Assembly: GCA_011524915.1 (NCBI GenBank)
Contig: WTJH01000039.1
Span: forward strand, 1 to 56,516
DNA: 56,516 nt
Reading direction: 5' to 3'
DNA from: Flavobacteriales bacterium
GTDB taxonomy: Bacteria > Bacteroidota > Bacteroidia > Flavobacteriales > Flavobacteriaceae
Part shown: positions 1 to 56,516 of the stretch, one piece after another
How the letters are laid out: each line of letters starts with the position of its first letter
Position numbering within the stretch: the stretch's first letter is position 1
Notes under the pieces: generated by a model
The model's database searches: none
Told to the model about the DNA's origin: nothing
What the model saw: only the letters and a program-made list of their open reading frames with translations
Program-made: the position numbers and the translations under genes

Positions 1-279
1 TTCTCCAGCTCAAAGCAGTGGGGTTTCCGACGCATCTGTATTCTTCGTCCGGTTAGAGCTTGGTGGGCTATAATTGAAGAAATGAACCACTACTAATATC
101 TAAATTCTCAATCTTAAATCGCTTCCTAATTGCAATTAGAATTGTGGGATTATGATTTATTAAAGTCTTAATTATATCGTATGATCTGTAATTTTTAAAT
201 CTACAGATCAGCTGAAATTTCTCTATACCAGAATCATTCGAAACATAATCCCTTTAATTAAGATGATAAGAAAGGTGAA

Positions 280-296
280 TAAAATTGGTTAACCAG
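280..296 (+). promoter_or_regulatory. Putative -7-like box (TAAAATTG) overlapping a single TTGGTTAACCAG palindrome. Predicted GntR-type operator of the kduD/PL6 unit.
   Basis: Same 12-nt palindrome as found upstream of the four minus-strand alginate units. Lies about 45 nt upstream of the ATG at 341. Confidence 0.45.
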
Positions 297-340
297 TTTA
301 GTTTTCATAATTTACCGTCCTCCAAAAGGTGATCCAACCC

Positions 341-1111
341 ATGAGCAAGGAAAATCAATTTAATTTAAGAGGGCAAGTAGCACTCGTTACCGGCTGTAAA
401 AGGGGTATTGGAAAAGCTATGGCCATAGCCCTAGCAAAAGCAGGTGCAGAAATCATTGGCGTTAGTGCTACCCTTGAAATTGAAGGAAGTGAAGTAGGGC
501 AAGAGATAGCTGAATTGGGCGGTCGATTTACGGCTTATCCCTGTGACTTTAATGATAGAAATGCTTTGTATACATTTATAAAAACAGTCCAAAAACAGCA
601 TCCAAGGATTGATATTTTAGTCAACAATGCTGGAACTATCAAAAGAGCTCCAGCAGCAGAACATTCCGATGAACTTTGGGACGAAATTACTGAGGTGAAT
701 CAAACAGCTCCTTTCATTTTAACACGAGAAATCGGTAAAGAAATGGTAAAACGAGGCTCTGGCAAAATTGTTTTTACAGCCTCTGTTTTAAGTTTTCAAG
801 GAGGAATCATTGTCCCAAGTTATTCGGCCAGTAAAGGTTCGATTGCCCAGCTGACAAAAGCTTTTGCCAATGAATGGGCTTCTAAGGGGGTCAACGTAAA
901 TGCCATTGCTCCCGGATATATAAGTACAGATAACACCTCGGCATTACGCCACGACCCGAAGCGTTCCAAAGCTATTTTAGAACGAATCCCTGCCGGACGA
1001 TGGGGACAACCCAAAGATTTTGACGGACCAATTGTTTTTCTCTGTTCTAGCGCTTCAGATTATATGCACGGAAGTGTCCTAACCGTAGACGGAGGATGGA
1101 TGGGTCGATAA
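341..1111 (+). CDS. kduD: SDR-family 2-dehydro-3-deoxy-D-gluconate 5-dehydrogenase (KduD-like); possible DEH/uronate reductase
   Basis: Motifs: ALVTGCKRGIGKAMA (TGxxxGxG), ILVNNAG, YSASKGSIAQLTK (YxxxK), NVNAIAPGYISTDNT, RIPAGRWGQP, VDGGWMGR. Near-colinear with E. coli KduD as I remember it. ATG at 341 preferred over the GTG at 329 used by the ORF track. Confidence 0.8.
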   Translation: MSKENQFNLRGQVALVTGCKRGIGKAMAIALAKAGAEIIGVSATLEIEGSEVGQEIAELGGRFTAYPCDFNDRNALYTFIKTVQKQHPRIDILVNNAGTIKRAPAAEHSDELWDEITEVNQTAPFILTREIGKEMVKRGSGKIVFTASVLSFQGGIIVPSYSASKGSIAQLTKAFANEWASKGVNVNAIAPGYISTDNTSALRHDPKRSKAILERIPAGRWGQPKDFDGPIVFLCSSASDYMHGSVLTVDGGWMGR

Positions 1112-1150
1112 TACAACAGAATTCAAAAAAATAAATTTAAACCAGTATCA

Positions 1151-3463
1151 ATGAGACTTTACGCAACACTTATTAGCATTCTATTCCTGAGTATTTCTTG
1201 TCAATCAGAAAACAGCAAGAATAGAATTTTAGTGAATACTATGGATGAACTTCGGTTGGCCATAGCCGATGCCACTGCCGGAACTACTATTGTATTAGCC
1301 AATGGGGTATGGACAGATGCCCAGATCAAATTCTATGGGCATGGAAACGAAAATTCGCCTATCAAGCTAACAGTAGAAACTCCAGGTGAGGTGACCTTAG
1401 AAGGGCAATCCTATATCCATTTAGGAGGAGAATATTTGATTGTAGATGGATTGTATTTTAAAAATGGATATTCTCCCGAGGGTGGGGTAATCCGATTTCA
1501 AATTGGAAAAGACAGCACAGCATTTCACTCCCAAGTGACGCAATCCGTTATCGAAAATTTTAGTCGTCTCAACCGCTGGGAAAACGATCGATGGATCGAA
1601 ATGTATGGACAACACAACAAATTCGATCATAATTATATAACTGGAAAGTCGAACGACGGAGCCACATTGATGGTTTACCACAAGGGAAACCAGCATACCA
1701 ATAGCTACCATCAAATCGAATACAACCATTTTGGCCCTCGACCCCGCAAAGGAGGTCCTCGAGGCGAAACCATGCGCTTGGGTGGGAGCGAAACTTCCAT
1801 GACCCCAGGAAAAGTTCGTGTAGCCAACAACTTTTTTGATCGCTGTAATGGTGAGGTAGAAATCATTTCTGATAAAACCAACTTCAACAACTTCATCAAT
1901 AATATTTTCTACAAATGCGAAGGTTCACTTGTAATGCGACACAGTGATTATACAACCGTGGATGGAAATATGTTTATTGGGGACGATGATTCAGATTTTT
2001 ATGGGGGGATTCGGGTAATCAATACGGGACATTGGATCACCAACAATTACTTCTACAAAATTCGAGGAGCAGAATTTAGAAGCCCTCTAGCAGTGATGAA
2101 TGGTATTCCTAAATCTTCTTTAAACCGCTATAAGCAAGTTACCGATGTTGTAGTTGCCTACAATACATGGGTGGACTGTAGCTCCCCGTTTCAGATTGGA
2201 GTAGGGCAAAATAAAGCCAGTAAAGATGTACTTCCTAAAAGTGAGATTCGTTCTGCTCCACCCATTCGAACGGTCTTGGCCAATAATATAGTTTACAATA
2301 CTCAAGTAGACCCTGCCATAGTAGTTAATCACGACGATATCAGCGGAATTCAATTTGAAAACAACGCCCTGTTTAACGCAGGTGATGCCACAGATCACAA
2401 CGGAATATTTAATCATGTGAGTATTGAAATGAATCCCATTAACGAATGGTTATTGGTACCCTCTTCCAACAATCCAAAGCTAGAAAACACCTTTGATGGC
2501 TTTGGTTTTAATCGAATTGAAAAAGATCTATTGGGAAATAATAGAGCTGCTAAAAATCGCATAGGTGCCATCGCCGACCCGACTCAAGCAGAACAATTTC
2601 AATTGGACTCATCCGTTTATGGCCCTTCATGGTTTACCGCTGAAGGCGAAAAAGCTACTCCTGAAGTACATCAGGCAATTGCTGGAGACGATAGCTTACA
2701 AGCAATCATAAATAAAGCCGCTGATGGAGATGTTATTGAACTTGCTGAAGGGAATTACAATTTCTCCAATTCATTAAAAATTGATAAAGCTGTTACACTT
2801 AAAGGAAAGGCCGAAGGTAAAGTTCACCTGAACTACAAGGGAGCAGCGGGAACTCCTGCTTTTGAAATGAATCCAATGGGACGTCTATCCCTCGAAGGGG
2901 TTCAACTCAAAGGAGATGGTAGCCAAATGGCTTTTGCACCACTGAAAAAAAATATGTCTGCTGCCTACAAACTTTTTGTAAAAGGAAGTCTTATCGAAAA
3001 TTTCGATCATATCCTTTTGGCCAGTAGAGGATCTTTTGCCGATTCTATAGGGATTGATCAAACGAGCTTCCGAAATCTGAAAAACGGATTCGTATTAGCT
3101 GCCGATCAAAAAGGGGATTACAATGCGGAAATGTTTAGCATTAAAGATTCCCAGTTTAAAAACATTCAGCAAAATGTCATCCACTTTTTTAGAGGAGGAT
3201 ACGATGAATCGACCATTGGAGGAGTTCTTACACTAACGAATAATCGTTTTAGCAACTGTGGTAAAACCGAAAAGAGTGGTATCTTAATCAAGACCAGAGG
3301 TATCATCAATGTGCTATTGGAGGAAAATGATTTTAAAAATAATCCTGTAAAAAGAGTAGCCGTATTGTGGGGTGCCAAAAACAACAGTCACGCAAATAAC
3401 CGATTGGAACGATCCGGAAGTATTGAAGTTCAAGAACAACAAGCCTTAGAAATTTTATATTAA
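1151..3463 (+). CDS. PL6-family alginate lyase, two-domain right-handed beta-helix, lipoprotein-type signal
   Basis: Signal LFLSISC. PL6 blocks TTIVLANGVWTD, GETMRLGG and NNFFDRCNGEVEIISDKT. Clear paralog of the ORF at 34854..37142. 770 aa fits the two-domain PL6 type. Confidence 0.85.
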   Translation: MRLYATLISILFLSISCQSENSKNRILVNTMDELRLAIADATAGTTIVLANGVWTDAQIKFYGHGNENSPIKLTVETPGEVTLEGQSYIHLGGEYLIVDGLYFKNGYSPEGGVIRFQIGKDSTAFHSQVTQSVIENFSRLNRWENDRWIEMYGQHNKFDHNYITGKSNDGATLMVYHKGNQHTNSYHQIEYNHFGPRPRKGGPRGETMRLGGSETSMTPGKVRVANNFFDRCNGEVEIISDKTNFNNFINNIFYKCEGSLVMRHSDYTTVDGNMFIGDDDSDFYGGIRVINTGHWITNNYFYKIRGAEFRSPLAVMNGIPKSSLNRYKQVTDVVVAYNTWVDCSSPFQIGVGQNKASKDVLPKSEIRSAPPIRTVLANNIVYNTQVDPAIVVNHDDISGIQFENNALFNAGDATDHNGIFNHVSIEMNPINEWLLVPSSNNPKLENTFDGFGFNRIEKDLLGNNRAAKNRIGAIADPTQAEQFQLDSSVYGPSWFTAEGEKATPEVHQAIAGDDSLQAIINKAADGDVIELAEGNYNFSNSLKIDKAVTLKGKAEGKVHLNYKGAAGTPAFEMNPMGRLSLEGVQLKGDGSQMAFAPLKKNMSAAYKLFVKGSLIENFDHILLASRGSFADSIGIDQTSFRNLKNGFVLAADQKGDYNAEMFSIKDSQFKNIQQNVIHFFRGGYDESTIGGVLTLTNNRFSNCGKTEKSGILIKTRGIINVLLEENDFKNNPVKRVAVLWGAKNNSHANNRLERSGSIEVQEQQALEILY

Positions 3464-3534
3464 TCTTGACATTTCATGATTCGGTTCAATTCCGTGAAAT
3501 ATATACCCCTTGGAGCTGAGCTAAATTTATTCTT

Positions 3535-4536
3535 ATGATGCCTATTCGAATTCAAACAGCTATACTTTTCATGGCTTGCGCATTGGTATTGAGCTGTAGC
3601 GGAACGGAAGGAGAGGATGAAGTCTGTTGTGACACCCCCATTGTTACTCCAACTCCTCCCCCTGCAGTTACTATTGATTGTGATGCGGCAAATACTCTAA
3701 GTACTGTTGGTGTGGATTGTACCTACCCCGCCCCAGATTATGGGGTCTATACAGAAACGATAGTCGGAAATCTTCGGAACATAAATACCAATACTGTTCC
3801 CAATCATATCTATGGAGATTTTAGAGAGCGTTTTGGGCCTATTTCTCGCACTTTTAGCATGACGGCTTCCCCAAGTATAGCTGCCGATATTACGAGCATC
3901 TTAAACACCAATAGTAGGCCCCGATACTTTTTTGGAGTAGCAATTAATGGGGTCTTGTTTGCCCCTGCCCCTGCCACCCCTTTTATTTTTGAAAATCAAA
4001 ATACGGGAGAGTATAATTGGGATTGGGTTTTTGAAGCGTCGATGAACAAAGGTCCCGAGAATAATCAGGTAAAACTCGACTGTGCCAATGCCCACAGTGG
4101 AGATCAAGGCTACCACTATCATGGAAATATGTTTGCCTTCGCAGAAGTCCTTCAAGAGGGTCTGAGTGCTGGAGTTGTACCGGAAGAACCTGTGCAAGTG
4201 GGGTGGGCCGCAGATGGTTTTCCCATAGTTTATCTTTATGGCCCAGATGCCAATGGAAATTTGGTTAAGTTAAATCCGAGCTATCAGTTAAAAAGTGGCG
4301 ACCGACCGGGCGATGGGGTTAGTGCCCCCTGCGGACCCTACAACGGTAAATATTATAACGATTATGAGTATGTTGCCAATCTGGGGGATTTAGATGCGTG
4401 TAATGGGATCGAAAGAAGCATCAGCCTAAATACCCCTTCGGGAATTCAAGAGTTCCCATATTTTTATCTGATTACCGAAACCTTCCCACAGATTGGGCGT
4501 TGCTTTGTTGGAACACCCGATGCTTCTTTTCGATGA
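3535..4536 (+). CDS. YHYH-domain lipoprotein of unknown function
   Basis: Signal plus lipobox (LVLSCSG), a Cys/Pro/Thr linker (CCDTPIVTPTPPP), and a literal GYHYHGN motif characteristic of the uncharacterised YHYH family. Several conserved Cys residues. Confidence 0.6.
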   Translation: MMPIRIQTAILFMACALVLSCSGTEGEDEVCCDTPIVTPTPPPAVTIDCDAANTLSTVGVDCTYPAPDYGVYTETIVGNLRNINTNTVPNHIYGDFRERFGPISRTFSMTASPSIAADITSILNTNSRPRYFFGVAINGVLFAPAPATPFIFENQNTGEYNWDWVFEASMNKGPENNQVKLDCANAHSGDQGYHYHGNMFAFAEVLQEGLSAGVVPEEPVQVGWAADGFPIVYLYGPDANGNLVKLNPSYQLKSGDRPGDGVSAPCGPYNGKYYNDYEYVANLGDLDACNGIERSISLNTPSGIQEFPYFYLITETFPQIGRCFVGTPDASFR

Positions 4537-4539
4537 GTT

Positions 4540-5004
4540 GTGCTCTATACAATCACTTACTTGCTGACCCTTTTTGTTTTCCCCCTGGAGAGTCATGAAG
4601 TGCAATTGGCTCGATTCGAACTCACCCCAATGAAGGGTCATTTAAGATTAGAAATTTTTGTTGAAAAAGAAGACCTAAATGCTTGTTGGGCTAATTTTGG
4701 AGAGCTCCATACAGATGAAAAAAAAGCGGTACTGAGTGACTATATCGCTACCCATACCAGATGGTTTTTAAATGATAAACCTTACGATATATGTAGCTAC
4801 AACCTAAGTTCGGATGTCAATCACCTAACGCTTTACGGTTATTTTAATACCCCCCCTGACAAGATTCAAAACATCCAACTCAACAATCGATTTTTAATCC
4901 AAGAAATCCCTAACCATATCAATATCATCCATCTAAAGCTGCATCAAAGGCTGCGAAGCTTTCGAATGGATAAAAAAAGACAAAAGATTACAATTGAATA
5001 TTAA
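4540..5004 (+). CDS. Hypothetical protein with an N-terminal hydrophobic segment, coupled to the YHYH gene
   Basis: GTG start 4 nt after the YHYH stop. 154 aa. I recognise no family motif with confidence. Confidence 0.4.
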   Translation: MLYTITYLLTLFVFPLESHEVQLARFELTPMKGHLRLEIFVEKEDLNACWANFGELHTDEKKAVLSDYIATHTRWFLNDKPYDICSYNLSSDVNHLTLYGYFNTPPDKIQNIQLNNRFLIQEIPNHINIIHLKLHQRLRSFRMDKKRQKITIEY

Positions 5005-5017
5005 GTAAATGATTGAT

Positions 5018-6388
5018 TCAATTGCGAATACGATTGGCTTCCGAAACAAGAGCTTCATAGGCTGCTGAGGCCTCCCCATCTAGGGTGTTTTCGAGAAGAT
5101 CATTGGTTTGATCGGGATCAATATCATAACGGTAAAGGGCTTGATTTCCGTTGTCAAAAACCATCAATTTGTATTGCTCATTTCCTATAGTATAACCCGA
5201 TCGGTTGGGTCTGGAGCTCAATACTTCGGTGTAGTTGTAGCGGCGTTGGCCGGTATTCGAATTTTGGAATAAAGGGTAAAAACTCTGACTATCCAATTGA
5301 TCTTGTACTTCCAATCCCGCAATCTCTAAAAAGGTATTGTATAAATCGACATTGGTAATTAGCGCATCTTCTGTGACTCCCTGTCTGCTGACTCCTGCCC
5401 CGGAAATAACCATGGGGACATGTACTCCTCCCTGATATAGACTGCCCTTGGCTTTGCCATTAGAAAAGGGAGGCTGGACGACTTGCCCAGGGGAACCATT
5501 ATCTCCCAAAAAGACAATCACCGTATCGGCCAAAGTCGTGGAATTTACCGACGTAAACAATCGATTGATTTCATGATCAAGACTCTCGACCATCGCCAGA
5601 TAATAGGGAAGAGGATTCGCCTCTATACTGGATTCGTCGTTGGGTAAATCCCCTTGATTATGAAGGTTTGCTGGAGGAAGATGAAATGGGGTATGTGGCG
5701 CATTGTAGGCCAGCCAACAAAACCACGGAGACTCTTGCTCATTTATCCATTCGATCGCCAAATCAGTTAAGGCAGATGTGATATAAGAAGTCTGATTGGT
5801 CGACTGTCCATTAATGTTTAAAGACCAATTATCATAGCTTTCTACCCCTCCGGTATATAAACCCGCATAATACCCAATTCCCATTTCTTGGGGAACATTA
5901 GGAGAATTTCGGGCAGAAAGATGCCATTTACCGACGATACTGGTTTGATATGGAGAGTCGTTTAGCTCATTTAAAGAACGATGAATGGTTTGTTCGCTTG
6001 GATTGATCCTACCGGCATCTTCTGCGTTGAGCACTCCTGTTCGAAATCCATATCTTCCTGTGAGGATAGCGGCTCGTGTGGGAGAACATACCGGATTGGT
6101 CCATACATTGGTAAAACGAATACCCTCATCCATAAGTCGCTCAAGTGTTGGCATATGGGGTTTTTGTTCCCCAAAAGGATACCTTGGGACAGCATCTACT
6201 CCTAAATCGTCAGCAATAATAAAAAGTATATTGGAACGATTGGTATTTGTAGTTGGGGGATCCGTAATAGGTTCGCTCGGTTGTTCAAAAACATCTGTAG
6301 GAGGTTCTACTATTTCCGGGGCGGGACTCTCTTGTGAACACTGACTCAACAGCGGTAAAACAAAAAGATATAGAATATACTTTTTCAT
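5018..6388 (-). CDS. Formylglycine-dependent (S1 family) sulfatase, lipoprotein
   Basis: VCSPTRAAILTGRY (C-x-P-x-R motif), ILFIIADDLG, VGKWHL. Signal LPLLSQC. Start trimmed to MKKYILY at 6388 because the longer ORF-track version runs through the tRNA gene. Confidence 0.85.
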   Translation of the reverse strand: MKKYILYLFVLPLLSQCSQESPAPEIVEPPTDVFEQPSEPITDPPTTNTNRSNILFIIADDLGVDAVPRYPFGEQKPHMPTLERLMDEGIRFTNVWTNPVCSPTRAAILTGRYGFRTGVLNAEDAGRINPSEQTIHRSLNELNDSPYQTSIVGKWHLSARNSPNVPQEMGIGYYAGLYTGGVESYDNWSLNINGQSTNQTSYITSALTDLAIEWINEQESPWFCWLAYNAPHTPFHLPPANLHNQGDLPNDESSIEANPLPYYLAMVESLDHEINRLFTSVNSTTLADTVIVFLGDNGSPGQVVQPPFSNGKAKGSLYQGGVHVPMVISGAGVSRQGVTEDALITNVDLYNTFLEIAGLEVQDQLDSQSFYPLFQNSNTGQRRYNYTEVLSSRPNRSGYTIGNEQYKLMVFDNGNQALYRYDIDPDQTNDLLENTLDGEASAAYEALVSEANRIRN

Positions 6389-6483
6389 ATGATAACTCTG
6401 ATTTAAAAGTACATATAAATCATCAGGAATTTTTCTGAAATATATAAAGTCTCTTTTTTGAAATATGGTCCTAAATCTCAGGC

Positions 6484-6516
6484 AAAAAAAACACCTACAA
6501 TGATAATTGTAAGTGT
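6484..6516 (-). terminator. Rho-independent terminator downstream of tRNA-Ala
   Basis: Minus-strand sense: ACACTTACAAT-TATC-ATTGTAGGTGT. This is an 11-bp stem with one G-U pair, followed by a run of 7-8 T. Confidence 0.6.
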
Positions 6517-6528
6517 TTTCTGTGCTTG

Positions 6529-6602
6529 TGGAGAAGATCGGATTCGAACCGACGACCTCTTGACTGCCAGTCAAGCGCTCTAGCCAACTGAGCTACATCC
6601 CC
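6529..6602 (-). tRNA. tRNA-Ala (anticodon GGC)
   Basis: Reverse complement folds as a cloverleaf: GGGGATG/TA/GCTC-AGTTGGCTA-GAGC/G/CTTGA-CTGGCAG-TCAAG/AGGTC/GTCGG-TTCGAAT-CCGAT/CTTCTCC/A. The G3:U70 alanine identity pair is present. CCA is not encoded. Confidence 0.9.
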
Positions 6603-6835
6603 AAATTATTTTTTCGCCACCGTCTGCCGGCTGCGGATTTTAAATACTTTTCTCGTTCTCTGGCTAAGGTACGAGTTTCGTATTGTTCTGTATAAAGCAA
6701 TTCCCACGGCTGAAATGCTTTTGTCGATTGCACCTGACCTTTATTATGAGATTGCAATCTTTGATCGATGTTCTGCGTCATACCTATATAAAACCTCTGG
6801 TGTGATTTACTGTATAAGATATAGACCAAAAACAT
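6593..6835 (-). CDS. Small GIY-YIG nuclease family protein (COG2827/YhbQ-like)
   Basis: LVYILYS...RFYIGMT (GIY-YIG), DQRLQSHN, YTEQYETRTLAREREKYLK (conserved Glu region). 80 aa. The last 10 nt, including the stop, lie inside the tRNA-Ala gene. Confidence 0.75.
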   Translation of the reverse strand: MFLVYILYSKSHQRFYIGMTQNIDQRLQSHNKGQVQSTKAFQPWELLYTEQYETRTLAREREKYLKSAAGRRWRKNNLGM

Positions 6836-6894
6836 CCTATTTCTTTATGTCAAAGGGCGCTCCCCGCCCGAACGTGCCGTTCGGTACGGGCGGG

Positions 6895-6916
6895 TAGCCA
6901 ACTGAGCTACATCCCC
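6895..6916 (-). repeat. Orphan copy of tRNA-Ala nucleotides 1-22 (acceptor 5' strand through the D-loop)
   Basis: TAGCCAACTGAGCTACATCCCC is identical to 6581..6602. It lacks the rest of the tRNA. Confidence 0.9.
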
Positions 6917-6926
6917 GCTTGAAGCG

Positions 6927-6934
6927 CAAATGTA
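6927..6934 (-). promoter_or_regulatory. Bacteroidota-type -7 box TACATTTG; presumed ancestral tRNA-Ala promoter
   Basis: Matches TAnnTTTG. Ends 10 nt upstream of the orphan tRNA 5' fragment. No comparable box lies directly upstream of the intact tRNA. Confidence 0.5.
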
Positions 6935-6957
6935 CACTTTTCCGTTGAAAAGTTTCT

Positions 6958-7695
6958 TTAGTCTCGCGAATTAAGCTTCGCTAATAACCTTAGGATTTCC
7001 AGGTAGAGCCAGACCAAGGTCACCAAGAGTCCAAAGGCTGCATACCACTCCATATATTTAGGGGCTCCTCTTTCGGCTCCTTCCTCTATAAAATCGAAAT
7101 CTAAAACCAAATTAAGGGCGGCAATGATAACAATTACTACACTGATTCCTATACTCATGGGCGAACTGTTCATAGGATTTAAAACCCCCAATCCGCTTCC
7201 AAAGAAGCCCATAATAAAGTTGACTAAATACATTAAGGCAATGCCTCCTGTAGCTGCAAAAATTCCTAATTTAAAATTTTCGGTTGGTTTGATCCAGCCC
7301 GATTGATAGGCCATCAAAAGCGCCACTAAAATACTCAGCGTCAACAATATTGCTGTAGATACGATGCCTTCATATTGCGTATTAAAAACAAATGAAATCC
7401 CTCCCAAGACAGCCCCTTCCAAAAGAGCATAAATAGGGACGGTTATGGGTGACCACTCCTTTTTAAAAATGGTAATTAAAGAAACGATAAAAGCTCCAAT
7501 AAGCGCCGGAAACATAAATACCATTCCGCCTGCATTGAAGGTAAAATAGCCGGCTCCTACAAGTAGCACAAGTGAAATGGCTGTTTTATTTACGGCTCCG
7601 CTAATGGTCATTTGGTCCGAAACTGAGCTTTGTGTCTGAAACGTTTGAGAACCCAATACAGGATTCCCAGATCGCATGGATAAATGTTTATTCAT
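6958..7695 (-). CDS. Bax inhibitor-1/YccA-like integral membrane protein
   Basis: About 7 predicted TM segments. N-terminal MRSGNPVL..F motif typical of this family in Bacteroidota. 245 aa. Confidence 0.55.
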   Translation of the reverse strand: MNKHLSMRSGNPVLGSQTFQTQSSVSDQMTISGAVNKTAISLVLLVGAGYFTFNAGGMVFMFPALIGAFIVSLITIFKKEWSPITVPIYALLEGAVLGGISFVFNTQYEGIVSTAILLTLSILVALLMAYQSGWIKPTENFKLGIFAATGGIALMYLVNFIMGFFGSGLGVLNPMNSSPMSIGISVVIVIIAALNLVLDFDFIEEGAERGAPKYMEWYAAFGLLVTLVWLYLEILRLLAKLNSRD

Positions 7696-7767
7696 ATGGT
7701 AAATTTAAGCATCTACTGTAAATATGGGAAGAATAAAGTTCCCCTAGATTCAGTTTTTAAGTAAAGA

Positions 7768-8832
7768 TTAACGCCCTGTTAAAGGTTTGGTTCTCCACCA
7801 GGAAGCCAATACCGATCCGGAAATATTCATCCAAGGCCCAAAAACAACAGCTGCTAATCCGAGGGTAGAAATTTTACCCATTTCCATAGCTATACCTGAT
7901 GCTAAACCACCGTTTTGCATCCCTACTTCTAAAGCAATTGTTCTACAGTCTTTTTCTTGCATCCCAACCAAACGCCCCGACCAATAGCCTAAGAAATATC
8001 CCAAAGCGTTGTGTAAAATAGCAGCGACAACCAGTATGAGTCCCATAGACCGTAAATTATCACTCCCAGCAGCCGTAATAATCATAATAATAAAAGTGAT
8101 AGCTGCCATAGACACTTTAGGTAAAACACGATCTAAAAATTCGGATTGAGCTTTAAAAATATGATGAACAATTAAACCTAATAGGACCGGCAGTATAACC
8201 ATTTTTAAAATGCTGATCATCATCCCAAAAGTGTCAATTGGAATCAAAGAACCTGCCAAAAATTTCATCAGGAGTGGAGTCATTAGCGGAGCTGTAAGGG
8301 TGGCAACAGTGGTTAGGGTAACCGAAAGAGCCACGTTGGCTTTAGCTAAATAAGACATAACGTTGGAGGCCAAACCACTGGGTGAAGATCCAATTAAAAT
8401 AATTCCAGCAGCAATTTCTGGCGGAAACCCAAAAAGGGTAGCGATCCCAAAGCCCAAAATTGGCATGATAGTGAATTGACAAATGACCCCAACTAAAACC
8501 CCTTTAGGCATACGTAGTACCCCATAAAAATCTTGTAAACTCAAAGTAGTCCCCATGCCAAACATAATGATCTGTAAAAGCGGAACGATCAGTAGTTTCA
8601 TCTCAAAAGATCCTAATTGCACGAAATAAATCGGATAATTTAAAGCTGTCGTAACCGCAGCCAAAACCATAAATGAAAATGAATACCCTTTGAAATTAGA
8701 ACTTCTATTCATCCAGAGGGCTATTCCTATAAAGGCTAAAATACTTATAGGGCCTAATAATTCTGAAGAATCGAAAGGTTCTGTACCCGATTCAAAAATT
8801 AGACTGGAGGAAGTAATAAATTCAAAAATCAT
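7768..8832 (-). CDS. Bile acid:Na+ symporter (BASS/SBF) family transporter
   Basis: Polytopic. GMGTTLSLQDF, MPILGFG and IGSSPSGLASNVMSYLAKANVALSVTLT are typical BASS blocks. Confidence 0.7.
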   Translation of the reverse strand: MIFEFITSSSLIFESGTEPFDSSELLGPISILAFIGIALWMNRSSNFKGYSFSFMVLAAVTTALNYPIYFVQLGSFEMKLLIVPLLQIIMFGMGTTLSLQDFYGVLRMPKGVLVGVICQFTIMPILGFGIATLFGFPPEIAAGIILIGSSPSGLASNVMSYLAKANVALSVTLTTVATLTAPLMTPLLMKFLAGSLIPIDTFGMMISILKMVILPVLLGLIVHHIFKAQSEFLDRVLPKVSMAAITFIIMIITAAGSDNLRSMGLILVVAAILHNALGYFLGYWSGRLVGMQEKDCRTIALEVGMQNGGLASGIAMEMGKISTLGLAAVVFGPWMNISGSVLASWWRTKPLTGR

Positions 8833-8900
8833 AACTAAAGTGTTTTAATCAAAAGGTTTAAAAATTGATATTCGATCGTATAAGGCAACATTCATGTGCT

Positions 8901-10238
8901 TTAAGAAACCCATAAACTTATAAGCCCAACCATCAAAAAACCAGTGAGGGAGAGTATAAGGGTCATAAGCGACCACGATCGGAGGGTGTCTTTTTCGTTT
9001 AATCCTAAATATTTACTGACCAGCCAAAAACCGCTGTCGTTGACATGAGAAAAAATTGAAGACCCTGCGGCTATCGCAATCACAATCAGAGCCTTTTTAG
9101 GTTCCGATATCCCATCGTTCAAAAGGGGGGCTGTAAGACCTGCCGCAGTAATCATGGCCACTGTAGCTGAACCTTGTATCAGACGTAATAAAACCGCCAC
9201 AATAAAAGCAAACAGGAGAATAGAAATACCATTGGAATGTACAAGATTAGTAATCATCGTTCCTGTTTGGGTATCGATCAACAACTGCTTAAAGGCACCG
9301 CCAGCAGCGGTTAACAAAATGATAAGACCCACGGGTTGTAGCGATTGATTTGAAATCTCCAACAACTTGGAACTATCTAATTGATAGTGTGAGCGAAAGA
9401 GTATCCACGCCACAAAATTTGCCGATAAAAGCGCTCCAAACGGATGCCCCATCAATTGAATGGTCAATTGTAAATTTTCGGGAAGATGATGTTCAAATCC
9501 CGTGCTATTCAAGCATGTGGCCAAAACAATCCATCCCAATGGCCAACCAATAATCAACAACACATGACCTAATTTTGGGGGATTAACCGAGGGCTTATCC
9601 TCAAATAGTTTTGGAGCTGTTACGAAAATCTTAGAGCCGATAAAATTGGGAAAAACAATACCACTGACAAAAGCTGTAGGAATACCTACCAAAAAGCCGA
9701 AAATTATAACCCATCCTACAGAAGCATTTAAGATTTGAGCTACGGCCACGGGCCCCGGTGTGGGAGGAATAAAGGCGTGTGTAATGGCTAATCCTGCCAA
9801 AAGAGGGAGTGCGTATACAAGAATGGATTTCCCACTTTTCCGTTGAAGCGAATACACCACAGGAATTAAAATGATAAAAGCCACATCAAAAAACACGGGG
9901 ATGGCAATTAAAAATCCTGAGATCAATAAAGCCCAAGAGGCCTTTTGCTCTCCAAAAAATACCAAACACTTTTGAGCCAAAACTTCAGCACCCCCTGTGG
10001 CTTCTAAAAAACCTCCTAATAGGGCTCCCAATCCAATAACTACAGCAACAAAACCCAAAGTATTTCCAACTCCCGTTTGTATGGATGTAAAGATCTGCTC
10101 GAGGGGATGACCTACTAAAAGTCCCACGACAAAACACGACACCAGGAGTGCTAAAAAGGCAGGAATCTTAAAACGGATGACTAAGAGCAATAAAAGCAAG
10201 ATTGCTGCTATAACCGAAATGAGAGAGATGATTTCCAT
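8901..10238 (-). CDS. GntP-family gluconate:H+ symporter
   Basis: 445 aa, 12-14 TM, N-terminus MEIISLISVIAAILLLLLLVIRFKIPAF and overall GntP-like layout. Sits beside gnd and gntK. Confidence 0.75.
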   Translation of the reverse strand: MEIISLISVIAAILLLLLLVIRFKIPAFLALLVSCFVVGLLVGHPLEQIFTSIQTGVGNTLGFVAVVIGLGALLGGFLEATGGAEVLAQKCLVFFGEQKASWALLISGFLIAIPVFFDVAFIILIPVVYSLQRKSGKSILVYALPLLAGLAITHAFIPPTPGPVAVAQILNASVGWVIIFGFLVGIPTAFVSGIVFPNFIGSKIFVTAPKLFEDKPSVNPPKLGHVLLIIGWPLGWIVLATCLNSTGFEHHLPENLQLTIQLMGHPFGALLSANFVAWILFRSHYQLDSSKLLEISNQSLQPVGLIILLTAAGGAFKQLLIDTQTGTMITNLVHSNGISILLFAFIVAVLLRLIQGSATVAMITAAGLTAPLLNDGISEPKKALIVIAIAAGSSIFSHVNDSGFWLVSKYLGLNEKDTLRSWSLMTLILSLTGFLMVGLISLWVS

Positions 10239-10297
10239 GGGATTTAAATAAATGTAAGAAATAGATGAATACTTCTTCGGTTTCTAACTTCACCGAG

Positions 10298-11689
10298 CTA
10301 CCAGTCCGTGTGATATTTTTTCCCAGAAGGATCGTCTTTTTTAAGATAGGTATGGGCACCAAAGTAATCCCGTTGGGCCTGAATAAAATTAGCGGAAGAA
10401 TCTGCAGTAGTAATGCCATGAAAAAACTGAACTGCCTCGGCTAGACACGGGATATGATATGCAGCCCGAATACTTGTAGCCACAACTGATTGTGTGGCAG
10501 CATGCCGCTCCCGAATCGTCTTTTGAATTTGAGGGTGGGAAAGTAAATCTTCCTCTTCCTTTAGGATCTCAATTAAACCTATCATAAACTGGGATTTAAT
10601 GATACACCCTTGGGTCCAAATTCGGGCAATGGCACTCAAATTTAAGTTCCATTGATATTGATTAGAAGCTTGTGCAAGGATTGAAAATCCTTGATGATGA
10701 TTGATCACTCGAGCAAATTCGTAAGCATCTTTCAATTCATTAATAGCCATCTGATCCGAAAAATCTGTTCTGGGAAAGTCCTTAGAAAGTTGTGTTCTAT
10801 ACGACTTAAAAAAAGAAAGATAACGGGTCAAGAGCGCAGCTGGAATTAGAGTAGCTGGCGTCCCTGAGTTTGCGATAGCAATACTCGACCATTTTCCAGT
10901 TCCCTTGTTTCCTGCCTGATCTAAAATAGTGTCTAAGACAAAGATATCTCCCTCTTGTTTCCGCAGGATATCAACGCTAATTTCCAGTAAATAGCTATCT
11001 AAGTCCTTTCGCCAAGATTCAAAGACATCGGCAATTGCCGGATTCGATAAACCCTGCTGTTTTAAAATAAAATAACATTCTGCCAAGAGTTGCATTTCGA
11101 CATATTCGATCCCGTTATGAATCATTTTTACAAAATGTCCACTCCCTTGACTTCCTATATATGTGCAACAAGGCTCACCATGGCTGTCTTTGGCGGCAAT
11201 AGCTTTTAGATATTTTTCTATTTGACTATAGGCCACCGCATTTCCGGAAGGCATAATCGAAGGTCCATGAAGCGCTCCATATTCCCCCCCCGAAATTCCA
11301 GCTCCAATAAAATGGATTCCCCTTTTCTCTAGGAGTTCTATTCTTTTTTGAGTGTCTTCGAAGTGAGAATTTCCACCATCTACTACGATATCCTCAGCTG
11401 ACAATAAAGGTGTTATTTGAGATAGCAGATCGTCTATAGCCGCCCCAGCAGCTATCATCACGATGATTTTTTTGGGCGCAGCTAAAGAGGCCACAAACGA
11501 TTGTAAATCGTCAAAGGCTTGCGAATTTTCCAATTCTGGAAAGTCCTGCTTAAAATCCCGAGCAATATGTTCTTCTTGTCCTTCCAAATGTCGGTTGAAA
11601 AGCGCTAGAGAAAAACCTTTCTGAGCCAAGTTTCGACTCAGGCTTTTCCCCATTACTCCAAGACCTATTACACCAATTTCTGCTTTCAT
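10298..11689 (-). CDS. gnd: 6-phosphogluconate dehydrogenase (decarboxylating)
   Basis: IGVIGLGVMGKSLSRNL Rossmann motif, IHFIGAGISGGE, GSGHFVKMIHNGIEY, DYFGAHTY. 463 aa. Confidence 0.9.
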   Translation of the reverse strand: MKAEIGVIGLGVMGKSLSRNLAQKGFSLALFNRHLEGQEEHIARDFKQDFPELENSQAFDDLQSFVASLAAPKKIIVMIAAGAAIDDLLSQITPLLSAEDIVVDGGNSHFEDTQKRIELLEKRGIHFIGAGISGGEYGALHGPSIMPSGNAVAYSQIEKYLKAIAAKDSHGEPCCTYIGSQGSGHFVKMIHNGIEYVEMQLLAECYFILKQQGLSNPAIADVFESWRKDLDSYLLEISVDILRKQEGDIFVLDTILDQAGNKGTGKWSSIAIANSGTPATLIPAALLTRYLSFFKSYRTQLSKDFPRTDFSDQMAINELKDAYEFARVINHHQGFSILAQASNQYQWNLNLSAIARIWTQGCIIKSQFMIGLIEILKEEEDLLSHPQIQKTIRERHAATQSVVATSIRAAYHIPCLAEAVQFFHGITTADSSANFIQAQRDYFGAHTYLKKDDPSGKKYHTDW

Positions 11690-12177
11690 CTGAGTTTATT
11701 TTGAATTTCCAATAGCATGACCTCCGGACTTTGGTCAATAGACACTTCTATAGCGTTCAAAGGAGGCTCTAGGGCATCGAACTGAGACCGTAACATGCTT
11801 GGGTCCATAAAATGATTTTTACGCTGGCTCATCCGCTTAAAAATAAGATCGTATGAGCCTTTTAGATAAATCCACTCGGAATGATCTTGTATGAGCATGC
11901 TTAGAAGATCTCTATACTTTTGCTTCAATGCCGAACAAGCGATCACACATCCAGTCTCTAGATGGGTTTGAGCGACGCCATTCAAACGTTCGAGCCATGG
12001 CAAACGATCTTGGTCGTTTAAAGGAATTCCGGAACTCATTTTGTCGACATTCGCTTGCGGATGATAATCGTCTGCATCCAAAAATGGGTGCCCCAATTGT
12101 TTTGCCAACAACTGGCCAATGAGTGATTTGCCTGAACCGCTCACACCCATGATAAAAATTATACGGGGAGATTTCAC
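11686..12177 (-). CDS. gntK: Gluconokinase
   Basis: P-loop GVSGSGKS, FLDADDYHP, LNDQDRLPWL. GTG start 2 nt after the upstream stop. ATGA overlap with gnd. Confidence 0.85.
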   Translation of the reverse strand: MKSPRIIFIMGVSGSGKSLIGQLLAKQLGHPFLDADDYHPQANVDKMSSGIPLNDQDRLPWLERLNGVAQTHLETGCVIACSALKQKYRDLLSMLIQDHSEWIYLKGSYDLIFKRMSQRKNHFMDPSMLRSQFDALEPPLNAIEVSIDQSPEVMLLEIQNKLR

Positions 12178-12179
12178 GC

Positions 12180-13424
12180 TTAGGCAGTTGAACTAAAAAT
12201 ATCTTTTAACCCGTTGATCATGATGATTACCGAAAAGAGAAAGGCTCCCGCCATAATTAGGTTGGTTAACCATCTTTGGGTGGGAAGTTTTTCATCTTTT
12301 CGATTCCATAGATATAGGAAACACAAAATTACCAAGGGTAAAGCAAAGACGTTAAATACTTGTGTGATGATTTGCCCTTTGATCGGGTTAAAACCAAATA
12401 GGGGAATCGATAAAGCCAATACACTAGCAATTCCTGTAATCCATTTGAATCTTTTGGATTGTACGTCGAGTTGACCAGCATTATAATCTCCCAACATTAA
12501 TGGGACAATCATTAGGCAGGGAAATATAGAGGAAAGACCCGCGCTAAGCGTCCCAATAAAAAAAATACTAACTGCAAATTTACCTACGGATGGCTTTAGC
12601 GTACTGGACATATCCAATACATGGGTAATCTCTGTTCCAGTACCATACAAGCTCCCACTAGCAACTGCCATAATAGACCCACTGATGGTAAAAATAAGGA
12701 TAGATGCCACCCAAGCATCGTTCTTCTGCGTTTTAAAATCTTTGAGGGTCCATCCTTTCCCCTGAATAAATAAAGGCCTCGATAAAAACGTGGCCGCTGC
12801 CATAGTTGTGCCTACAAAAGCGGCTATCAAGGTTCCGGCCCCCTCAACTTCAGGAATGGTGGGTACCAAGCCCGCAAGAATATCTGCCGGTAAAGGAAAT
12901 ACAAAGAAAAGAGTGAATAAAAAAGAAAGCCCCATGGCCGATACAAAAACAGCTAGTATCTTTTCGAAGATGGAATAGTTGCCCCGAATCAAGAGCGTGT
13001 AAAAAGTTCCAATCACAAGGACTGCAATAAGAAGGACTACACTGTATTTTTGGGAGGTTAAGGCTGGAAAATTGATACTTAGAACTTCGAAAATGACATT
13101 GGAGGTAATCCCTAAAATTCCAATCAACGAATTCCATTGACCAATTCCTACGGTAAGAATAATCGCCAAGGCAATTGCTTTACCCCCCGGGAAATGCTTT
13201 TTAACTGCATATAAGGCTGTTTCACCTGTCAGTAAATAATAGCTCCCAGAAACATAAATTAAGACCCCAGAAAACAAACAACTAAAAAATAATACCCAAA
13301 GCAGGCTCATCCCAAAATTATTCCCCGCGACGATCATAGAAGTAACACTTCCAGTGCCAATGGTATAGCCTATCGCAAAAATTCCAGGTCCGAAAGACAA
13401 TAAAAATTTAAGAACGTTTTTCAT
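12180..13424 (-). CDS. Nramp-fold (APC superfamily) permease lacking the canonical metal-site residues
   Basis: FGPGIFAIGYTIGTGSVTS aligns to the Nramp TM1 block GPAF..GY.DPGN, but DPGN is replaced by IGTG. The TM6 block reads GTTMAAATF instead of GATVMPH. 414 aa, about 11 TM. Confidence 0.55.
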   Translation of the reverse strand: MKNVLKFLLSFGPGIFAIGYTIGTGSVTSMIVAGNNFGMSLLWVLFFSCLFSGVLIYVSGSYYLLTGETALYAVKKHFPGGKAIALAIILTVGIGQWNSLIGILGITSNVIFEVLSINFPALTSQKYSVVLLIAVLVIGTFYTLLIRGNYSIFEKILAVFVSAMGLSFLFTLFFVFPLPADILAGLVPTIPEVEGAGTLIAAFVGTTMAAATFLSRPLFIQGKGWTLKDFKTQKNDAWVASILIFTISGSIMAVASGSLYGTGTEITHVLDMSSTLKPSVGKFAVSIFFIGTLSAGLSSIFPCLMIVPLMLGDYNAGQLDVQSKRFKWITGIASVLALSIPLFGFNPIKGQIITQVFNVFALPLVILCFLYLWNRKDEKLPTQRWLTNLIMAGAFLFSVIIMINGLKDIFSSTA

Positions 13425-13479
13425 GATTTTAAATTAAGGAAAAGTTCTAGTATGGTTCAATCTTAGCTGAATTTAAATC

Positions 13480-13512
13480 AAAAAAAATGTGGCTTGACGC
13501 CACATTTTTAAA
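13480..13512 (-). terminator. Rho-independent terminator after eda (end of the alginate catabolic operon)
   Basis: AAAAATGTGGC-(5 nt)-GCCACATTTTT stem flanked by an A run and a T run. On the minus strand it is followed by about 8 T. Confidence 0.7.
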
Positions 13513-13538
13513 AAACTAAAGAATTATAAACTAATAAA

Positions 13539-14204
13539 CTAACGAACTTTATTAATAACTTCAATAGCAGCACGAACATCTGCTTCAAGCTGCTTGTAAT
13601 TTTGAGTTTCTAGTATTTGCTTAGAAATCAATTTAGAACCCATCCCTACACAGGTAACCCCTGCATCAAACCAACCTTTAAGATTCGATTCTTCAGTAGA
13701 TACACCTCCTGTAGGCATGATACTCGTCCACGGCTGCGGACCTTTAATAGCTTTGACAAATCCAGGACCATAGGTGCTTCCAGGAAAAAGTTTAACCACT
13801 TCACAACCCATTTCTTCCGCTTGTGCAATTTCGGTCAAAGACCCGCATCCGGGCGACCATAATACCTTGCGACGGTTACACACCACGGCTATATCTTCTC
13901 GAAAAACAGGAGTAACTACAAAATTAGCCCCGGCCAACATATATTGTGAAGCTGCGGCTGCATCCGTAACCGAACCAACTCCTAAGATCATCCCAGGAAG
14001 TTCATCGATGGCATATTTAATAAGCTCTGTAAAAACTTCTAAAGCGAAATCGCCACGATTGGTAAATTCCATCAATCGGGCACCTCCGTCATAACAAGCC
14101 TTAAGAACAGACTTGGCTACTTGGATATCCGAATGGAAAAATAATGGAACCATCCCCGATGTTTCCATTTGCTGAACCACTTGTAAACGTGTATACTGTG
14201 CCAT
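13539..14204 (-). CDS. eda: KDPG / 4-hydroxy-2-oxoglutarate aldolase
   Basis: 221 aa, class I aldolase layout (EFTNR, GVGSV, VKLFPG, MPTGGV). Lies immediately downstream of kdgK. Confidence 0.8.
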   Translation of the reverse strand: MAQYTRLQVVQQMETSGMVPLFFHSDIQVAKSVLKACYDGGARLMEFTNRGDFALEVFTELIKYAIDELPGMILGVGSVTDAAAASQYMLAGANFVVTPVFREDIAVVCNRRKVLWSPGCGSLTEIAQAEEMGCEVVKLFPGSTYGPGFVKAIKGPQPWTSIMPTGGVSTEESNLKGWFDAGVTCVGMGSKLISKQILETQNYKQLEADVRAAIEVINKVR

Positions 14205-14211
14205 AATCTAT

Positions 14212-15252
14212 TTATCGAGCGACACGCCCAGAAGCGTCTCCACTCATTAATTTTTCAATTTCAGGAATCGTTACCAAATTCGCATCTCCTTTAACCGTAT
14301 GCTTTAAGCAAGAAGCCGCTACGGCATAGTCTAAGGCTTTTTGGTCGTCTTCTGGATAGTGAATCAATCCGTAGATCAATGCGCCCATAAAGGAGTCTCC
14401 TCCTCCAACGCGGTCCACGATATGAGTAATCTGATATTCAGCACTCTTATACATTTCGTTTCCATCGTAAAGTACGCCCGCCCATGTATTGTGGGAAGCA
14501 GAGATAGAACCGCGCAAAGTGGTAATTACCTTTTTAGCACGAGGAAACTTTTGCATCATTTGCTTACAAACCGATAAGAAGGCCTCAGCTTTGACATGTT
14601 CCCCTTGTGTGGTGATGTCTAATCCTTCGGGTTTGATACCGAAGTGCTTTTCTGCATCTTCTTCGTTACCCAAAACGATATCGCAATAAGAAGTCAATTC
14701 GGTCATGATTTGCTCTCGGTCGCCATCGTATTTCCAAAGCTTAGCACGGTAGTTTAAGTCTGTAGAAATAGTAATTCCTAGAGAGCTAGCTACTTTGACT
14801 GCTTCTAAACAGGCATCAGCAGCGCTTTGAGAAATCGCTGGGGTAATTCCCGTCCAGTGGAACCATTGAGCGTCTTTAAACACCTCATGCCAGTCCACCA
14901 TTCCAGGTTGGATTTCGGACATAGCCGAATGGGCACGGTCATAGACCACCTTACTCCCACGGCTAACTGCTCCGGTTTCTAAAAAATAAATTCCCAAACG
15001 GTCGCCTCCAAAAACGATATGGTCGGTTCCTACACCGCGCTTACGCATCTCCATAAGAGCACATTCACCGATATCATTGTCGGGAAGGCGGGTAACAAAA
15101 TCAACTGGGACGTTGTAATTGGCTAAGGATACTGCTACGTTGGATTCTCCTCCTCCATAGACAACATCGAATGAATTGGCTTGTGAAAACCTCAAAAACC
15201 CTTGAGGAGCTAGTCGAAGCATTATTTCACCAAAAGTGACTACTTTTTTCAT
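14212..15252 (-). CDS. kdgK: 2-dehydro-3-deoxygluconokinase (PfkB family)
   Basis: N-terminal VVTFGEIMLRL, GGGESNVA and C-terminal DRVGGGDSF PfkB signatures. 346 aa. Confidence 0.85.
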   Translation of the reverse strand: MKKVVTFGEIMLRLAPQGFLRFSQANSFDVVYGGGESNVAVSLANYNVPVDFVTRLPDNDIGECALMEMRKRGVGTDHIVFGGDRLGIYFLETGAVSRGSKVVYDRAHSAMSEIQPGMVDWHEVFKDAQWFHWTGITPAISQSAADACLEAVKVASSLGITISTDLNYRAKLWKYDGDREQIMTELTSYCDIVLGNEEDAEKHFGIKPEGLDITTQGEHVKAEAFLSVCKQMMQKFPRAKKVITTLRGSISASHNTWAGVLYDGNEMYKSAEYQITHIVDRVGGGDSFMGALIYGLIHYPEDDQKALDYAVAASCLKHTVKGDANLVTIPEIEKLMSGDASGRVAR

Positions 15253-15287
15253 GGTTTAAATTTTAATTAGGCTTATGATTGCTGACA

Positions 15288-16043
15288 CTAACTGAAGGCT
15301 AATCCCCCATTAATATCAATATTATTTCCATTAATAAACGAAGCTTCGTCGGTAGCTAAGTAAGTAACCAAATCGGCTACTTCTTCTGCTTGCCCTTCTC
15401 TGCGAAGTGGAGTTGATGAAGCTACTTTAGTTCGAATCTCATCCGTGGTAAAATCGTCGTGAAATTTAGTCCCAATTAAACCAGGACAAACTGCATTGAC
15501 TCGAATACCCTTCGGACCTAATTCCTTAGACATCGCTCGTGTAAAGGTCGTAACTGCTCCTTTAGAAGAACTGTATAGAGCTGATCCACCCCCGCCACCG
15601 TCTCGAGCAGCTTGGGAAGAGATATTAATTATGGAAGAACCTTTACCCATCAAACTTTCGAATGCCTGAGAGACAAAAACAGTCGATTTGAAATTAACGC
15701 CCATAACTAATTCATAGAACGCCAAATCAAACTCTTGTAATGTTTTCCGAGCAAAAAGTCCACCAGCATTGTTGACCAAAATATCGATGGAATCTCCAAA
15801 AGCTTCAATTGTTTTGGCTTTCAATTCAGAAATTCCTTCAAGTGTAGATACATCGGCCTGAACTGTTATGGCTTCTCCTCCGATGGCTTCAATAGCCTGA
15901 AGCGTCTCATTGGCGGCTGAAACAGAATTAAGGTAATTGACTACTACACGAGCTCCCTCTTGGGCAAGGCTAATGGATATCGCTCTTCCTATATCGCGAG
16001 ATCCTCCAGTAACAACGGCAACTTTACCGGCTAACTTCTTCAT
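15288..16043 (-). CDS. SDR oxidoreductase (FabG-like)
   Basis: VAVVTGGSRDIGRA, LVNNAG, YSSSKGAV (YxxxK), NAVCPG. Confidence 0.8.
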   Translation of the reverse strand: MKKLAGKVAVVTGGSRDIGRAISISLAQEGARVVVNYLNSVSAANETLQAIEAIGGEAITVQADVSTLEGISELKAKTIEAFGDSIDILVNNAGGLFARKTLQEFDLAFYELVMGVNFKSTVFVSQAFESLMGKGSSIINISSQAARDGGGGGSALYSSSKGAVTTFTRAMSKELGPKGIRVNAVCPGLIGTKFHDDFTTDEIRTKVASSTPLRREGQAEEVADLVTYLATDEASFINGNNIDINGGLAFS

Positions 16044-16073
16044 TTAATTGGGCTGTATTTATCGTCCTTAAAA

Positions 16074-16838
16074 TTAGATTCCTAGTGCTTGTCCACCTCC
16101 AATTTGGATGGTCTCCGCTGTAATGAAAGCAGCATCTGGGCTAGACAAAAATGAAACTACAGAAGCTACTTCTTCTGGCTGTCCTAGACGACCCAACATA
16201 ATATTGTTTTTCCAAGAAGCAAATACTTCGGGCTTGGTTGCTTTAATTTGTGCGTGGAAGGGAGTATCGATAGTTCCAGGAGAAACAGCATTGACACGGA
16301 TACCGTATTCTGCTAAATCTTTCGCTAATGCTCTAGTGATCGCATGAACTCCTGCTTTAGAAGTTCCATAGATTCCCGCTCCAGGTCCACCAGCATTCCA
16401 TCCTGCATTTGAGGTATAATTGATAATCGTAGGGTGATCTCCTTTTTTCAAAAAAGGAATCGCTGCTCTTGAAACAAAGAAGGTAGAATCCAAGTTTAGA
16501 GCCATAACCTTACGATAAAATTCGGTAGTCATTTCTTCAAAACGGGAACGACCTCCAAGGCCTCCAGCATTATTGACAACCACGTCGATTTTACCGTGTT
16601 TAGAACCAATAGCTTCAACACTAGCGTTAACAGCAGCCTCATCTGTTACATCAAATCCGGCGTATTCGGCAGAAATACCAGCGGCTTCAAGTTCCTGAAC
16701 TTTTTCCGCGCCAACAGCATCTTCAATTCCGTTTAATACAACATGAAAACCATCTGTTCCTAAACGTTTAGCTACTTCAAAACCAATTCCACTGGTGGCT
16801 CCAGTAACTAAGGCTACTTTATTATTTGAATTACTCAT
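16074..16838 (-). CDS. SDR oxidoreductase; candidate DEH (4-deoxy-L-erythro-5-hexoseulose uronate) reductase
   Basis: ALVTGATSGIG, VVNNAG, YGTSKAGV (YxxxK), NAVSPG. Its position between the MFS permease and kdgK mirrors known flavobacterial alginate operons. Confidence 0.75.
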   Translation of the reverse strand: MSNSNNKVALVTGATSGIGFEVAKRLGTDGFHVVLNGIEDAVGAEKVQELEAAGISAEYAGFDVTDEAAVNASVEAIGSKHGKIDVVVNNAGGLGGRSRFEEMTTEFYRKVMALNLDSTFFVSRAAIPFLKKGDHPTIINYTSNAGWNAGGPGAGIYGTSKAGVHAITRALAKDLAEYGIRVNAVSPGTIDTPFHAQIKATKPEVFASWKNNIMLGRLGQPEEVASVVSFLSSPDAAFITAETIQIGGGQALGI

Positions 16839-16895
16839 TATCTTATAGTTTTTATTATTAATGTTATGTATTTGTCCCTGTGGCCATAAATGGTT

Positions 16896-18155
16896 TTATG
16901 GCTTCAATGGACTTATATTTTTGATTAAAAGGTGAATGGATAAAAGGCACAAAGGTGCTAATACTGCCAATATAATAAAGGCGGGAGTATAGGATTCTAC
17001 AGTAATGATGGGTATCAACCAGTTCATTATGATCACAGAAACAGCACCGATACTTCCTCCTAAGCCTGCCAAAGTTCCAACAGATTTCCCACTTAATAAA
17101 TCACTAGGGATGGTTTGAATATTACTAATTGCAAACTGAAATCCGAACAATACCATAAAGACAAAGGAAACAAACTTTTCAGGGGTATTGGCAAACATAA
17201 TAGCTCCCAATATCGAGACCACTATAATAACTACAGCGACCAAAACGGTCTGCTTTCGGGCTTTATCTACAGTATGGTTCTGGAGTAGACGCTTGGCATA
17301 CCATCCTCCGGCTAAACTTCCTAGCATAGCTCCTACATAGGGGAACCAAGCATAATATCCGATTTCTTTGACATTAAAGTTGAATTCCTTGTACAAATAG
17401 ATGGGCATCCAAAAAACGAATAACCACCAGATGGGTTCAATAAAGAAACGAGCTGCAATAACCCCCCAAGATTCGCGTTGAGATAAGATTTGTACAATAG
17501 TTAAACCTTGATCCTCAGCTGAGTCTTGAGATGTTTGTTGGTCGGCTAAGATATGTTCGCGTTCCTCATCCGTAATCCAAGGGTGATTGGCCGGTAGAGA
17601 TTTGTTAATCACTACCCAAGGCACGATCCAAATAAAACCAATAACACCAATGATTAGAAAAGTGATCTGCCATCCATAAGCTCCAAAAAGCTCAGCAATC
17701 ACAGGGGCTGCAATGATAGAACCAATCCCAGCTCCTGCGTTAAAGATCCCTTGGGCTAAAGCTCTCTCTTTTATCGGAAACCACTCGGCATTATTTTTAA
17801 CGGCCCCTGGCCAGTTACCCGCTTCGGCAACTCCCAAAAGACCTCGGAAAATCCCTAGACTGGCTGCACCACGTGCAAAAAAATGCAAAGCAGAGGCGAG
17901 AGACCAAAAGAAAATGGATAATACGAAACCAATACGGGTCCCTACTTTATCATAAATACGGCCCGAGATAAACTTCCCTGCCGCATACGTAATGGTGAAA
18001 ATATTAATGATCCATGCATAATCCTGTTCGGTGAGATTCAAGTCTTCTCGCATTTGAGGCCACATGATCCCTAAGGCTGCCCGATCTATATAGTTGATGA
18101 TGGTGGCCAGACAAACCAGACCAATAATCCACCACCGTAATCCTGTTACTTTCAT
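16896..18155 (-). CDS. MFS transporter, ExuT/hexuronate-like (likely DEH/uronate importer)
   Basis: LRWWIIGLVCLATIINYIDRAALG N-terminus typical of the ACS/ExuT subfamily. 12 TM, 419 aa. Confidence 0.75.
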   Translation of the reverse strand: MKVTGLRWWIIGLVCLATIINYIDRAALGIMWPQMREDLNLTEQDYAWIINIFTITYAAGKFISGRIYDKVGTRIGFVLSIFFWSLASALHFFARGAASLGIFRGLLGVAEAGNWPGAVKNNAEWFPIKERALAQGIFNAGAGIGSIIAAPVIAELFGAYGWQITFLIIGVIGFIWIVPWVVINKSLPANHPWITDEEREHILADQQTSQDSAEDQGLTIVQILSQRESWGVIAARFFIEPIWWLFVFWMPIYLYKEFNFNVKEIGYYAWFPYVGAMLGSLAGGWYAKRLLQNHTVDKARKQTVLVAVVIIVVSILGAIMFANTPEKFVSFVFMVLFGFQFAISNIQTIPSDLLSGKSVGTLAGLGGSIGAVSVIIMNWLIPIITVESYTPAFIILAVLAPLCLLSIHLLIKNISPLKP

Positions 18156-18238
18156 AATTTAAGTTTAAAACAAAAAGGTCCAAACATGACGATTTGGGTG
18201 ATTGTGTGAGGTTAATGTGAGCCCCTCAAAGCTCTTCT

Positions 18239-18931
18239 TTAAGATATTTGATAGCAATACTGATAGAGATCTTTAAAATGCTCTTTCATCGCAGATTTAG
18301 CACTTGCTGGATCTTTTTCCCGTATCGCGTCAACTATATCTTTGTGTTCTTGTATCCCCTTAAAGGCGGTATTCTTATCACAAATGTGGTGTTGTTCGAA
18401 ATTATTGATAATCTCAGGCGTAATTTTGAGCATGAAACTGATCAAGGTAGGATTGGCACTTGCCCGCGCAATAGCCAGGTGAAAAAGTAAGTCTTCCTGT
18501 ACCGCTTCTTCACCTCGAATAACCTTATCGGAATAAGCCGCCAAGGCTTCTTCCATACGTTTTAAGTCGTCAGCAGAACGACGAAGTGCTGCTAATTTGA
18601 CGCCTTTTAATTCTAAGAAAATTCGAGCTTCCACCAATTCTTTAAAAGAAGGTTCTTGTAACTTAAGGATATCGTCAATCATCCCGTTAAGGGCGATAAT
18701 ACCGATATCTGCTACAAAAGTCCCGCTTTGTGGAATGGATTTAACCAGACCGTAAAATTCTAAAGTTTGTAAAGCTTCCCTAAGATGGCTACGAGTAACA
18801 TTAAAGCGTTCAGATAGCATGCGCTCCGATGGGAGCTTATCACCAGGTTCTAAATTTTTGAAATTAATTAATTCTTTAATCTTAGAAATAATTTCTTTCT
18901 GTTCGGCCTGTATTTCGCTATCAATAATCAT
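18239..18931 (-). CDS. GntR-family (FadR subfamily) transcriptional regulator; AusR-like candidate alginate repressor
   Basis: Winged HTH PGDKLPSERMLSERFNVTRSHLREALQTLEFYGLV plus an all-helical FCD-like C-terminal domain. It is the only regulator in the locus. Confidence 0.85.
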   Translation of the reverse strand: MIIDSEIQAEQKEIISKIKELINFKNLEPGDKLPSERMLSERFNVTRSHLREALQTLEFYGLVKSIPQSGTFVADIGIIALNGMIDDILKLQEPSFKELVEARIFLELKGVKLAALRRSADDLKRMEEALAAYSDKVIRGEEAVQEDLLFHLAIARASANPTLISFMLKITPEIINNFEQHHICDKNTAFKGIQEHKDIVDAIREKDPASAKSAMKEHFKDLYQYCYQIS

Positions 18932-18964
18932 ATGTACTACATTAACTTACGGGAGACTTAAGAA

Positions 18965-18994
18965 TTGGTTAACCAAATTGGTCAAACAAAAATA
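18965..18994 (-). promoter_or_regulatory. Two tandem operator units (TTGGTTAACCAA, TTGGTCAAACAA) overlapping the -7 box TATTTTTG of the GntR operon
   Basis: Plus-strand sequence: TTGGTTAACCAAATTGGTCAAACAAAAATA. The reverse complement gives TATTTTTG followed by the units. Lies 35-60 nt upstream of the GntR ATG. Confidence 0.55.
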
Positions 18995-19129
18995 CTAAAA
19001 GTCTTGAGCTTTAAAACTTAGAATCAATAATTACAATTTATTTAAGATTTATTTCTAAAACAAGAAGAAACGAGGGCCCCGGATTAATGAAGGCCCCCGT
19101 TGCAAAACTAACTAAAGAAACGAAACAAA

Positions 19130-20458
19130 TTAGTAGCCAGGATTCTGCGTGATGACTCCACCACTAGCAAGAATCTCAGATACTGGGATGGGGAAAATGT
19201 GATAGTTGCTATTCACAGATTGTCCCATTTCAGTATCTACAGTACCTGTCCGAACCAAATCGAACCAACGCTTCCCTTCAAAAGCCAATTCTAAACGTCT
19301 TTCGTTTTGAATCGCTCGAGCTACAGCCGATTGAGAGCTGATCGTTGTATGATCTAGTGGACTAAGTCCAGCACGGCTACGGATTGGATCCAATAGGTCT
19401 AATACACTTTGCGCAGATGATCCCGTTTGATTTAAAGCTTCTGCATACATAAGGATGACATCAGCTAAACGGATTTCAATCCAGTCGTGATCAGGTCCCC
19501 CTTCTTGTGGAAACTTAGGCGAAGCAGTTTCACCCGCATTGATCGTTACTGCACGACGAAGGTCAGTTCCTCCACCATTGGCATCACTGGCATCAAAAGC
19601 ATCAACCAAATCCTCATCTAAGGGCTCAAGAGCTTTAGTATCTAAACCTGCAGACCAAGACCAAAATTCAGAAAATCCATACTCATCAGTGATCGAACTT
19701 GACACCTGAATAGCAAAAATGATTTCAGAGTTTAAATCATTGGCTTCACCGAAGATATCTGCGAAGTTGGCCTGTAATGAAATTCCAGCACTAGCAGCAC
19801 CATTGACAACAGCTCCAAGTTCGCTAGCAGCGTTCTGGTATTCTGCACGGTGTAAATACACTTTCCCTAAAAGGGCTTGAGCTGCATATCTAGATGCTCT
19901 ACCATCTCGGATTTCTATCCCCAAGGCTGCTTTAGCCGCTTGAAGATCTGGAATAATGACATCTGTATAGATCGTCTCCTTAGACACACGTGCCAAGATT
20001 GACGTATCAGAAGTACTTGGTGCAGCTGAAGTATTCAATGGCACATCACCAAACACTTGTACCAACTTAAAGTAAGATAAAGCTCTTAAAAATTTAGCTT
20101 CACCTACTTGTGTTGCATTTAAAGAATTTGCAATAACATTATTAGCACTTAAGATAGACTTGTATAAAGCTGTATAGAAAGGACCGAAAAATTGGTCTTC
20201 CATATCTACTAAGTCACCATCAAAACGATCGAACGCTGGAAATGGTTCCTCAGTCATAAGTCCGTTATCCGCTCTAAAGTCTCCCATCACAGCCATAGGC
20301 GTAACCGCTCCAAGCTGATAGAAGTAAGCGGCATTAAGGACGCCACTGAATTCAGTTAATGAATCCGCACTAGCAATATTTGACGGTGTTTGATCCAAAT
20401 CACTTTCACAAGCGATGACCAAGCAGAATAGTCCAAAAATTAAAGTTAATTTTTTCAT
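19130..20458 (-). CDS. susD: SusD/RagB-family lipoprotein (short, 442 aa)
   Basis: Lipobox LVIACESD with an acidic tail. FLRALSYFKLVQVFGDVPL and C-terminal RRLELAFEGKRWFDLVR motifs. Lies 12 nt downstream of a SusC gene. Confidence 0.85.
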   Translation of the reverse strand: MKKLTLIFGLFCLVIACESDLDQTPSNIASADSLTEFSGVLNAAYFYQLGAVTPMAVMGDFRADNGLMTEEPFPAFDRFDGDLVDMEDQFFGPFYTALYKSILSANNVIANSLNATQVGEAKFLRALSYFKLVQVFGDVPLNTSAAPSTSDTSILARVSKETIYTDVIIPDLQAAKAALGIEIRDGRASRYAAQALLGKVYLHRAEYQNAASELGAVVNGAASAGISLQANFADIFGEANDLNSEIIFAIQVSSSITDEYGFSEFWSWSAGLDTKALEPLDEDLVDAFDASDANGGGTDLRRAVTINAGETASPKFPQEGGPDHDWIEIRLADVILMYAEALNQTGSSAQSVLDLLDPIRSRAGLSPLDHTTISSQSAVARAIQNERRLELAFEGKRWFDLVRTGTVDTEMGQSVNSNYHIFPIPVSEILASGGVITQNPGY

Positions 20459-20470
20459 ATCTCTGTTGTA

Positions 20471-23400
20471 TTAAAATTTAAGATTGATCCCTAGAGTCAT
20501 AGTTCTTACAACAGGACTGGCTCCTACTTGAACCCCATAGGTTGTTGGGCCTAAATATCCACTGTTTGTAATCTCAACACCTTCAGGATTGTAGGAGGTG
20601 TAGTTATCAGCCATAAGGTAGAACAAGTTTGTCCCTGCAGCATAGATACGTGCAGATGTCAACCCGAATTTGTCGATCGAATCTTGATCGAATGTATACC
20701 CTAAAGTCATGTTTCGAAGAGCGATATATGACGCGTCCTGGATACCTGAATCTGTTTGACGTCGGTTTCCAATGTAGTGCTGATTGTTGTGATCTGCACG
20801 TCCGTCTCCATCAGCATCAAACGTATCTACTAAACGACCTGACCACTCAGATCCGTAGTATAAAGGATCGATGTTGTAAACTTCAGCTCCGTGAGAACCT
20901 TGGAATTGAAGAGAAAGATCAAAGTTTTTGTAGTTCATGCTACTGTTAAGACCCCAGTAAAAATCTGGTGTAGCTTGACCGATTTTTACCAAATCTCCAC
21001 CTTCTTCTACGGTACGAGTACGATCAATTACACCGTCTCCATTTTGATCTACAACATAAGATTCTCCTGTAGTGTTATTCGGGTGACGTGTACCATCCTC
21101 TAAGTAGAGCATTTCTACAGGTCCAGAAGTTTCAAGACCCCACATTTCTCCAATCTGACCACCGACATAGTTTCTAAAGATTGGTCCACGACCACTTTGT
21201 CCGTATTGTGCTCTTGGAAGTTCGTCCAATCCACCTAGATCAGTGATTTCTGTATCTACAGTAGAAAGGTTAGCATTTAGATTCCAGCTAAAGTTTCCAT
21301 TGTCGATCATATTAGCAGAAAGTTCAAATTCCATACCGCTACTTTCAACATCTCCAGAGTTCAATCGGATAGAAGTTGTTCCTAAAACTTCAGAAACACT
21401 CTGATTGATCAAGATGTCTTCGATCTTAGAAGTATAGTAGTTCATGCTTAGTCTAAAGCGATTGTCTACAACTCCTAAATCAAAACCATAGTTGGTTTCT
21501 GTATTGGTCTGCCAAGTTAAATCTGGATTCGCAACATCAGAAGGAATTAAATACGCATTTCCGAAGATTGTCGCCTGAGGATTCAATAAGCTCAAGGAAT
21601 TGTAGGCTCCTAAATCAGAAGTTGTTCCTAGAGATCCAGTACTGTAACGCAGCTTTAACAAGCTAACCGTTTCAGAGCTAAAGAAATCTTCGCTGTGAAC
21701 GTTCCATCCCAAAGAAAAAGCAGGGAAAGTCTCATATTTATTGTTGGCTCCAAAACGGGAGTCTCCATCACGACGAACAGAAACGGACGCCAAATACTTG
21801 TTGTTGTATGCGTAGTTGATTCGACCGAATACACTATTTCGAGAAATTTGTTCATCACGCTCGGAGATTGAAATGTCAGCCGGCTCTAAAAGACCAAAGT
21901 TGACAATTTCTCCAAAAGGAACATTGGTACCTCTAAGTGTTGTTCCTTTTGTGTAGGTATCTTGGAATTCAATACCAGCTACAGCATCGATATCATGATT
22001 CCCGATAAGCTTAGAGAAGCTTACAGTAGTCTCGCTCAAACGAGTCGTACGTGTAACGTCTACTTGATCTAAGTCTGTTTGAGTTGTACGAGCTCTAGAG
22101 TCTGCCTCTAAACCTTGGTAATAGTAGTCTTGAGTATCACGGATGTCCGCTCCAATTACTGTTTTGATGCTTAGATCTTCAGTAATTTTATAACGAAGAT
22201 ATCCAGTGATATTGGCAAAATAAGTTTTGATCCAACGATCTGCGTTGTCCAATTTGGTCGCAGGTCCTGCATCTCCAGATCCTCCAATACCATTGTTGGC
22301 TCTACCATAGTGCCAGTCTTGTGCAGTATCCCCAACTTGAAGCGTAGCAATACTGTTGTTAAAAGGAGCAGAACCTCCTCTATAACCATTATCATAGGCA
22401 GAGTATCCTAAAGCCTGAGCACGTTGATCTAAACGTTGTACAAAAGCGATAGACTCAGCTGTGTGATATACCGGGTGAACTCCGTAAGCACGTAATAAGT
22501 CGCGCATATCGTGAGCAACGATATCTTGAGTAGATGTAAATCCACTAAAGGTCATTCCGGTCTTAAATTTATCGCTCAACTGAGCATCAATGTTCATACG
22601 TGCATTGATACGCTCAAAACCTTGAGTGATAACAACCCCTTCGGTATCTTGGTAACCCAAGGATGCAAAATACTTAACACTTTTGGATCCACCGCTAACA
22701 CTTAAGTTATGGTTGACCATAGAACCGGTTCTAAATAACCAGTCTTCAGGGCTGATAGCTCCGGGAGAGTCTTCATAGGCACTCAAACGGAACTCTACAA
22801 AAGTAGGATCGATTTGAGATAAGTCCCAGTTTCCAGCAGCGATTTCGCTACGTGCGTGTGCTGCCCACTCTGGACCTGACATAAGAATATTGTCTCGGTA
22901 TTTGCTAGAAGTACTGATATAAGAATCAAGACTTACTACAGGCGCTCCTTCACCACCTCTTTTGGTCGTTACCAAGATAACCCCATTAGCCCCTCGAGAT
23001 CCGTAGATCGCAGCAGAAGAAGCATCTTTTAATACTTCAAGACTCTGGATGTCATTTGGGTTAACCGTTGCCAAACTTCCAGAAATAGGATAGCCATCAA
23101 CAACAATAAGAGGATTTGAACTTCCATTTACGGAAGCCGATGCACGGATCTGAATCTTAGGATCAGCTCCAGGCTCACCACTTTGGTTTTGGATGAGTAC
23201 CCCAGACATTTTACCTGCCAAGGCATCATCTACACGAACGGCTTGAACACTTGCAATGTTCTCTCCCTTAACCTGAGCAACTGCTCCTGTCAATTGAGAT
23301 TTTTTACGTGTACCATAACCAGTTACTACAATCTCGTCCAATTCGTTTTGGTCTTGTTCCAAAACTACGGACACGTTGTCTTGCCCGTTAAAGGTGACTG

Positions 23401-23638
23401 CTTGAGTAACATAGCCTAAATAAGAAAAAACGATAACCTCGCCTTCATTAACCGTCAGGGTGTAGTTCCCGTCAAAGTCCGTCGTGGTTCCGTTGTTGGT
23501 GTTTTGCACAACCACATTAGCACCGGGGATGGAAAGTCCATCAGAACCCGTAACCGTACCATTTACTTGAGTTTGTGCAAACGAAAACATACTGCAAAAC
23601 AATGCTGCTAGCAGTACTAGATTTTGTTTGAATTTCAT
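20471..23638 (-). CDS. susC: SusC-type TonB-dependent outer-membrane transporter
   Basis: N-terminal carboxypeptidase-regulatory-like domain (VNGTVTGSDG...GANVVV), plug motif IQSLEVLKDASSAAIYGSRGANGVILVTTKRG, and C-terminal beta-barrel ending in F. Start set at MKFKQNL (23638). Confidence 0.9.
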   Translation of the reverse strand: MKFKQNLVLLAALFCSMFSFAQTQVNGTVTGSDGLSIPGANVVVQNTNNGTTTDFDGNYTLTVNEGEVIVFSYLGYVTQAVTFNGQDNVSVVLEQDQNELDEIVVTGYGTRKKSQLTGAVAQVKGENIASVQAVRVDDALAGKMSGVLIQNQSGEPGADPKIQIRASASVNGSSNPLIVVDGYPISGSLATVNPNDIQSLEVLKDASSAAIYGSRGANGVILVTTKRGGEGAPVVSLDSYISTSSKYRDNILMSGPEWAAHARSEIAAGNWDLSQIDPTFVEFRLSAYEDSPGAISPEDWLFRTGSMVNHNLSVSGGSKSVKYFASLGYQDTEGVVITQGFERINARMNIDAQLSDKFKTGMTFSGFTSTQDIVAHDMRDLLRAYGVHPVYHTAESIAFVQRLDQRAQALGYSAYDNGYRGGSAPFNNSIATLQVGDTAQDWHYGRANNGIGGSGDAGPATKLDNADRWIKTYFANITGYLRYKITEDLSIKTVIGADIRDTQDYYYQGLEADSRARTTQTDLDQVDVTRTTRLSETTVSFSKLIGNHDIDAVAGIEFQDTYTKGTTLRGTNVPFGEIVNFGLLEPADISISERDEQISRNSVFGRINYAYNNKYLASVSVRRDGDSRFGANNKYETFPAFSLGWNVHSEDFFSSETVSLLKLRYSTGSLGTTSDLGAYNSLSLLNPQATIFGNAYLIPSDVANPDLTWQTNTETNYGFDLGVVDNRFRLSMNYYTSKIEDILINQSVSEVLGTTSIRLNSGDVESSGMEFELSANMIDNGNFSWNLNANLSTVDTEITDLGGLDELPRAQYGQSGRGPIFRNYVGGQIGEMWGLETSGPVEMLYLEDGTRHPNNTTGESYVVDQNGDGVIDRTRTVEEGGDLVKIGQATPDFYWGLNSSMNYKNFDLSLQFQGSHGAEVYNIDPLYYGSEWSGRLVDTFDADGDGRADHNNQHYIGNRRQTDSGIQDASYIALRNMTLGYTFDQDSIDKFGLTSARIYAAGTNLFYLMADNYTSYNPEGVEITNSGYLGPTTYGVQVGASPVVRTMTLGINLKF

Positions 23639-23770
23639 GCGTACTTGTTTAATTAGATTTCTATTTTGTTTATACACCGATTGTTTTGCTTACACATAAC
23701 AACGGAGGAAATACATAAGACATCAAACAAAGTCTTACGTATTTAGGTCATTCCCAGCTGGTAAATCAGA

Positions 23771-23800
23771 TTGGTTTACCAGATTGGTATGCCAAATATA
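23771..23800 (-). promoter_or_regulatory. Two tandem operator units (TTGGTTTACCAG, TTGGTATGCCAA) overlapping the -7 box TATATTTG of the SusC1/SusD1 unit
   Basis: Plus-strand sequence: TTGGTTTACCAGATTGGTATGCCAAATATA. About 135-160 nt upstream of the SusC1 ATG. Confidence 0.55.
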
Positions 23801-24068
23801 GCGTATTTTAGGGATCCGCAAAATTTAAGCCCAATTATTTCAGCTTTTTGATAATTAGACTCCCCTCATTTGGAAATTGAAATCTGTTGCAAGTGCCTGA
23901 TGTTATTTTAATCTCCTATCCGTGCACATTGAATCGTAAGAATCATTAGTTCCGCCTCCAAAACGGATGGTGTATAGCCATAAAATGCAAATAAGGAGAA
24001 TAAGGAAATGCGTTCCTCTTGTACATAGCGGCCAAATATAAAAACAGAAAAAATGGCAGGAGTGCCTA

Positions 24069-24983
24069 CTAGTGTTTGACTTCAAGTTCGTAGAAACGAA
24101 CTTTAGAAAAGGACCCTTCGTCCCGGGATTGGAAATAGTTCCCCGCCTTAAAATAGTTTTCAAATACACCCCACTTATCCATATGGATGGACTCGTAAAC
24201 TTTGTATTCATTTTTATTTAAAACGATGACCATTTTCCCCTCAGAAACGATGACTTCCAAGGTGAATTTTTTAAATCCTACTTCTTGCTCAAAGCTAAAG
24301 CCTTCGTCGTCTCCCCAAGCTTGTTTGTAGAGAAGAGCTTTTCCAGTAAGATTTGGATTTTTTAGGACTTTGGTTTTGACCCGTACCTTTCCTTTATCCC
24401 AATAGATTTTTAAGATCGGAGGAGCATCATTGCTCTTCTTCCCGATTAAATCCCGCTGCTCATTGGTTAAACGGCCATGGATTTGCATAATAATGGTTCT
24501 GTGATACTTTCCAGAAGCATCCCTAGAGGAAGCCTCCATAGCTATTTTACCTCTCATATAGGCGCCATCTGCAAAAGTCCAGTTGACATTATTATTCCCC
24601 GGCTCCATTTGTTCTCTTAACTCTGAACGGGTGTATTTGGTGTTCATCGTCTTAGAATCCGTAGGCATGGCATGAAAGACAATGGCCCCTTTTAAAGAAT
24701 CTATATACATATAGGGTTTAGCAACCTCCATACTTGCAAAATTCAAAATTTCAGGGGGTTCAATTTCATAGGGTTTGCCTTTATCGTTGGTGACCGGGAG
24801 GGTAACCTTCCAATGGCTGAGATCGATTTTGGGGAGCTTTACTTTTTTACGCTTCTTTTTGGATTTCTTTTGGGTCTGAGCTTCCAAAAGAGAAACGCCA
24901 CTCTCCAAAGCTTGGAAAGTGGCGTTATTATAATTTAAAGTATTTAAAAAGATGGTCAGTACTAAGATCAAATGATAATTCAT
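24069..24983 (-). CDS. PL7-family alginate lyase
   Basis: PL7 signature triad RSELREQ, IIMQIHG and YFKAGNYFQS. Secretion signal. ATG at 24983 preferred over the TTG at 24989. Confidence 0.85.
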   Translation of the reverse strand: MNYHLILVLTIFLNTLNYNNATFQALESGVSLLEAQTQKKSKKKRKKVKLPKIDLSHWKVTLPVTNDKGKPYEIEPPEILNFASMEVAKPYMYIDSLKGAIVFHAMPTDSKTMNTKYTRSELREQMEPGNNNVNWTFADGAYMRGKIAMEASSRDASGKYHRTIIMQIHGRLTNEQRDLIGKKSNDAPPILKIYWDKGKVRVKTKVLKNPNLTGKALLYKQAWGDDEGFSFEQEVGFKKFTLEVIVSEGKMVIVLNKNEYKVYESIHMDKWGVFENYFKAGNYFQSRDEGSFSKVRFYELEVKH

Positions 24984-25011
24984 AACCAAATTTTAAACTT
25001 TAAAGAAGTTC

Positions 25012-26496
25012 TTAGTTAGCAAGAACCTTTACATTATCGATATAGGCATCCTTAGGTGTTACAGCGTAAAACATAATGGATACTTGCCCATCCGAAGGAG
25101 CTGTAAAAGGAATATTCACAAATGTTCCTACATCTCCAGGGGTGCTCGAAAATTTACCTTGTGCAATAAAACCTTCATGGTAACCCAAGTTTTCAGAAGG
25201 AATATCGTCTACGGCATCGGCACCATCTACATAGTAGCCATCCATAATAAGACCAACCACTCGACGGCCACCAATGGGGTCGTCTCCAGCGTCGTTCTTG
25301 ATCGCATACTGGTACTGTAGGATATAGTTTGCGTTGGGTGTAAGAGCAAGCTCCTGATAGGCATATCGGGAGTTTGAACTTCTAAATTCCCCTCCAGACT
25401 GACTGGAACTCCATTTAGCTCCTCTTGTTTTTCCTACGTCATTTCCGTCGTAGTCCAAATCTGATCCGTCTGAACTGGATCCAAATGGATTGGTGGTACC
25501 ATCCGTAAAGGTTGGGAATTTCCACATTTCCATCTTGTCATTAAAATCTCCATTCGCAATGGTACTGCTTGTTGGTTTATGTAAGTAAACATTATCAACC
25601 GCAATAGTGGCGTGATCCCGAGCGGTTCCACCGCTGCCAAGTTCGAAATGGATTTCATTAAATTCTGTTACGGCTCCTGAGAAACCAGTCGCTAGATCAA
25701 TATCAAAACTTGTCCATTCGCCATCGGTTAGAGCCAAGGCATCTACTTCAAAAGAATCAGAATTGCCAGTGTTCACCAAAGAAACTTTTAGGACATCAAT
25801 CCCAGAACTAAAGTTGGAATGTACATCGAAATGGATACGAGTAGCTGCAAGTCCCTCTACAAAGGTATTTGCAACCTCGACAGAATTCATACTCAATATT
25901 CCAGCACCCGTTCTAAGACGTGAAAATTGAACAACATCATTGACTTCACTCACCGATACTACAGAACCTCCTGAAGCTGCCGTTCCATGCTCCCAAGAAA
26001 GCATGGCACCGTCGTATTCAAAACCGTCGCTAAATAGTGCGTATACATTTGGATCCCGCTCACTTGGAGAGGCAGGTACAGTTGATACGGCTGCTGGTTC
26101 ATGATTAACCGTAAAGTTGGCACTTAAAGACACGTCTGCAAGACCTTGATCAGATTTTGCCGTAACGGTTATCGCATATACAGCGGAAGCCTCAACATTA
26201 GGATAATCATAAGATGCTGATCCACCATTTTCTGAAATGGTCACCGGATCTCCGTGTCCAAAGTTGACCACAAAAGAAGATGCGCCAATCGCTAGTGGAG
26301 TAACGGTTACAAAGGTACCGTCATCCAAATTGTTAGCATCTGGCCCTGAGGAAATATCAAAACTAGAAAAAGTGATTTCTGTAAGCCCCGGTCCACTCGA
26401 ATTCAAACTTGGCTGTTCTGGTTCGAATTCGTCGTCACAGCCCACCATGATTCCCGTAATAAAAAGGGCTGGTATTAGTGTTTTAAATAAATTCAT
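25012..26496 (-). CDS. Surface lipoprotein with an Ig/PKD-like N-domain and two CBM-like jelly-roll modules (SusE/F-like glycan-binding candidate)
   Basis: Lipobox IMVGCDDEFE. C-terminal about 180 aa (NGDFND..WKF..RYAYQ..YILQYQYAIK..FYAV..YIDNVKV) is paralogous to the C-terminus of the next ORF. Lies downstream of SusD2. Confidence 0.65.
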   Translation of the reverse strand: MNLFKTLIPALFITGIMVGCDDEFEPEQPSLNSSGPGLTEITFSSFDISSGPDANNLDDGTFVTVTPLAIGASSFVVNFGHGDPVTISENGGSASYDYPNVEASAVYAITVTAKSDQGLADVSLSANFTVNHEPAAVSTVPASPSERDPNVYALFSDGFEYDGAMLSWEHGTAASGGSVVSVSEVNDVVQFSRLRTGAGILSMNSVEVANTFVEGLAATRIHFDVHSNFSSGIDVLKVSLVNTGNSDSFEVDALALTDGEWTSFDIDLATGFSGAVTEFNEIHFELGSGGTARDHATIAVDNVYLHKPTSSTIANGDFNDKMEMWKFPTFTDGTTNPFGSSSDGSDLDYDGNDVGKTRGAKWSSSQSGGEFRSSNSRYAYQELALTPNANYILQYQYAIKNDAGDDPIGGRRVVGLIMDGYYVDGADAVDDIPSENLGYHEGFIAQGKFSSTPGDVGTFVNIPFTAPSDGQVSIMFYAVTPKDAYIDNVKVLAN

Positions 26497-26520
26497 TGTT
26501 TGTGCTTTTTAATTTAATAA

Positions 26521-27465
26521 TTAGTCTGCTGCGTAAACTTTTACGTTGTCGATATATACATCAACATCGGTTACCGCATAAAAAAGGATTGCCATTTGTC
26601 CACTTTCGTTGGTCGTAAACTGCTGCTCTACCAAGGTATGAGAAGTTTTCCCATTGGCTTGATCAGCAATAAATTGACTTACAGGTGTTTCAGCAACAGC
26701 AACAGCTCCGTCAGAAAAGTGTCCTCCAAGGATTTCAGAATAAATTCGATTCCCTCCTGGTGCAACACCCGCTTGCTCAGCTGGAGTCTTAATGGCATAC
26801 TCATATTCCAAGATATAATTTACCGTACGATCGGCGTTCGAAGGAGAAACAATGATTGCTTGGTAAGCATAACGTGTATTCGAACTTAGGTAAGGCCCTG
26901 CAGAAGTAGCTTTGGTCCATTTGGCACCCTTTGTTTTGGAACCGTTATCCGAACCATCGTAGTTGGTGAAAGATCCATCAGAACTAGAGTTATATGGACT
27001 CGTTGTCCCACCTGTAAAAGTTGAGAATTTCCAGTCGTTCTGACCGTCATCAAAATCTCCGTTAAGGATGGTAACAGGTAGTGGAACAAATCGATCTACT
27101 ACATTAACATCCACCGTAATTGAATTTGACGCATTGTTGGCATCAGAAGCCGTTAAAGTAACCGGGTAAGTCCCCGCACCTGCAGCAAAAGTGTAAGTTG
27201 GATCCTTATCGGTCGATGTATCTCCCCCAAAATCCCAAGAATAGTTCGTGGATTCTGTAGACAGGTTACTAAAAATGATCGTTTTAAAGTTCTCTGCAGA
27301 AGGACGATACGTAAATGCTGCAGATGGTGGCACGTTGTCCACTTGAGAGCCCGCTTCGGGTAACTCATACTCGAATGCTTCTTCACAACTCACTGTGACA
27401 GCCATCAGCGCTAAGCCGAGGACCATTCGAGCAGTTTTATTGAAAATGTTGAACTGATTTTGCAT
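26521..27465 (-). CDS. PKD-domain surface lipoprotein with a C-terminal CBM-like module
   Basis: Lipobox VTVSCEEAFE. PKD block YSWDFGGDTSTDKDPTYTFAAGAGTYPVTLTASD. C-terminal NGDFDDGQNDWKF...YIDNVKVYA. Confidence 0.7.
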   Translation of the reverse strand: MQNQFNIFNKTARMVLGLALMAVTVSCEEAFEYELPEAGSQVDNVPPSAAFTYRPSAENFKTIIFSNLSTESTNYSWDFGGDTSTDKDPTYTFAAGAGTYPVTLTASDANNASNSITVDVNVVDRFVPLPVTILNGDFDDGQNDWKFSTFTGGTTSPYNSSSDGSFTNYDGSDNGSKTKGAKWTKATSAGPYLSSNTRYAYQAIIVSPSNADRTVNYILEYEYAIKTPAEQAGVAPGGNRIYSEILGGHFSDGAVAVAETPVSQFIADQANGKTSHTLVEQQFTTNESGQMAILFYAVTDVDVYIDNVKVYAAD

Positions 27466-27483
27466 GATTAATACGATTTTAAA

Positions 27484-28968
27484 TTATTGAGGGTTTTGTG
27501 TTAAAAGCCCCTCACTCAAGTTAATTTCTCTTGCTGGAATAGGCAACAATAGTCTTCTAGCATTGTAACTAGTGTATCCCATCTCTGCTGCATGCGCACC
27601 TAAAACTTGATCAGCAACACCAAAGCGCAACAAATCAAAGAAACGGTGGTTTTCAAAAGCGAACTCTACTCTTCTTTCGATCAAAAGATCACTTTGTGTC
27701 AAAACTGCAGGACGGTCCGATACAGGATCAAATCCTGCTCGTTCTCTCACTTCCATATAATAATCAATAGCTCGGCCATTGGCGGTATCTCCACCGTTCA
27801 TAGAAGCTTCCGTATACATTAAAAGAATATCAGAATAACGCAAGATAATCCAGTCGTTCCCAGCATTAGCAGGAGATGATCCATAGGTTGGATTATCACG
27901 ATCCGAAATATCAGATCCCTCAGGTAAAAACTTAATTACCTCTGCATTTTCGGGAATGGCAAGAGCCGCATCGGAACCAAAAGCAGCGAAAGAAGCAGCT
28001 CCTCTGTTTCCACCATGAGAATTAAAGTCCTCAACTAGGTTGGTATTTACGATGTTTAAACCATCTTGTCTTCCTTGTCTTTTATAGGAAGTGAATTCGG
28101 AAGAAAACCCTTGACTTTCATCTGGATTTCCAGATACGTACTGAATCGCAAAAATGATTTCATCGTTCAGCTCGTTGTAAAAGACATCAGAAAAATTGTC
28201 TTCTAGAGAAAAGTCTCCGCTATCGATGATCGCTTGACAAAGGTCTCTTGCAGCGTCATAGTTAGGCGTTTCCAAAGACAAATATACTTTGGCCAATAAG
28301 CCCTGTGCTGCTGCCTGAGAAGCTCTCGCTTTGTGGCTGTTGTCTAAGTGTGCAACCCCCGCTTGAAGATCACTTACGATTTGATCGTAAACTAAATTCT
28401 TAGCCACTCGGGTAAAGAGCAATTCTTTATCATCCGCCACTACAACACTGGTCACTAATGGTACATCGCCATACAAGCGAACCAAGTTAAAATAGGCTAA
28501 TGCACGTAAAAACTTCGCTTCAGCAGTGTAAGCATCAACATTTTCTGCAGAAGCATTACTGACATAAGCTAAAACATTGTTGGCTCTAAAAATGATTTCG
28601 TACATGGATTGGTAATAATCCTCGGACTGAATATTTTCAGGCTCTACAATAAATCTATGGAAGTCTGCTCGAGACCCTTCTAACGTTTTACTACGCGTGT
28701 TGTCGGAGCGGTGTTCCGTTAAAAGATATTCCAACTGAATCCCTCTATTGAATCGAATAGCACTAGATTCAGTATTCTCATTAACTCCCTGAACGGCGTC
28801 ATAGATTCCTATAATTCCTGCTAATACGTCCTCATCAGACGCAAAGAAACTATTCGCTACAATCGCAGAATCTGGTAATGGATTTAGAAACTCATCTGCG
28901 TCGCAAGAGATCAACTGGACCCCTGCAAAAACAATAAGTAAAAATTTTATATGTTTCATCGTTAGCAT
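27484..28968 (-). CDS. susD: SusD/RagB-family lipoprotein
   Basis: Lipobox QLISCDADE. FLRALAYFNLVRLYGDVPL and C-terminal RRVEFAFENHRFFDLLR. The start could also be the second ATG at 28959. Confidence 0.85.
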   Translation of the reverse strand: MLTMKHIKFLLIVFAGVQLISCDADEFLNPLPDSAIVANSFFASDEDVLAGIIGIYDAVQGVNENTESSAIRFNRGIQLEYLLTEHRSDNTRSKTLEGSRADFHRFIVEPENIQSEDYYQSMYEIIFRANNVLAYVSNASAENVDAYTAEAKFLRALAYFNLVRLYGDVPLVTSVVVADDKELLFTRVAKNLVYDQIVSDLQAGVAHLDNSHKARASQAAAQGLLAKVYLSLETPNYDAARDLCQAIIDSGDFSLEDNFSDVFYNELNDEIIFAIQYVSGNPDESQGFSSEFTSYKRQGRQDGLNIVNTNLVEDFNSHGGNRGAASFAAFGSDAALAIPENAEVIKFLPEGSDISDRDNPTYGSSPANAGNDWIILRYSDILLMYTEASMNGGDTANGRAIDYYMEVRERAGFDPVSDRPAVLTQSDLLIERRVEFAFENHRFFDLLRFGVADQVLGAHAAEMGYTSYNARRLLLPIPAREINLSEGLLTQNPQ

Positions 28969-28971
28969 TTT

Positions 28972-31900
28972 TTAAAAGTTAATATTTAATCCTACAGAAG
29001 TAGTTCGGAACAATGGCGTACCTGCCCGTTGCGCACCATACGATTGTGGTGAGTTGTTCGAATCGATATATTCTGGGTTAAATCCGTGATAATCATCCGA
29101 TGTGATATACAATAGGTTTTGTCCTGTAGCATAAATTCTACATGAAGTAATCCCTAATGAAGTCACTAAATTATCTGGTAAAGTGTAGCCCAAGTTAACA
29201 TTTCTTAAAGAGAAGTAACCGGCACTCATCACGATATCATTGGTATGGATACGTGGCTTGATAAACGAAGCATCAGGAACAATTCCAGCAGCTACAACAG
29301 CTTGCTCGTCCAATGTTGCACCATTCCAGTGAGAGAAGAAATATTGATCTCCAACGTTTTTCACTTCCGCCCCTTGACTTCCCTGAATCATGAATGAAAA
29401 ATCAAAGTTTCCGAAATTGAACTGGTTTGTTAAACTCCAAACGATTTCTGGATATGGATCTCCCAAGATGGTTTTATCATCGTCTGTAATCAATCCATCT
29501 CCGTTCAAATCTTTTACGATTACGTCTTCAGAGATTCCGTTGATTGGAAGCCATGGAGATTGCCAATATTCGTCTGCCAACTCTTGGTCAACTACATATC
29601 CGTAGAAAGAAGATATCGGTTGTCCAACCAAGTTAATCCATTGCGAATTACGTCCAAATCCGTCTTGCGTAAGCGCTCCGTTAGATTCGCCATAGTCAAG
29701 TAAAACGTTTTTGTTGGTTGAAGCGATCAAAGTGGTGTCCCAAGAAAAGTTTTCACTGGTAACATTTTTGGTTCTTAATTCAAATTCCCATCCACTGTTT
29801 TCCACTTTTCCAAGGTTTACAATACCGTTGCTAAACCCAGTAACATAAGATACAGGATTGTTTAATAGCAACTGGTCACTTGTACGCTTGTAGTAATCGA
29901 TAGATCCAGAAATTCTATTGTATAGTAAACTGAAATCTAACCCAGGGTTAAATTCTTCAGATGCCTCCCATTGCAACAATAAGTTGGCGATGTTTTTAGG
30001 AGATACCCCTGCAGTAATGCTGTTCCCTGTAATAGCGTTGCTGGTATCCAGCTGCGCTAGATATGGCCATGCATTTACAAGATCGTCCCCTACGTTGAAG
30101 TTTTCAGATCCTGTAAGACCATAACTGGCTCTTAGCTTAAGTGTAGTAATCACGTCTGAATCGGCTAGGAAATCTTCGTTAGCAACATTCCAACCCACCG
30201 AGATGGCCGGGAAGTTACCCCACTTCGATTCTACTCCAAATACCGAACTTCCGTCACGTCGGAAAGATGCGTTTAACAAATATTTGTTGTCATATGCATA
30301 TCCGATACTACCAAAGTATCCAATTTTATTTTTAACCACGTTGATCTCTCCTTCAGATACAATCGTAGTGGCACCTTGTAGGTTTTTAAGCAAATCGTTG
30401 GTATAACCTGTTCCAACAATTTGGCTGGTCTCAGCTTGTCGTTTCTGAATAGTGACCCCTGCCAATGCGCTTATATCGTGGTTTCCGATTTGTTTTTTAT
30501 AAGATAAAGTGTTGTCTAAAATCAAACGAGATCGGAATCTGTTATTCAAAAGGTATTGAGCTCTACTGGAACCTGACTGGTGGTGTTTTGTACCATCCCA
30601 TCGAGTTCTCTTACGCTGCTCTAGAGTAACCCCTAAGGAAGACTTCGCTACTAAATCGTCCATGATTTCGTATTGTAAATACGCTCTTCCTAATAATTTG
30701 GTGTTAAACTCGTAGTGCTCTCTTTCAACATACTGAGCATAAGGGTTAGCATCTCCAGAAGTTCGAGGTCTGCTATCGCTACCGTCACCGTCTAGGTCTA
30801 ATTCAACCAAGTGGTTTTCATAGAAATAATCTCCAACGCCTACATTAGGATACGCATCTCTGTTGATGAACTGTAAAGTCTCTTCTGTATGATAGATAGG
30901 CAACCATGGAGACTGACGGATAGGGTTGTGAATCGAAGTGGGCAGTCTTCTTTGCTTGGAGTAAGAAGGCGTAGCACTTAAACCAAACTTTAACTTGTCC
31001 GTAACTTTACTATCCAGTTTTAATTTTGCAGAGTATAATTTATAATCATCTGTCAATACTACCCCTTCGTCATGTACATAACGCAAGGACGCTGTAAACT
31101 TTGTTGATTTTGATCCTCCACGAGCCGATAAAGAGTGACTGTTAATGAAACCGCCATCGAAGAAAACATCTTGCCAGTCACGGTCAATTCCTGTTACCTC
31201 AACGATTTTTTGAGCATATAAAGTAGCTTCAGAAATGGATCCTGTAGCAGCCAATTCGCGTGCTGCCCACTCGTCTAAGTTTTTCTTATAATCTTCACTT
31301 CCAAAAGCGTCTTTATAACCTGTGTAGGCTTGGTAAGAGAATTTAGTTTTCCCTTCTTCTCCCGTTTTGGTGGTAATCAAGATAACCCCGTTAGAACCTT
31401 CACTACCATAGATGGCGGCAGAGGCAGCATCCTTAAGCACCTCAAAGGATTCAACGTCGTTCATGTCAAGATTCCCCAAAAATTCAGCATCTACGATAAC
31501 TCCGTCTACTACAACAGCAGGTCCAGAGTCAGCTGTAATGGATCCAAAACCACGAACCGTAATGGTCGGTGCACCCCCAGCTTCTGGGTTAGTCGCTTGG
31601 ATGTTTACCCCAGAAACTTGTCCGATCAGGGCGTCGTCCACACGCGATACAGCAATTTGGTCGAGATTCTCATTTACAATTTTGGAAATTGCACCGGTCA
31701 CTAAACTCTTTCGTTGAGTGCTATAACCTGTGACAATAATTTCGTCTAATTCGTTTTGGTCTTGTTCCAAAACGACAGCAATGTTGTCTTGTCCACTGTA
31801 AGTGATCGCTTGGGTTACATAGCCCAAATACGAAAAGACGAGTACATCCCCTTCACTAACGGATAATGAGAAATTTCCGTCAAAGTCGGTGGTCGTACCA

Positions 31901-32046
31901 TTGTTGGTGTTTTGCACAACTACATTAGCTCCAGGTACTGGAACTCCGTCGGAACCCGTTACGGTACCATTGACTTGGGTTTGTGCAAAAGAAAAAGCAC
32001 TGCAAAGCAAAACTGCCAACAGCACAAAATTCTGTTTGATTTTCAT
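28972..32046 (-). CDS. susC: SusC-type TonB-dependent outer-membrane transporter
   Basis: Same domain order as the ORF at 20471..23638. Plug motif VESFEVLKDAASAAIYGSEGSNGVILITTKTG. Terminal F. Confidence 0.9.
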   Translation of the reverse strand: MKIKQNFVLLAVLLCSAFSFAQTQVNGTVTGSDGVPVPGANVVVQNTNNGTTTDFDGNFSLSVSEGDVLVFSYLGYVTQAITYSGQDNIAVVLEQDQNELDEIIVTGYSTQRKSLVTGAISKIVNENLDQIAVSRVDDALIGQVSGVNIQATNPEAGGAPTITVRGFGSITADSGPAVVVDGVIVDAEFLGNLDMNDVESFEVLKDAASAAIYGSEGSNGVILITTKTGEEGKTKFSYQAYTGYKDAFGSEDYKKNLDEWAARELAATGSISEATLYAQKIVEVTGIDRDWQDVFFDGGFINSHSLSARGGSKSTKFTASLRYVHDEGVVLTDDYKLYSAKLKLDSKVTDKLKFGLSATPSYSKQRRLPTSIHNPIRQSPWLPIYHTEETLQFINRDAYPNVGVGDYFYENHLVELDLDGDGSDSRPRTSGDANPYAQYVEREHYEFNTKLLGRAYLQYEIMDDLVAKSSLGVTLEQRKRTRWDGTKHHQSGSSRAQYLLNNRFRSRLILDNTLSYKKQIGNHDISALAGVTIQKRQAETSQIVGTGYTNDLLKNLQGATTIVSEGEINVVKNKIGYFGSIGYAYDNKYLLNASFRRDGSSVFGVESKWGNFPAISVGWNVANEDFLADSDVITTLKLRASYGLTGSENFNVGDDLVNAWPYLAQLDTSNAITGNSITAGVSPKNIANLLLQWEASEEFNPGLDFSLLYNRISGSIDYYKRTSDQLLLNNPVSYVTGFSNGIVNLGKVENSGWEFELRTKNVTSENFSWDTTLIASTNKNVLLDYGESNGALTQDGFGRNSQWINLVGQPISSFYGYVVDQELADEYWQSPWLPINGISEDVIVKDLNGDGLITDDDKTILGDPYPEIVWSLTNQFNFGNFDFSFMIQGSQGAEVKNVGDQYFFSHWNGATLDEQAVVAAGIVPDASFIKPRIHTNDIVMSAGYFSLRNVNLGYTLPDNLVTSLGITSCRIYATGQNLLYITSDDYHGFNPEYIDSNNSPQSYGAQRAGTPLFRTTSVGLNINF

Positions 32047-32165
32047 ACGTACTTGTTTAATTAGATTTCATTTTTGACTTAATTACTCCGAATAACGTCT
32101 TTTCAAGGGGCACGTATATACTGGATATATGAACCTTAACTGTCTGTAAATCAGAACAAATAAAT

Positions 32166-32207
32166 TTGGTTGTCCAAATTGGTTAACCAAGTTGGTTTAC
32201 TAATATA
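32166..32207 (-). promoter_or_regulatory. Three tandem operator units (TTGGTTGTCCAA, TTGGTTAACCAA, TTGGTTTACTAA) abutting the -7-like box TATATTAG of the SusC2 unit
   Basis: Units at 32166..32177, 32179..32190 and 32192..32203, giving an exact 13-nt period. About 120-160 nt upstream of the SusC2 ATG. Confidence 0.55.
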
Positions 32208-32243
32208 CTATATTTTGGATATCTTCAAAGGTTTTATGGGAGA

Positions 32244-32594
32244 TTATCCTTCCATAAAGTCCTCGCGAATCGGACTAAATACATCAATTAATTCTCCTGC
32301 TTCGCGACAAATGGCTCCGTGAAGTGCATGAGGAGGAATATAAAAACTATCGCCTGCACGAAGGGTTTGAGTTTTTCCCGCAATCGTTGTTTCAAATGCC
32401 CCGGAAACCACATAAGTAACTTGTGAATGATAATGCTCGTGCATCTGGCCTATACCGCCTTCGTCGAAATGTACACGCACCAACATAATTTTGTCGTCAT
32501 AACCTAGAATTTTTCTTTTAACACCTGGAGCAACAGTTTCCCAAGCGATATCTGCGTCATTGATAAATTCTGAACTTGAACCAAAGGATTTCAT
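32244..32594 (-). CDS. kdgF: Cupin-family KdgF (uronate linearisation)
   Basis: Cupin motifs GQMHEHYHSQVTYVVSG and PPHALHG. 116 aa from MKSFGSS. The longer ORF-track start would overlap the PL17 gene. Confidence 0.8.
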   Translation of the reverse strand: MKSFGSSSEFINDADIAWETVAPGVKRKILGYDDKIMLVRVHFDEGGIGQMHEHYHSQVTYVVSGAFETTIAGKTQTLRAGDSFYIPPHALHGAICREAGELIDVFSPIREDFMEG

Positions 32595-32613
32595 AATTTC
32601 TAATCGATTTTTA

Positions 32614-34854
32614 TTAATGTTTAATTTGAATTGGGCCTTTCCAATCAAGAGTCTGCCCATTGATATTTATGCTATGTTGTGTCTCGGGCGAATTGTCCCG
32701 ATGCGCTATACAAACCTGTATGCTTCCTCCCCTAAGGAGTTGAATTCGGATAACACTATAAAACTCGGTCCCGTATAGGGTTTCAATCGCTTGAATGGAG
32801 GAACGAGAATTTAATGCAATCTCTGTTACTGGACTGTAACTCCCGTGAATCTCAATAGTATTTACAAATAAGGTATTTTGAGTTGCGGTCCGGCGTTGAA
32901 TCACTACGGGATCTTTGCGCAGATTAAATAAAGGATCATTTGCACCCAATTGTCCAAAAATAAACTGATCGGCAGCTTCGGTCTGGAAGCTTAGCGTATA
33001 AAAATGATCTTTCTTCTTAATGTTTATACGTTTGGTTCCGCCGGTAGTTTTCCCCTCAGCTATCTTCCATTGATGTTGATAGCCAAACTTTTTCCCCAAG
33101 GGATTCAAGCTTTTCTCTGGTATCAATTCCAAATCGGTCTCCATCAAATGCCCTAAATAATGAAAAGGCAAATCGTATTGATGTGCAGCCGAAGACTCTA
33201 GCTTAAAAACGTCCAAAACCAAAGGATGCTCCAGGCGTTCGTCTTGAATTAAAAACAAGGTTCGATGCATTTCAGTTCCCGGATAAGCATCAGAATCTTC
33301 CATACTGATCCATTGATCTCCGGCTGAAGCCAGACGACTGTGGAATTTTCGGGCATGAAACTGACTGCCGATTTCATAGGATCCCTTATGATGGGAAATC
33401 TCATCTTGTACTATCGTATTGTGTGCCAATGTTTGCTTGGCCCAAGTTTTATTTTCTTTGAGATAGCCCCCTCCATTTTTTTGATCGATATTCACAAAAC
33501 GCGCTAACCCATAGTCCTGTAAAATATCCTCTCCTTTATATAATAAGGAATAAGATAAACGATCGTAGTGGCCATGACTATTTCCTTGTGCGGTATATTT
33601 AGCAACAATGTTCACTTCATCTGCTCCCGCTCGAAGACTGGTGATCCCTCCTTGTTTTCCTTCTGGACCATCCGTAAATTCCATAGAACCCTTGCGGAAG
33701 GGAACTGCTTTTCCTTGATCAATAGCCAAAGCAACCGCAAAACCGGCATCGTCTAAACTCACTCTTTTTTGTTCCTGAGCAATAGACAACAAGCCCGGAT
33801 CGGGTTCGCCATAATGGTAGGCTATATTAACTGCAGATACCAACTCTCGAGAAAAATATGACATCCCTTTTTGAGCATCGTTCAGCGCATAAAACTCCCC
33901 GTCCGTATCGGTCAGATTTAAAAGGGTTTCAACTGCCTTGAGCAACACCCCATCTTTGTAGTTCCAAATGTCTTGCTCCGGACGTTTGTTGTGAAGTCCT
34001 ACCGCAAAAACCAAATAGGGATACATAGCATACCGCTGATAATAGGGGGCTTCTGTATAATAGCCTTCAGGAGAAAAAGGTGCATCAATATTGGCCAAAA
34101 AACCGGCCTTTTCTCCTGGCTTTCGGATAAATCCACCGTCGTTATCTTTAGCCTCCAAACTTGTATTATCCAACGATATCCCGTACAAAGCCCGCTGGAT
34201 AAGAGCTTCGTCCTCGAGTACCAAGCCCATCAGGCCTACTGCCGCATTCCCCCAAGTACTGTGGTTGTGGATCCGGTTGAAAAATTGAGGATTTTCGACC
34301 GAAATATAATCCGCAAATGGGCGGAATAGTTCGGTTTCTAAATAGTTGCGTTCGGAAGCACTTAAGTAATTGTATACGCAATCATAGGCTTGGCTCGCAT
34401 AAACCAACCAATTGGAATCGTTTAAACATTGCCAAAAAATCTTTCCACGAGCATAGGAGCGTGGCTGCGGATGAATGGGTAGTTCATTGTAGATTTTGGC
34501 ATAGGCCATAAGAACCTCCTTCACATAGGCCGCATAGGTGTCGTCTTCCAAAATTTGATACAGCACAGCTGCTTTTTGAAGGACAAAAAAGTTGCGCTTG
34601 TGGCGTTCGTGTGTATAGCCCCCTGCCATATCCTTTGGAATGGGTACAAAAACACCCTCCTGAATTTCGGCATCCACTTCGGCTTTAACTTCATTCAAAT
34701 ATCGATCAAATGTGGGCACTTTACCCAAATGTGTCCGAATCTTTGCCACACCTTCTGCTGTTAAAATCAAATTGGGGTGGTCCTGAGCTTGCATGGGCTT
34801 AACAGCCAAAAAAGCACAAATAAGGGTCCAAAAAAGTAAGGATTTATAGTTCAT
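32614..34854 (-). CDS. PL17-family oligoalginate lyase (alginate-lyase N-domain plus heparinase II/III-like C-domain)
   Basis: Signal peptide. Blocks GGYTHERHKRNF, RIHNHSTWGNAA, YYTEAPYYQRYAMYP and NSHGHYDRLS. 746 aa. Confidence 0.85.
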   Translation of the reverse strand: MNYKSLLFWTLICAFLAVKPMQAQDHPNLILTAEGVAKIRTHLGKVPTFDRYLNEVKAEVDAEIQEGVFVPIPKDMAGGYTHERHKRNFFVLQKAAVLYQILEDDTYAAYVKEVLMAYAKIYNELPIHPQPRSYARGKIFWQCLNDSNWLVYASQAYDCVYNYLSASERNYLETELFRPFADYISVENPQFFNRIHNHSTWGNAAVGLMGLVLEDEALIQRALYGISLDNTSLEAKDNDGGFIRKPGEKAGFLANIDAPFSPEGYYTEAPYYQRYAMYPYLVFAVGLHNKRPEQDIWNYKDGVLLKAVETLLNLTDTDGEFYALNDAQKGMSYFSRELVSAVNIAYHYGEPDPGLLSIAQEQKRVSLDDAGFAVALAIDQGKAVPFRKGSMEFTDGPEGKQGGITSLRAGADEVNIVAKYTAQGNSHGHYDRLSYSLLYKGEDILQDYGLARFVNIDQKNGGGYLKENKTWAKQTLAHNTIVQDEISHHKGSYEIGSQFHARKFHSRLASAGDQWISMEDSDAYPGTEMHRTLFLIQDERLEHPLVLDVFKLESSAAHQYDLPFHYLGHLMETDLELIPEKSLNPLGKKFGYQHQWKIAEGKTTGGTKRINIKKKDHFYTLSFQTEAADQFIFGQLGANDPLFNLRKDPVVIQRRTATQNTLFVNTIEIHGSYSPVTEIALNSRSSIQAIETLYGTEFYSVIRIQLLRGGSIQVCIAHRDNSPETQHSININGQTLDWKGPIQIKH

Positions 34855-37142
34855 TAGAATTGTATACCTAAAGTTTGATTATCGTTTCCTAAAGGGAGGT
34901 TTTCTGTTGTGGAAGATCGATATATTTTCCCAATCGAATATTTTTGATCTCCCGTGACTTCTAAGGGAATGCTTGCTTCCATTTGGAGTTGATCTACCTT
35001 TACGATGGGCTCTCCTACAACCAAATGCATGCTGATCTTTTTCGTTTGCTGGAAAACCGAGTTCTGAATAGCAATGTCCTGAGCCCCATAAAGCTTTATA
35101 GCTGCATCGTATTTATTACGCTTCCCAAAACCAACATTGGTCAAGGTACAATGATTCATATCTAAAAAAGGACCAAATGTACTTTCGTCTTTTCCTCCCC
35201 GATGCAAGACTAAAACAGCCCCTTCGATATTGCTAAAGCGATTGTTATGCAAGGTTAAAAACTCCACATTGTAAATCCCCACATCATCCGTTTCCTTATC
35301 CAAAGCCAATACATGTCCAGTGACCTGATTAAAGCTAGAATTGGCAATATAGATCTCATCCGCAAAAGTGTTTTTATACACCCGGATCACATCAAAAGAA
35401 TGATTGATATCCAAATTATCGAAATGACAGTCCTCTATCCGTAGACTGTAGTTTTTGTTCATAGAGTACTTACTGGTTCGGATCACAGAGTTTCCAGAAC
35501 CGTCTGGAGCGTAGTCCCCCAAAAATGTCAATCCCTGAAGCGAGAGTTCTCCCCCATTGACAATATCGAAGGCTGCTTTTTTCTCCCAATAAATCTTAGG
35601 AGAAACCCCTTGGGCAGCTCGGATACTTAAGGGATGTTTAATCAAAGGTAATTTGGTAAGTTCATAAGCAGCAGACTCCGTTAATTCGAGTATATCTCCC
35701 GGCTTGGATTCCGATATGGCATCGTATAAGGTATTCGTCCCGGCTCGAACCAAATGAATTTTTCCGCTGTTAAAAGGGATACGCTTGTCCGCTTTAGAAT
35801 ACCAATTCGTTCCGGTATTCTCTTTGGAAGGCAGTTCTTTTGGAAGTTTGGGAGCAATCGTCTTCCCCTTTACTTGAGGCATCAGAAGCCCGTTGGCCTG
35901 TTGAGTAAGCGTCATGGGCTGGATTTTAAATCCATCTGCCACTTGGGCATTCACAGGCTGATTGGAACGGTTTTTAGCAAAGTTGATCCCGCTGATATCG
36001 TCATAAATTGTAAACAGTTTTCGACGGGTCGACTGGTAAAAGGTGTTGTTGTTAAAAGTAGAATTGATCGGAGTGGCGGAGCGCTCCGCATCGCTGCCTG
36101 CACACAATTGTACATGGTCCGAATCTACAAAAACATTGTTTTCAATAATGGCACTCTCGACCTGAAAGTAGCGGTTTAAGGGAGAATTAGGCACTCCATT
36201 CATCACCACTAAAGCCCCTCTAAAGCGGTAGCCTGTTAGCCCATAACCATAATTGTTTTGAACCGTTTGGAAGCCGTTGATCACTCGGATCCCTCCCGTA
36301 TTGGGTTTGCGATTCCCCAAAAAAACATTCCCCTCCACCAAGGTTTCATTTCCATGACGCATGGTTAGGGTACCGATGCACTCGTTAAACACATTATCTC
36401 GGTAGATGTTTTGGCAAGACTTATTGGAGATGATTTCATGTTCCCCATCGCATCGGTCGAATAAGTTGTTCCGCACAATGGTATTCGAATTTTTAAGCGA
36501 ATGATGACTGGTTCCAATTCGAAGGGTTTCCCCTCCATTGGATCCCAAATTTTGGCGGGGACCAAAATAGTTGTGTTCTATGATATGATTGTTTTGTAAA
36601 CTCTCATCAGAATTTAGCCGAACAATAAGGGTTACCCCTCTATTGCCTTTCCCTTCCAGATGACAGTGGTCTACTCGATTGTTGCGCCCATATAAAGCCA
36701 CCCAACTATCCTGCTCATGCCTTTCGGGATTTGAGTAGTTGTCGATTACACACTCCGTTAATCGGGAGTTATACGCAAATTCGGATTTGTTTTTGCGAAA
36801 AGAAATCACCTCATTGGTTGGCGTATAGCCATTTCTAAACACCAGCCCTTCTACATGCAAATAGTTGCCCGCCAGGCGTAAATAGGACTGCCCTTCTAAA
36901 CTAACCTTGCCTTTTTCTTCTACGGTTAAAGTAATCGGCGCCTCGGCTGTCCCTTGTCCCTCGAATAGGAGTTCGGCATCCGTCCAAACACCATTGGCCA
37001 ACACTATTGTCGTTCCCGGTTGAGCCGCGGCTACAGCCGCATCAAAAGCAGCAACATCTGAAACCAAAATAGGAGCTTGTGCCAACAAAAAACCCGTAGC
37101 AATGATCCAGCTCGTCAGGGTAAAAAATAGTCTAAATAGCAT
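34854..37142 (-). CDS. PL6-family alginate lyase, two-domain
   Basis: TTIVLANGVWTD, GETLRIG, NNLFDRCDGEHEIISNKS. The stop overlaps the PL17 start (TAATG), which implies translational coupling. Confidence 0.85.
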   Translation of the reverse strand: MLFRLFFTLTSWIIATGFLLAQAPILVSDVAAFDAAVAAAQPGTTIVLANGVWTDAELLFEGQGTAEAPITLTVEEKGKVSLEGQSYLRLAGNYLHVEGLVFRNGYTPTNEVISFRKNKSEFAYNSRLTECVIDNYSNPERHEQDSWVALYGRNNRVDHCHLEGKGNRGVTLIVRLNSDESLQNNHIIEHNYFGPRQNLGSNGGETLRIGTSHHSLKNSNTIVRNNLFDRCDGEHEIISNKSCQNIYRDNVFNECIGTLTMRHGNETLVEGNVFLGNRKPNTGGIRVINGFQTVQNNYGYGLTGYRFRGALVVMNGVPNSPLNRYFQVESAIIENNVFVDSDHVQLCAGSDAERSATPINSTFNNNTFYQSTRRKLFTIYDDISGINFAKNRSNQPVNAQVADGFKIQPMTLTQQANGLLMPQVKGKTIAPKLPKELPSKENTGTNWYSKADKRIPFNSGKIHLVRAGTNTLYDAISESKPGDILELTESAAYELTKLPLIKHPLSIRAAQGVSPKIYWEKKAAFDIVNGGELSLQGLTFLGDYAPDGSGNSVIRTSKYSMNKNYSLRIEDCHFDNLDINHSFDVIRVYKNTFADEIYIANSSFNQVTGHVLALDKETDDVGIYNVEFLTLHNNRFSNIEGAVLVLHRGGKDESTFGPFLDMNHCTLTNVGFGKRNKYDAAIKLYGAQDIAIQNSVFQQTKKISMHLVVGEPIVKVDQLQMEASIPLEVTGDQKYSIGKIYRSSTTENLPLGNDNQTLGIQF

Positions 37143-37159
37143 TATTTAAAGGAAACAGT

Positions 37160-37188
37160 TTGGTTTACCAAATTGGTTTTCCAATATA
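37160..37188 (-). promoter_or_regulatory. Two tandem operator units (TTGGTTTACCAA, TTGGTTTTCCAA) overlapping the -7-like box TATATTGG of the PL6/PL17/kdgF unit
   Basis: Plus-strand sequence: TTGGTTTACCAAATTGGTTTTCCAATATA. 18-46 nt upstream of the PL6 ATG. Confidence 0.55.
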
Positions 37189-37270
37189 GGAATTTTCCCC
37201 TTCCCCCCAGACAACACTATAAAATTTATAGTTGGTGTACGAAACACACATCTACGAGCGTTTAAATCGC

Positions 37271-37927
37271 ATGAAAGGAATTCAAAAAATTGGACTGCTT
37301 TGGACGCTTGGATCCATGCTTTGGGCCCAAGGCGATGCGCTCCTTTTACAGCAATATCGACTAGGTCCTGATTTGGATGCCTTTTACCACAATTGGAATT
37401 TTGAGATTCAAGGGAATATATACAATCTTCACCCCGATGTGGACTATACCGAGAGTCGCTGGTCTTTTGGTTTGGGATTAGGAGCCGAAAAACGCTTTTC
37501 CAAAACTTTTGGGGTTTCCCTCAGTGCCCAATGGCATACCGTCCACTACCGCTATTCCTTAAGCCAAAACAAAACCAAAGATCGCGTCAATTATCTCGTA
37601 TTGCCTTTTACCGGCCGGGCACATGCCACCCGTAGGCTATTTTTTGAAGCGGGTCCCAGTGTTGCCATCCCCCTGCAAGCGACCAACGAAAATGCTGTTC
37701 GTACAATAGCTCCGGTGAATCAGTACAATTCTGGGGTATTTAAGATCAATCCGGGGATGTATGTGGGCATAAGCTACAACCCTTGGTGGCGTTTACATCT
37801 CAAAGCCATCTATCAGTTGTGGCGACGCAAAGCAGACCCACTCCAATACCAACCGAATCGGTTTCGAGGGTTTAGCTTTCAAATCCACTACTTCCTTAAA
37901 AATCCGCGGAAAAAACCGACCCCTTAG
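37271..37927 (+). CDS. Outer-membrane beta-barrel (OmpA-N/porin-like) protein
   Basis: Signal peptide, alternating amphipathic strands, aromatic-rich C-terminal strand. Start set at MKGIQKI. Confidence 0.45.
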   Translation: MKGIQKIGLLWTLGSMLWAQGDALLLQQYRLGPDLDAFYHNWNFEIQGNIYNLHPDVDYTESRWSFGLGLGAEKRFSKTFGVSLSAQWHTVHYRYSLSQNKTKDRVNYLVLPFTGRAHATRRLFFEAGPSVAIPLQATNENAVRTIAPVNQYNSGVFKINPGMYVGISYNPWWRLHLKAIYQLWRRKADPLQYQPNRFRGFSFQIHYFLKNPRKKPTP

Positions 37928-38364
37928 TCTTTTAGAATAATTTCGATCACTCCATTTTTTCCAGCTGCACCGTATTTCTTTTCCGCAGCCTTGCCCTTAA
38001 GGACGTTCATCTCTTTGATGTTTTTGGGTTGGAGTTCCTGCAATTGATAGGTCCGATCTTGTATTTGTCCGTTGACCACAATCAGCGGTTGCTCGGGTTT
38101 TTGAAAAACAAAAACATTTTCCGCCACACTGTCCTTGGCTTTCCACTGCAAGGGAGCTTCCTCTATAGGTTTTTCGGAATCTTTAATAATAAAGACGCTT
38201 GAAGCACCTTCGGGTAGGGTTTGTGGGGGTGTTTCAGGACGAAAAGCATCGCCCTTAGGAGACCTGCCTTCTTGGGTGGCTTTGGGTTGTTCGGGATATA
38301 CTCGGATAATGATACAGCTCTGCAACAAACATCCGATCAGCAAGAGTAATAGTTTTTTGTTCAT
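37924..38364 (-). CDS. Small lipoprotein with a plug-like C-terminal motif
   Basis: Lipobox LLQSC. C-terminal IKEMNVLKGKAAEKKYGAAGKNGVIEII resembles the TonB-receptor plug/BlaR-associated motif. Confidence 0.4.
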   Translation of the reverse strand: MNKKLLLLLIGCLLQSCIIIRVYPEQPKATQEGRSPKGDAFRPETPPQTLPEGASSVFIIKDSEKPIEEAPLQWKAKDSVAENVFVFQKPEQPLIVVNGQIQDRTYQLQELQPKNIKEMNVLKGKAAEKKYGAAGKNGVIEIILKD

Positions 38365-38367
38365 CCG

Positions 38368-39255
38368 TTAAAAATAACGAGAAATCCCAATTTTGATCAA
38401 GCGGTGGTGTTTTTTTATCTGGCGACTACTGCTCTGAGTATGCGACTGGATCAGCCATAAAAACTTCCACTTTTTCCCTTGGAGGGCAACTCCTCCCTCA
38501 TAACACAAGCGGAGTGTATGCATCGGAAAATCCCAAACGCTGTTGTTAAAAAACCGATCCCCCTGCCATACAAAATCATGAAACCAATAGGACGCATTGA
38601 TGCCCGCATAGAGTCCCCAACTGTCTTGAGCTAGGGCATGCCCTCTTTGCAAATAGAGGGCTTGAGAAGATTCGCCTAACATCCACCCCATCCGGCCTCC
38701 TACAAAAGACTGATAGGTTCCTGTTTGTCCATAAAGGTTGAAGCCCAAGGCGTGGGAAGGAATCAGCGGTTGGCGATAATACAAATCGGCTCGACTACTG
38801 ACATGTACTTGTTGGGGTTGCTGCGCGCTCCAAGCCAGCTCCGGAAGTTGCAAAACCGTCCGGTGATAGATGTTTTGAAAAGCTTGCGCCAAGGAAGCTT
38901 CCCCGGTGAGTCCCAAACGAACATTCCATCGCCAAGAAGCCCGATCGGTCCAATGCCGTTGATGAGCATAGCCCACATAGAGCCAGCCGCAATAGGGGTG
39001 GTCATAGCGTTCGATATCGGTTACATATCTTTGCTTAGGGGTATAGATCTCTTGCCCCAATTCCCAAGTGGATACTCCCGTACCCGCTACACTGTCCTTA
39101 GGGGATTTTATAATATTATAGTTAATAAATATCCCGCTGGAATAATAGTAGTCGGTCCCAAAAAACAAATCATTATCGACTTGAAGGTCCAACAGCTTTT
39201 GCCCAAAACTAAAGCTGGAAAAAAAAGTAATACTGAAGATTAAAAGTCCTCTCAT
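38368..39255 (-). CDS. LpxR-family (DUF2219) lipid A deacylase-like outer-membrane protein
   Basis: Signal peptide. LQVDNDLFFGTDYYYSSG matches the DND...D..Y motif of this family. About 295 aa. Confidence 0.5.
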   Translation of the reverse strand: MRGLLIFSITFFSSFSFGQKLLDLQVDNDLFFGTDYYYSSGIFINYNIIKSPKDSVAGTGVSTWELGQEIYTPKQRYVTDIERYDHPYCGWLYVGYAHQRHWTDRASWRWNVRLGLTGEASLAQAFQNIYHRTVLQLPELAWSAQQPQQVHVSSRADLYYRQPLIPSHALGFNLYGQTGTYQSFVGGRMGWMLGESSQALYLQRGHALAQDSWGLYAGINASYWFHDFVWQGDRFFNNSVWDFPMHTLRLCYEGGVALQGKKWKFLWLIQSHTQSSSRQIKKHHRLIKIGISRYF

Positions 39256-40043
39256 GGTTTAAGCACCAAAAGAGGTACGGTACAATAAAAGTCTTTTTTA
39301 AGAACCATATCCGGTTCCCAGAGTTTTTCGAAAAATCCGCGTTCCCGTTTAAAAACGACCAATAAATCGGGTTGAGAGGCCTGAAAGTGTTCTAAAACGC
39401 CCTGATAAACCGTTGCGTTTTTGGTCTGAAGGGTTTGTTGGGCCATTGCCATAAGTGCGGCATCGGCATGTTCGTGTGGATCGGGAAGGCTGGGGGTCTG
39501 AACAAACAACAGATCCATAGCTGCTTGAGTTTTTTGGAGCAGTTTTTGAATAAAGCTTACCGGATGGGCTTGAGCAAAACTTCCGTGTTTTAGGGCCAAG
39601 AGCATTTTGGTCGTAGGTATAAATGCTTGTTCTAGGGGAGCTACCCAAACAGGAATGTCGGTCCGCTTAATTAAACTCCCAGCGATACGTCCCAAAAAGA
39701 CTTTTTCGTGCATATCGTTATTTAGGGGAGCCACAACAATAAGATCCAATCCTACTTGAGCATTTAAATTTTTAATACTTCCAACAAGGTCTTGCTGACT
39801 TCTCAGAATTTTGACGGGCACAGCTTGCGGATTGTTGGACTGTGCCAAGGTTTTGATCCGGTCCACATTTTTTTCTTCTGCCAAGGCATGTATGTTTTGC
39901 ATATGACTCGACCCTGTAGATCGGGGAGGATAGGCGTCTATCAAATATACTGTAGCACCAAAATAGTGGGCTAAGTCGAAACCATATCGAAGCGTATGAG
40001 CAGCAAAATCAGAAATTCCAATCGGGATAGCAATATTTTTCAT
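39252..40043 (-). CDS. Tandem universal stress protein (UspA) family protein
   Basis: Two Usp-like halves (MKNIAIPIG...LIVVAP... and a second alpha/beta half). Start trimmed to MKNIAIP. ATGA overlap with the downstream gene. Confidence 0.45.
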   Translation of the reverse strand: MKNIAIPIGISDFAAHTLRYGFDLAHYFGATVYLIDAYPPRSTGSSHMQNIHALAEEKNVDRIKTLAQSNNPQAVPVKILRSQQDLVGSIKNLNAQVGLDLIVVAPLNNDMHEKVFLGRIAGSLIKRTDIPVWVAPLEQAFIPTTKMLLALKHGSFAQAHPVSFIQKLLQKTQAAMDLLFVQTPSLPDPHEHADAALMAMAQQTLQTKNATVYQGVLEHFQASQPDLLVVFKRERGFFEKLWEPDMVLKKDFYCTVPLLVLKP

Positions 40044-40097
40044 CCTATTTTTAGGCTTTAAAAGAAAGTACAAAAATAACGAAAAAAGCATGTATCT

Positions 40098-40601
40098 ATG
40101 GATATTCATCCCCTATCCCTAAGGGATTTGGACCGCATTTGTGCCATCGCTCGTTCGTGTGGGAAACACATGCAATCCCAAGGTATTTTTCAATGGCACG
40201 AAAGCTATCCTGCACCTTCGGATTTTGAAAAGGATTTGCAAGAAAAACGAATCTGGGGCGGATGGGAAAACGACCAGCTGATCGGCTTTGTGGTCTATAC
40301 CACCCAGATGAGTCCCGCCTATGAGGAAGTTCCTTGGAACTGTCCAGATACCCCCAACGCCTATGTCCATCGGCTGGCGGTAGACCCCCCCTATCAGCGG
40401 CAAGGAAAGGCGGGGCTTTTGATGGATTTTTGCGAATCCAAAGCTCGAGCCGAGGGCTGTACAAGTGTTCGTCTGGATGCCTATAGCCGCAATCCCATAA
40501 ACCTCGGCTTTTATGAACAAAGAGGATATAGCCGTTGTGGGGAGGTCTTTTACCCGCATAAAAATCCACACCCCTTTTATTGTTTTGAAAAGCAATTCTA
40601 A
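40098..40601 (+). CDS. GNAT-family N-acetyltransferase
   Basis: Acetyl-CoA motif A: VHRLAVDPPYQRQGKAGLLMDF. Also FYEQRGY. Confidence 0.75.
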   Translation: MDIHPLSLRDLDRICAIARSCGKHMQSQGIFQWHESYPAPSDFEKDLQEKRIWGGWENDQLIGFVVYTTQMSPAYEEVPWNCPDTPNAYVHRLAVDPPYQRQGKAGLLMDFCESKARAEGCTSVRLDAYSRNPINLGFYEQRGYSRCGEVFYPHKNPHPFYCFEKQF

Positions 40602-40615
40602 GCTACCTTAGCCTT

Positions 40616-41371
40616 ATGAAAGGAAAATACACCTATTCGGTCCGTGAAGGGATCGCCACGCTTAGCTTCGGTTCTCCAGCGGGCAATGCACTCCCGGCTC
40701 AGCTGTTGGCTGACCTCAGTCAGCAAATCGAAATTTTTGGGATCGATCCGGAGGCCCGGATATTGATCCTCCAAAGCGAAGGAGCGGGTGCCTTTTGTGG
40801 GGGAGCCTATCTCAATGAACTCATGTCTGTGGAAAATCCCAGCCAAGGCAAGGACTTTTTTATGGGATTTGCCCATCTGATCAATGCCATCCGTTGCTGT
40901 TCCAAGTTTGTGATAGGAAGAATTCACGGGAAGATTGTCGGTGGAGGCGTAGGCCTTGCTGCGGCATGCGATTTTAGTCTGGCAACAGAAGCGGCAGCCG
41001 TTAAACTCTCGGAACTTTCCATCGGCTTGGGTCCCTATGTAATTGAACCCGCTGTAAGTCGTAAAATTGGAACAACCGCCTTTGCCCAATTGTCTTTTGA
41101 AGCCACCCAATGGAAGTCGGCTCAATGGGCCTTTGATCGAGGTTTATATGCGCAACTCTACCCATCGGTAGAAGCCCTAGATGCTGCCTTGGAATCCCAA
41201 GCTCAACAATGGGCACAATACGACCCCGTGGCCATGCACCAGCTGAAAAAACTGCATTGGAAAGACACCGAACATTGGGACGAGCTGTTGGAAAAAAATG
41301 CAGCCATTACCGGTCAATTGGCCTGTTCGGACTTTACTCAAAATTTTCTTAAAAAATTAAAAAACAAATGA
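40616..41371 (+). CDS. Enoyl-CoA hydratase/isomerase (crotonase) family protein
   Basis: FCGGAYLNE and GKIVGGGVGLAAACDF oxyanion-hole blocks. Confidence 0.75.
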   Translation: MKGKYTYSVREGIATLSFGSPAGNALPAQLLADLSQQIEIFGIDPEARILILQSEGAGAFCGGAYLNELMSVENPSQGKDFFMGFAHLINAIRCCSKFVIGRIHGKIVGGGVGLAAACDFSLATEAAAVKLSELSIGLGPYVIEPAVSRKIGTTAFAQLSFEATQWKSAQWAFDRGLYAQLYPSVEALDAALESQAQQWAQYDPVAMHQLKKLHWKDTEHWDELLEKNAAITGQLACSDFTQNFLKKLKNK

Positions 41372-41823
41372 ATAAAAGGATTCGTCTAACCAAAGAGTTT
41401 AGGTTTGAAACCGGCCATGCCCTGCCCGGATATGACGGCCTCTGCCGCAATGTACACGGCCACAGCTACCACCTTTCCGTAACTTTGATCGGAGAACCCA
41501 TAACGGACCCTTCCCATGTCAAATACGGAATGGTAATCGACTTTTCTGACCTTAAAAAAATCGTGAAAGAAGAGATCGAAGACCCTTTCGACCACGCCAC
41601 CGTGCTCAATGTAAATTCGGAACACAAAGCTTTAGCCGATACCATGGAAGCCCATGGGCATAAAGTAATTCGGGTCCCCTATCAGCCCACCAGCGAAATG
41701 ATGTTGTTGGATTTTGTAGCCAAGATTCAAAAACGCCTGCCCGACCATCTCGAATTGGCCTCCCTTAAACTGCGAGAAACCGCCACGGCATTTGCCGAAT
41801 GGCACGCTTCGGACAACCGCTAA
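41368..41823 (+). CDS. queD: 6-carboxy-5,6,7,8-tetrahydropterin synthase
   Basis: FRFETGHAL, CRNVHGHSYHL. 151 aa. ATGA overlap with the upstream gene. Confidence 0.85.
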   Translation: MNKRIRLTKEFRFETGHALPGYDGLCRNVHGHSYHLSVTLIGEPITDPSHVKYGMVIDFSDLKKIVKEEIEDPFDHATVLNVNSEHKALADTMEAHGHKVIRVPYQPTSEMMLLDFVAKIQKRLPDHLELASLKLRETATAFAEWHASDNR

Positions 41824-44153
41824 AAACCTAAATCGTCCAGGTTGTCTTCCTGGAGCTGCAAGGGCGAGTCGATCGTATTTTGCAGGGCCTCACAGTCCAG
41901 CTCTATATTGACCTTTTCAGGGATTTCAAAGGTTGCCGTAGAAACCCCCAGCTCGGGATTGGCATATAAAGACTTCATAAAGACTCCCCAGATGGGTAGT
42001 GCCATCGTCGCGCCCTGTCCTTCTGCAATTTCCTGAAAGTGAACGGAGCGGTCTTCTCCCCCTACCCACACTCCTGTAGCCAGATTGGGGACCATCCCCA
42101 TAAACCAACCATCACTTTGATTTTGGGTGGTTCCGGTCTTTCCAGCGATGGGATTTTCAAAGATATAGGGGTAGCCAGTCACGACATTCTTATAGACATA
42201 ATTACTCTTTTCCAGTCCGGCATGGCGGAGGCGAGCCCCCGATCCGTATTGGGTAACTCCTTCCATCAGGTTTAGGGTTACATAGGCGACTTCCTCGCTC
42301 AATACATCCTGAGTTTCGGGCACCATTTGATATAAAATCCGACCGTTTTTGTCCTCGATTCGAGTGACGATCTGCGGTTTAACATAAATCCCTTTATTGA
42401 CAAATGTCCCATAGGCCGCTACCATTTCATACAAGCTGATATCGGGTGTTCCTAGGGCAATCGAAGGAACCGGAGGCAGATAAGAAGTGATTCCCATCTT
42501 TTTGGCCAAACGCACCACCGGTTTGGGGCCTACCTGATCCATCAGTCGGGCCGAAATGGTGTTGACCGAATTGGCCAAAGCATTTTTTAGGGTACGGATT
42601 TGTCCGTATTTATCCCCCGAATTTTTAGGGCACCAAGGTTCCACATTTCCGTGTTTCATCGCTTCGATACAGTAGAGTGCATCGGGATATTCGTCGCAGG
42701 GAGAAACTTTCAGCTGATCGATAGCCGTCGCATATAAAAAGGGCTTAAAGGTGGACCCGATTTGTCGGCGGCCTTGCTTGACTTGGTCGTACTGGAAATG
42801 TTTGTAGTTATAGCCACCCACCCAAGCTTTGACATGCCCCGTTTGGGGTTCCATAGCCATCAAAGAGGCTCGTAAAAAGTGCTTGTAGTAGCGGATCGAA
42901 TCCATGGGCGACATCACCGTATCGATTTCGCCTCGCCAGCTGAATACCCGCATCGGAATTTTTTCTTTGAATTGAGCTTTTAACTGCTCGTCTGTAAGCC
43001 CGGCATTTTTCCCGTTGCGCCAGCGTTCCGATCGGAAGGCCGTTCGCAACATCAGCGTATCGATCTCCCCCGTCCGAAGGTCTACAAAGGGGGCTGTCGG
43101 ATTCATCCGGGGCGTATTTTGTAAGAAAAACTCTTTTTGTAGGTTTTTCATATGGGCACTAACCGCTTCTTCGGCCAGTTCTTGGATCCGAGCATCCAGA
43201 GTGGTATAGATCCGAAGTCCGTCTCTATAAATATTATAGGTGCTGCCGTCGGCTTTGGGATTGTTCCGAATCCATTCCCGCATAAAACTTTGTAGATAGG
43301 CTCGGAAGTAGGTCGCCAGTCCTTCTCGGTGCGATTCCGGACTAAAGTCCAATTCCAACGGCAATTGCCGAAGCGAATCCCGTTCCTGCTCCGAAAGCAT
43401 ATCGTTGCGATACATCTGCTGAAAGACCACATTCCGGCGTTCTCGAACCTTTTCGGGACGACGAATCGGATTAAACAAGGACGAATTTTTTAGCATGCCC
43501 ACCAAGGTTGCCGCTTCTTGCTGATTGAGGGCTTTGGGGCTTTTATTAAAAAATATTTTAGCTGCCGACCGAACCCCATCGGCATTGTATCCAAAGTCGT
43601 AAATGTTGAGATACATAGCAATGAGTTCTTGCTTGGTATATCGGCGTTCTAACTGAACGGAAAGCACCCATTCTTTAATTTTCTGAACAATGGCCTGCGA
43701 CTTGTTTCGAGAGCGAACGCCCACAAACAACTGCCGTGCCAACTGCTGTGTAATGGTACTGGCCCCTCCTTTTTTTCCGAGATAGACCACCGCCCGCAGG
43801 GTTCCCCGCCAATCGATCCCAGAATGCTTATAAAAACGTTCGTCTTCGGTAGCGATAAGGGCTTGAACCAGATTTTGAGGCAGTTCGTCGTAGGTAATGG
43901 GTGTTCGGTTATCGTTAAAATAGTATTTCCCTAAAATCTGACCATCCACAGACAGCACTTCGGTGGCCAAATTGGTATTTGGATTTTCGAGCTGCTCAAA
44001 GGGGGGCATAGGGCCTAAAAGTCCCAAAGCTGCCGATCCAAAAATCCCACCAACAGCCAAGACTCCGATCAGAAATAGCCCCCAAAATATCTTAAGGGGA
44101 AGTGCAAATTCTTTCCAGAGGGAGGTCTTCTTTTTTGCTTTTTTGGCAGCCAT
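41820..44153 (-). CDS. mrcA: Class A penicillin-binding protein 1A (glycosyltransferase plus transpeptidase)
   Basis: GT51 motifs EDERFYKHSGID and GASTITQQLAR. Transpeptidase motifs STFKP, SVN and KTGTT. Confidence 0.9.
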   Translation of the reverse strand: MAAKKAKKKTSLWKEFALPLKIFWGLFLIGVLAVGGIFGSAALGLLGPMPPFEQLENPNTNLATEVLSVDGQILGKYYFNDNRTPITYDELPQNLVQALIATEDERFYKHSGIDWRGTLRAVVYLGKKGGASTITQQLARQLFVGVRSRNKSQAIVQKIKEWVLSVQLERRYTKQELIAMYLNIYDFGYNADGVRSAAKIFFNKSPKALNQQEAATLVGMLKNSSLFNPIRRPEKVRERRNVVFQQMYRNDMLSEQERDSLRQLPLELDFSPESHREGLATYFRAYLQSFMREWIRNNPKADGSTYNIYRDGLRIYTTLDARIQELAEEAVSAHMKNLQKEFFLQNTPRMNPTAPFVDLRTGEIDTLMLRTAFRSERWRNGKNAGLTDEQLKAQFKEKIPMRVFSWRGEIDTVMSPMDSIRYYKHFLRASLMAMEPQTGHVKAWVGGYNYKHFQYDQVKQGRRQIGSTFKPFLYATAIDQLKVSPCDEYPDALYCIEAMKHGNVEPWCPKNSGDKYGQIRTLKNALANSVNTISARLMDQVGPKPVVRLAKKMGITSYLPPVPSIALGTPDISLYEMVAAYGTFVNKGIYVKPQIVTRIEDKNGRILYQMVPETQDVLSEEVAYVTLNLMEGVTQYGSGARLRHAGLEKSNYVYKNVVTGYPYIFENPIAGKTGTTQNQSDGWFMGMVPNLATGVWVGGEDRSVHFQEIAEGQGATMALPIWGVFMKSLYANPELGVSTATFEIPEKVNIELDCEALQNTIDSPLQLQEDNLDDLGF

Positions 44154-44638
44154 CAGTCCGTGATCTTATAAGGTTCTACCGAAAAGCCGACCGAGAAGAT
44201 CCCGGGCAAGGTATCCAAGCCGTGTTGGCGTCCGTTTTGGCGGACCGCTTGGCGAATCTTAATCCGCAAGGGAACTCCAGCGGGCAATTCCTGATTTTCC
44301 AACCACCACAAACGGCTTTCTTTTAAATCGAAAAAACCTTTGCCCAACCATTCCCCTTGAGGATTGGCCATGGCATATTCTAGGGTGTCTTGGAGCGCCC
44401 ATCCGTCGGGGGTTTCCAGTTCGGTGATTAAAAATATATTCGAAAAGGGATAGTCGTTGCTGTTGCGCAGGTGGATAAACAGATTTCTGGGCTGGGCGTC
44501 GGGCAGTTGAAAATCGAATAGGGCAGCCTCCGCTTTGGGCCATCCGGCCGGATAGTCCATATATTGTCGGGTGTCGTATTGGGGTTGGCAGGCGAGCAAA
44601 AGGCCCATGCACAAAAGCATGTAAAGGCGTTTATCCAT
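44153..44638 (-). CDS. gldH: Gliding-motility lipoprotein GldH
   Basis: Lipobox LLLACQ. LRNSNDYPFSNIFLI and GEWLGKGFFDL blocks typical of GldH. About 160 aa from MDKRLYM. Position between ricT/PSP1 and PBP1A is the synteny I recall for flavobacterial gldH loci. Confidence 0.7.
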   Translation of the reverse strand: MDKRLYMLLCMGLLLACQPQYDTRQYMDYPAGWPKAEAALFDFQLPDAQPRNLFIHLRNSNDYPFSNIFLITELETPDGWALQDTLEYAMANPQGEWLGKGFFDLKESRLWWLENQELPAGVPLRIKIRQAVRQNGRQHGLDTLPGIFSVGFSVEPYKITD

Positions 44639-45809
44639 TTTGTTTCGACTGGGGTTTTCGGTTGCGGTTGCGGTTGCGGTTCCGGTTGTTGCGGTTGTTG
44701 CGTCGCTTTTTGGGGCGGTCAAAACGGGTGAGACTATCGGCCCCTTCCCCACTATCAAAGCTGATATTTTCGGACGTTTCGGACTCGTCCACACTGTATT
44801 CGTCAAGGGCAGCGACCGGTTTTTTGGCTTTGTTTAGCGCAATAATCTCATGGACCTGCTCCACTTCCAGCTTGTGCCAGGTCATGGGTTCTTCTTTATA
44901 GCTAAACCACATCAGCCCTTTAAAGATGTCGATCTTTTGACACATGGCCGATCCCTTTTCGGTATGGAGGCGGGTTTCCATCCGGGGAAATTCTTTCAGT
45001 GCTGCTCGGTAGCTGTCCAGCTCAAAGTTGAGGCAGCATTTTAATTTTCCGCATTGCCCGGCTAATTTTTGGGGGTTTAGGGAAAGCTGTTGGTAGCGCG
45101 CCGCAGCGGTAGAAACCGATCGGAAATCGGTCAGCCAAGTAGAACAACAGAGTTCCCGGCCGCAGGAACCAACACCTCCCAAACGGGAAGCCTCTTGGCG
45201 CAGACCAATTTGCCGCATTTCGATCCGAATGGAAAAGGCCTGAGCCATATCCTTGATCAGTTGGCGGAAATCGACCCGAGATTCGGCCGTATAATAAAAG
45301 GTTGCTTTTTTGCCATCGCCCTGAAATTCCACATCCGAAATTTTCATTTGTAGTTTAAGGGCCAATGCCAACTCACGGGCACGGACTTGAACGCTTTCTT
45401 CCCGTTCGCGAGCCGCTTTCCAGCGTTCGATATCTACGGCCGTAGCTTTTCGTAAAATTTTAGGAGCTTCCTCCCCTTCGGCTAGGGCCACCTTTTTCCG
45501 CTGCATCTGCAACTGCACCAGGTTGCCGGTGAGGGTAACCATCCCCACATCATGACCCATTTCGGCTGTGGTCACCACCACATCGCCCATGGACACTTGG
45601 ATGTCGTCTGTACAGAGGTAATATTGCTTGCGGCTGTTTTTAAAGCGAACCTCGACATAGGGAAATCGCGTTTCGCCTTGGGGCGGCTGCATATGCGCCA
45701 ACCAATCGTAAACGGTGAGTTTGTTACACCCGTTAAGGGCACAACTCCCATTGCTTTTACACCCCCGAGGGGCGCCATTTACAGATTTTCCACAAGATCC
45801 ACAACTCAT
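44631..45809 (-). CDS. ricT: PSP1-domain protein (RicT/YaaT-like) with an Arg/Asn-rich tail
   Basis: N-terminal Cys cluster CGSCG..GC..NGSCAL.GCNKL, a PSP1 core, and C-terminal RRNNRNNRNRNRNRNRK. Confidence 0.7.
   Translation of the reverse strand: MSCGSCGKSVNGAPRGCKSNGSCALNGCNKLTVYDWLAHMQPPQGETRFPYVEVRFKNSRKQYYLCTDDIQVSMGDVVVTTAEMGHDVGMVTLTGNLVQLQMQRKKVALAEGEEAPKILRKATAVDIERWKAAREREESVQVRARELALALKLQMKISDVEFQGDGKKATFYYTAESRVDFRQLIKDMAQAFSIRIEMRQIGLRQEASRLGGVGSCGRELCCSTWLTDFRSVSTAAARYQQLSLNPQKLAGQCGKLKCCLNFELDSYRAALKEFPRMETRLHTEKGSAMCQKIDIFKGLMWFSYKEEPMTWHKLEVEQVHEIIALNKAKKPVAALDEYSVDESETSENISFDSGEGADSLTRFDRPKKRRNNRNNRNRNRNRNRKPQSKQNG
44659..44702 (-). repeat. Tandem hexanucleotide repeat, (CGGTTG)n as read on the plus strand, encoding the NR-repeat tail
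   Basis: cggttg cggttg cggttg cggttc cggttg, then degenerate units. Confidence 0.85.
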
Positions 45810-45874
45810 TCCTATTCGATTGAAGTTTTAAAGATAGGGCAAAATGCAGGCGCACGCCACTTCTTAAGGGTTTT

Positions 45875-46906
45875 TTATGATTTGAATTTTAAGCGTTCCG
45901 AACGCCCTTTTTTAAAGATCTTATTGCTGTTATGAATCCCTTTGCGCAAAGCTTTTTGTTCCGCTTCCGGGAGGTTAATCACCTCTTGGCACGCTTCCGA
46001 ACAGCACGTTTGCATCTGGGCCTGGCAACTTTCGCATTGGATAAACAACAAATGACAGGCCTGATTGGCACAATTCACATGAGTATCTGCCGGTGCTCCG
46101 CATTGGTGGCAGCGGGCAATGACATCATCCGATATCCGTTCGGCTCGGCGTTCGTCGAACACAAAGTTTTTCCCGATAAACTGATTGTCCAAACCTTCGG
46201 CTTTCACCTGGCGGGTATATTCGATGATGCCCCCTTCCAATTGGAAGACGTTTTTAAAACCTTTATGCTTAAAATAGGCCGATGCCTTTTCGCATCGAAT
46301 CCCACCCGTACAATACATCAATACATTTTTGTCTTCTTTATACTCCGACAACTGCTCTTCGATGATGGGCAACGAATCCCGAAAGGTATCTACATCCGGT
46401 GTAATGGCGCCCTGAAAATGTCCGATCTCACTTTCGTAATGGTTACGCATATCCACGCAAATGGTGTTTTCGTCCAATAACAACTGATTGAAATCCCGCG
46501 CGTTGACATGGGTTCCTTTTTGTGTTACATCAAAGCTGGAATCGTCTAAGCCATCCGCCACAATTTTGGACCGGACCTTAATGGTCAGCTTTAAAAACGA
46601 AAATTGATCCTGTTCGACTGCAATGTTTAGGCGTACATCTTTTAAAAAAGTGATACTGTCCAGATGGGCTTTAAAAGCATTAAAATTGGGCGCAGGAACC
46701 GACAGTTGACCGTTGATCCCTTCCTCGGCCACATAGATCCGACCCAAAACCCCTAGGGGCTCCCAAGCCAAAAAACAATGATCCCGAAACAGTTGTGGAT
46801 TTCCCAAATGGGCGTACTGATAAAACGAAAGCGTTAGCCGTTCGGTCCCGGCGGTCGCCAAAAGTTCTTTCCGTTCTTCAGCACTTAATTTGTTATACAG
46901 TTGCAT
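45875..46906 (-). CDS. trhO: Rhodanese-domain tRNA U34 hydroxylase (TrhO/YceA, UPF0176)
   Basis: Rhodanese active-site loop YCTGGIRCEKA. C-terminal Cys-rich CHQCG...C..C tail. Confidence 0.8.
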   Translation of the reverse strand: MQLYNKLSAEERKELLATAGTERLTLSFYQYAHLGNPQLFRDHCFLAWEPLGVLGRIYVAEEGINGQLSVPAPNFNAFKAHLDSITFLKDVRLNIAVEQDQFSFLKLTIKVRSKIVADGLDDSSFDVTQKGTHVNARDFNQLLLDENTICVDMRNHYESEIGHFQGAITPDVDTFRDSLPIIEEQLSEYKEDKNVLMYCTGGIRCEKASAYFKHKGFKNVFQLEGGIIEYTRQVKAEGLDNQFIGKNFVFDERRAERISDDVIARCHQCGAPADTHVNCANQACHLLFIQCESCQAQMQTCCSEACQEVINLPEAEQKALRKGIHNSNKIFKKGRSERLKFKS

Positions 46907-47067
46907 GCTATAAACGTTTTAAGTGGATTACAAAGGTAGGGAATTCGGGGGGTTAGGGATCCGAAATTATAAAAATTCTGGCAATTGTGAATAACCCATT
47001 TTAGGGATCTCAAGGGGGCGCAAAAGATTTTTATACCTTCGTTAAAAATTGCTTAAACTGTTACACT

Positions 47068-48075
47068 ATGTCCGACGATAAAGCTGCAAAATTAAAAGCA
47101 CTACAACTCACTTTAGATAAACTCGACAAGACCTACGGGAAAGGATCTGTAATGAAATTGGGCGATGCCCAAGTAGAAGAAGTAGAAGTAATTCCTTCGG
47201 GATCTTTAGGCTTAGATATCGCTTTAGGGGTCAATGGATACCCCAAAGGAAGAATCATTGAAATATACGGTCCTGAATCTTCAGGGAAAACCACCCTCAC
47301 CCTACACGCCATTGCAGAATGCCAAAAACAAGGCGGAATTGCAGCATTTATCGATGCCGAGCATGCCTTTGACCGTTTCTATGCCGAAAAACTCGGGGTA
47401 GACCTCGGCGAGCTCATCATCTCCCAACCCGACCACGGAGAACAAGCACTCGAAATTGCCGATAACCTGATTCGTTCCGGAGCCGTAGACATCGTCGTAA
47501 TCGACTCCGTTGCCGCCCTTACGCCCAAAAGTGAAATTGAAGGAGAAATGGGAGATTCTAAAATGGGACTCCATGCCCGTCTGATGTCTCAAGCTTTGAG
47601 AAAACTGACCGGTTCCATCAGCAAAACCCAGTGTACCGTTTTCTTCATCAACCAATTACGAGAAAAAATTGGGGTTATGTTCGGAAATCCAGAAACCACC
47701 ACCGGAGGGAATGCTCTAAAATTCTACGCTTCGGTTCGGCTGGATATTCGTCGATCGACTCAAATCAAAGGTGGTGATGCCGAAGTACTCGGAAACAAAA
47801 CCCGCGTAAAAGTGGTCAAAAACAAGGTTGCTCCCCCCTTCCGAACCACAGAATTCGACATTCTCTATGGAGAAGGGATCTCAAAAATTGGTGAAATCAT
47901 CGACTTGGGAGTCAACTACGAAATCATCAAAAAGAGTGGTTCTTGGTTCAGCTATGGCGATACCAAACTCGGGCAAGGCCGAGATGCGGTAAAGACCCTG
48001 CTGTTAGACAATCCCGATCTTATGGAAGAATTGGAAACTAAAATTCTAGAAGCCCTCAAGGCTGTAGAAGCTTAG
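47068..48075 (+). CDS. recA: Recombinase RecA
   Basis: [15 protein letters not shown], Walker [49 protein letters not shown]. Confidence 0.97.
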
Positions 48076-48872
48076 GCCACCTTAGCGGCTCCTTTGTAGT
48101 CCATCCATTTCTGTACCGCTTTTTCTCCCATCTTTTTGGGGTCTTCTAAAAGCTTTTGCTCAATAAAGGCATGGGCTTGTTTTTGCAATTGGGGAATATC
48201 TGCTTCCGTAAGCCCAGCAGTAGGGATGGATGGAAAACTATAGGCGCGCAACTCGCCCGGATAGCCATAAGAGGTATACCACGGGAATTTGCGTTTACAA
48301 TCATAAAACACCATAGGAACAATAGGCAATTGATGGTCTACCGCCAACTTAAACGCGCCCCGCTTAAAATCGTTTAACAACACTTGCTCGTCCTCATAGT
48401 GGCGTTCCGGAAAAATAACCACCCCATAGCCCTCTTGTAAGGCACGGTTGGCAAAGCCATAAACCGCTTTACGGCTTTTGGGATCGCTCCGGTCCACCAT
48501 AATCACAGCTCTTTTATACAAGTATCCAAAAATCGGAATTTTAACCAATTCCATTTTTCCTACAAAAACACTGGGGCGTTTCCAAAGGCGGAGCATCACA
48601 AAAGGATCGATATAGCTGGCGTGATTGGCGATGTATAAATGACTTTGAGGTCCCAAAGGCGGATGGTAGAATTTTTTCCGAACATAAAAGCCCATTCCAA
48701 ACAAAATGATGGGCGCCCAAATGTTTCGAGCGGTCCAATACACAAATTTATAGCCGTTGGGAAACAAAAGGGCCACCGCTAAAAACGGGAACAGAATTAC
48801 CACAGGTACGCCCGCCAAGGTATAGAACCAAATGCGCCAAAGAACCAACAAAAACTTTCGAATCAAACTCAT
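48072..48872 (-). CDS. plsC: 1-acyl-sn-glycerol-3-phosphate acyltransferase family protein
   Basis: HxxxxD motif [15 protein letters not shown] (acyltransferase EGT-type block position). N-terminal TM segments. Confidence 0.7.
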
Positions 48873-48972
48873 GGGATGAAATTAAGACTTCCCCTGAGTT
48901 CTGGCAAAAGGATCCGAAGGAATCTTAAGCCCGAGAAAAAAAGTATCTTTAACCCCAAATTTACAAACGCCC

Positions 48973-49941
48973 ATGGCTCGTATCTTAACCGGAGTGCAAT
49001 CCACCGGAACCCCACATTTGGGAAATCTTCTCGGCGCTGTTTTGCCCGCCATAGAAATGTCTCAAGACATTGAAAACGATTCCTTTCTGTTTATCGCAGA
49101 CCTCCACTCCCTCACACAAATCAAAGACGGAGAACAACTCCGAAAAAACACCTTTGCAACGGCTGCCGCTTGGTTGGCCTGTGGTTTAAACCCAGATACA
49201 ACCGTTTTTTACCGCCAAAGCGATGTGAGCGAAGTAACGGAATTGGCCTGGTATCTGAACTGTTTTTTCCCGTACCAACGCCTTACTCTGGCACACTCCT
49301 TTAAAGACAAAGCCGAAAGTCTGAGCGATGTCAATGCAGGGTTGTTTTCGTATCCCATGCTTATGGCTGCCGATATTTTGCTCTACGATGCCAATATTGT
49401 TCCCGTAGGAAAAGACCAACTCCAACACTTGGAAATGACCCGAGATGTCGCCTCTCGCTTCAACCATCAGATGGGGGATAGCTTTGTGATTCCCGAAGCT
49501 AAAATCCAGGAAAACACCCAATACATTCCCGGAACCGACGGTCAGAAAATGAGTAAATCCAAAAACAATACCATCAATATCTTTTTGGAAGAAAAGAAAC
49601 TGCGGAAGCAGATCATGAAAATCCAAACGGATAGCACTCCCCTAGAGGACCCTAAAAACCCGGATCAGTGCCATGTTTTTGCCTTGTATCAGTTGCTGGC
49701 ATCAGCCGAGGAAGTGGCCGATCTGCGAGCCCAATACCTGCAAGGAGGAATGGGCTATGGCACCGCCAAACAAGCTCTGTTTGAGGTGGTCTTAAAACGC
49801 TTTGAAAGTGAAAGAGAGCGGTTTAACTACTATCAAGAACATCCGGACGAAGTCCAGATTGCGCTGCTTAAAGGGGCTCAAAAAGCCAAAGAGGTAGCTG
49901 CGGAAACCCTGCTGCGGGTACGTCAAAAAATCGGCTACTAA
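48973..49941 (+). CDS. trpS: Tryptophan--tRNA ligase
   Basis: TGVQSTGTPHLGN (HIGH-type), GKDQLQHLEMTRD, KMSKS. Confidence 0.95.
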   Translation: MARILTGVQSTGTPHLGNLLGAVLPAIEMSQDIENDSFLFIADLHSLTQIKDGEQLRKNTFATAAAWLACGLNPDTTVFYRQSDVSEVTELAWYLNCFFPYQRLTLAHSFKDKAESLSDVNAGLFSYPMLMAADILLYDANIVPVGKDQLQHLEMTRDVASRFNHQMGDSFVIPEAKIQENTQYIPGTDGQKMSKSKNNTINIFLEEKKLRKQIMKIQTDSTPLEDPKNPDQCHVFALYQLLASAEEVADLRAQYLQGGMGYGTAKQALFEVVLKRFESERERFNYYQEHPDEVQIALLKGAQKAKEVAAETLLRVRQKIGY

Positions 49942-51038
49942 AGAGCTTCAAAAAACTTGCCGGGCAAGGCCCGAATACAGGATTTCATTTCCAATTCGAA
50001 TAAAACCGCCGATAGCTGCCGAATCTCCATTCGCAGATGAAAGGCCAAAGCATCCAGATGCATTTTGCCTTGGGCTTCCAAGGTTTCCCAGATTTGAATT
50101 TCCCGAGCGTTGAGGTCCAACGGAAGGCGCTTTTGAGTGCCTCCCTGAGAAGACTTCTCCTCCCATCCCAACTGAGCGATAAAAATGTCCAAATCAGAAA
50201 TCAGTTGGGCTTTATTGGCCTGCACCAAATGCAAGCAGCCCCGACTTTTCCGATCGCCTATACGACCCGGAAAAACCCATAGATCACGGTCATACTCCCA
50301 AGCGTATTGAGCTGTATTCATACTGCCGCCCCGCAAGTCCGATTCCACTACCACAGTCAGGTCCGATAAGCCCGCAATAATTCTGTTTCGCTGCAAAAAG
50401 TTATACCGATCAAAAAGGGCCTGCGAACTAAAATCCGAAACCAAACAGCCCTGTTCAAGGGTTTCGGGAACAAAGGACTGATGTGTTTTGGGATAGGTTC
50501 GGTCGAGTCCATGCGCCAAACAAGCCACAACCGAAAGCTGGTGGTCCAAGGCCAAGCGATGCGCCCATATATCAATCCCATAAGCAAAGCCCGAAACTAT
50601 AGTGGGGCTGTAAGGAGCCAGATGTTCCAGCAAGGCTTGTGTACAGGCCCGACCATAATTGGTGGGCGTACGGGTACCCACAATACTTACCACTTTGGGA
50701 TTGGCAAACGGGCTTGTACCCTTGCAAAACAAAACCACAGGAGCATCGGGGCAGTGCAACAGCCGCATGGGATATTCTTCGTGGATGGGAAGAATGGCCC
50801 GAATCCCTTCGTTTTCCATAAATTTTTGTTCTGCTCGAACCCGAGGAAGATAGGCCTCCCATTGCTGCAAGGCAGAAACCTGCTTCAGGCCCATTCCATC
50901 AACGCTTAACAGGGCTTTGGTCTCCGCACTAAAGATCTTTTCGGGAGCTTTAAAATGCCTGATGAGCCGTTGGGCTCGAATAACTCCAATTTTTGGGAGG
51001 AAGTGTAACAATAAACAGGCCGTTTCTGACGTTATCAT
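49938..51038 (-). CDS. dprA: DNA-processing protein DprA (Smf)
   Basis: VSIVGTRTPTNYG, SGFAYGID, Rossmann-like DprA core, and a C-terminal winged-helix-like segment. Confidence 0.85.
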   Translation of the reverse strand: MITSETACLLLHFLPKIGVIRAQRLIRHFKAPEKIFSAETKALLSVDGMGLKQVSALQQWEAYLPRVRAEQKFMENEGIRAILPIHEEYPMRLLHCPDAPVVLFCKGTSPFANPKVVSIVGTRTPTNYGRACTQALLEHLAPYSPTIVSGFAYGIDIWAHRLALDHQLSVVACLAHGLDRTYPKTHQSFVPETLEQGCLVSDFSSQALFDRYNFLQRNRIIAGLSDLTVVVESDLRGGSMNTAQYAWEYDRDLWVFPGRIGDRKSRGCLHLVQANKAQLISDLDIFIAQLGWEEKSSQGGTQKRLPLDLNAREIQIWETLEAQGKMHLDALAFHLRMEIRQLSAVLFELEMKSCIRALPGKFFEAL

Positions 51039-51117
51039 AGGCAGGACTTTTGGGGAGTTTTGAAGGTACGCCTTTTGCCTTAAAAAAGCCAGCCGTAATT
51101 TTTACGTACATTTGAGT

Positions 51118-52092
51118 ATGCCGATAACAGAACTTCTTCGAGAACTACTATACCGTTACGAATGCGTAACCCTACCGCATTTTGGGGCTTTTTTGACCCA
51201 TTCGGTAGGCAGTGCTATCGATGGAGACCGCTTTATCCCTCCGCGAAGAGAAGTCAGTTTTAATGCACTCTTAACGACCAATGATGGAATCCTAGCCACG
51301 CATTTGGCAGCCGCACAGCAGTGCAGCTACGAAGCCGCCCTACGCAGCATTGAAAAGGAGATCAGTACCTGGCGCAAACGCCTACAGACCCAAGTCATCT
51401 CCATCGATGGCGTGGGAGAACTCCGCCTCAATGCCGAAAAACGAATTCAATTTCAGGCCCATGCAGATCTGAATTTTGACCCGGCCGCTTTTGGTCTTAA
51501 AACTTTCCATCGTTCCCCCATCCGCACAAGAATTGTTGAACAACCCAAAATAATACCGATCATGTCTGATAACGAAAACAACGATTTGATGTTTACGCCT
51601 CAACAAGAGGAAGAAAGCACAAAAACACCCGTTTGGCGCTATGCCCTCATCGGGATTTTAACCGTAGGAATCCTCGGAGCAGGATATTATTTCAGCGACC
51701 AATATGTGACCGATCAAAAGGTGAAAAACATGGAATTGGCCCAAAAGAAAATCGAGCAAAATGTACAGCAAGCCTCCTTTAATCTGGGAAGTCTAGCCGC
51801 CGTTGAACTCAACTTTGATGCCAATCCAAGCGCAGCCGCTGAAGAAGCCTCCGGAAGTATCGAACCCAAGTTTAGCATCATTGCTGGGAGCTATCGCGAC
51901 TACGCCAATGCCGAACGCAAATTATCCGAACTTAAAAATGAAGGCTTTGAAGCAGCCTTTACGGAAATCAATCCGGAAGGGATGCACCGCGTAGCCTATG
52001 GGCGATACGAAAACAAGCGGGAAGCCATCAATATGCTTTACTATATCCGCTTTACGCTGGAAGAAGAGGCTTGGTATTTAGAAGAAAACTAG
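51118..52092 (+). CDS. HU-like N-domain / SPOR-domain peptidoglycan-binding protein
   Basis: N-terminal VTLPHFGAF (HU-CCDC81-like), a central TM segment, and a C-terminal SPOR block FSIIAGSYRDYANAERKLSELKNEGFEA...VAYGRY. ATG at 51118 preferred over the TTG at 51112. Confidence 0.7.
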   Translation: MPITELLRELLYRYECVTLPHFGAFLTHSVGSAIDGDRFIPPRREVSFNALLTTNDGILATHLAAAQQCSYEAALRSIEKEISTWRKRLQTQVISIDGVGELRLNAEKRIQFQAHADLNFDPAAFGLKTFHRSPIRTRIVEQPKIIPIMSDNENNDLMFTPQQEEESTKTPVWRYALIGILTVGILGAGYYFSDQYVTDQKVKNMELAQKKIEQNVQQASFNLGSLAAVELNFDANPSAAAEEASGSIEPKFSIIAGSYRDYANAERKLSELKNEGFEAAFTEINPEGMHRVAYGRYENKREAINMLYYIRFTLEEEAWYLEEN

Positions 52093-52095
52093 ATC

Positions 52096-53319
52096 CTAAA
52101 GTCTGTAGATCCAGGTCTTTGGGTTCTGAGGTTTGAGTTCCCGAAACACACTAAACTGTAAGGTTGTTTTTCCGGTTTGTGGGTTGGAAAAGATCCGCCC
52201 TAAAGCTTGTTTGGCCGCTACCTGATCCCCTTTTTTGACATATACCTCTGCTAAGTTTTTATAGGCCGTAATATAGTTTCCATGTCGGACCAAAACGGTT
52301 GGGTTGCTGCCTTTAAAGCTTAAAATAGACATGACCTCCCCTTTGAATATACTCCGAGCCTGACTGTTTTTAGGACAGGCAATGGTGACCCCATTACTTT
52401 TGATCATAGTTGTTTTAACCACCGGATGGGGTTGAGTACCAAAACCTTGAATCACAACTCCTTTGTCCACGGGCCAGGGCAATCGGCCTTTATTGGATAC
52501 AAAATTAGCCGCAAGTGCTTGGGCTTCGGGCGTTAGTGCAAAGGCGTTTCCTCCTTTTTTTCCGGCGTTCCGGTTGGAGGCCGCTATGGCTTCTTGAATT
52601 AATTTTTGAATGGCTTTGTTTAAGGCGTCTGCCTGCTTTTGTTTGGCCCGAATTTGCTTGGTATACACCTGTGCCTTCCGCTTTAAACTCAACTGTAAAG
52701 CGTCTTTTTGTTGGCGTTCTTTTTCCAGAGCCGCTTTCACTTCATTGTTTTGGCTTAAAAGGCTTTCCTTGCTTTGGCGTTGCTGCCTAAGTTCGGAATT
52801 TAGGCTTTGTAGAAGTTGGGTCTTTTCTTCAATTTTTAAGCCTTGCTGCTTCCGATAATTGGCATATTGCTTTAGGTATTGAATGCGTTTATAGGCCTGA
52901 AGAAAATTCTCGGATGAAAAAATAAAAAGAAGTTTGTTCTGCTGCGCCCGGGCCGCATAACTTTTACGGATGATTTGTTCGTAATCGTTTCGCAGTTGTT
53001 GCAATTCTTCACGAGTACGTTCGATATCGCGCTCGTTGTTGACTATCCGCTTACTCAACCAATTAATTTCTTGATGAGTGACCCGAATGAGACGTTGGCG
53101 CACTTGAATGCGAACTTGTAGATCTTCGGCCTGACCCAAGGTGCTCTTTTGCTCTTTTTTGGTCTGAAAAAGTAAACTGTTGATCTGTTTAATTTCCTGT
53201 TGCAAGCGTTTGCGCTGTGCTTCCAGTTCCTGTTGCTTTTGCCCCATAGCCAAGCTTGCGCACATCAACAACAGTACGCTAAAAACAACTCGCCATTTCA
53301 GTGGTGGGATCTGCTTCAT
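52096..53319 (-). CDS. Coiled-coil M23-family peptidase / EnvC-like murein hydrolase activator
   Basis: Long Q/K/E-rich coiled coil, then a C-terminal LytM-type domain (GVTIACP..., VLVRHGNYITAYKNL). Confidence 0.75.
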   Translation of the reverse strand: MKQIPPLKWRVVFSVLLLMCASLAMGQKQQELEAQRKRLQQEIKQINSLLFQTKKEQKSTLGQAEDLQVRIQVRQRLIRVTHQEINWLSKRIVNNERDIERTREELQQLRNDYEQIIRKSYAARAQQNKLLFIFSSENFLQAYKRIQYLKQYANYRKQQGLKIEEKTQLLQSLNSELRQQRQSKESLLSQNNEVKAALEKERQQKDALQLSLKRKAQVYTKQIRAKQKQADALNKAIQKLIQEAIAASNRNAGKKGGNAFALTPEAQALAANFVSNKGRLPWPVDKGVVIQGFGTQPHPVVKTTMIKSNGVTIACPKNSQARSIFKGEVMSILSFKGSNPTVLVRHGNYITAYKNLAEVYVKKGDQVAAKQALGRIFSNPQTGKTTLQFSVFRELKPQNPKTWIYRL

Positions 53320-54089
53320 GGCGTTTGAATCGCCTTATACCCTTCAGGTATTTGGAAGGGGAAGGTGAGTTTTTTAGGAAAGTCCACTCGTGTGTACTCT
53401 AAGTCTAGGGTCTGGAACTGCTTTCCGTCGAAAAAGGACAGCTGGATCAGAGAAGGCAGTGGAGTGTCTTCTATCTTTTGTCGGGCAGGATAGCGCATGG
53501 TCAGGGTTGCTCCTCCGGGAAAAACCACCCGCTGTTCGCGAAGCATAAAAGTGGTGGGGTCAAAAAAGAAACTGGGAGTAAACTGAGCTCCTTTAAGCAC
53601 CGGACTTAATACATAAAAGTCGGGATGGTTGATGCGTTTCCAACGGCCTTGTTTTAGGTTTAAAACAGGTGCCCCTAAAAAGAGGCGTTCCAATTCGTCA
53701 AACCCAAAATTGGTCTGAAAAATGGCATTTAATCCCTCAAAATCTCCTGAAAAAGACGTCTTTTGAAATTTTTCATAAAACTGAATTTGCTCGGGAGTAA
53801 TCAAAGCTTTGGCAATGGGAATGAGCATACTTGCCGAAAGCCATAATTTGGCTTCATGCTCCAAGCGCATTTGTAAAACCACGGTTTGCTTGCGCTTGCC
53901 GTCGTTATAGACCGCTTTGATCCGAGCACGCATATTTTTGACCTTAGGCTGGCGTGTATCGATGGTGCGAACCAATTCTTTGGTCGCCAAATTTTTCAGC
54001 GGAGCCCTGCTCGGAAGTACCGGAACCGCCTTACAGCCTTGCACCAGCAAAACCCATACCAATAGTCCAAAAATGCTGTACTTTTTCAT
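53316..54089 (-). CDS. LolB-like lipoprotein (DUF4292-type)
   Basis: Lipobox LLVQGC. About 257 aa. Conserved position upstream of the M23 peptidase in flavobacterial genomes. ATGA overlap with the next gene. Confidence 0.5.
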   Translation of the reverse strand: MKKYSIFGLLVWVLLVQGCKAVPVLPSRAPLKNLATKELVRTIDTRQPKVKNMRARIKAVYNDGKRKQTVVLQMRLEHEAKLWLSASMLIPIAKALITPEQIQFYEKFQKTSFSGDFEGLNAIFQTNFGFDELERLFLGAPVLNLKQGRWKRINHPDFYVLSPVLKGAQFTPSFFFDPTTFMLREQRVVFPGGATLTMRYPARQKIEDTPLPSLIQLSFFDGKQFQTLDLEYTRVDFPKKLTFPFQIPEGYKAIQTP

Positions 54090-55109
54090 CTATGCCATAG
54101 TCGTGTAGTCGCCTACACTAATTAGTTGAGGACGATCTCCATTATACGTTACATGATTTCCGATCATGGCGTTTTCCAATTGAGCATGCTGAATATGAGA
54201 ATGCTTTTGGATTAAACTTTTTTGTACCTGAACATCTTCCAATACCGTACCTGCTCCTATACTCACATAGGGGCCCACAGTGGCGTTTTTAAGTTGTACT
54301 CCAGGTCCAATATAACAAGGCGGAACAATCTGGCTGTTTTCGATCTGCACGTCCGAAGCTACCAACTCCTGCCCTTCTTCTGTCAGGATTTCCAACATTC
54401 GGCTGTTGGTATCCAGCGTAATTTGGGGATTCCCGCAATCCAACCATTCCTGAACCGACCCAGGAACAAAACGTTTGCCTTGAGCCATCAGGGCTTTGAT
54501 TCCGTCGTTGATTTGATATTCTTCTCCGGGCTGTAATTGTTGTGCAATAACCGATTTTAAAGCCTCCTTTAAGGCTCCGATATCTTTAAAGTAATAAATC
54601 CCTATAACGGCTTGGTCGGAAACAAATTCTTGAGGTTTTTCGACCAATTCAACAATGTCTCCCGCAGAGTTGAGCTGCACCACTCCATAAGCTTCCGGAG
54701 CTTCGACTTGTTTGACCCAAATAACGGCATCGGCTTGAGGGTCTAATTCTAAATCGGCCCGAATCAAGGTATCGGCATAGGCCACAACGGCAGGGCCGTC
54801 TAAAGAAGCTTCGGCACACATAATGGCATGGCCTGTTCCTAGGGGTTCTAACTGTCGATAGATGGTGCCTCGAGCCCCTAAAGATTCGGCTACACCTACC
54901 AGATATTCTTCTACCGAAGTATCGAAAAATGCAGGGTCTCCCAGTACAAAAGCAATTTCTTCTACAGGGGTGTCCACCACCCGAGCAATTTCTCGAACCA
55001 GTTGTTCCACGATGGGAACTCCAGCAACTGGGATAAGGGGTTTAGGGACCGTGAGACTGTGGGGTCGGAGTCGTGATCCACGACCCGCCATGGGAACAAT
55101 TATTTTCAC
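54090..55109 (-). CDS. Sugar-phosphate nucleotidyltransferase with a C-terminal left-handed beta-helix
   Basis: IIVPMAGRGSRLRP..PKPLIPVAG signature. Hexapeptide-repeat-like C-terminus. GTG start. Confidence 0.7.
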   Translation of the reverse strand: MKIIVPMAGRGSRLRPHSLTVPKPLIPVAGVPIVEQLVREIARVVDTPVEEIAFVLGDPAFFDTSVEEYLVGVAESLGARGTIYRQLEPLGTGHAIMCAEASLDGPAVVAYADTLIRADLELDPQADAVIWVKQVEAPEAYGVVQLNSAGDIVELVEKPQEFVSDQAVIGIYYFKDIGALKEALKSVIAQQLQPGEEYQINDGIKALMAQGKRFVPGSVQEWLDCGNPQITLDTNSRMLEILTEEGQELVASDVQIENSQIVPPCYIGPGVQLKNATVGPYVSIGAGTVLEDVQVQKSLIQKHSHIQHAQLENAMIGNHVTYNGDRPQLISVGDYTTMA

Positions 55110-55130
55110 AATATAGGGGTTGTATTCATG

Positions 55131-55565
55131 TTATTTTCCAGTACTTCCAAAACCTCCAGCACCGCGAGCGGTATCATCAAGATCTCCCGTGGGCTCCCAT
55201 TGCACTTGTTCCACAGCAGCAATAACCAGCTGTGCAATTCGCTCCCCCGGCTCTATTCGAAAAGGTGTTTGGGAAAGGTTGACCAAAATGACTCCCACTT
55301 CACCTCTATAATCGGCATCTATGGTTCCGGGAGCGTTCAGGACCGAAATTCCGTGTTTGGCAGCCAAGCCACTTCGCGGGCGTACTTGAGCCTCATAACC
55401 TTCGGGCAGAGCCATTTTAAGGCCTGTTCCTATGATTTTACGTTCTAATGGAGCCAAGGTTACCCCTTCGGTTAAATTGGCTTGTAAATCCAAGCCTGCA
55501 GCGCCTGAGGTAGCATAGCTGGGTAAATCAAATGGGCTTTCGTTTCGGATGGGTACTTTGACCAT
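55131..55565 (-). CDS. dut: dUTP diphosphatase
   Basis: [37 protein letters not shown]. Start trimmed to MVKVPIR. Confidence 0.9.
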
Positions 55566-55667
55566 GGTCGTATAATGGTTTTGAATGCTTAAAAATACAA
55601 AATGCAACAGCCAACCCCTACGGGAAGGCAAAGAGATATCGTCAGTTTATTAACTACAAATAGGCAC

Positions 55668-56018
55668 TTAGGTGTCTGGAAACTTTTGTTTGAGGACCCT
55701 TTCTATCGAAAAAATCATCCAAATGGGGTATCCGATAGTAATCAAAAGTATCAGTGTAAACTGCCCAACAAAACCAAAATCAAAGCAGCCCAAAACTCCT
55801 CCAATAAGAAGGGTTCGTAGCCCCATGCTTTGCATGGCTTTAGCTACATAGGCTTGGGCAAAGGTCCAAACCTCTATATTGCGCATGGATCGTTTGGTCC
55901 GATAGCCATAGAGCCAATTGATTTTTTTGGGCGGGTATTTTTCGAAATACAAGCCACCGATCCAAAAAATAAGTCCTATGGTGCCTAAAGTGATCCATAT
56001 CAGATAATCATTTTCCAT
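55668..56018 (-). CDS. SdpI/YhfL-like small membrane protein
   Basis: INWLYGYRTKRSMRNIEVWTFAQ matches the N..GYRT..S....W..A motif. 4 TM. Confidence 0.45.
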   Translation of the reverse strand: MENDYLIWITLGTIGLIFWIGGLYFEKYPPKKINWLYGYRTKRSMRNIEVWTFAQAYVAKAMQSMGLRTLLIGGVLGCFDFGFVGQFTLILLITIGYPIWMIFSIERVLKQKFPDT

Positions 56019-56370
56019 CTGGCTGATCCTGAAATTTAAACGCTAAAATAATTAGAAAAAATACGAGGACAATAGCGGCTTCCCAAAGCTCCCATTTTTT
56101 GGGTTCCTGGATCCATAAAACCCCAACGGTAGCCACGAAAAAAAGAAGTGCATGACCAACCGAAGGGACTGGAATGGTCCATTGATCGACCCACTGTTGA
56201 AGGCTTTTTGACCGACGAACTGCTATGGGAAAAATAAAAAAGTAAATGACCAAACCAACACTCACCACTTGAGATAAAAGTTTATTGACACTTAACCCTC
56301 CCCAATTCAAATTGTGAAAATTGGTCTCTTGTTGGGAGTTATGCTGTTTAAAAAACTCGGAGCTTTCCAC
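56008..56370 (-). CDS. Hypothetical membrane protein (start uncertain, GTG in the ORF track)
   Basis: Three hydrophobic segments. Overlaps the downstream SdpI-like gene by 11 nt. No recognisable motif. Confidence 0.3.
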   Translation of the reverse strand: MESSEFFKQHNSQQETNFHNLNWGGLSVNKLLSQVVSVGLVIYFFIFPIAVRRSKSLQQWVDQWTIPVPSVGHALLFFVATVGVLWIQEPKKWELWEAAIVLVFFLIILAFKFQDQPDGK

Positions 56371-56516
56371 TCCTAAAAGCCGCTGTCCCCAAGAAATTTC
56401 TTCTCCAAATCCAATACTGCAGAGCAGGGCAAAAGATCCCCAAAAAAATATGTGTTTGGAGCTTATAGGCCCATTAAAAGCAACTTGAAAAAGGATTTAA
56501 ACACACATCAACAATA

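Follow-up and report, generated by a model that had tools for sequence, protein, structure and literature searches.

In the 56,516-nt stretch of Flavobacteriales DNA analysed here (hereafter the window), a tRNA-Ala(GGC) gene is preceded by what is probably (about 55%, in our estimate) one of a family of ~0.3-kb selfish cassettes that occupy the transcribed leaders of tRNA genes in Flavobacteriaceae and other Bacteroidota. Along the strand, such a cassette is arranged as tRNA promoter, 5′ pseudo-tRNA split by a hairpin, A-rich linker, nuclease gene, and intact tRNA. The pseudo-tRNA copies the local tRNA from nt 1 to about nt 28-50 and is divided by one or two hairpins at D-arm positions 22|23 and/or about 9-11. 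Comparison of related loci shows gain at empty tRNA loci of relatives, local tandem amplification, repeated change of tRNA host, and decay. The features of the window's cassette, whose neighbouring genes are BaxI and a sulfatase, are listed in Table 1.

Table 1. Features of the cassette and its host tRNA gene, in order along the minus strand (coordinates of the window)
Feature	Position	Strand	Basis
Bacteroidota-type -7 box, TACATTTG (presumed tRNA promoter)	6927..6934	-	sole TAnnTTTG on that strand in 6450-7000
Pseudo-tRNA nt 1-22 (acceptor 5′ strand, D-stem 5′ strand, D-loop)	6895..6916	-	exact copy of 6581-6602
GC-rich imperfect palindrome of 32 nt, type B hairpin CCCGCCCGTACCGAACGGCACGTTCGGGCGGG, at tRNA position 22|23	6863..6894	-	sequence
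Pseudo-tRNA continuation GAGCGC (nt 23-28, D-stem 3′ strand)	6857..6862	-	sequence
A-rich linker / 5′ UTR with degenerate TTGAC (anticodon-stem remnant)	6836..6856	-	sequence
GIY-YIG nuclease ORF (predicted), 80 aa, single-domain	6593..6835	-	Pfam PF01541
Intact tRNA-Ala(GGC)	6528..6602	-	ARAGORN; Rfam RF00005 (6529-6602, 67.6 bits)
Likely terminator of the tRNA transcription unit: AT-rich stem-loop, then T8	6484..6516	-	sequence

A first-pass annotation had reported an intact tRNA-Ala(GGC) on the minus strand whose first 22 nt recur exactly 314 bp upstream. ARAGORN and Rfam agree on the tRNA, and the 22-nt sequence (GGGGATGTAGCTCAGTTGGCTA) occurs in exactly two copies in the whole window, at 6581-6602 and 6895-6916 of the minus strand, with the reported spacing; shuffled sequences gave no match to it. 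It had also been claimed that similarity ends abruptly around each copy and that only a hairpin and an ORF lie between them. Both of these elements are present, but the first claim is only partly right, in that tRNA similarity resumes past the hairpin with GAGCGC and then TTGAC, so that a continuation of the pseudo-tRNA also lies between the copies. The upstream fragment is a longer pseudo-tRNA into which the hairpin is set between nt 22 and 23, and the 22-nt edge is the point of interruption, not the end of the duplication. The 314-bp repeat unit consists of the hairpin, nt 23-28, the linker, the ORF and nt 1-22, and amounts to an insertion between nt 22 and 23 of the tRNA with the tRNA rebuilt. 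It holds the 80-aa ORF alone, with no integrase or recombinase in it. The last 10 nt of the ORF are at the same time tRNA nt 1-10, and its TAG stop codon coincides with tRNA nt 8-10.

The -7 box ends 10 nt ahead of the 22-nt fragment and, as had been noted, is the sole good candidate; it is presumably the tRNA promoter, which would now drive pseudo-tRNA, ORF and tRNA together. In many related loci, TAnnTTTGCRSCC-like boxes are located 8-25 nt upstream of the first fragment. A second promoter between ORF and tRNA was rejected, there being no space: AATAATTTG, at the end of the ORF, misses TAnnTTTG by one base, and a start from it would land within the tRNA. The stem-loop beyond the tRNA was not called by a consensus terminator scan that demands at least three G-C pairs. 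An Rfam scan of the region and four related loci returned tRNA only; neither the hairpin nor the leader is explained by a riboswitch, a group I intron or a known sRNA. A group I intron with a homing endonuclease was rejected because the tRNA is uninterrupted and is the only significant Rfam match; the ORF reaches 18 bits with the NCBIfam model for group I intron endonucleases, whose cut-off is 56.

The identification of the 80-codon ORF, in the same orientation as the tRNA, as a GIY-YIG gene is borne out by a match to Pfam GIY-YIG PF01541 over residues 2-73 (E 2.4e-17, 63.5 bits against a cut-off of 22.6). Residues Y5, Y16, G18, R26, H30, N31 and E62 are unchanged across 24 diverse members, an AF2 model (pLDDT 95.5) has the order beta-beta-alpha-beta-alpha-alpha of the GIY-YIG fold, and the best Foldseek matches are UPF0213, Slx1 (TMq 0.66-0.71) and the I-TevI catalytic domain. 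By domain match, catalytic residues and predicted fold, the protein is thus a member of the GIY-YIG superfamily. It ends at residue 80, and no domain beyond GIY-YIG was detected with Pfam, NCBIfam or PHROG. Its basic tail (KSAAGRRWRK) is conserved and is a candidate for recognition of the hairpin. The median dN/dS of 0.24 over 471 ORF pairs indicates purifying selection and, together with the invariant catalytic residues, suggests that the activity of this predicted nuclease is maintained. A phage origin was rejected, since no relatives were found in 2.9 million viral contigs and PHROG gives only a weak generic 'endonuclease' match; a defence system was likewise rejected, since PADLOC gives only weak partial matches to GIY-YIG parts of larger proteins. 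Plasmid carriage was rejected as well, the homologues on plasmids being just two distant ones, including the Azospirillum protein that serves below as a bridge to Ssn.

The same structure is found in at least seven independent metagenome assemblies of the window's species, and the same architecture in 80 other genomes and many metagenome contigs. The proposed check, whether further copies of the ORF are flanked by a duplicated 5′ segment of a tRNA, came out largely in favour: in 71 of the 78 related loci no more than 10 nt separate the last unit from a tRNA on its own strand, and most units are preceded by a 5′ copy of the local tRNA. The hosts in these loci are tRNA-Ala, Arg, Met or Val, with further types in metagenomes. 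The first 22 nt of the local tRNA are copied exactly in 36 units and with at most two mismatches in 6 more, and an exact copy of its first 9 nt occurs in 38 units; in L016, L020 and L063, whose local tRNA carries lineage-specific substitutions, the fragment reproduces these too and remains an exact match. The pseudo-tRNA continues to nt 35-39 at Arg-type loci and to about nt 49 in L016 and L074. At least two full units stand in tandem at 11 loci, where the hairpin is present on both sides of the ORF. A metagenome search starting from the hairpin again recovers the hairpin-ORF-tRNA order, at additional tRNA species. The ORF-hairpin-tRNA order with homologous ORFs is seen at more than 10 tRNA species, and the ORF end always abuts tRNA +1. 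The proposal of a nuclease cassette in the D-arm region that rebuilds the 5′ part of its tRNA therefore stands as regards its recurrence at tRNAs, although the role of the hairpin and the length of the duplication had to be corrected. The ORF tree follows tRNA type weakly, and strict co-divergence of nuclease clades with tRNA type was not seen. Mirror-image and rearranged loci also occur (L021, L054, L069, L179, L199, L208), and a mirror-image architecture was observed at tRNA-Arg(CCT).

The hairpin is far from incidental: it is a near-invariant 32-nt element found in 88 of 90 units, no more than 140 nt upstream of the ORF and within the local pseudo-tRNA. Its single copy in the 56.5-kb window is 78% GC, with extended arms at 6859-6873 and 6884-6898. 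Across loci, where it is found in both orientations, conservation reaches at least 90% at 29 of the 32 positions, and the sequence is kept far more strictly than pairing alone needs. Its position in the tRNA varies (7|8, 9|10, 11|12 or 22|23, and 31 in L102). Among Flavobacteriaceae loci, 109 of 128 matches to the hairpin pattern lie at most 130 nt upstream of an ORF; in metagenomes the hairpin is a dispersed repeat, with 109 of 130 copies lacking a detectable GIY-YIG ORF nearby. The idea that it is exclusive to cassettes is thus true of the Flavobacteriaceae loci but fails generally in the hairpin-first metagenome scan, and the hairpin may merely accumulate in any tolerated pseudo-tRNA, outside the mobile unit. 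Copies are also found in tRNA D-loops and in loops formed by other inverted repeats, with stems of 5 bp or more in 12% as compared with 5% in shuffles. This enrichment is modest, and specific targeting of the loops of other hairpins was rejected. Hairpins nested in hairpins were seen, suggesting that the hairpins themselves might be mobile. A terminator role was discarded, given that the hairpin has no U-tract and the downstream tRNA relies on read-through.

Presence/absence polymorphism is evident at the orthologous tRNA-Ala loci. The window and L081-L085 are filled, and L091, which has the same upstream synteny and a BaxI of 91% identity, is a clean empty site downstream of the orthologous BaxI. 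Every contig whose BaxI is at least 98% identical bears the cassette, a search of JGI metagenomes with an exact-junction pattern found no empty allele in the window's own species, and at remoter BaxI orthologues (73-89% identical) synteny is lost and there is no tRNA. Contigs of the same species carry one unit or two identical 314-bp units, the difference being exactly one repeat; some others (L086-L088, L090) break within the repeat, which indicates that assemblers struggle there. In L101, also of this species, the ORF has a nonsense mutation and frameshifts, and the fragment, hairpin and tRNA are intact. Internal stops were detected in 6 of 95 units overall, and several loci contain ORF remnants. 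Tandem units are mostly near-identical local duplicates, and L026 has two unrelated cassette lineages stacked at one tRNA. Cassette dS of 0.33-0.51 versus flank dS of 1.4-2.5, for three genome pairs and ORFs of 75 codons, suggests that in some pairs the cassettes are much younger than the flanking genes, a sign of horizontal transfer; in Arenibacter pairs, cassette dS is not depressed. The empty site, copy-number change, decay and younger age in some pairs support the earlier suggestion of a selfish element with neither intron nor integrase.

According to the selfish-cassette reading, the tRNA promoter would transcribe pseudo-tRNA, ORF and tRNA into one precursor, from which the RNase P cut at tRNA +1 would remove the stop codon of the ORF. 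Full-length nuclease would then come from unprocessed transcripts only, which would keep its level low; because the mature tRNA contains the stop codon, any one transcript could yield either processed tRNA or nuclease, but not both. By homology, the protein is predicted to be an Ssn-like, hairpin-directed nuclease acting on single-stranded DNA, and the conserved hairpin its cognate site. Breaks or nicks made by the nuclease at the hairpin or in the D-arm region might stimulate recombination, with the pseudo-tRNA plus upstream flank and the intact tRNA plus downstream flank serving as homology arms, and the outcome would be that empty alleles are filled by gene conversion and that the 22-nt repeats recombine by unequal exchange. 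A further role of the hairpin may be to disrupt, within the non-functional copy, the direct repeat or the site that the nuclease targets. We infer cleavage activity, the mechanism of spread and each of these steps alike. Since the rebuilt tRNA leaves an uninterrupted 'target' in filled chromosomes, the simple homing logic, by which insertion destroys the site, is inapplicable. A cassette that changes tRNA species also needs re-tailored flanking tRNA pieces, and such re-tailoring is left unaccounted for by this explanation.

The first-pass annotation knew of no mechanistic description of a tRNA-embedded cassette of this kind. There is a mechanistic precedent: the Ssn family comprises single-domain GIY-YIG nucleases of single-stranded DNA (ssDNA) that bind cognate hairpin repeats (Chenal et al. 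2025, PMC11893778). SsnA of Neisseria meningitidis belongs to cd10448 ('GIY-YIG_unchar_3'), is associated with NTS/SRM hairpin repeats, and together with NTS modulates transformation in Neisseria (PMC11893778). Neither tRNA genes nor Bacteroidota are mentioned in the published description of the family (PMC11893778). Ssn is the closest known system to the cassette. Both have a small single-domain GIY-YIG protein without a DNA-binding domain (about 80-100 aa; here 80) and, next to its gene, a conserved GC-rich hairpin, 20-50 nt long, that is also a dispersed repeat. The profile of the cassette family matches an Azospirillum GIY-YIG protein, a single bridging sequence, with 46.1 bits over 73 of 80 positions, and this homologue is flanked by four perfect SRM matches. 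However, the same regular expression, the published motif HGTCWYN(0-2)YYVSBRHN(0-5)WNVSBRGN(0-2)RNCYNB, has no match in 444 kb of related loci, so the cassette hairpin was rejected as an Ssn SRM; moreover, it is used in both orientations, whereas SsnA is strand-specific (PMC11893778). Cleavage specific to ssDNA is a property of Ssn and for the cassette protein is predicted by homology. Unlike Ssn genes, the cassette gene lies inside a tRNA transcription unit and borrows its stop codon from the tRNA, and the tandem arrays, empty sites and decay of the cassettes point to a selfish life cycle.

The proteins of solved structure that match best by sequence and fold are UPF0213/YhbQ/YazA and Slx1 (1ywl, 1zg2, Slx1; TM about 0.7). 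The cassette profile scores lower against UPF0213 than against the Ssn-type protein, reaching 36.9 bits with a UPF0213/YazA-type protein, and 33.4 and 28.8 bits with two UPF0213 entries in the PDB. UPF0213 genes are single-copy members of housekeeping operons (e.g. yabA-trmN6-yazA-rsmI, a context seen in L223) with no hairpin or tRNA link, in contrast to the cassette ORF, which is tRNA-adjacent, multi-copy, tandem and variably present.

Tyrosine-integrase islands and prophages insert into tRNA genes and regenerate the end of the tRNA. With these integrative elements the cassette shares the tRNA landing site and a partial duplication that yields an intact tRNA and an orphan fragment at the other junction, but it has no recombinase, is only ~314 bp long, regenerates the 5′ part of the tRNA (22-nt repeat) rather than the usual 3′ part, and has an orphan copy that is split by a hairpin. 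SegB of phage T4 is a free-standing GIY-YIG homing endonuclease in a tRNA gene cluster (PMC2330249). Common features are an intronless GIY-YIG gene among tRNA genes, presence/absence polymorphism between relatives, and a proposed spread via recombination with flanking homology. Seg proteins, however, exceed 200 aa and have a C-terminal DNA-binding domain that the 80-aa cassette protein lacks; their genes are intergenic, without partial tRNA duplication or cognate hairpin, and the cassettes reside in bacterial chromosomes, with none found in viral contigs. The hairpin-recognising ssDNA enzymes of REP/BIME + RAYT and IS200/IS605 (TnpA), given as an analogy for Ssn (PMC11893778), also pair a small enzyme gene with palindromic repeats that are dispersed as well; the cassette, in contrast, is tRNA-embedded, and its enzyme, as a GIY-YIG nuclease rather than a Y1 (HUH) transposase, would be hydrolytic and unable alone to rejoin DNA. 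No description of tRNA-embedded GIY-YIG cassettes was found in the searchable literature.

Several other explanations bear on these data. The cassette might be a passive passenger: a partial tandem duplication of a tRNA would have caught a small ORF using the tRNA promoter, an unrelated MITE-like hairpin with a preference for tRNA-like loops would then have hit the dispensable pseudo-tRNA, and ordinary recombination or unequal crossing-over would spread the result, the nuclease being uninvolved. This would fit the mostly local, near-identical tandem duplicates, the one-repeat difference between alleles with one and two units, the occurrence of the hairpin alone in many contexts, including inverted-repeat loops and tRNA D-loops, and the resemblance of mirror-image and rearranged loci to recombination products between tRNA repeats. 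We consider it unlikely, given that a homologous arrangement at more than 10 tRNA species needs repeated precise relocation and not one accident, that the ORF end is always at tRNA +1, that the catalytic residues are invariant at a dN/dS of 0.24, and that a hairpin in 88 of 90 units is too regular for random insertion. A host-serving system of Ssn type, in which a domesticated nuclease and its hairpins modulate recombination or ssDNA uptake, the tRNA leader is a convenient, strongly transcribed site, and the pseudo-tRNA duplications are by-products of recombination at hairpins, seems unlikely too, perhaps by a shade more. The patchy distribution (empty sites, same-species pseudogenes, variable copy number, decayed units, stacked unrelated lineages) argues against it, as does the near-confinement of the hairpin to cassettes in Flavobacteriaceae loci, which leaves few other sites to regulate. 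Its merits are the greater similarity of the protein to the SRM-flanked Ssn-type protein than to UPF0213, the hairpins dispersed without an ORF in many metagenome contigs, the purifying selection on the ORF, and the documented Ssn function in Neisseria (PMC11893778).

A more speculative set of ideas concerns how the nuclease would find its site. In a reading that we hold to be very improbable, the tRNA fragment joined to the hairpin (as ssDNA or RNA) positions the Ssn-like nuclease on the single-stranded cognate tRNA gene, and repair of the nick duplicates the 5′ (or 3′) part of the tRNA and copies the cassette in. Such nucleic-acid targeting would explain the presence of one protein family at more than 10 tRNA species as well as the mirror-image tRNA-Arg(CCT) architecture, and, if true, would make the cassette a programmable homing system free of integrase and intron. 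Even less credence is given to programmed targeting in which the 22 nt with their hairpin handle act as an RNA or ssDNA guide or template that brings a nuclease without a DNA-binding domain to its cognate tRNA gene, so that a change of host amounts to a change of fragment; we know of no precedent for a guided GIY-YIG enzyme. The exact fit of the fragment to the local tRNA, lineage-specific substitutions included, would suit this idea, but is explained equally well by gene conversion or recent insertion. The weak agreement of protein phylogeny with tRNA type, the lack of any domain other than GIY-YIG, and the ability of SsnA to cut with a hairpin put together from two separate ssDNA oligonucleotides (PMC11893778) are further points for it; against it, the varying position of the hairpin implies an inconsistent 'guide' length, the hairpin occurs in both orientations, and the system would face the difficulty of targeting its own resident tRNA. 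Finally, the 22-nt duplication or the ORF could be spurious, a product of assembly or annotation, as the same-species contigs that break inside the repeat might suggest. The identical structure in the independent assemblies of the species and its recurrence in other genomes make the chance of this negligible, and the assembly artefact that had been named as a possible undoing of the duplication is thereby excluded.

The characterisation of Ssn-type nucleases dates only from 2025, and the biological role documented for them is that in Neisseria (PMC11893778). A related family with a very regular tRNA-embedded life style would tie the hairpin-nuclease pair to selfish spread, and it offers testable substrates in the form of the hairpin, the pseudo-tRNA and the intact tRNA gene. 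Many Bacteroidota tRNAs would, on the selfish-cassette reading, come from precursors that have a translated nuclease mRNA as their 5′ leader. The 80-aa nuclease and its 32-nt hairpin would also extend the ssDNA tool kit that has been proposed for Ssn enzymes. As to annotation, gene callers shorten the ORF to 62 aa and leave pseudo-tRNAs and hairpins unannotated.

The tRNA-Ala(GGC) gene is intact according to both ARAGORN, which places no other tRNA on the minus strand of the 56.5-kb window, and Rfam (67.6 bits). Its first 22 nt, GGGGATGTAGCTCAGTTGGCTA, recur exactly only once, upstream of the gene, and none of 100 dinucleotide-preserving shuffles contained a repeat of this type, even at three mismatches. 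A GC-rich hairpin and an ORF encoding a GIY-YIG protein lie between the two copies, and the only TAnnTTTG box on the minus strand within 6450-7000 ends 10 nt ahead of the upstream copy. On all these points the first-pass annotation is borne out and its observation is essentially correct, but it had described a clean 22-nt duplication with abrupt ends. Directly after the hairpin the sequence resumes with GAGCGC (tRNA nt 23-28), followed by a degenerate TTGAC from the anticodon stem, so the upstream copy is the 5′ part of a pseudo-tRNA that the hairpin splits after nt 22. The ORF reads AAT AAT TTG GGG ATG TAG at its 3′ end, and its final codons and stop are therefore nt 1-10 of the intact tRNA. 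Automatic gene calls for the window and related contigs L081-L100 give a 62-aa product starting at internal Met19, in which the GIY motif is lost; the conserved form has 80 aa. A mechanically listed sulfatase ORF runs upstream through the terminator into the tRNA, an overlap that is an artefact of ORF listing since translation most likely begins at an ATG near position 6388 (MKKYILYLF...).

Coordinates of features in the window and in related loci (L-numbers denote compared loci or contigs)
Feature	Contig	Position	Strand	Remark
tRNA-Ala(GGC)	window	6528-6602	minus	
Upstream copy of tRNA nt 1-22	window	6895-6916		314 bp upstream
Hairpin	window	6863-6894		imperfect palindrome, 32 nt, 78% GC
GIY-YIG ORF	window	6593-6835	minus	80 codons; Pfam GIY-YIG, E 2.4e-17
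TAnnTTTG box	window	6927-6934	minus	TACATTTG
Sulfatase ORF as listed	window	5018-6574	minus	TTG start at 6574
Cassette with ORF pseudogene	L101	2779-3164		
Arg-type array	L019	2684-3551		protein P0053
Mirror-image form, tRNA-Arg(CCT)	L179	9950-10500		metagenome
Mirror-image form, tRNA-Arg(CCT)	L199	4200-4760		metagenome
Mirror-image form, tRNA-Arg(CCT)	L208	7220-7880		metagenome
Mirror-image form, tRNA-Arg(CCT)	L129			metagenome
Hairpin 3′ of tRNA	L004	3350-3440		
Hairpin 3′ of tRNA	L056	3490-3580		
Longer hairpin-enclosing repeat	L138			5 copies
Longer hairpin-enclosing repeat	L190			3 copies
Longer hairpin-enclosing repeat	L202			3 copies
Gene between SRM hairpins	L222	255506-255799		A. lipoferum 4B plasmid AZO_p3

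Close homologues of the ORF number in the hundreds, mostly 80-85 aa long and chiefly from Flavobacteriaceae. A survey that took a single genome for each GTDB species confirmed at least 505 loci encoding such an ORF, 80 of which were analyzed together with the window (81 loci, 95 full-length units). A tRNA is present in 78 of the 81 loci, the other three being contigs that end at the ORF or about 120 nt beyond it (L066). The hosts are Ala-GGC (34), Arg-TCG (25), Arg-ACG (15), Met-CAT (3), and Val-GAC (1). Further copies had been expected near tRNA genes, and in 71 of these 78 loci the last unit indeed lies within 10 nt of tRNA position +1 on the same strand. The ORF always reads into the tRNA and terminates there, with a TAG stop at nt 8-10 in Ala, Met, and Val and at nt 21-23 in Arg. 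The upstream region could be assessed for 90 units, and in 88 of them the hairpin CCCGCC(C/T)G...C(A/G)GGCGGG lies no more than 140 nt upstream. As for the duplicated 5′ segment, the first 22 nt of the local tRNA are copied exactly in 36/90 units and with up to two mismatches in six more, and the first 9 nt exactly in 38. This fragment mirrors the local tRNA down to lineage-specific substitutions (L016, L020, and L063), and the pseudo-tRNA continues past the hairpin from local nt 23 to about nt 28-39, or to about nt 49 in L016 and L074. Two or three full tandem units, each with its own fragment and hairpin, precede a single tRNA at 11 loci. In Arg-type arrays, where the TAG spans tRNA nt 21-23, the hairpin replaces nt 23 at internal junctions and the stop thus becomes TAC; translation there continues through the hairpin and yields a C-terminal extension, ...RGATEYPPVPERGRVVVIE.

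The order hairpin-ORF-tRNA recurs in metagenome contigs wherever the ORF is present, and contigs found through the hairpin add Phe-GAA, Ala-CGC, Ala-TGC, Asp-GTC, Arg-CCT, and Val-GAC as hosts. At tRNA-Arg(CCT), a mirror-image form was also observed, comprising an intact tRNA, the ORF, and the 3′ part of a pseudo-tRNA whose D-loop (between nt 22 and 23) and/or T-loop contains hairpins. Four rearranged Flavobacteriaceae loci (L005, L021, L054, and L069) follow the same logic. The shared rule is one intact tRNA and one hairpin-split pseudo-tRNA with the ORF between them. Cassettes also occur in bins labeled as other phyla, namely L003 (Chlorobiota MAG), L075 (Ca. Scalindua MAG), and L066 (KSB1 SAG); the flanking proteins of L003 are 80-90% identical to those of the Flavobacteriaceae contig L005, and its bin assignment is therefore probably wrong.

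Two hairpin types recur. Type B, CCCGCCCGTACCGAACGGYACGTTCGGGCGGG, sits exactly between nt 22 and 23, and type A, CCCGCCTGAACGAATTCATTCGGGCAGG, between nt 10 and 11 or nt 11 and 12 in Ala and Met, with a related hairpin between nt 9 and 10 in Arg. Certain units combine the two types, a number are missing nt 10-22 between the two hairpins, and in some cases hairpins are nested within other hairpins. Type B occurs in both orientations (17 and 11) and, at 29 of its 32 positions, is conserved to at least 90% in loci with synonymously saturated ORFs. That the sequence itself is conserved, and not the pairing alone, argues for its recognition by a protein. Within Flavobacteriaceae loci, the hairpin is almost exclusive to cassettes (109 of 128 pattern matches in 444 kb lie within 130 nt upstream of an ORF), and the window has a single copy.

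The population pattern is one of gain, amplification, host switching, and decay, and speaks for a selfish, mobile element. An empty site had been sought in relatives, and the MAG contig L091, whose BaxI gene is 91% identical to that of the window and whose upstream genes are alike, has a plain tRNA-Ala(GGC) 78 nt past BaxI, with fragment, hairpin, and ORF all absent. In L101, which shares the window's own BaxI and promoter region, the ORF is pseudogenized (a premature TAG in place of CAG, a deletion of 4 nt, and one further indel), with the fragment, hairpin, and tRNA preserved intact; downstream, this contig has the flank of the empty L091 site and not that of the window, which suggests recombination at the tRNA. 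Contigs of the window species carry one 314-bp unit (the window, within 6581-6916, and five contigs) or two identical tandem units (metagenome contig L081), and several others terminate inside the 314-bp repeat. Many first fragments are preceded by partial ORFs and by decayed 3′ ends of ORFs (...AAAATAATTT followed by GGGG), and units that have lost the ORF lie beside some tRNAs. Tandem units are mostly near-identical (dS 0-0.2), and in L026 unit 1 differs from units 2 and 3 (dN 0.22, dS saturated), with nearest relatives in other genera. In three genome pairs with orthologous flanks, cassette dS is 0.33-0.51 versus 1.4-2.5 for flanking genes, indicating that the host lineages had already diverged when some of the cassettes arrived. 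Between Arenibacter genomes, the dS of the cassette equals or exceeds that of the flanks, and synonymous sites of the ORF are thus not intrinsically constrained. ORF identity is 0.60-0.67 within a tRNA type and 0.58-0.63 between types, and the ORF tree mixes tRNA types, implying that the tRNA host has changed many times. Relatives of the ORF were absent from the viral contigs searched and hardly any were found among plasmids.

The protein is predicted by AlphaFold to adopt a GIY-YIG fold with confidence (pLDDT 95.5), the closest solved structures being UPF0213 proteins and Slx1, with the catalytic domain of I-TevI next. Residues Y5, Y16, G18, R26, H30, N31, and E62 and the C-terminal block REKYLKSAAGRRWRK are invariant, and no second domain was found in the 80 aa by Pfam and other profile searches. 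Internal stops interrupt 6 of the 95 units.

A group I intron was ruled out by the intact tRNA (ARAGORN and Rfam) and by profile searches. Integrative elements that target tRNA genes use an integrase and regenerate the tRNA 3′ end, whereas the cassette has no integrase. The free-standing GIY-YIG homing endonuclease SegB of T4 is encoded within a tRNA cluster (PMC2330249); unlike the cassette protein it possesses a DNA-binding domain, and it duplicates no tRNA sequence. Both have fewer features in common with the cassette than the Ssn family of single-domain GIY-YIG ssDNA nucleases, which is the closest known system. SsnA of N. meningitidis (94 aa, single-domain, cd10448) binds its hairpin repeat (NTS/SRM) exclusively in ssDNA form, cutting immediately upstream of it (PMC11893778). 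Hairpins flank most ssn genes, the NTS-ssnA-NTS arrangement was noted by the authors as IS-like, and tRNA, Bacteroidota, and Flavobacteria are not mentioned (PMC11893778). The published SRM motif has no match in the related loci. The best homologue in a plasmid database is a 97-aa Azospirillum lipoferum protein encoded between sufB and sufC with four perfect SRM matches around it, a configuration resembling the insertion of an Ssn-type element into an operon; an inverted pair of SRM hairpins (CGTCATCCCCGCGAAGGCGGGGATCCAG) was noted on each side. The family profile scores 46 bits against this protein (positions 2-74), 37 against a Bacillaceae UPF0213/YazA-type protein, and 33 and 29 against UPF0213 entries in the PDB. 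Given these scores and the SRM-flanked homologue, we regard the family as Ssn-like, probably a nuclease-hairpin pair of the same kind, although with a hairpin sequence of its own.

Starting from the anatomy, promoter position, dependence of the ORF stop on the tRNA, and selection on the protein that were observed, we propose the following mechanism. The whole unit would be transcribed from the tRNA promoter, because the ORF and the tRNA leave no space between them for a promoter, and RNase P, in cutting at +1, would separate the mRNA from its stop codon and thereby throttle nuclease synthesis. The nuclease may recognize the hairpin in single-stranded DNA, as exposed during replication, heavy transcription, or in incoming transferred DNA, and nick near it in the D-arm region. 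Its lesions could stimulate recombination through two long homology arms (pseudo-tRNA plus upstream flank, and intact tRNA plus downstream flank), by which empty alleles in related genomes would receive a copy of the unit. Arrays would grow or shrink when the 22-nt repeats recombine out of register, and the mirror-image and rearranged forms would arise from exchange at the hairpin's other side. The hairpin would break up the direct repeat, leaving pieces no longer than 22 and 13 nt, and any nuclease site in the non-functional copy would be disrupted as well.

Other explanations were weighed against this mechanism. That the ORF is a passive passenger beside an unrelated hairpin is unlikely: median dN/dS is 0.24 (471 usable pairs, pairwise Nei-Gojobori), so the protein is kept functional. 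An Ssn-type modulator of recombination that serves the host, which would share the nuclease-hairpin pairing, is also rather improbable, and targeting guided by a nucleic acid hardly seems credible. The earlier proposal of a tRNA-embedded selfish nuclease cassette with neither integrase nor intron is supported and considerably generalized, once the hairpin is included as an integral partner and the tie to Ssn, which it lacked, is added. No description of GIY-YIG genes embedded in tRNA genes was found in the searchable literature; the arrangement, widespread and highly regular, has apparently gone undescribed and lends itself to direct tests.

A JGI metagenome scan with the 32-mer hairpin returned at least 120 contigs, and exact copies (L102-L221, 120 contigs) come from soil, sediment, freshwater, and marine samples. 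Among the contigs listed, 109 of 130 copies have no GIY-YIG ORF detectable nearby; with solitary copies in so many contexts, the hairpin is also a dispersed repeat in its own right. Some solitary copies lie in the D-loops of tRNAs or tRNA-like sequences between nt 22 and 23, on either strand, and others within the loops that different inverted repeats form (12% have a flanking stem of 5 bp or more, versus 5% of shuffled pairings). In L004 and L056, this same hairpin occurs 3′ of the tRNA in a second context conserved between the two genomes (GGTTTGCAG..GCGG.GTCACTGCGGAC, hairpin, CAAC.A.GTTAATCCG) that has no Rfam match. Many metagenome hairpins are situated within short heptamer tandem repeats (GTTCCWG, CAGTCGG, and CACAAAG), and some are enclosed in a longer repeat (TCAGCCAGGCAGGGTATAATTCAGTAAGCGTTACTCGACG, hairpin, AAGCATCCGG...) whose copies are spaced 1.2-3 kb apart.
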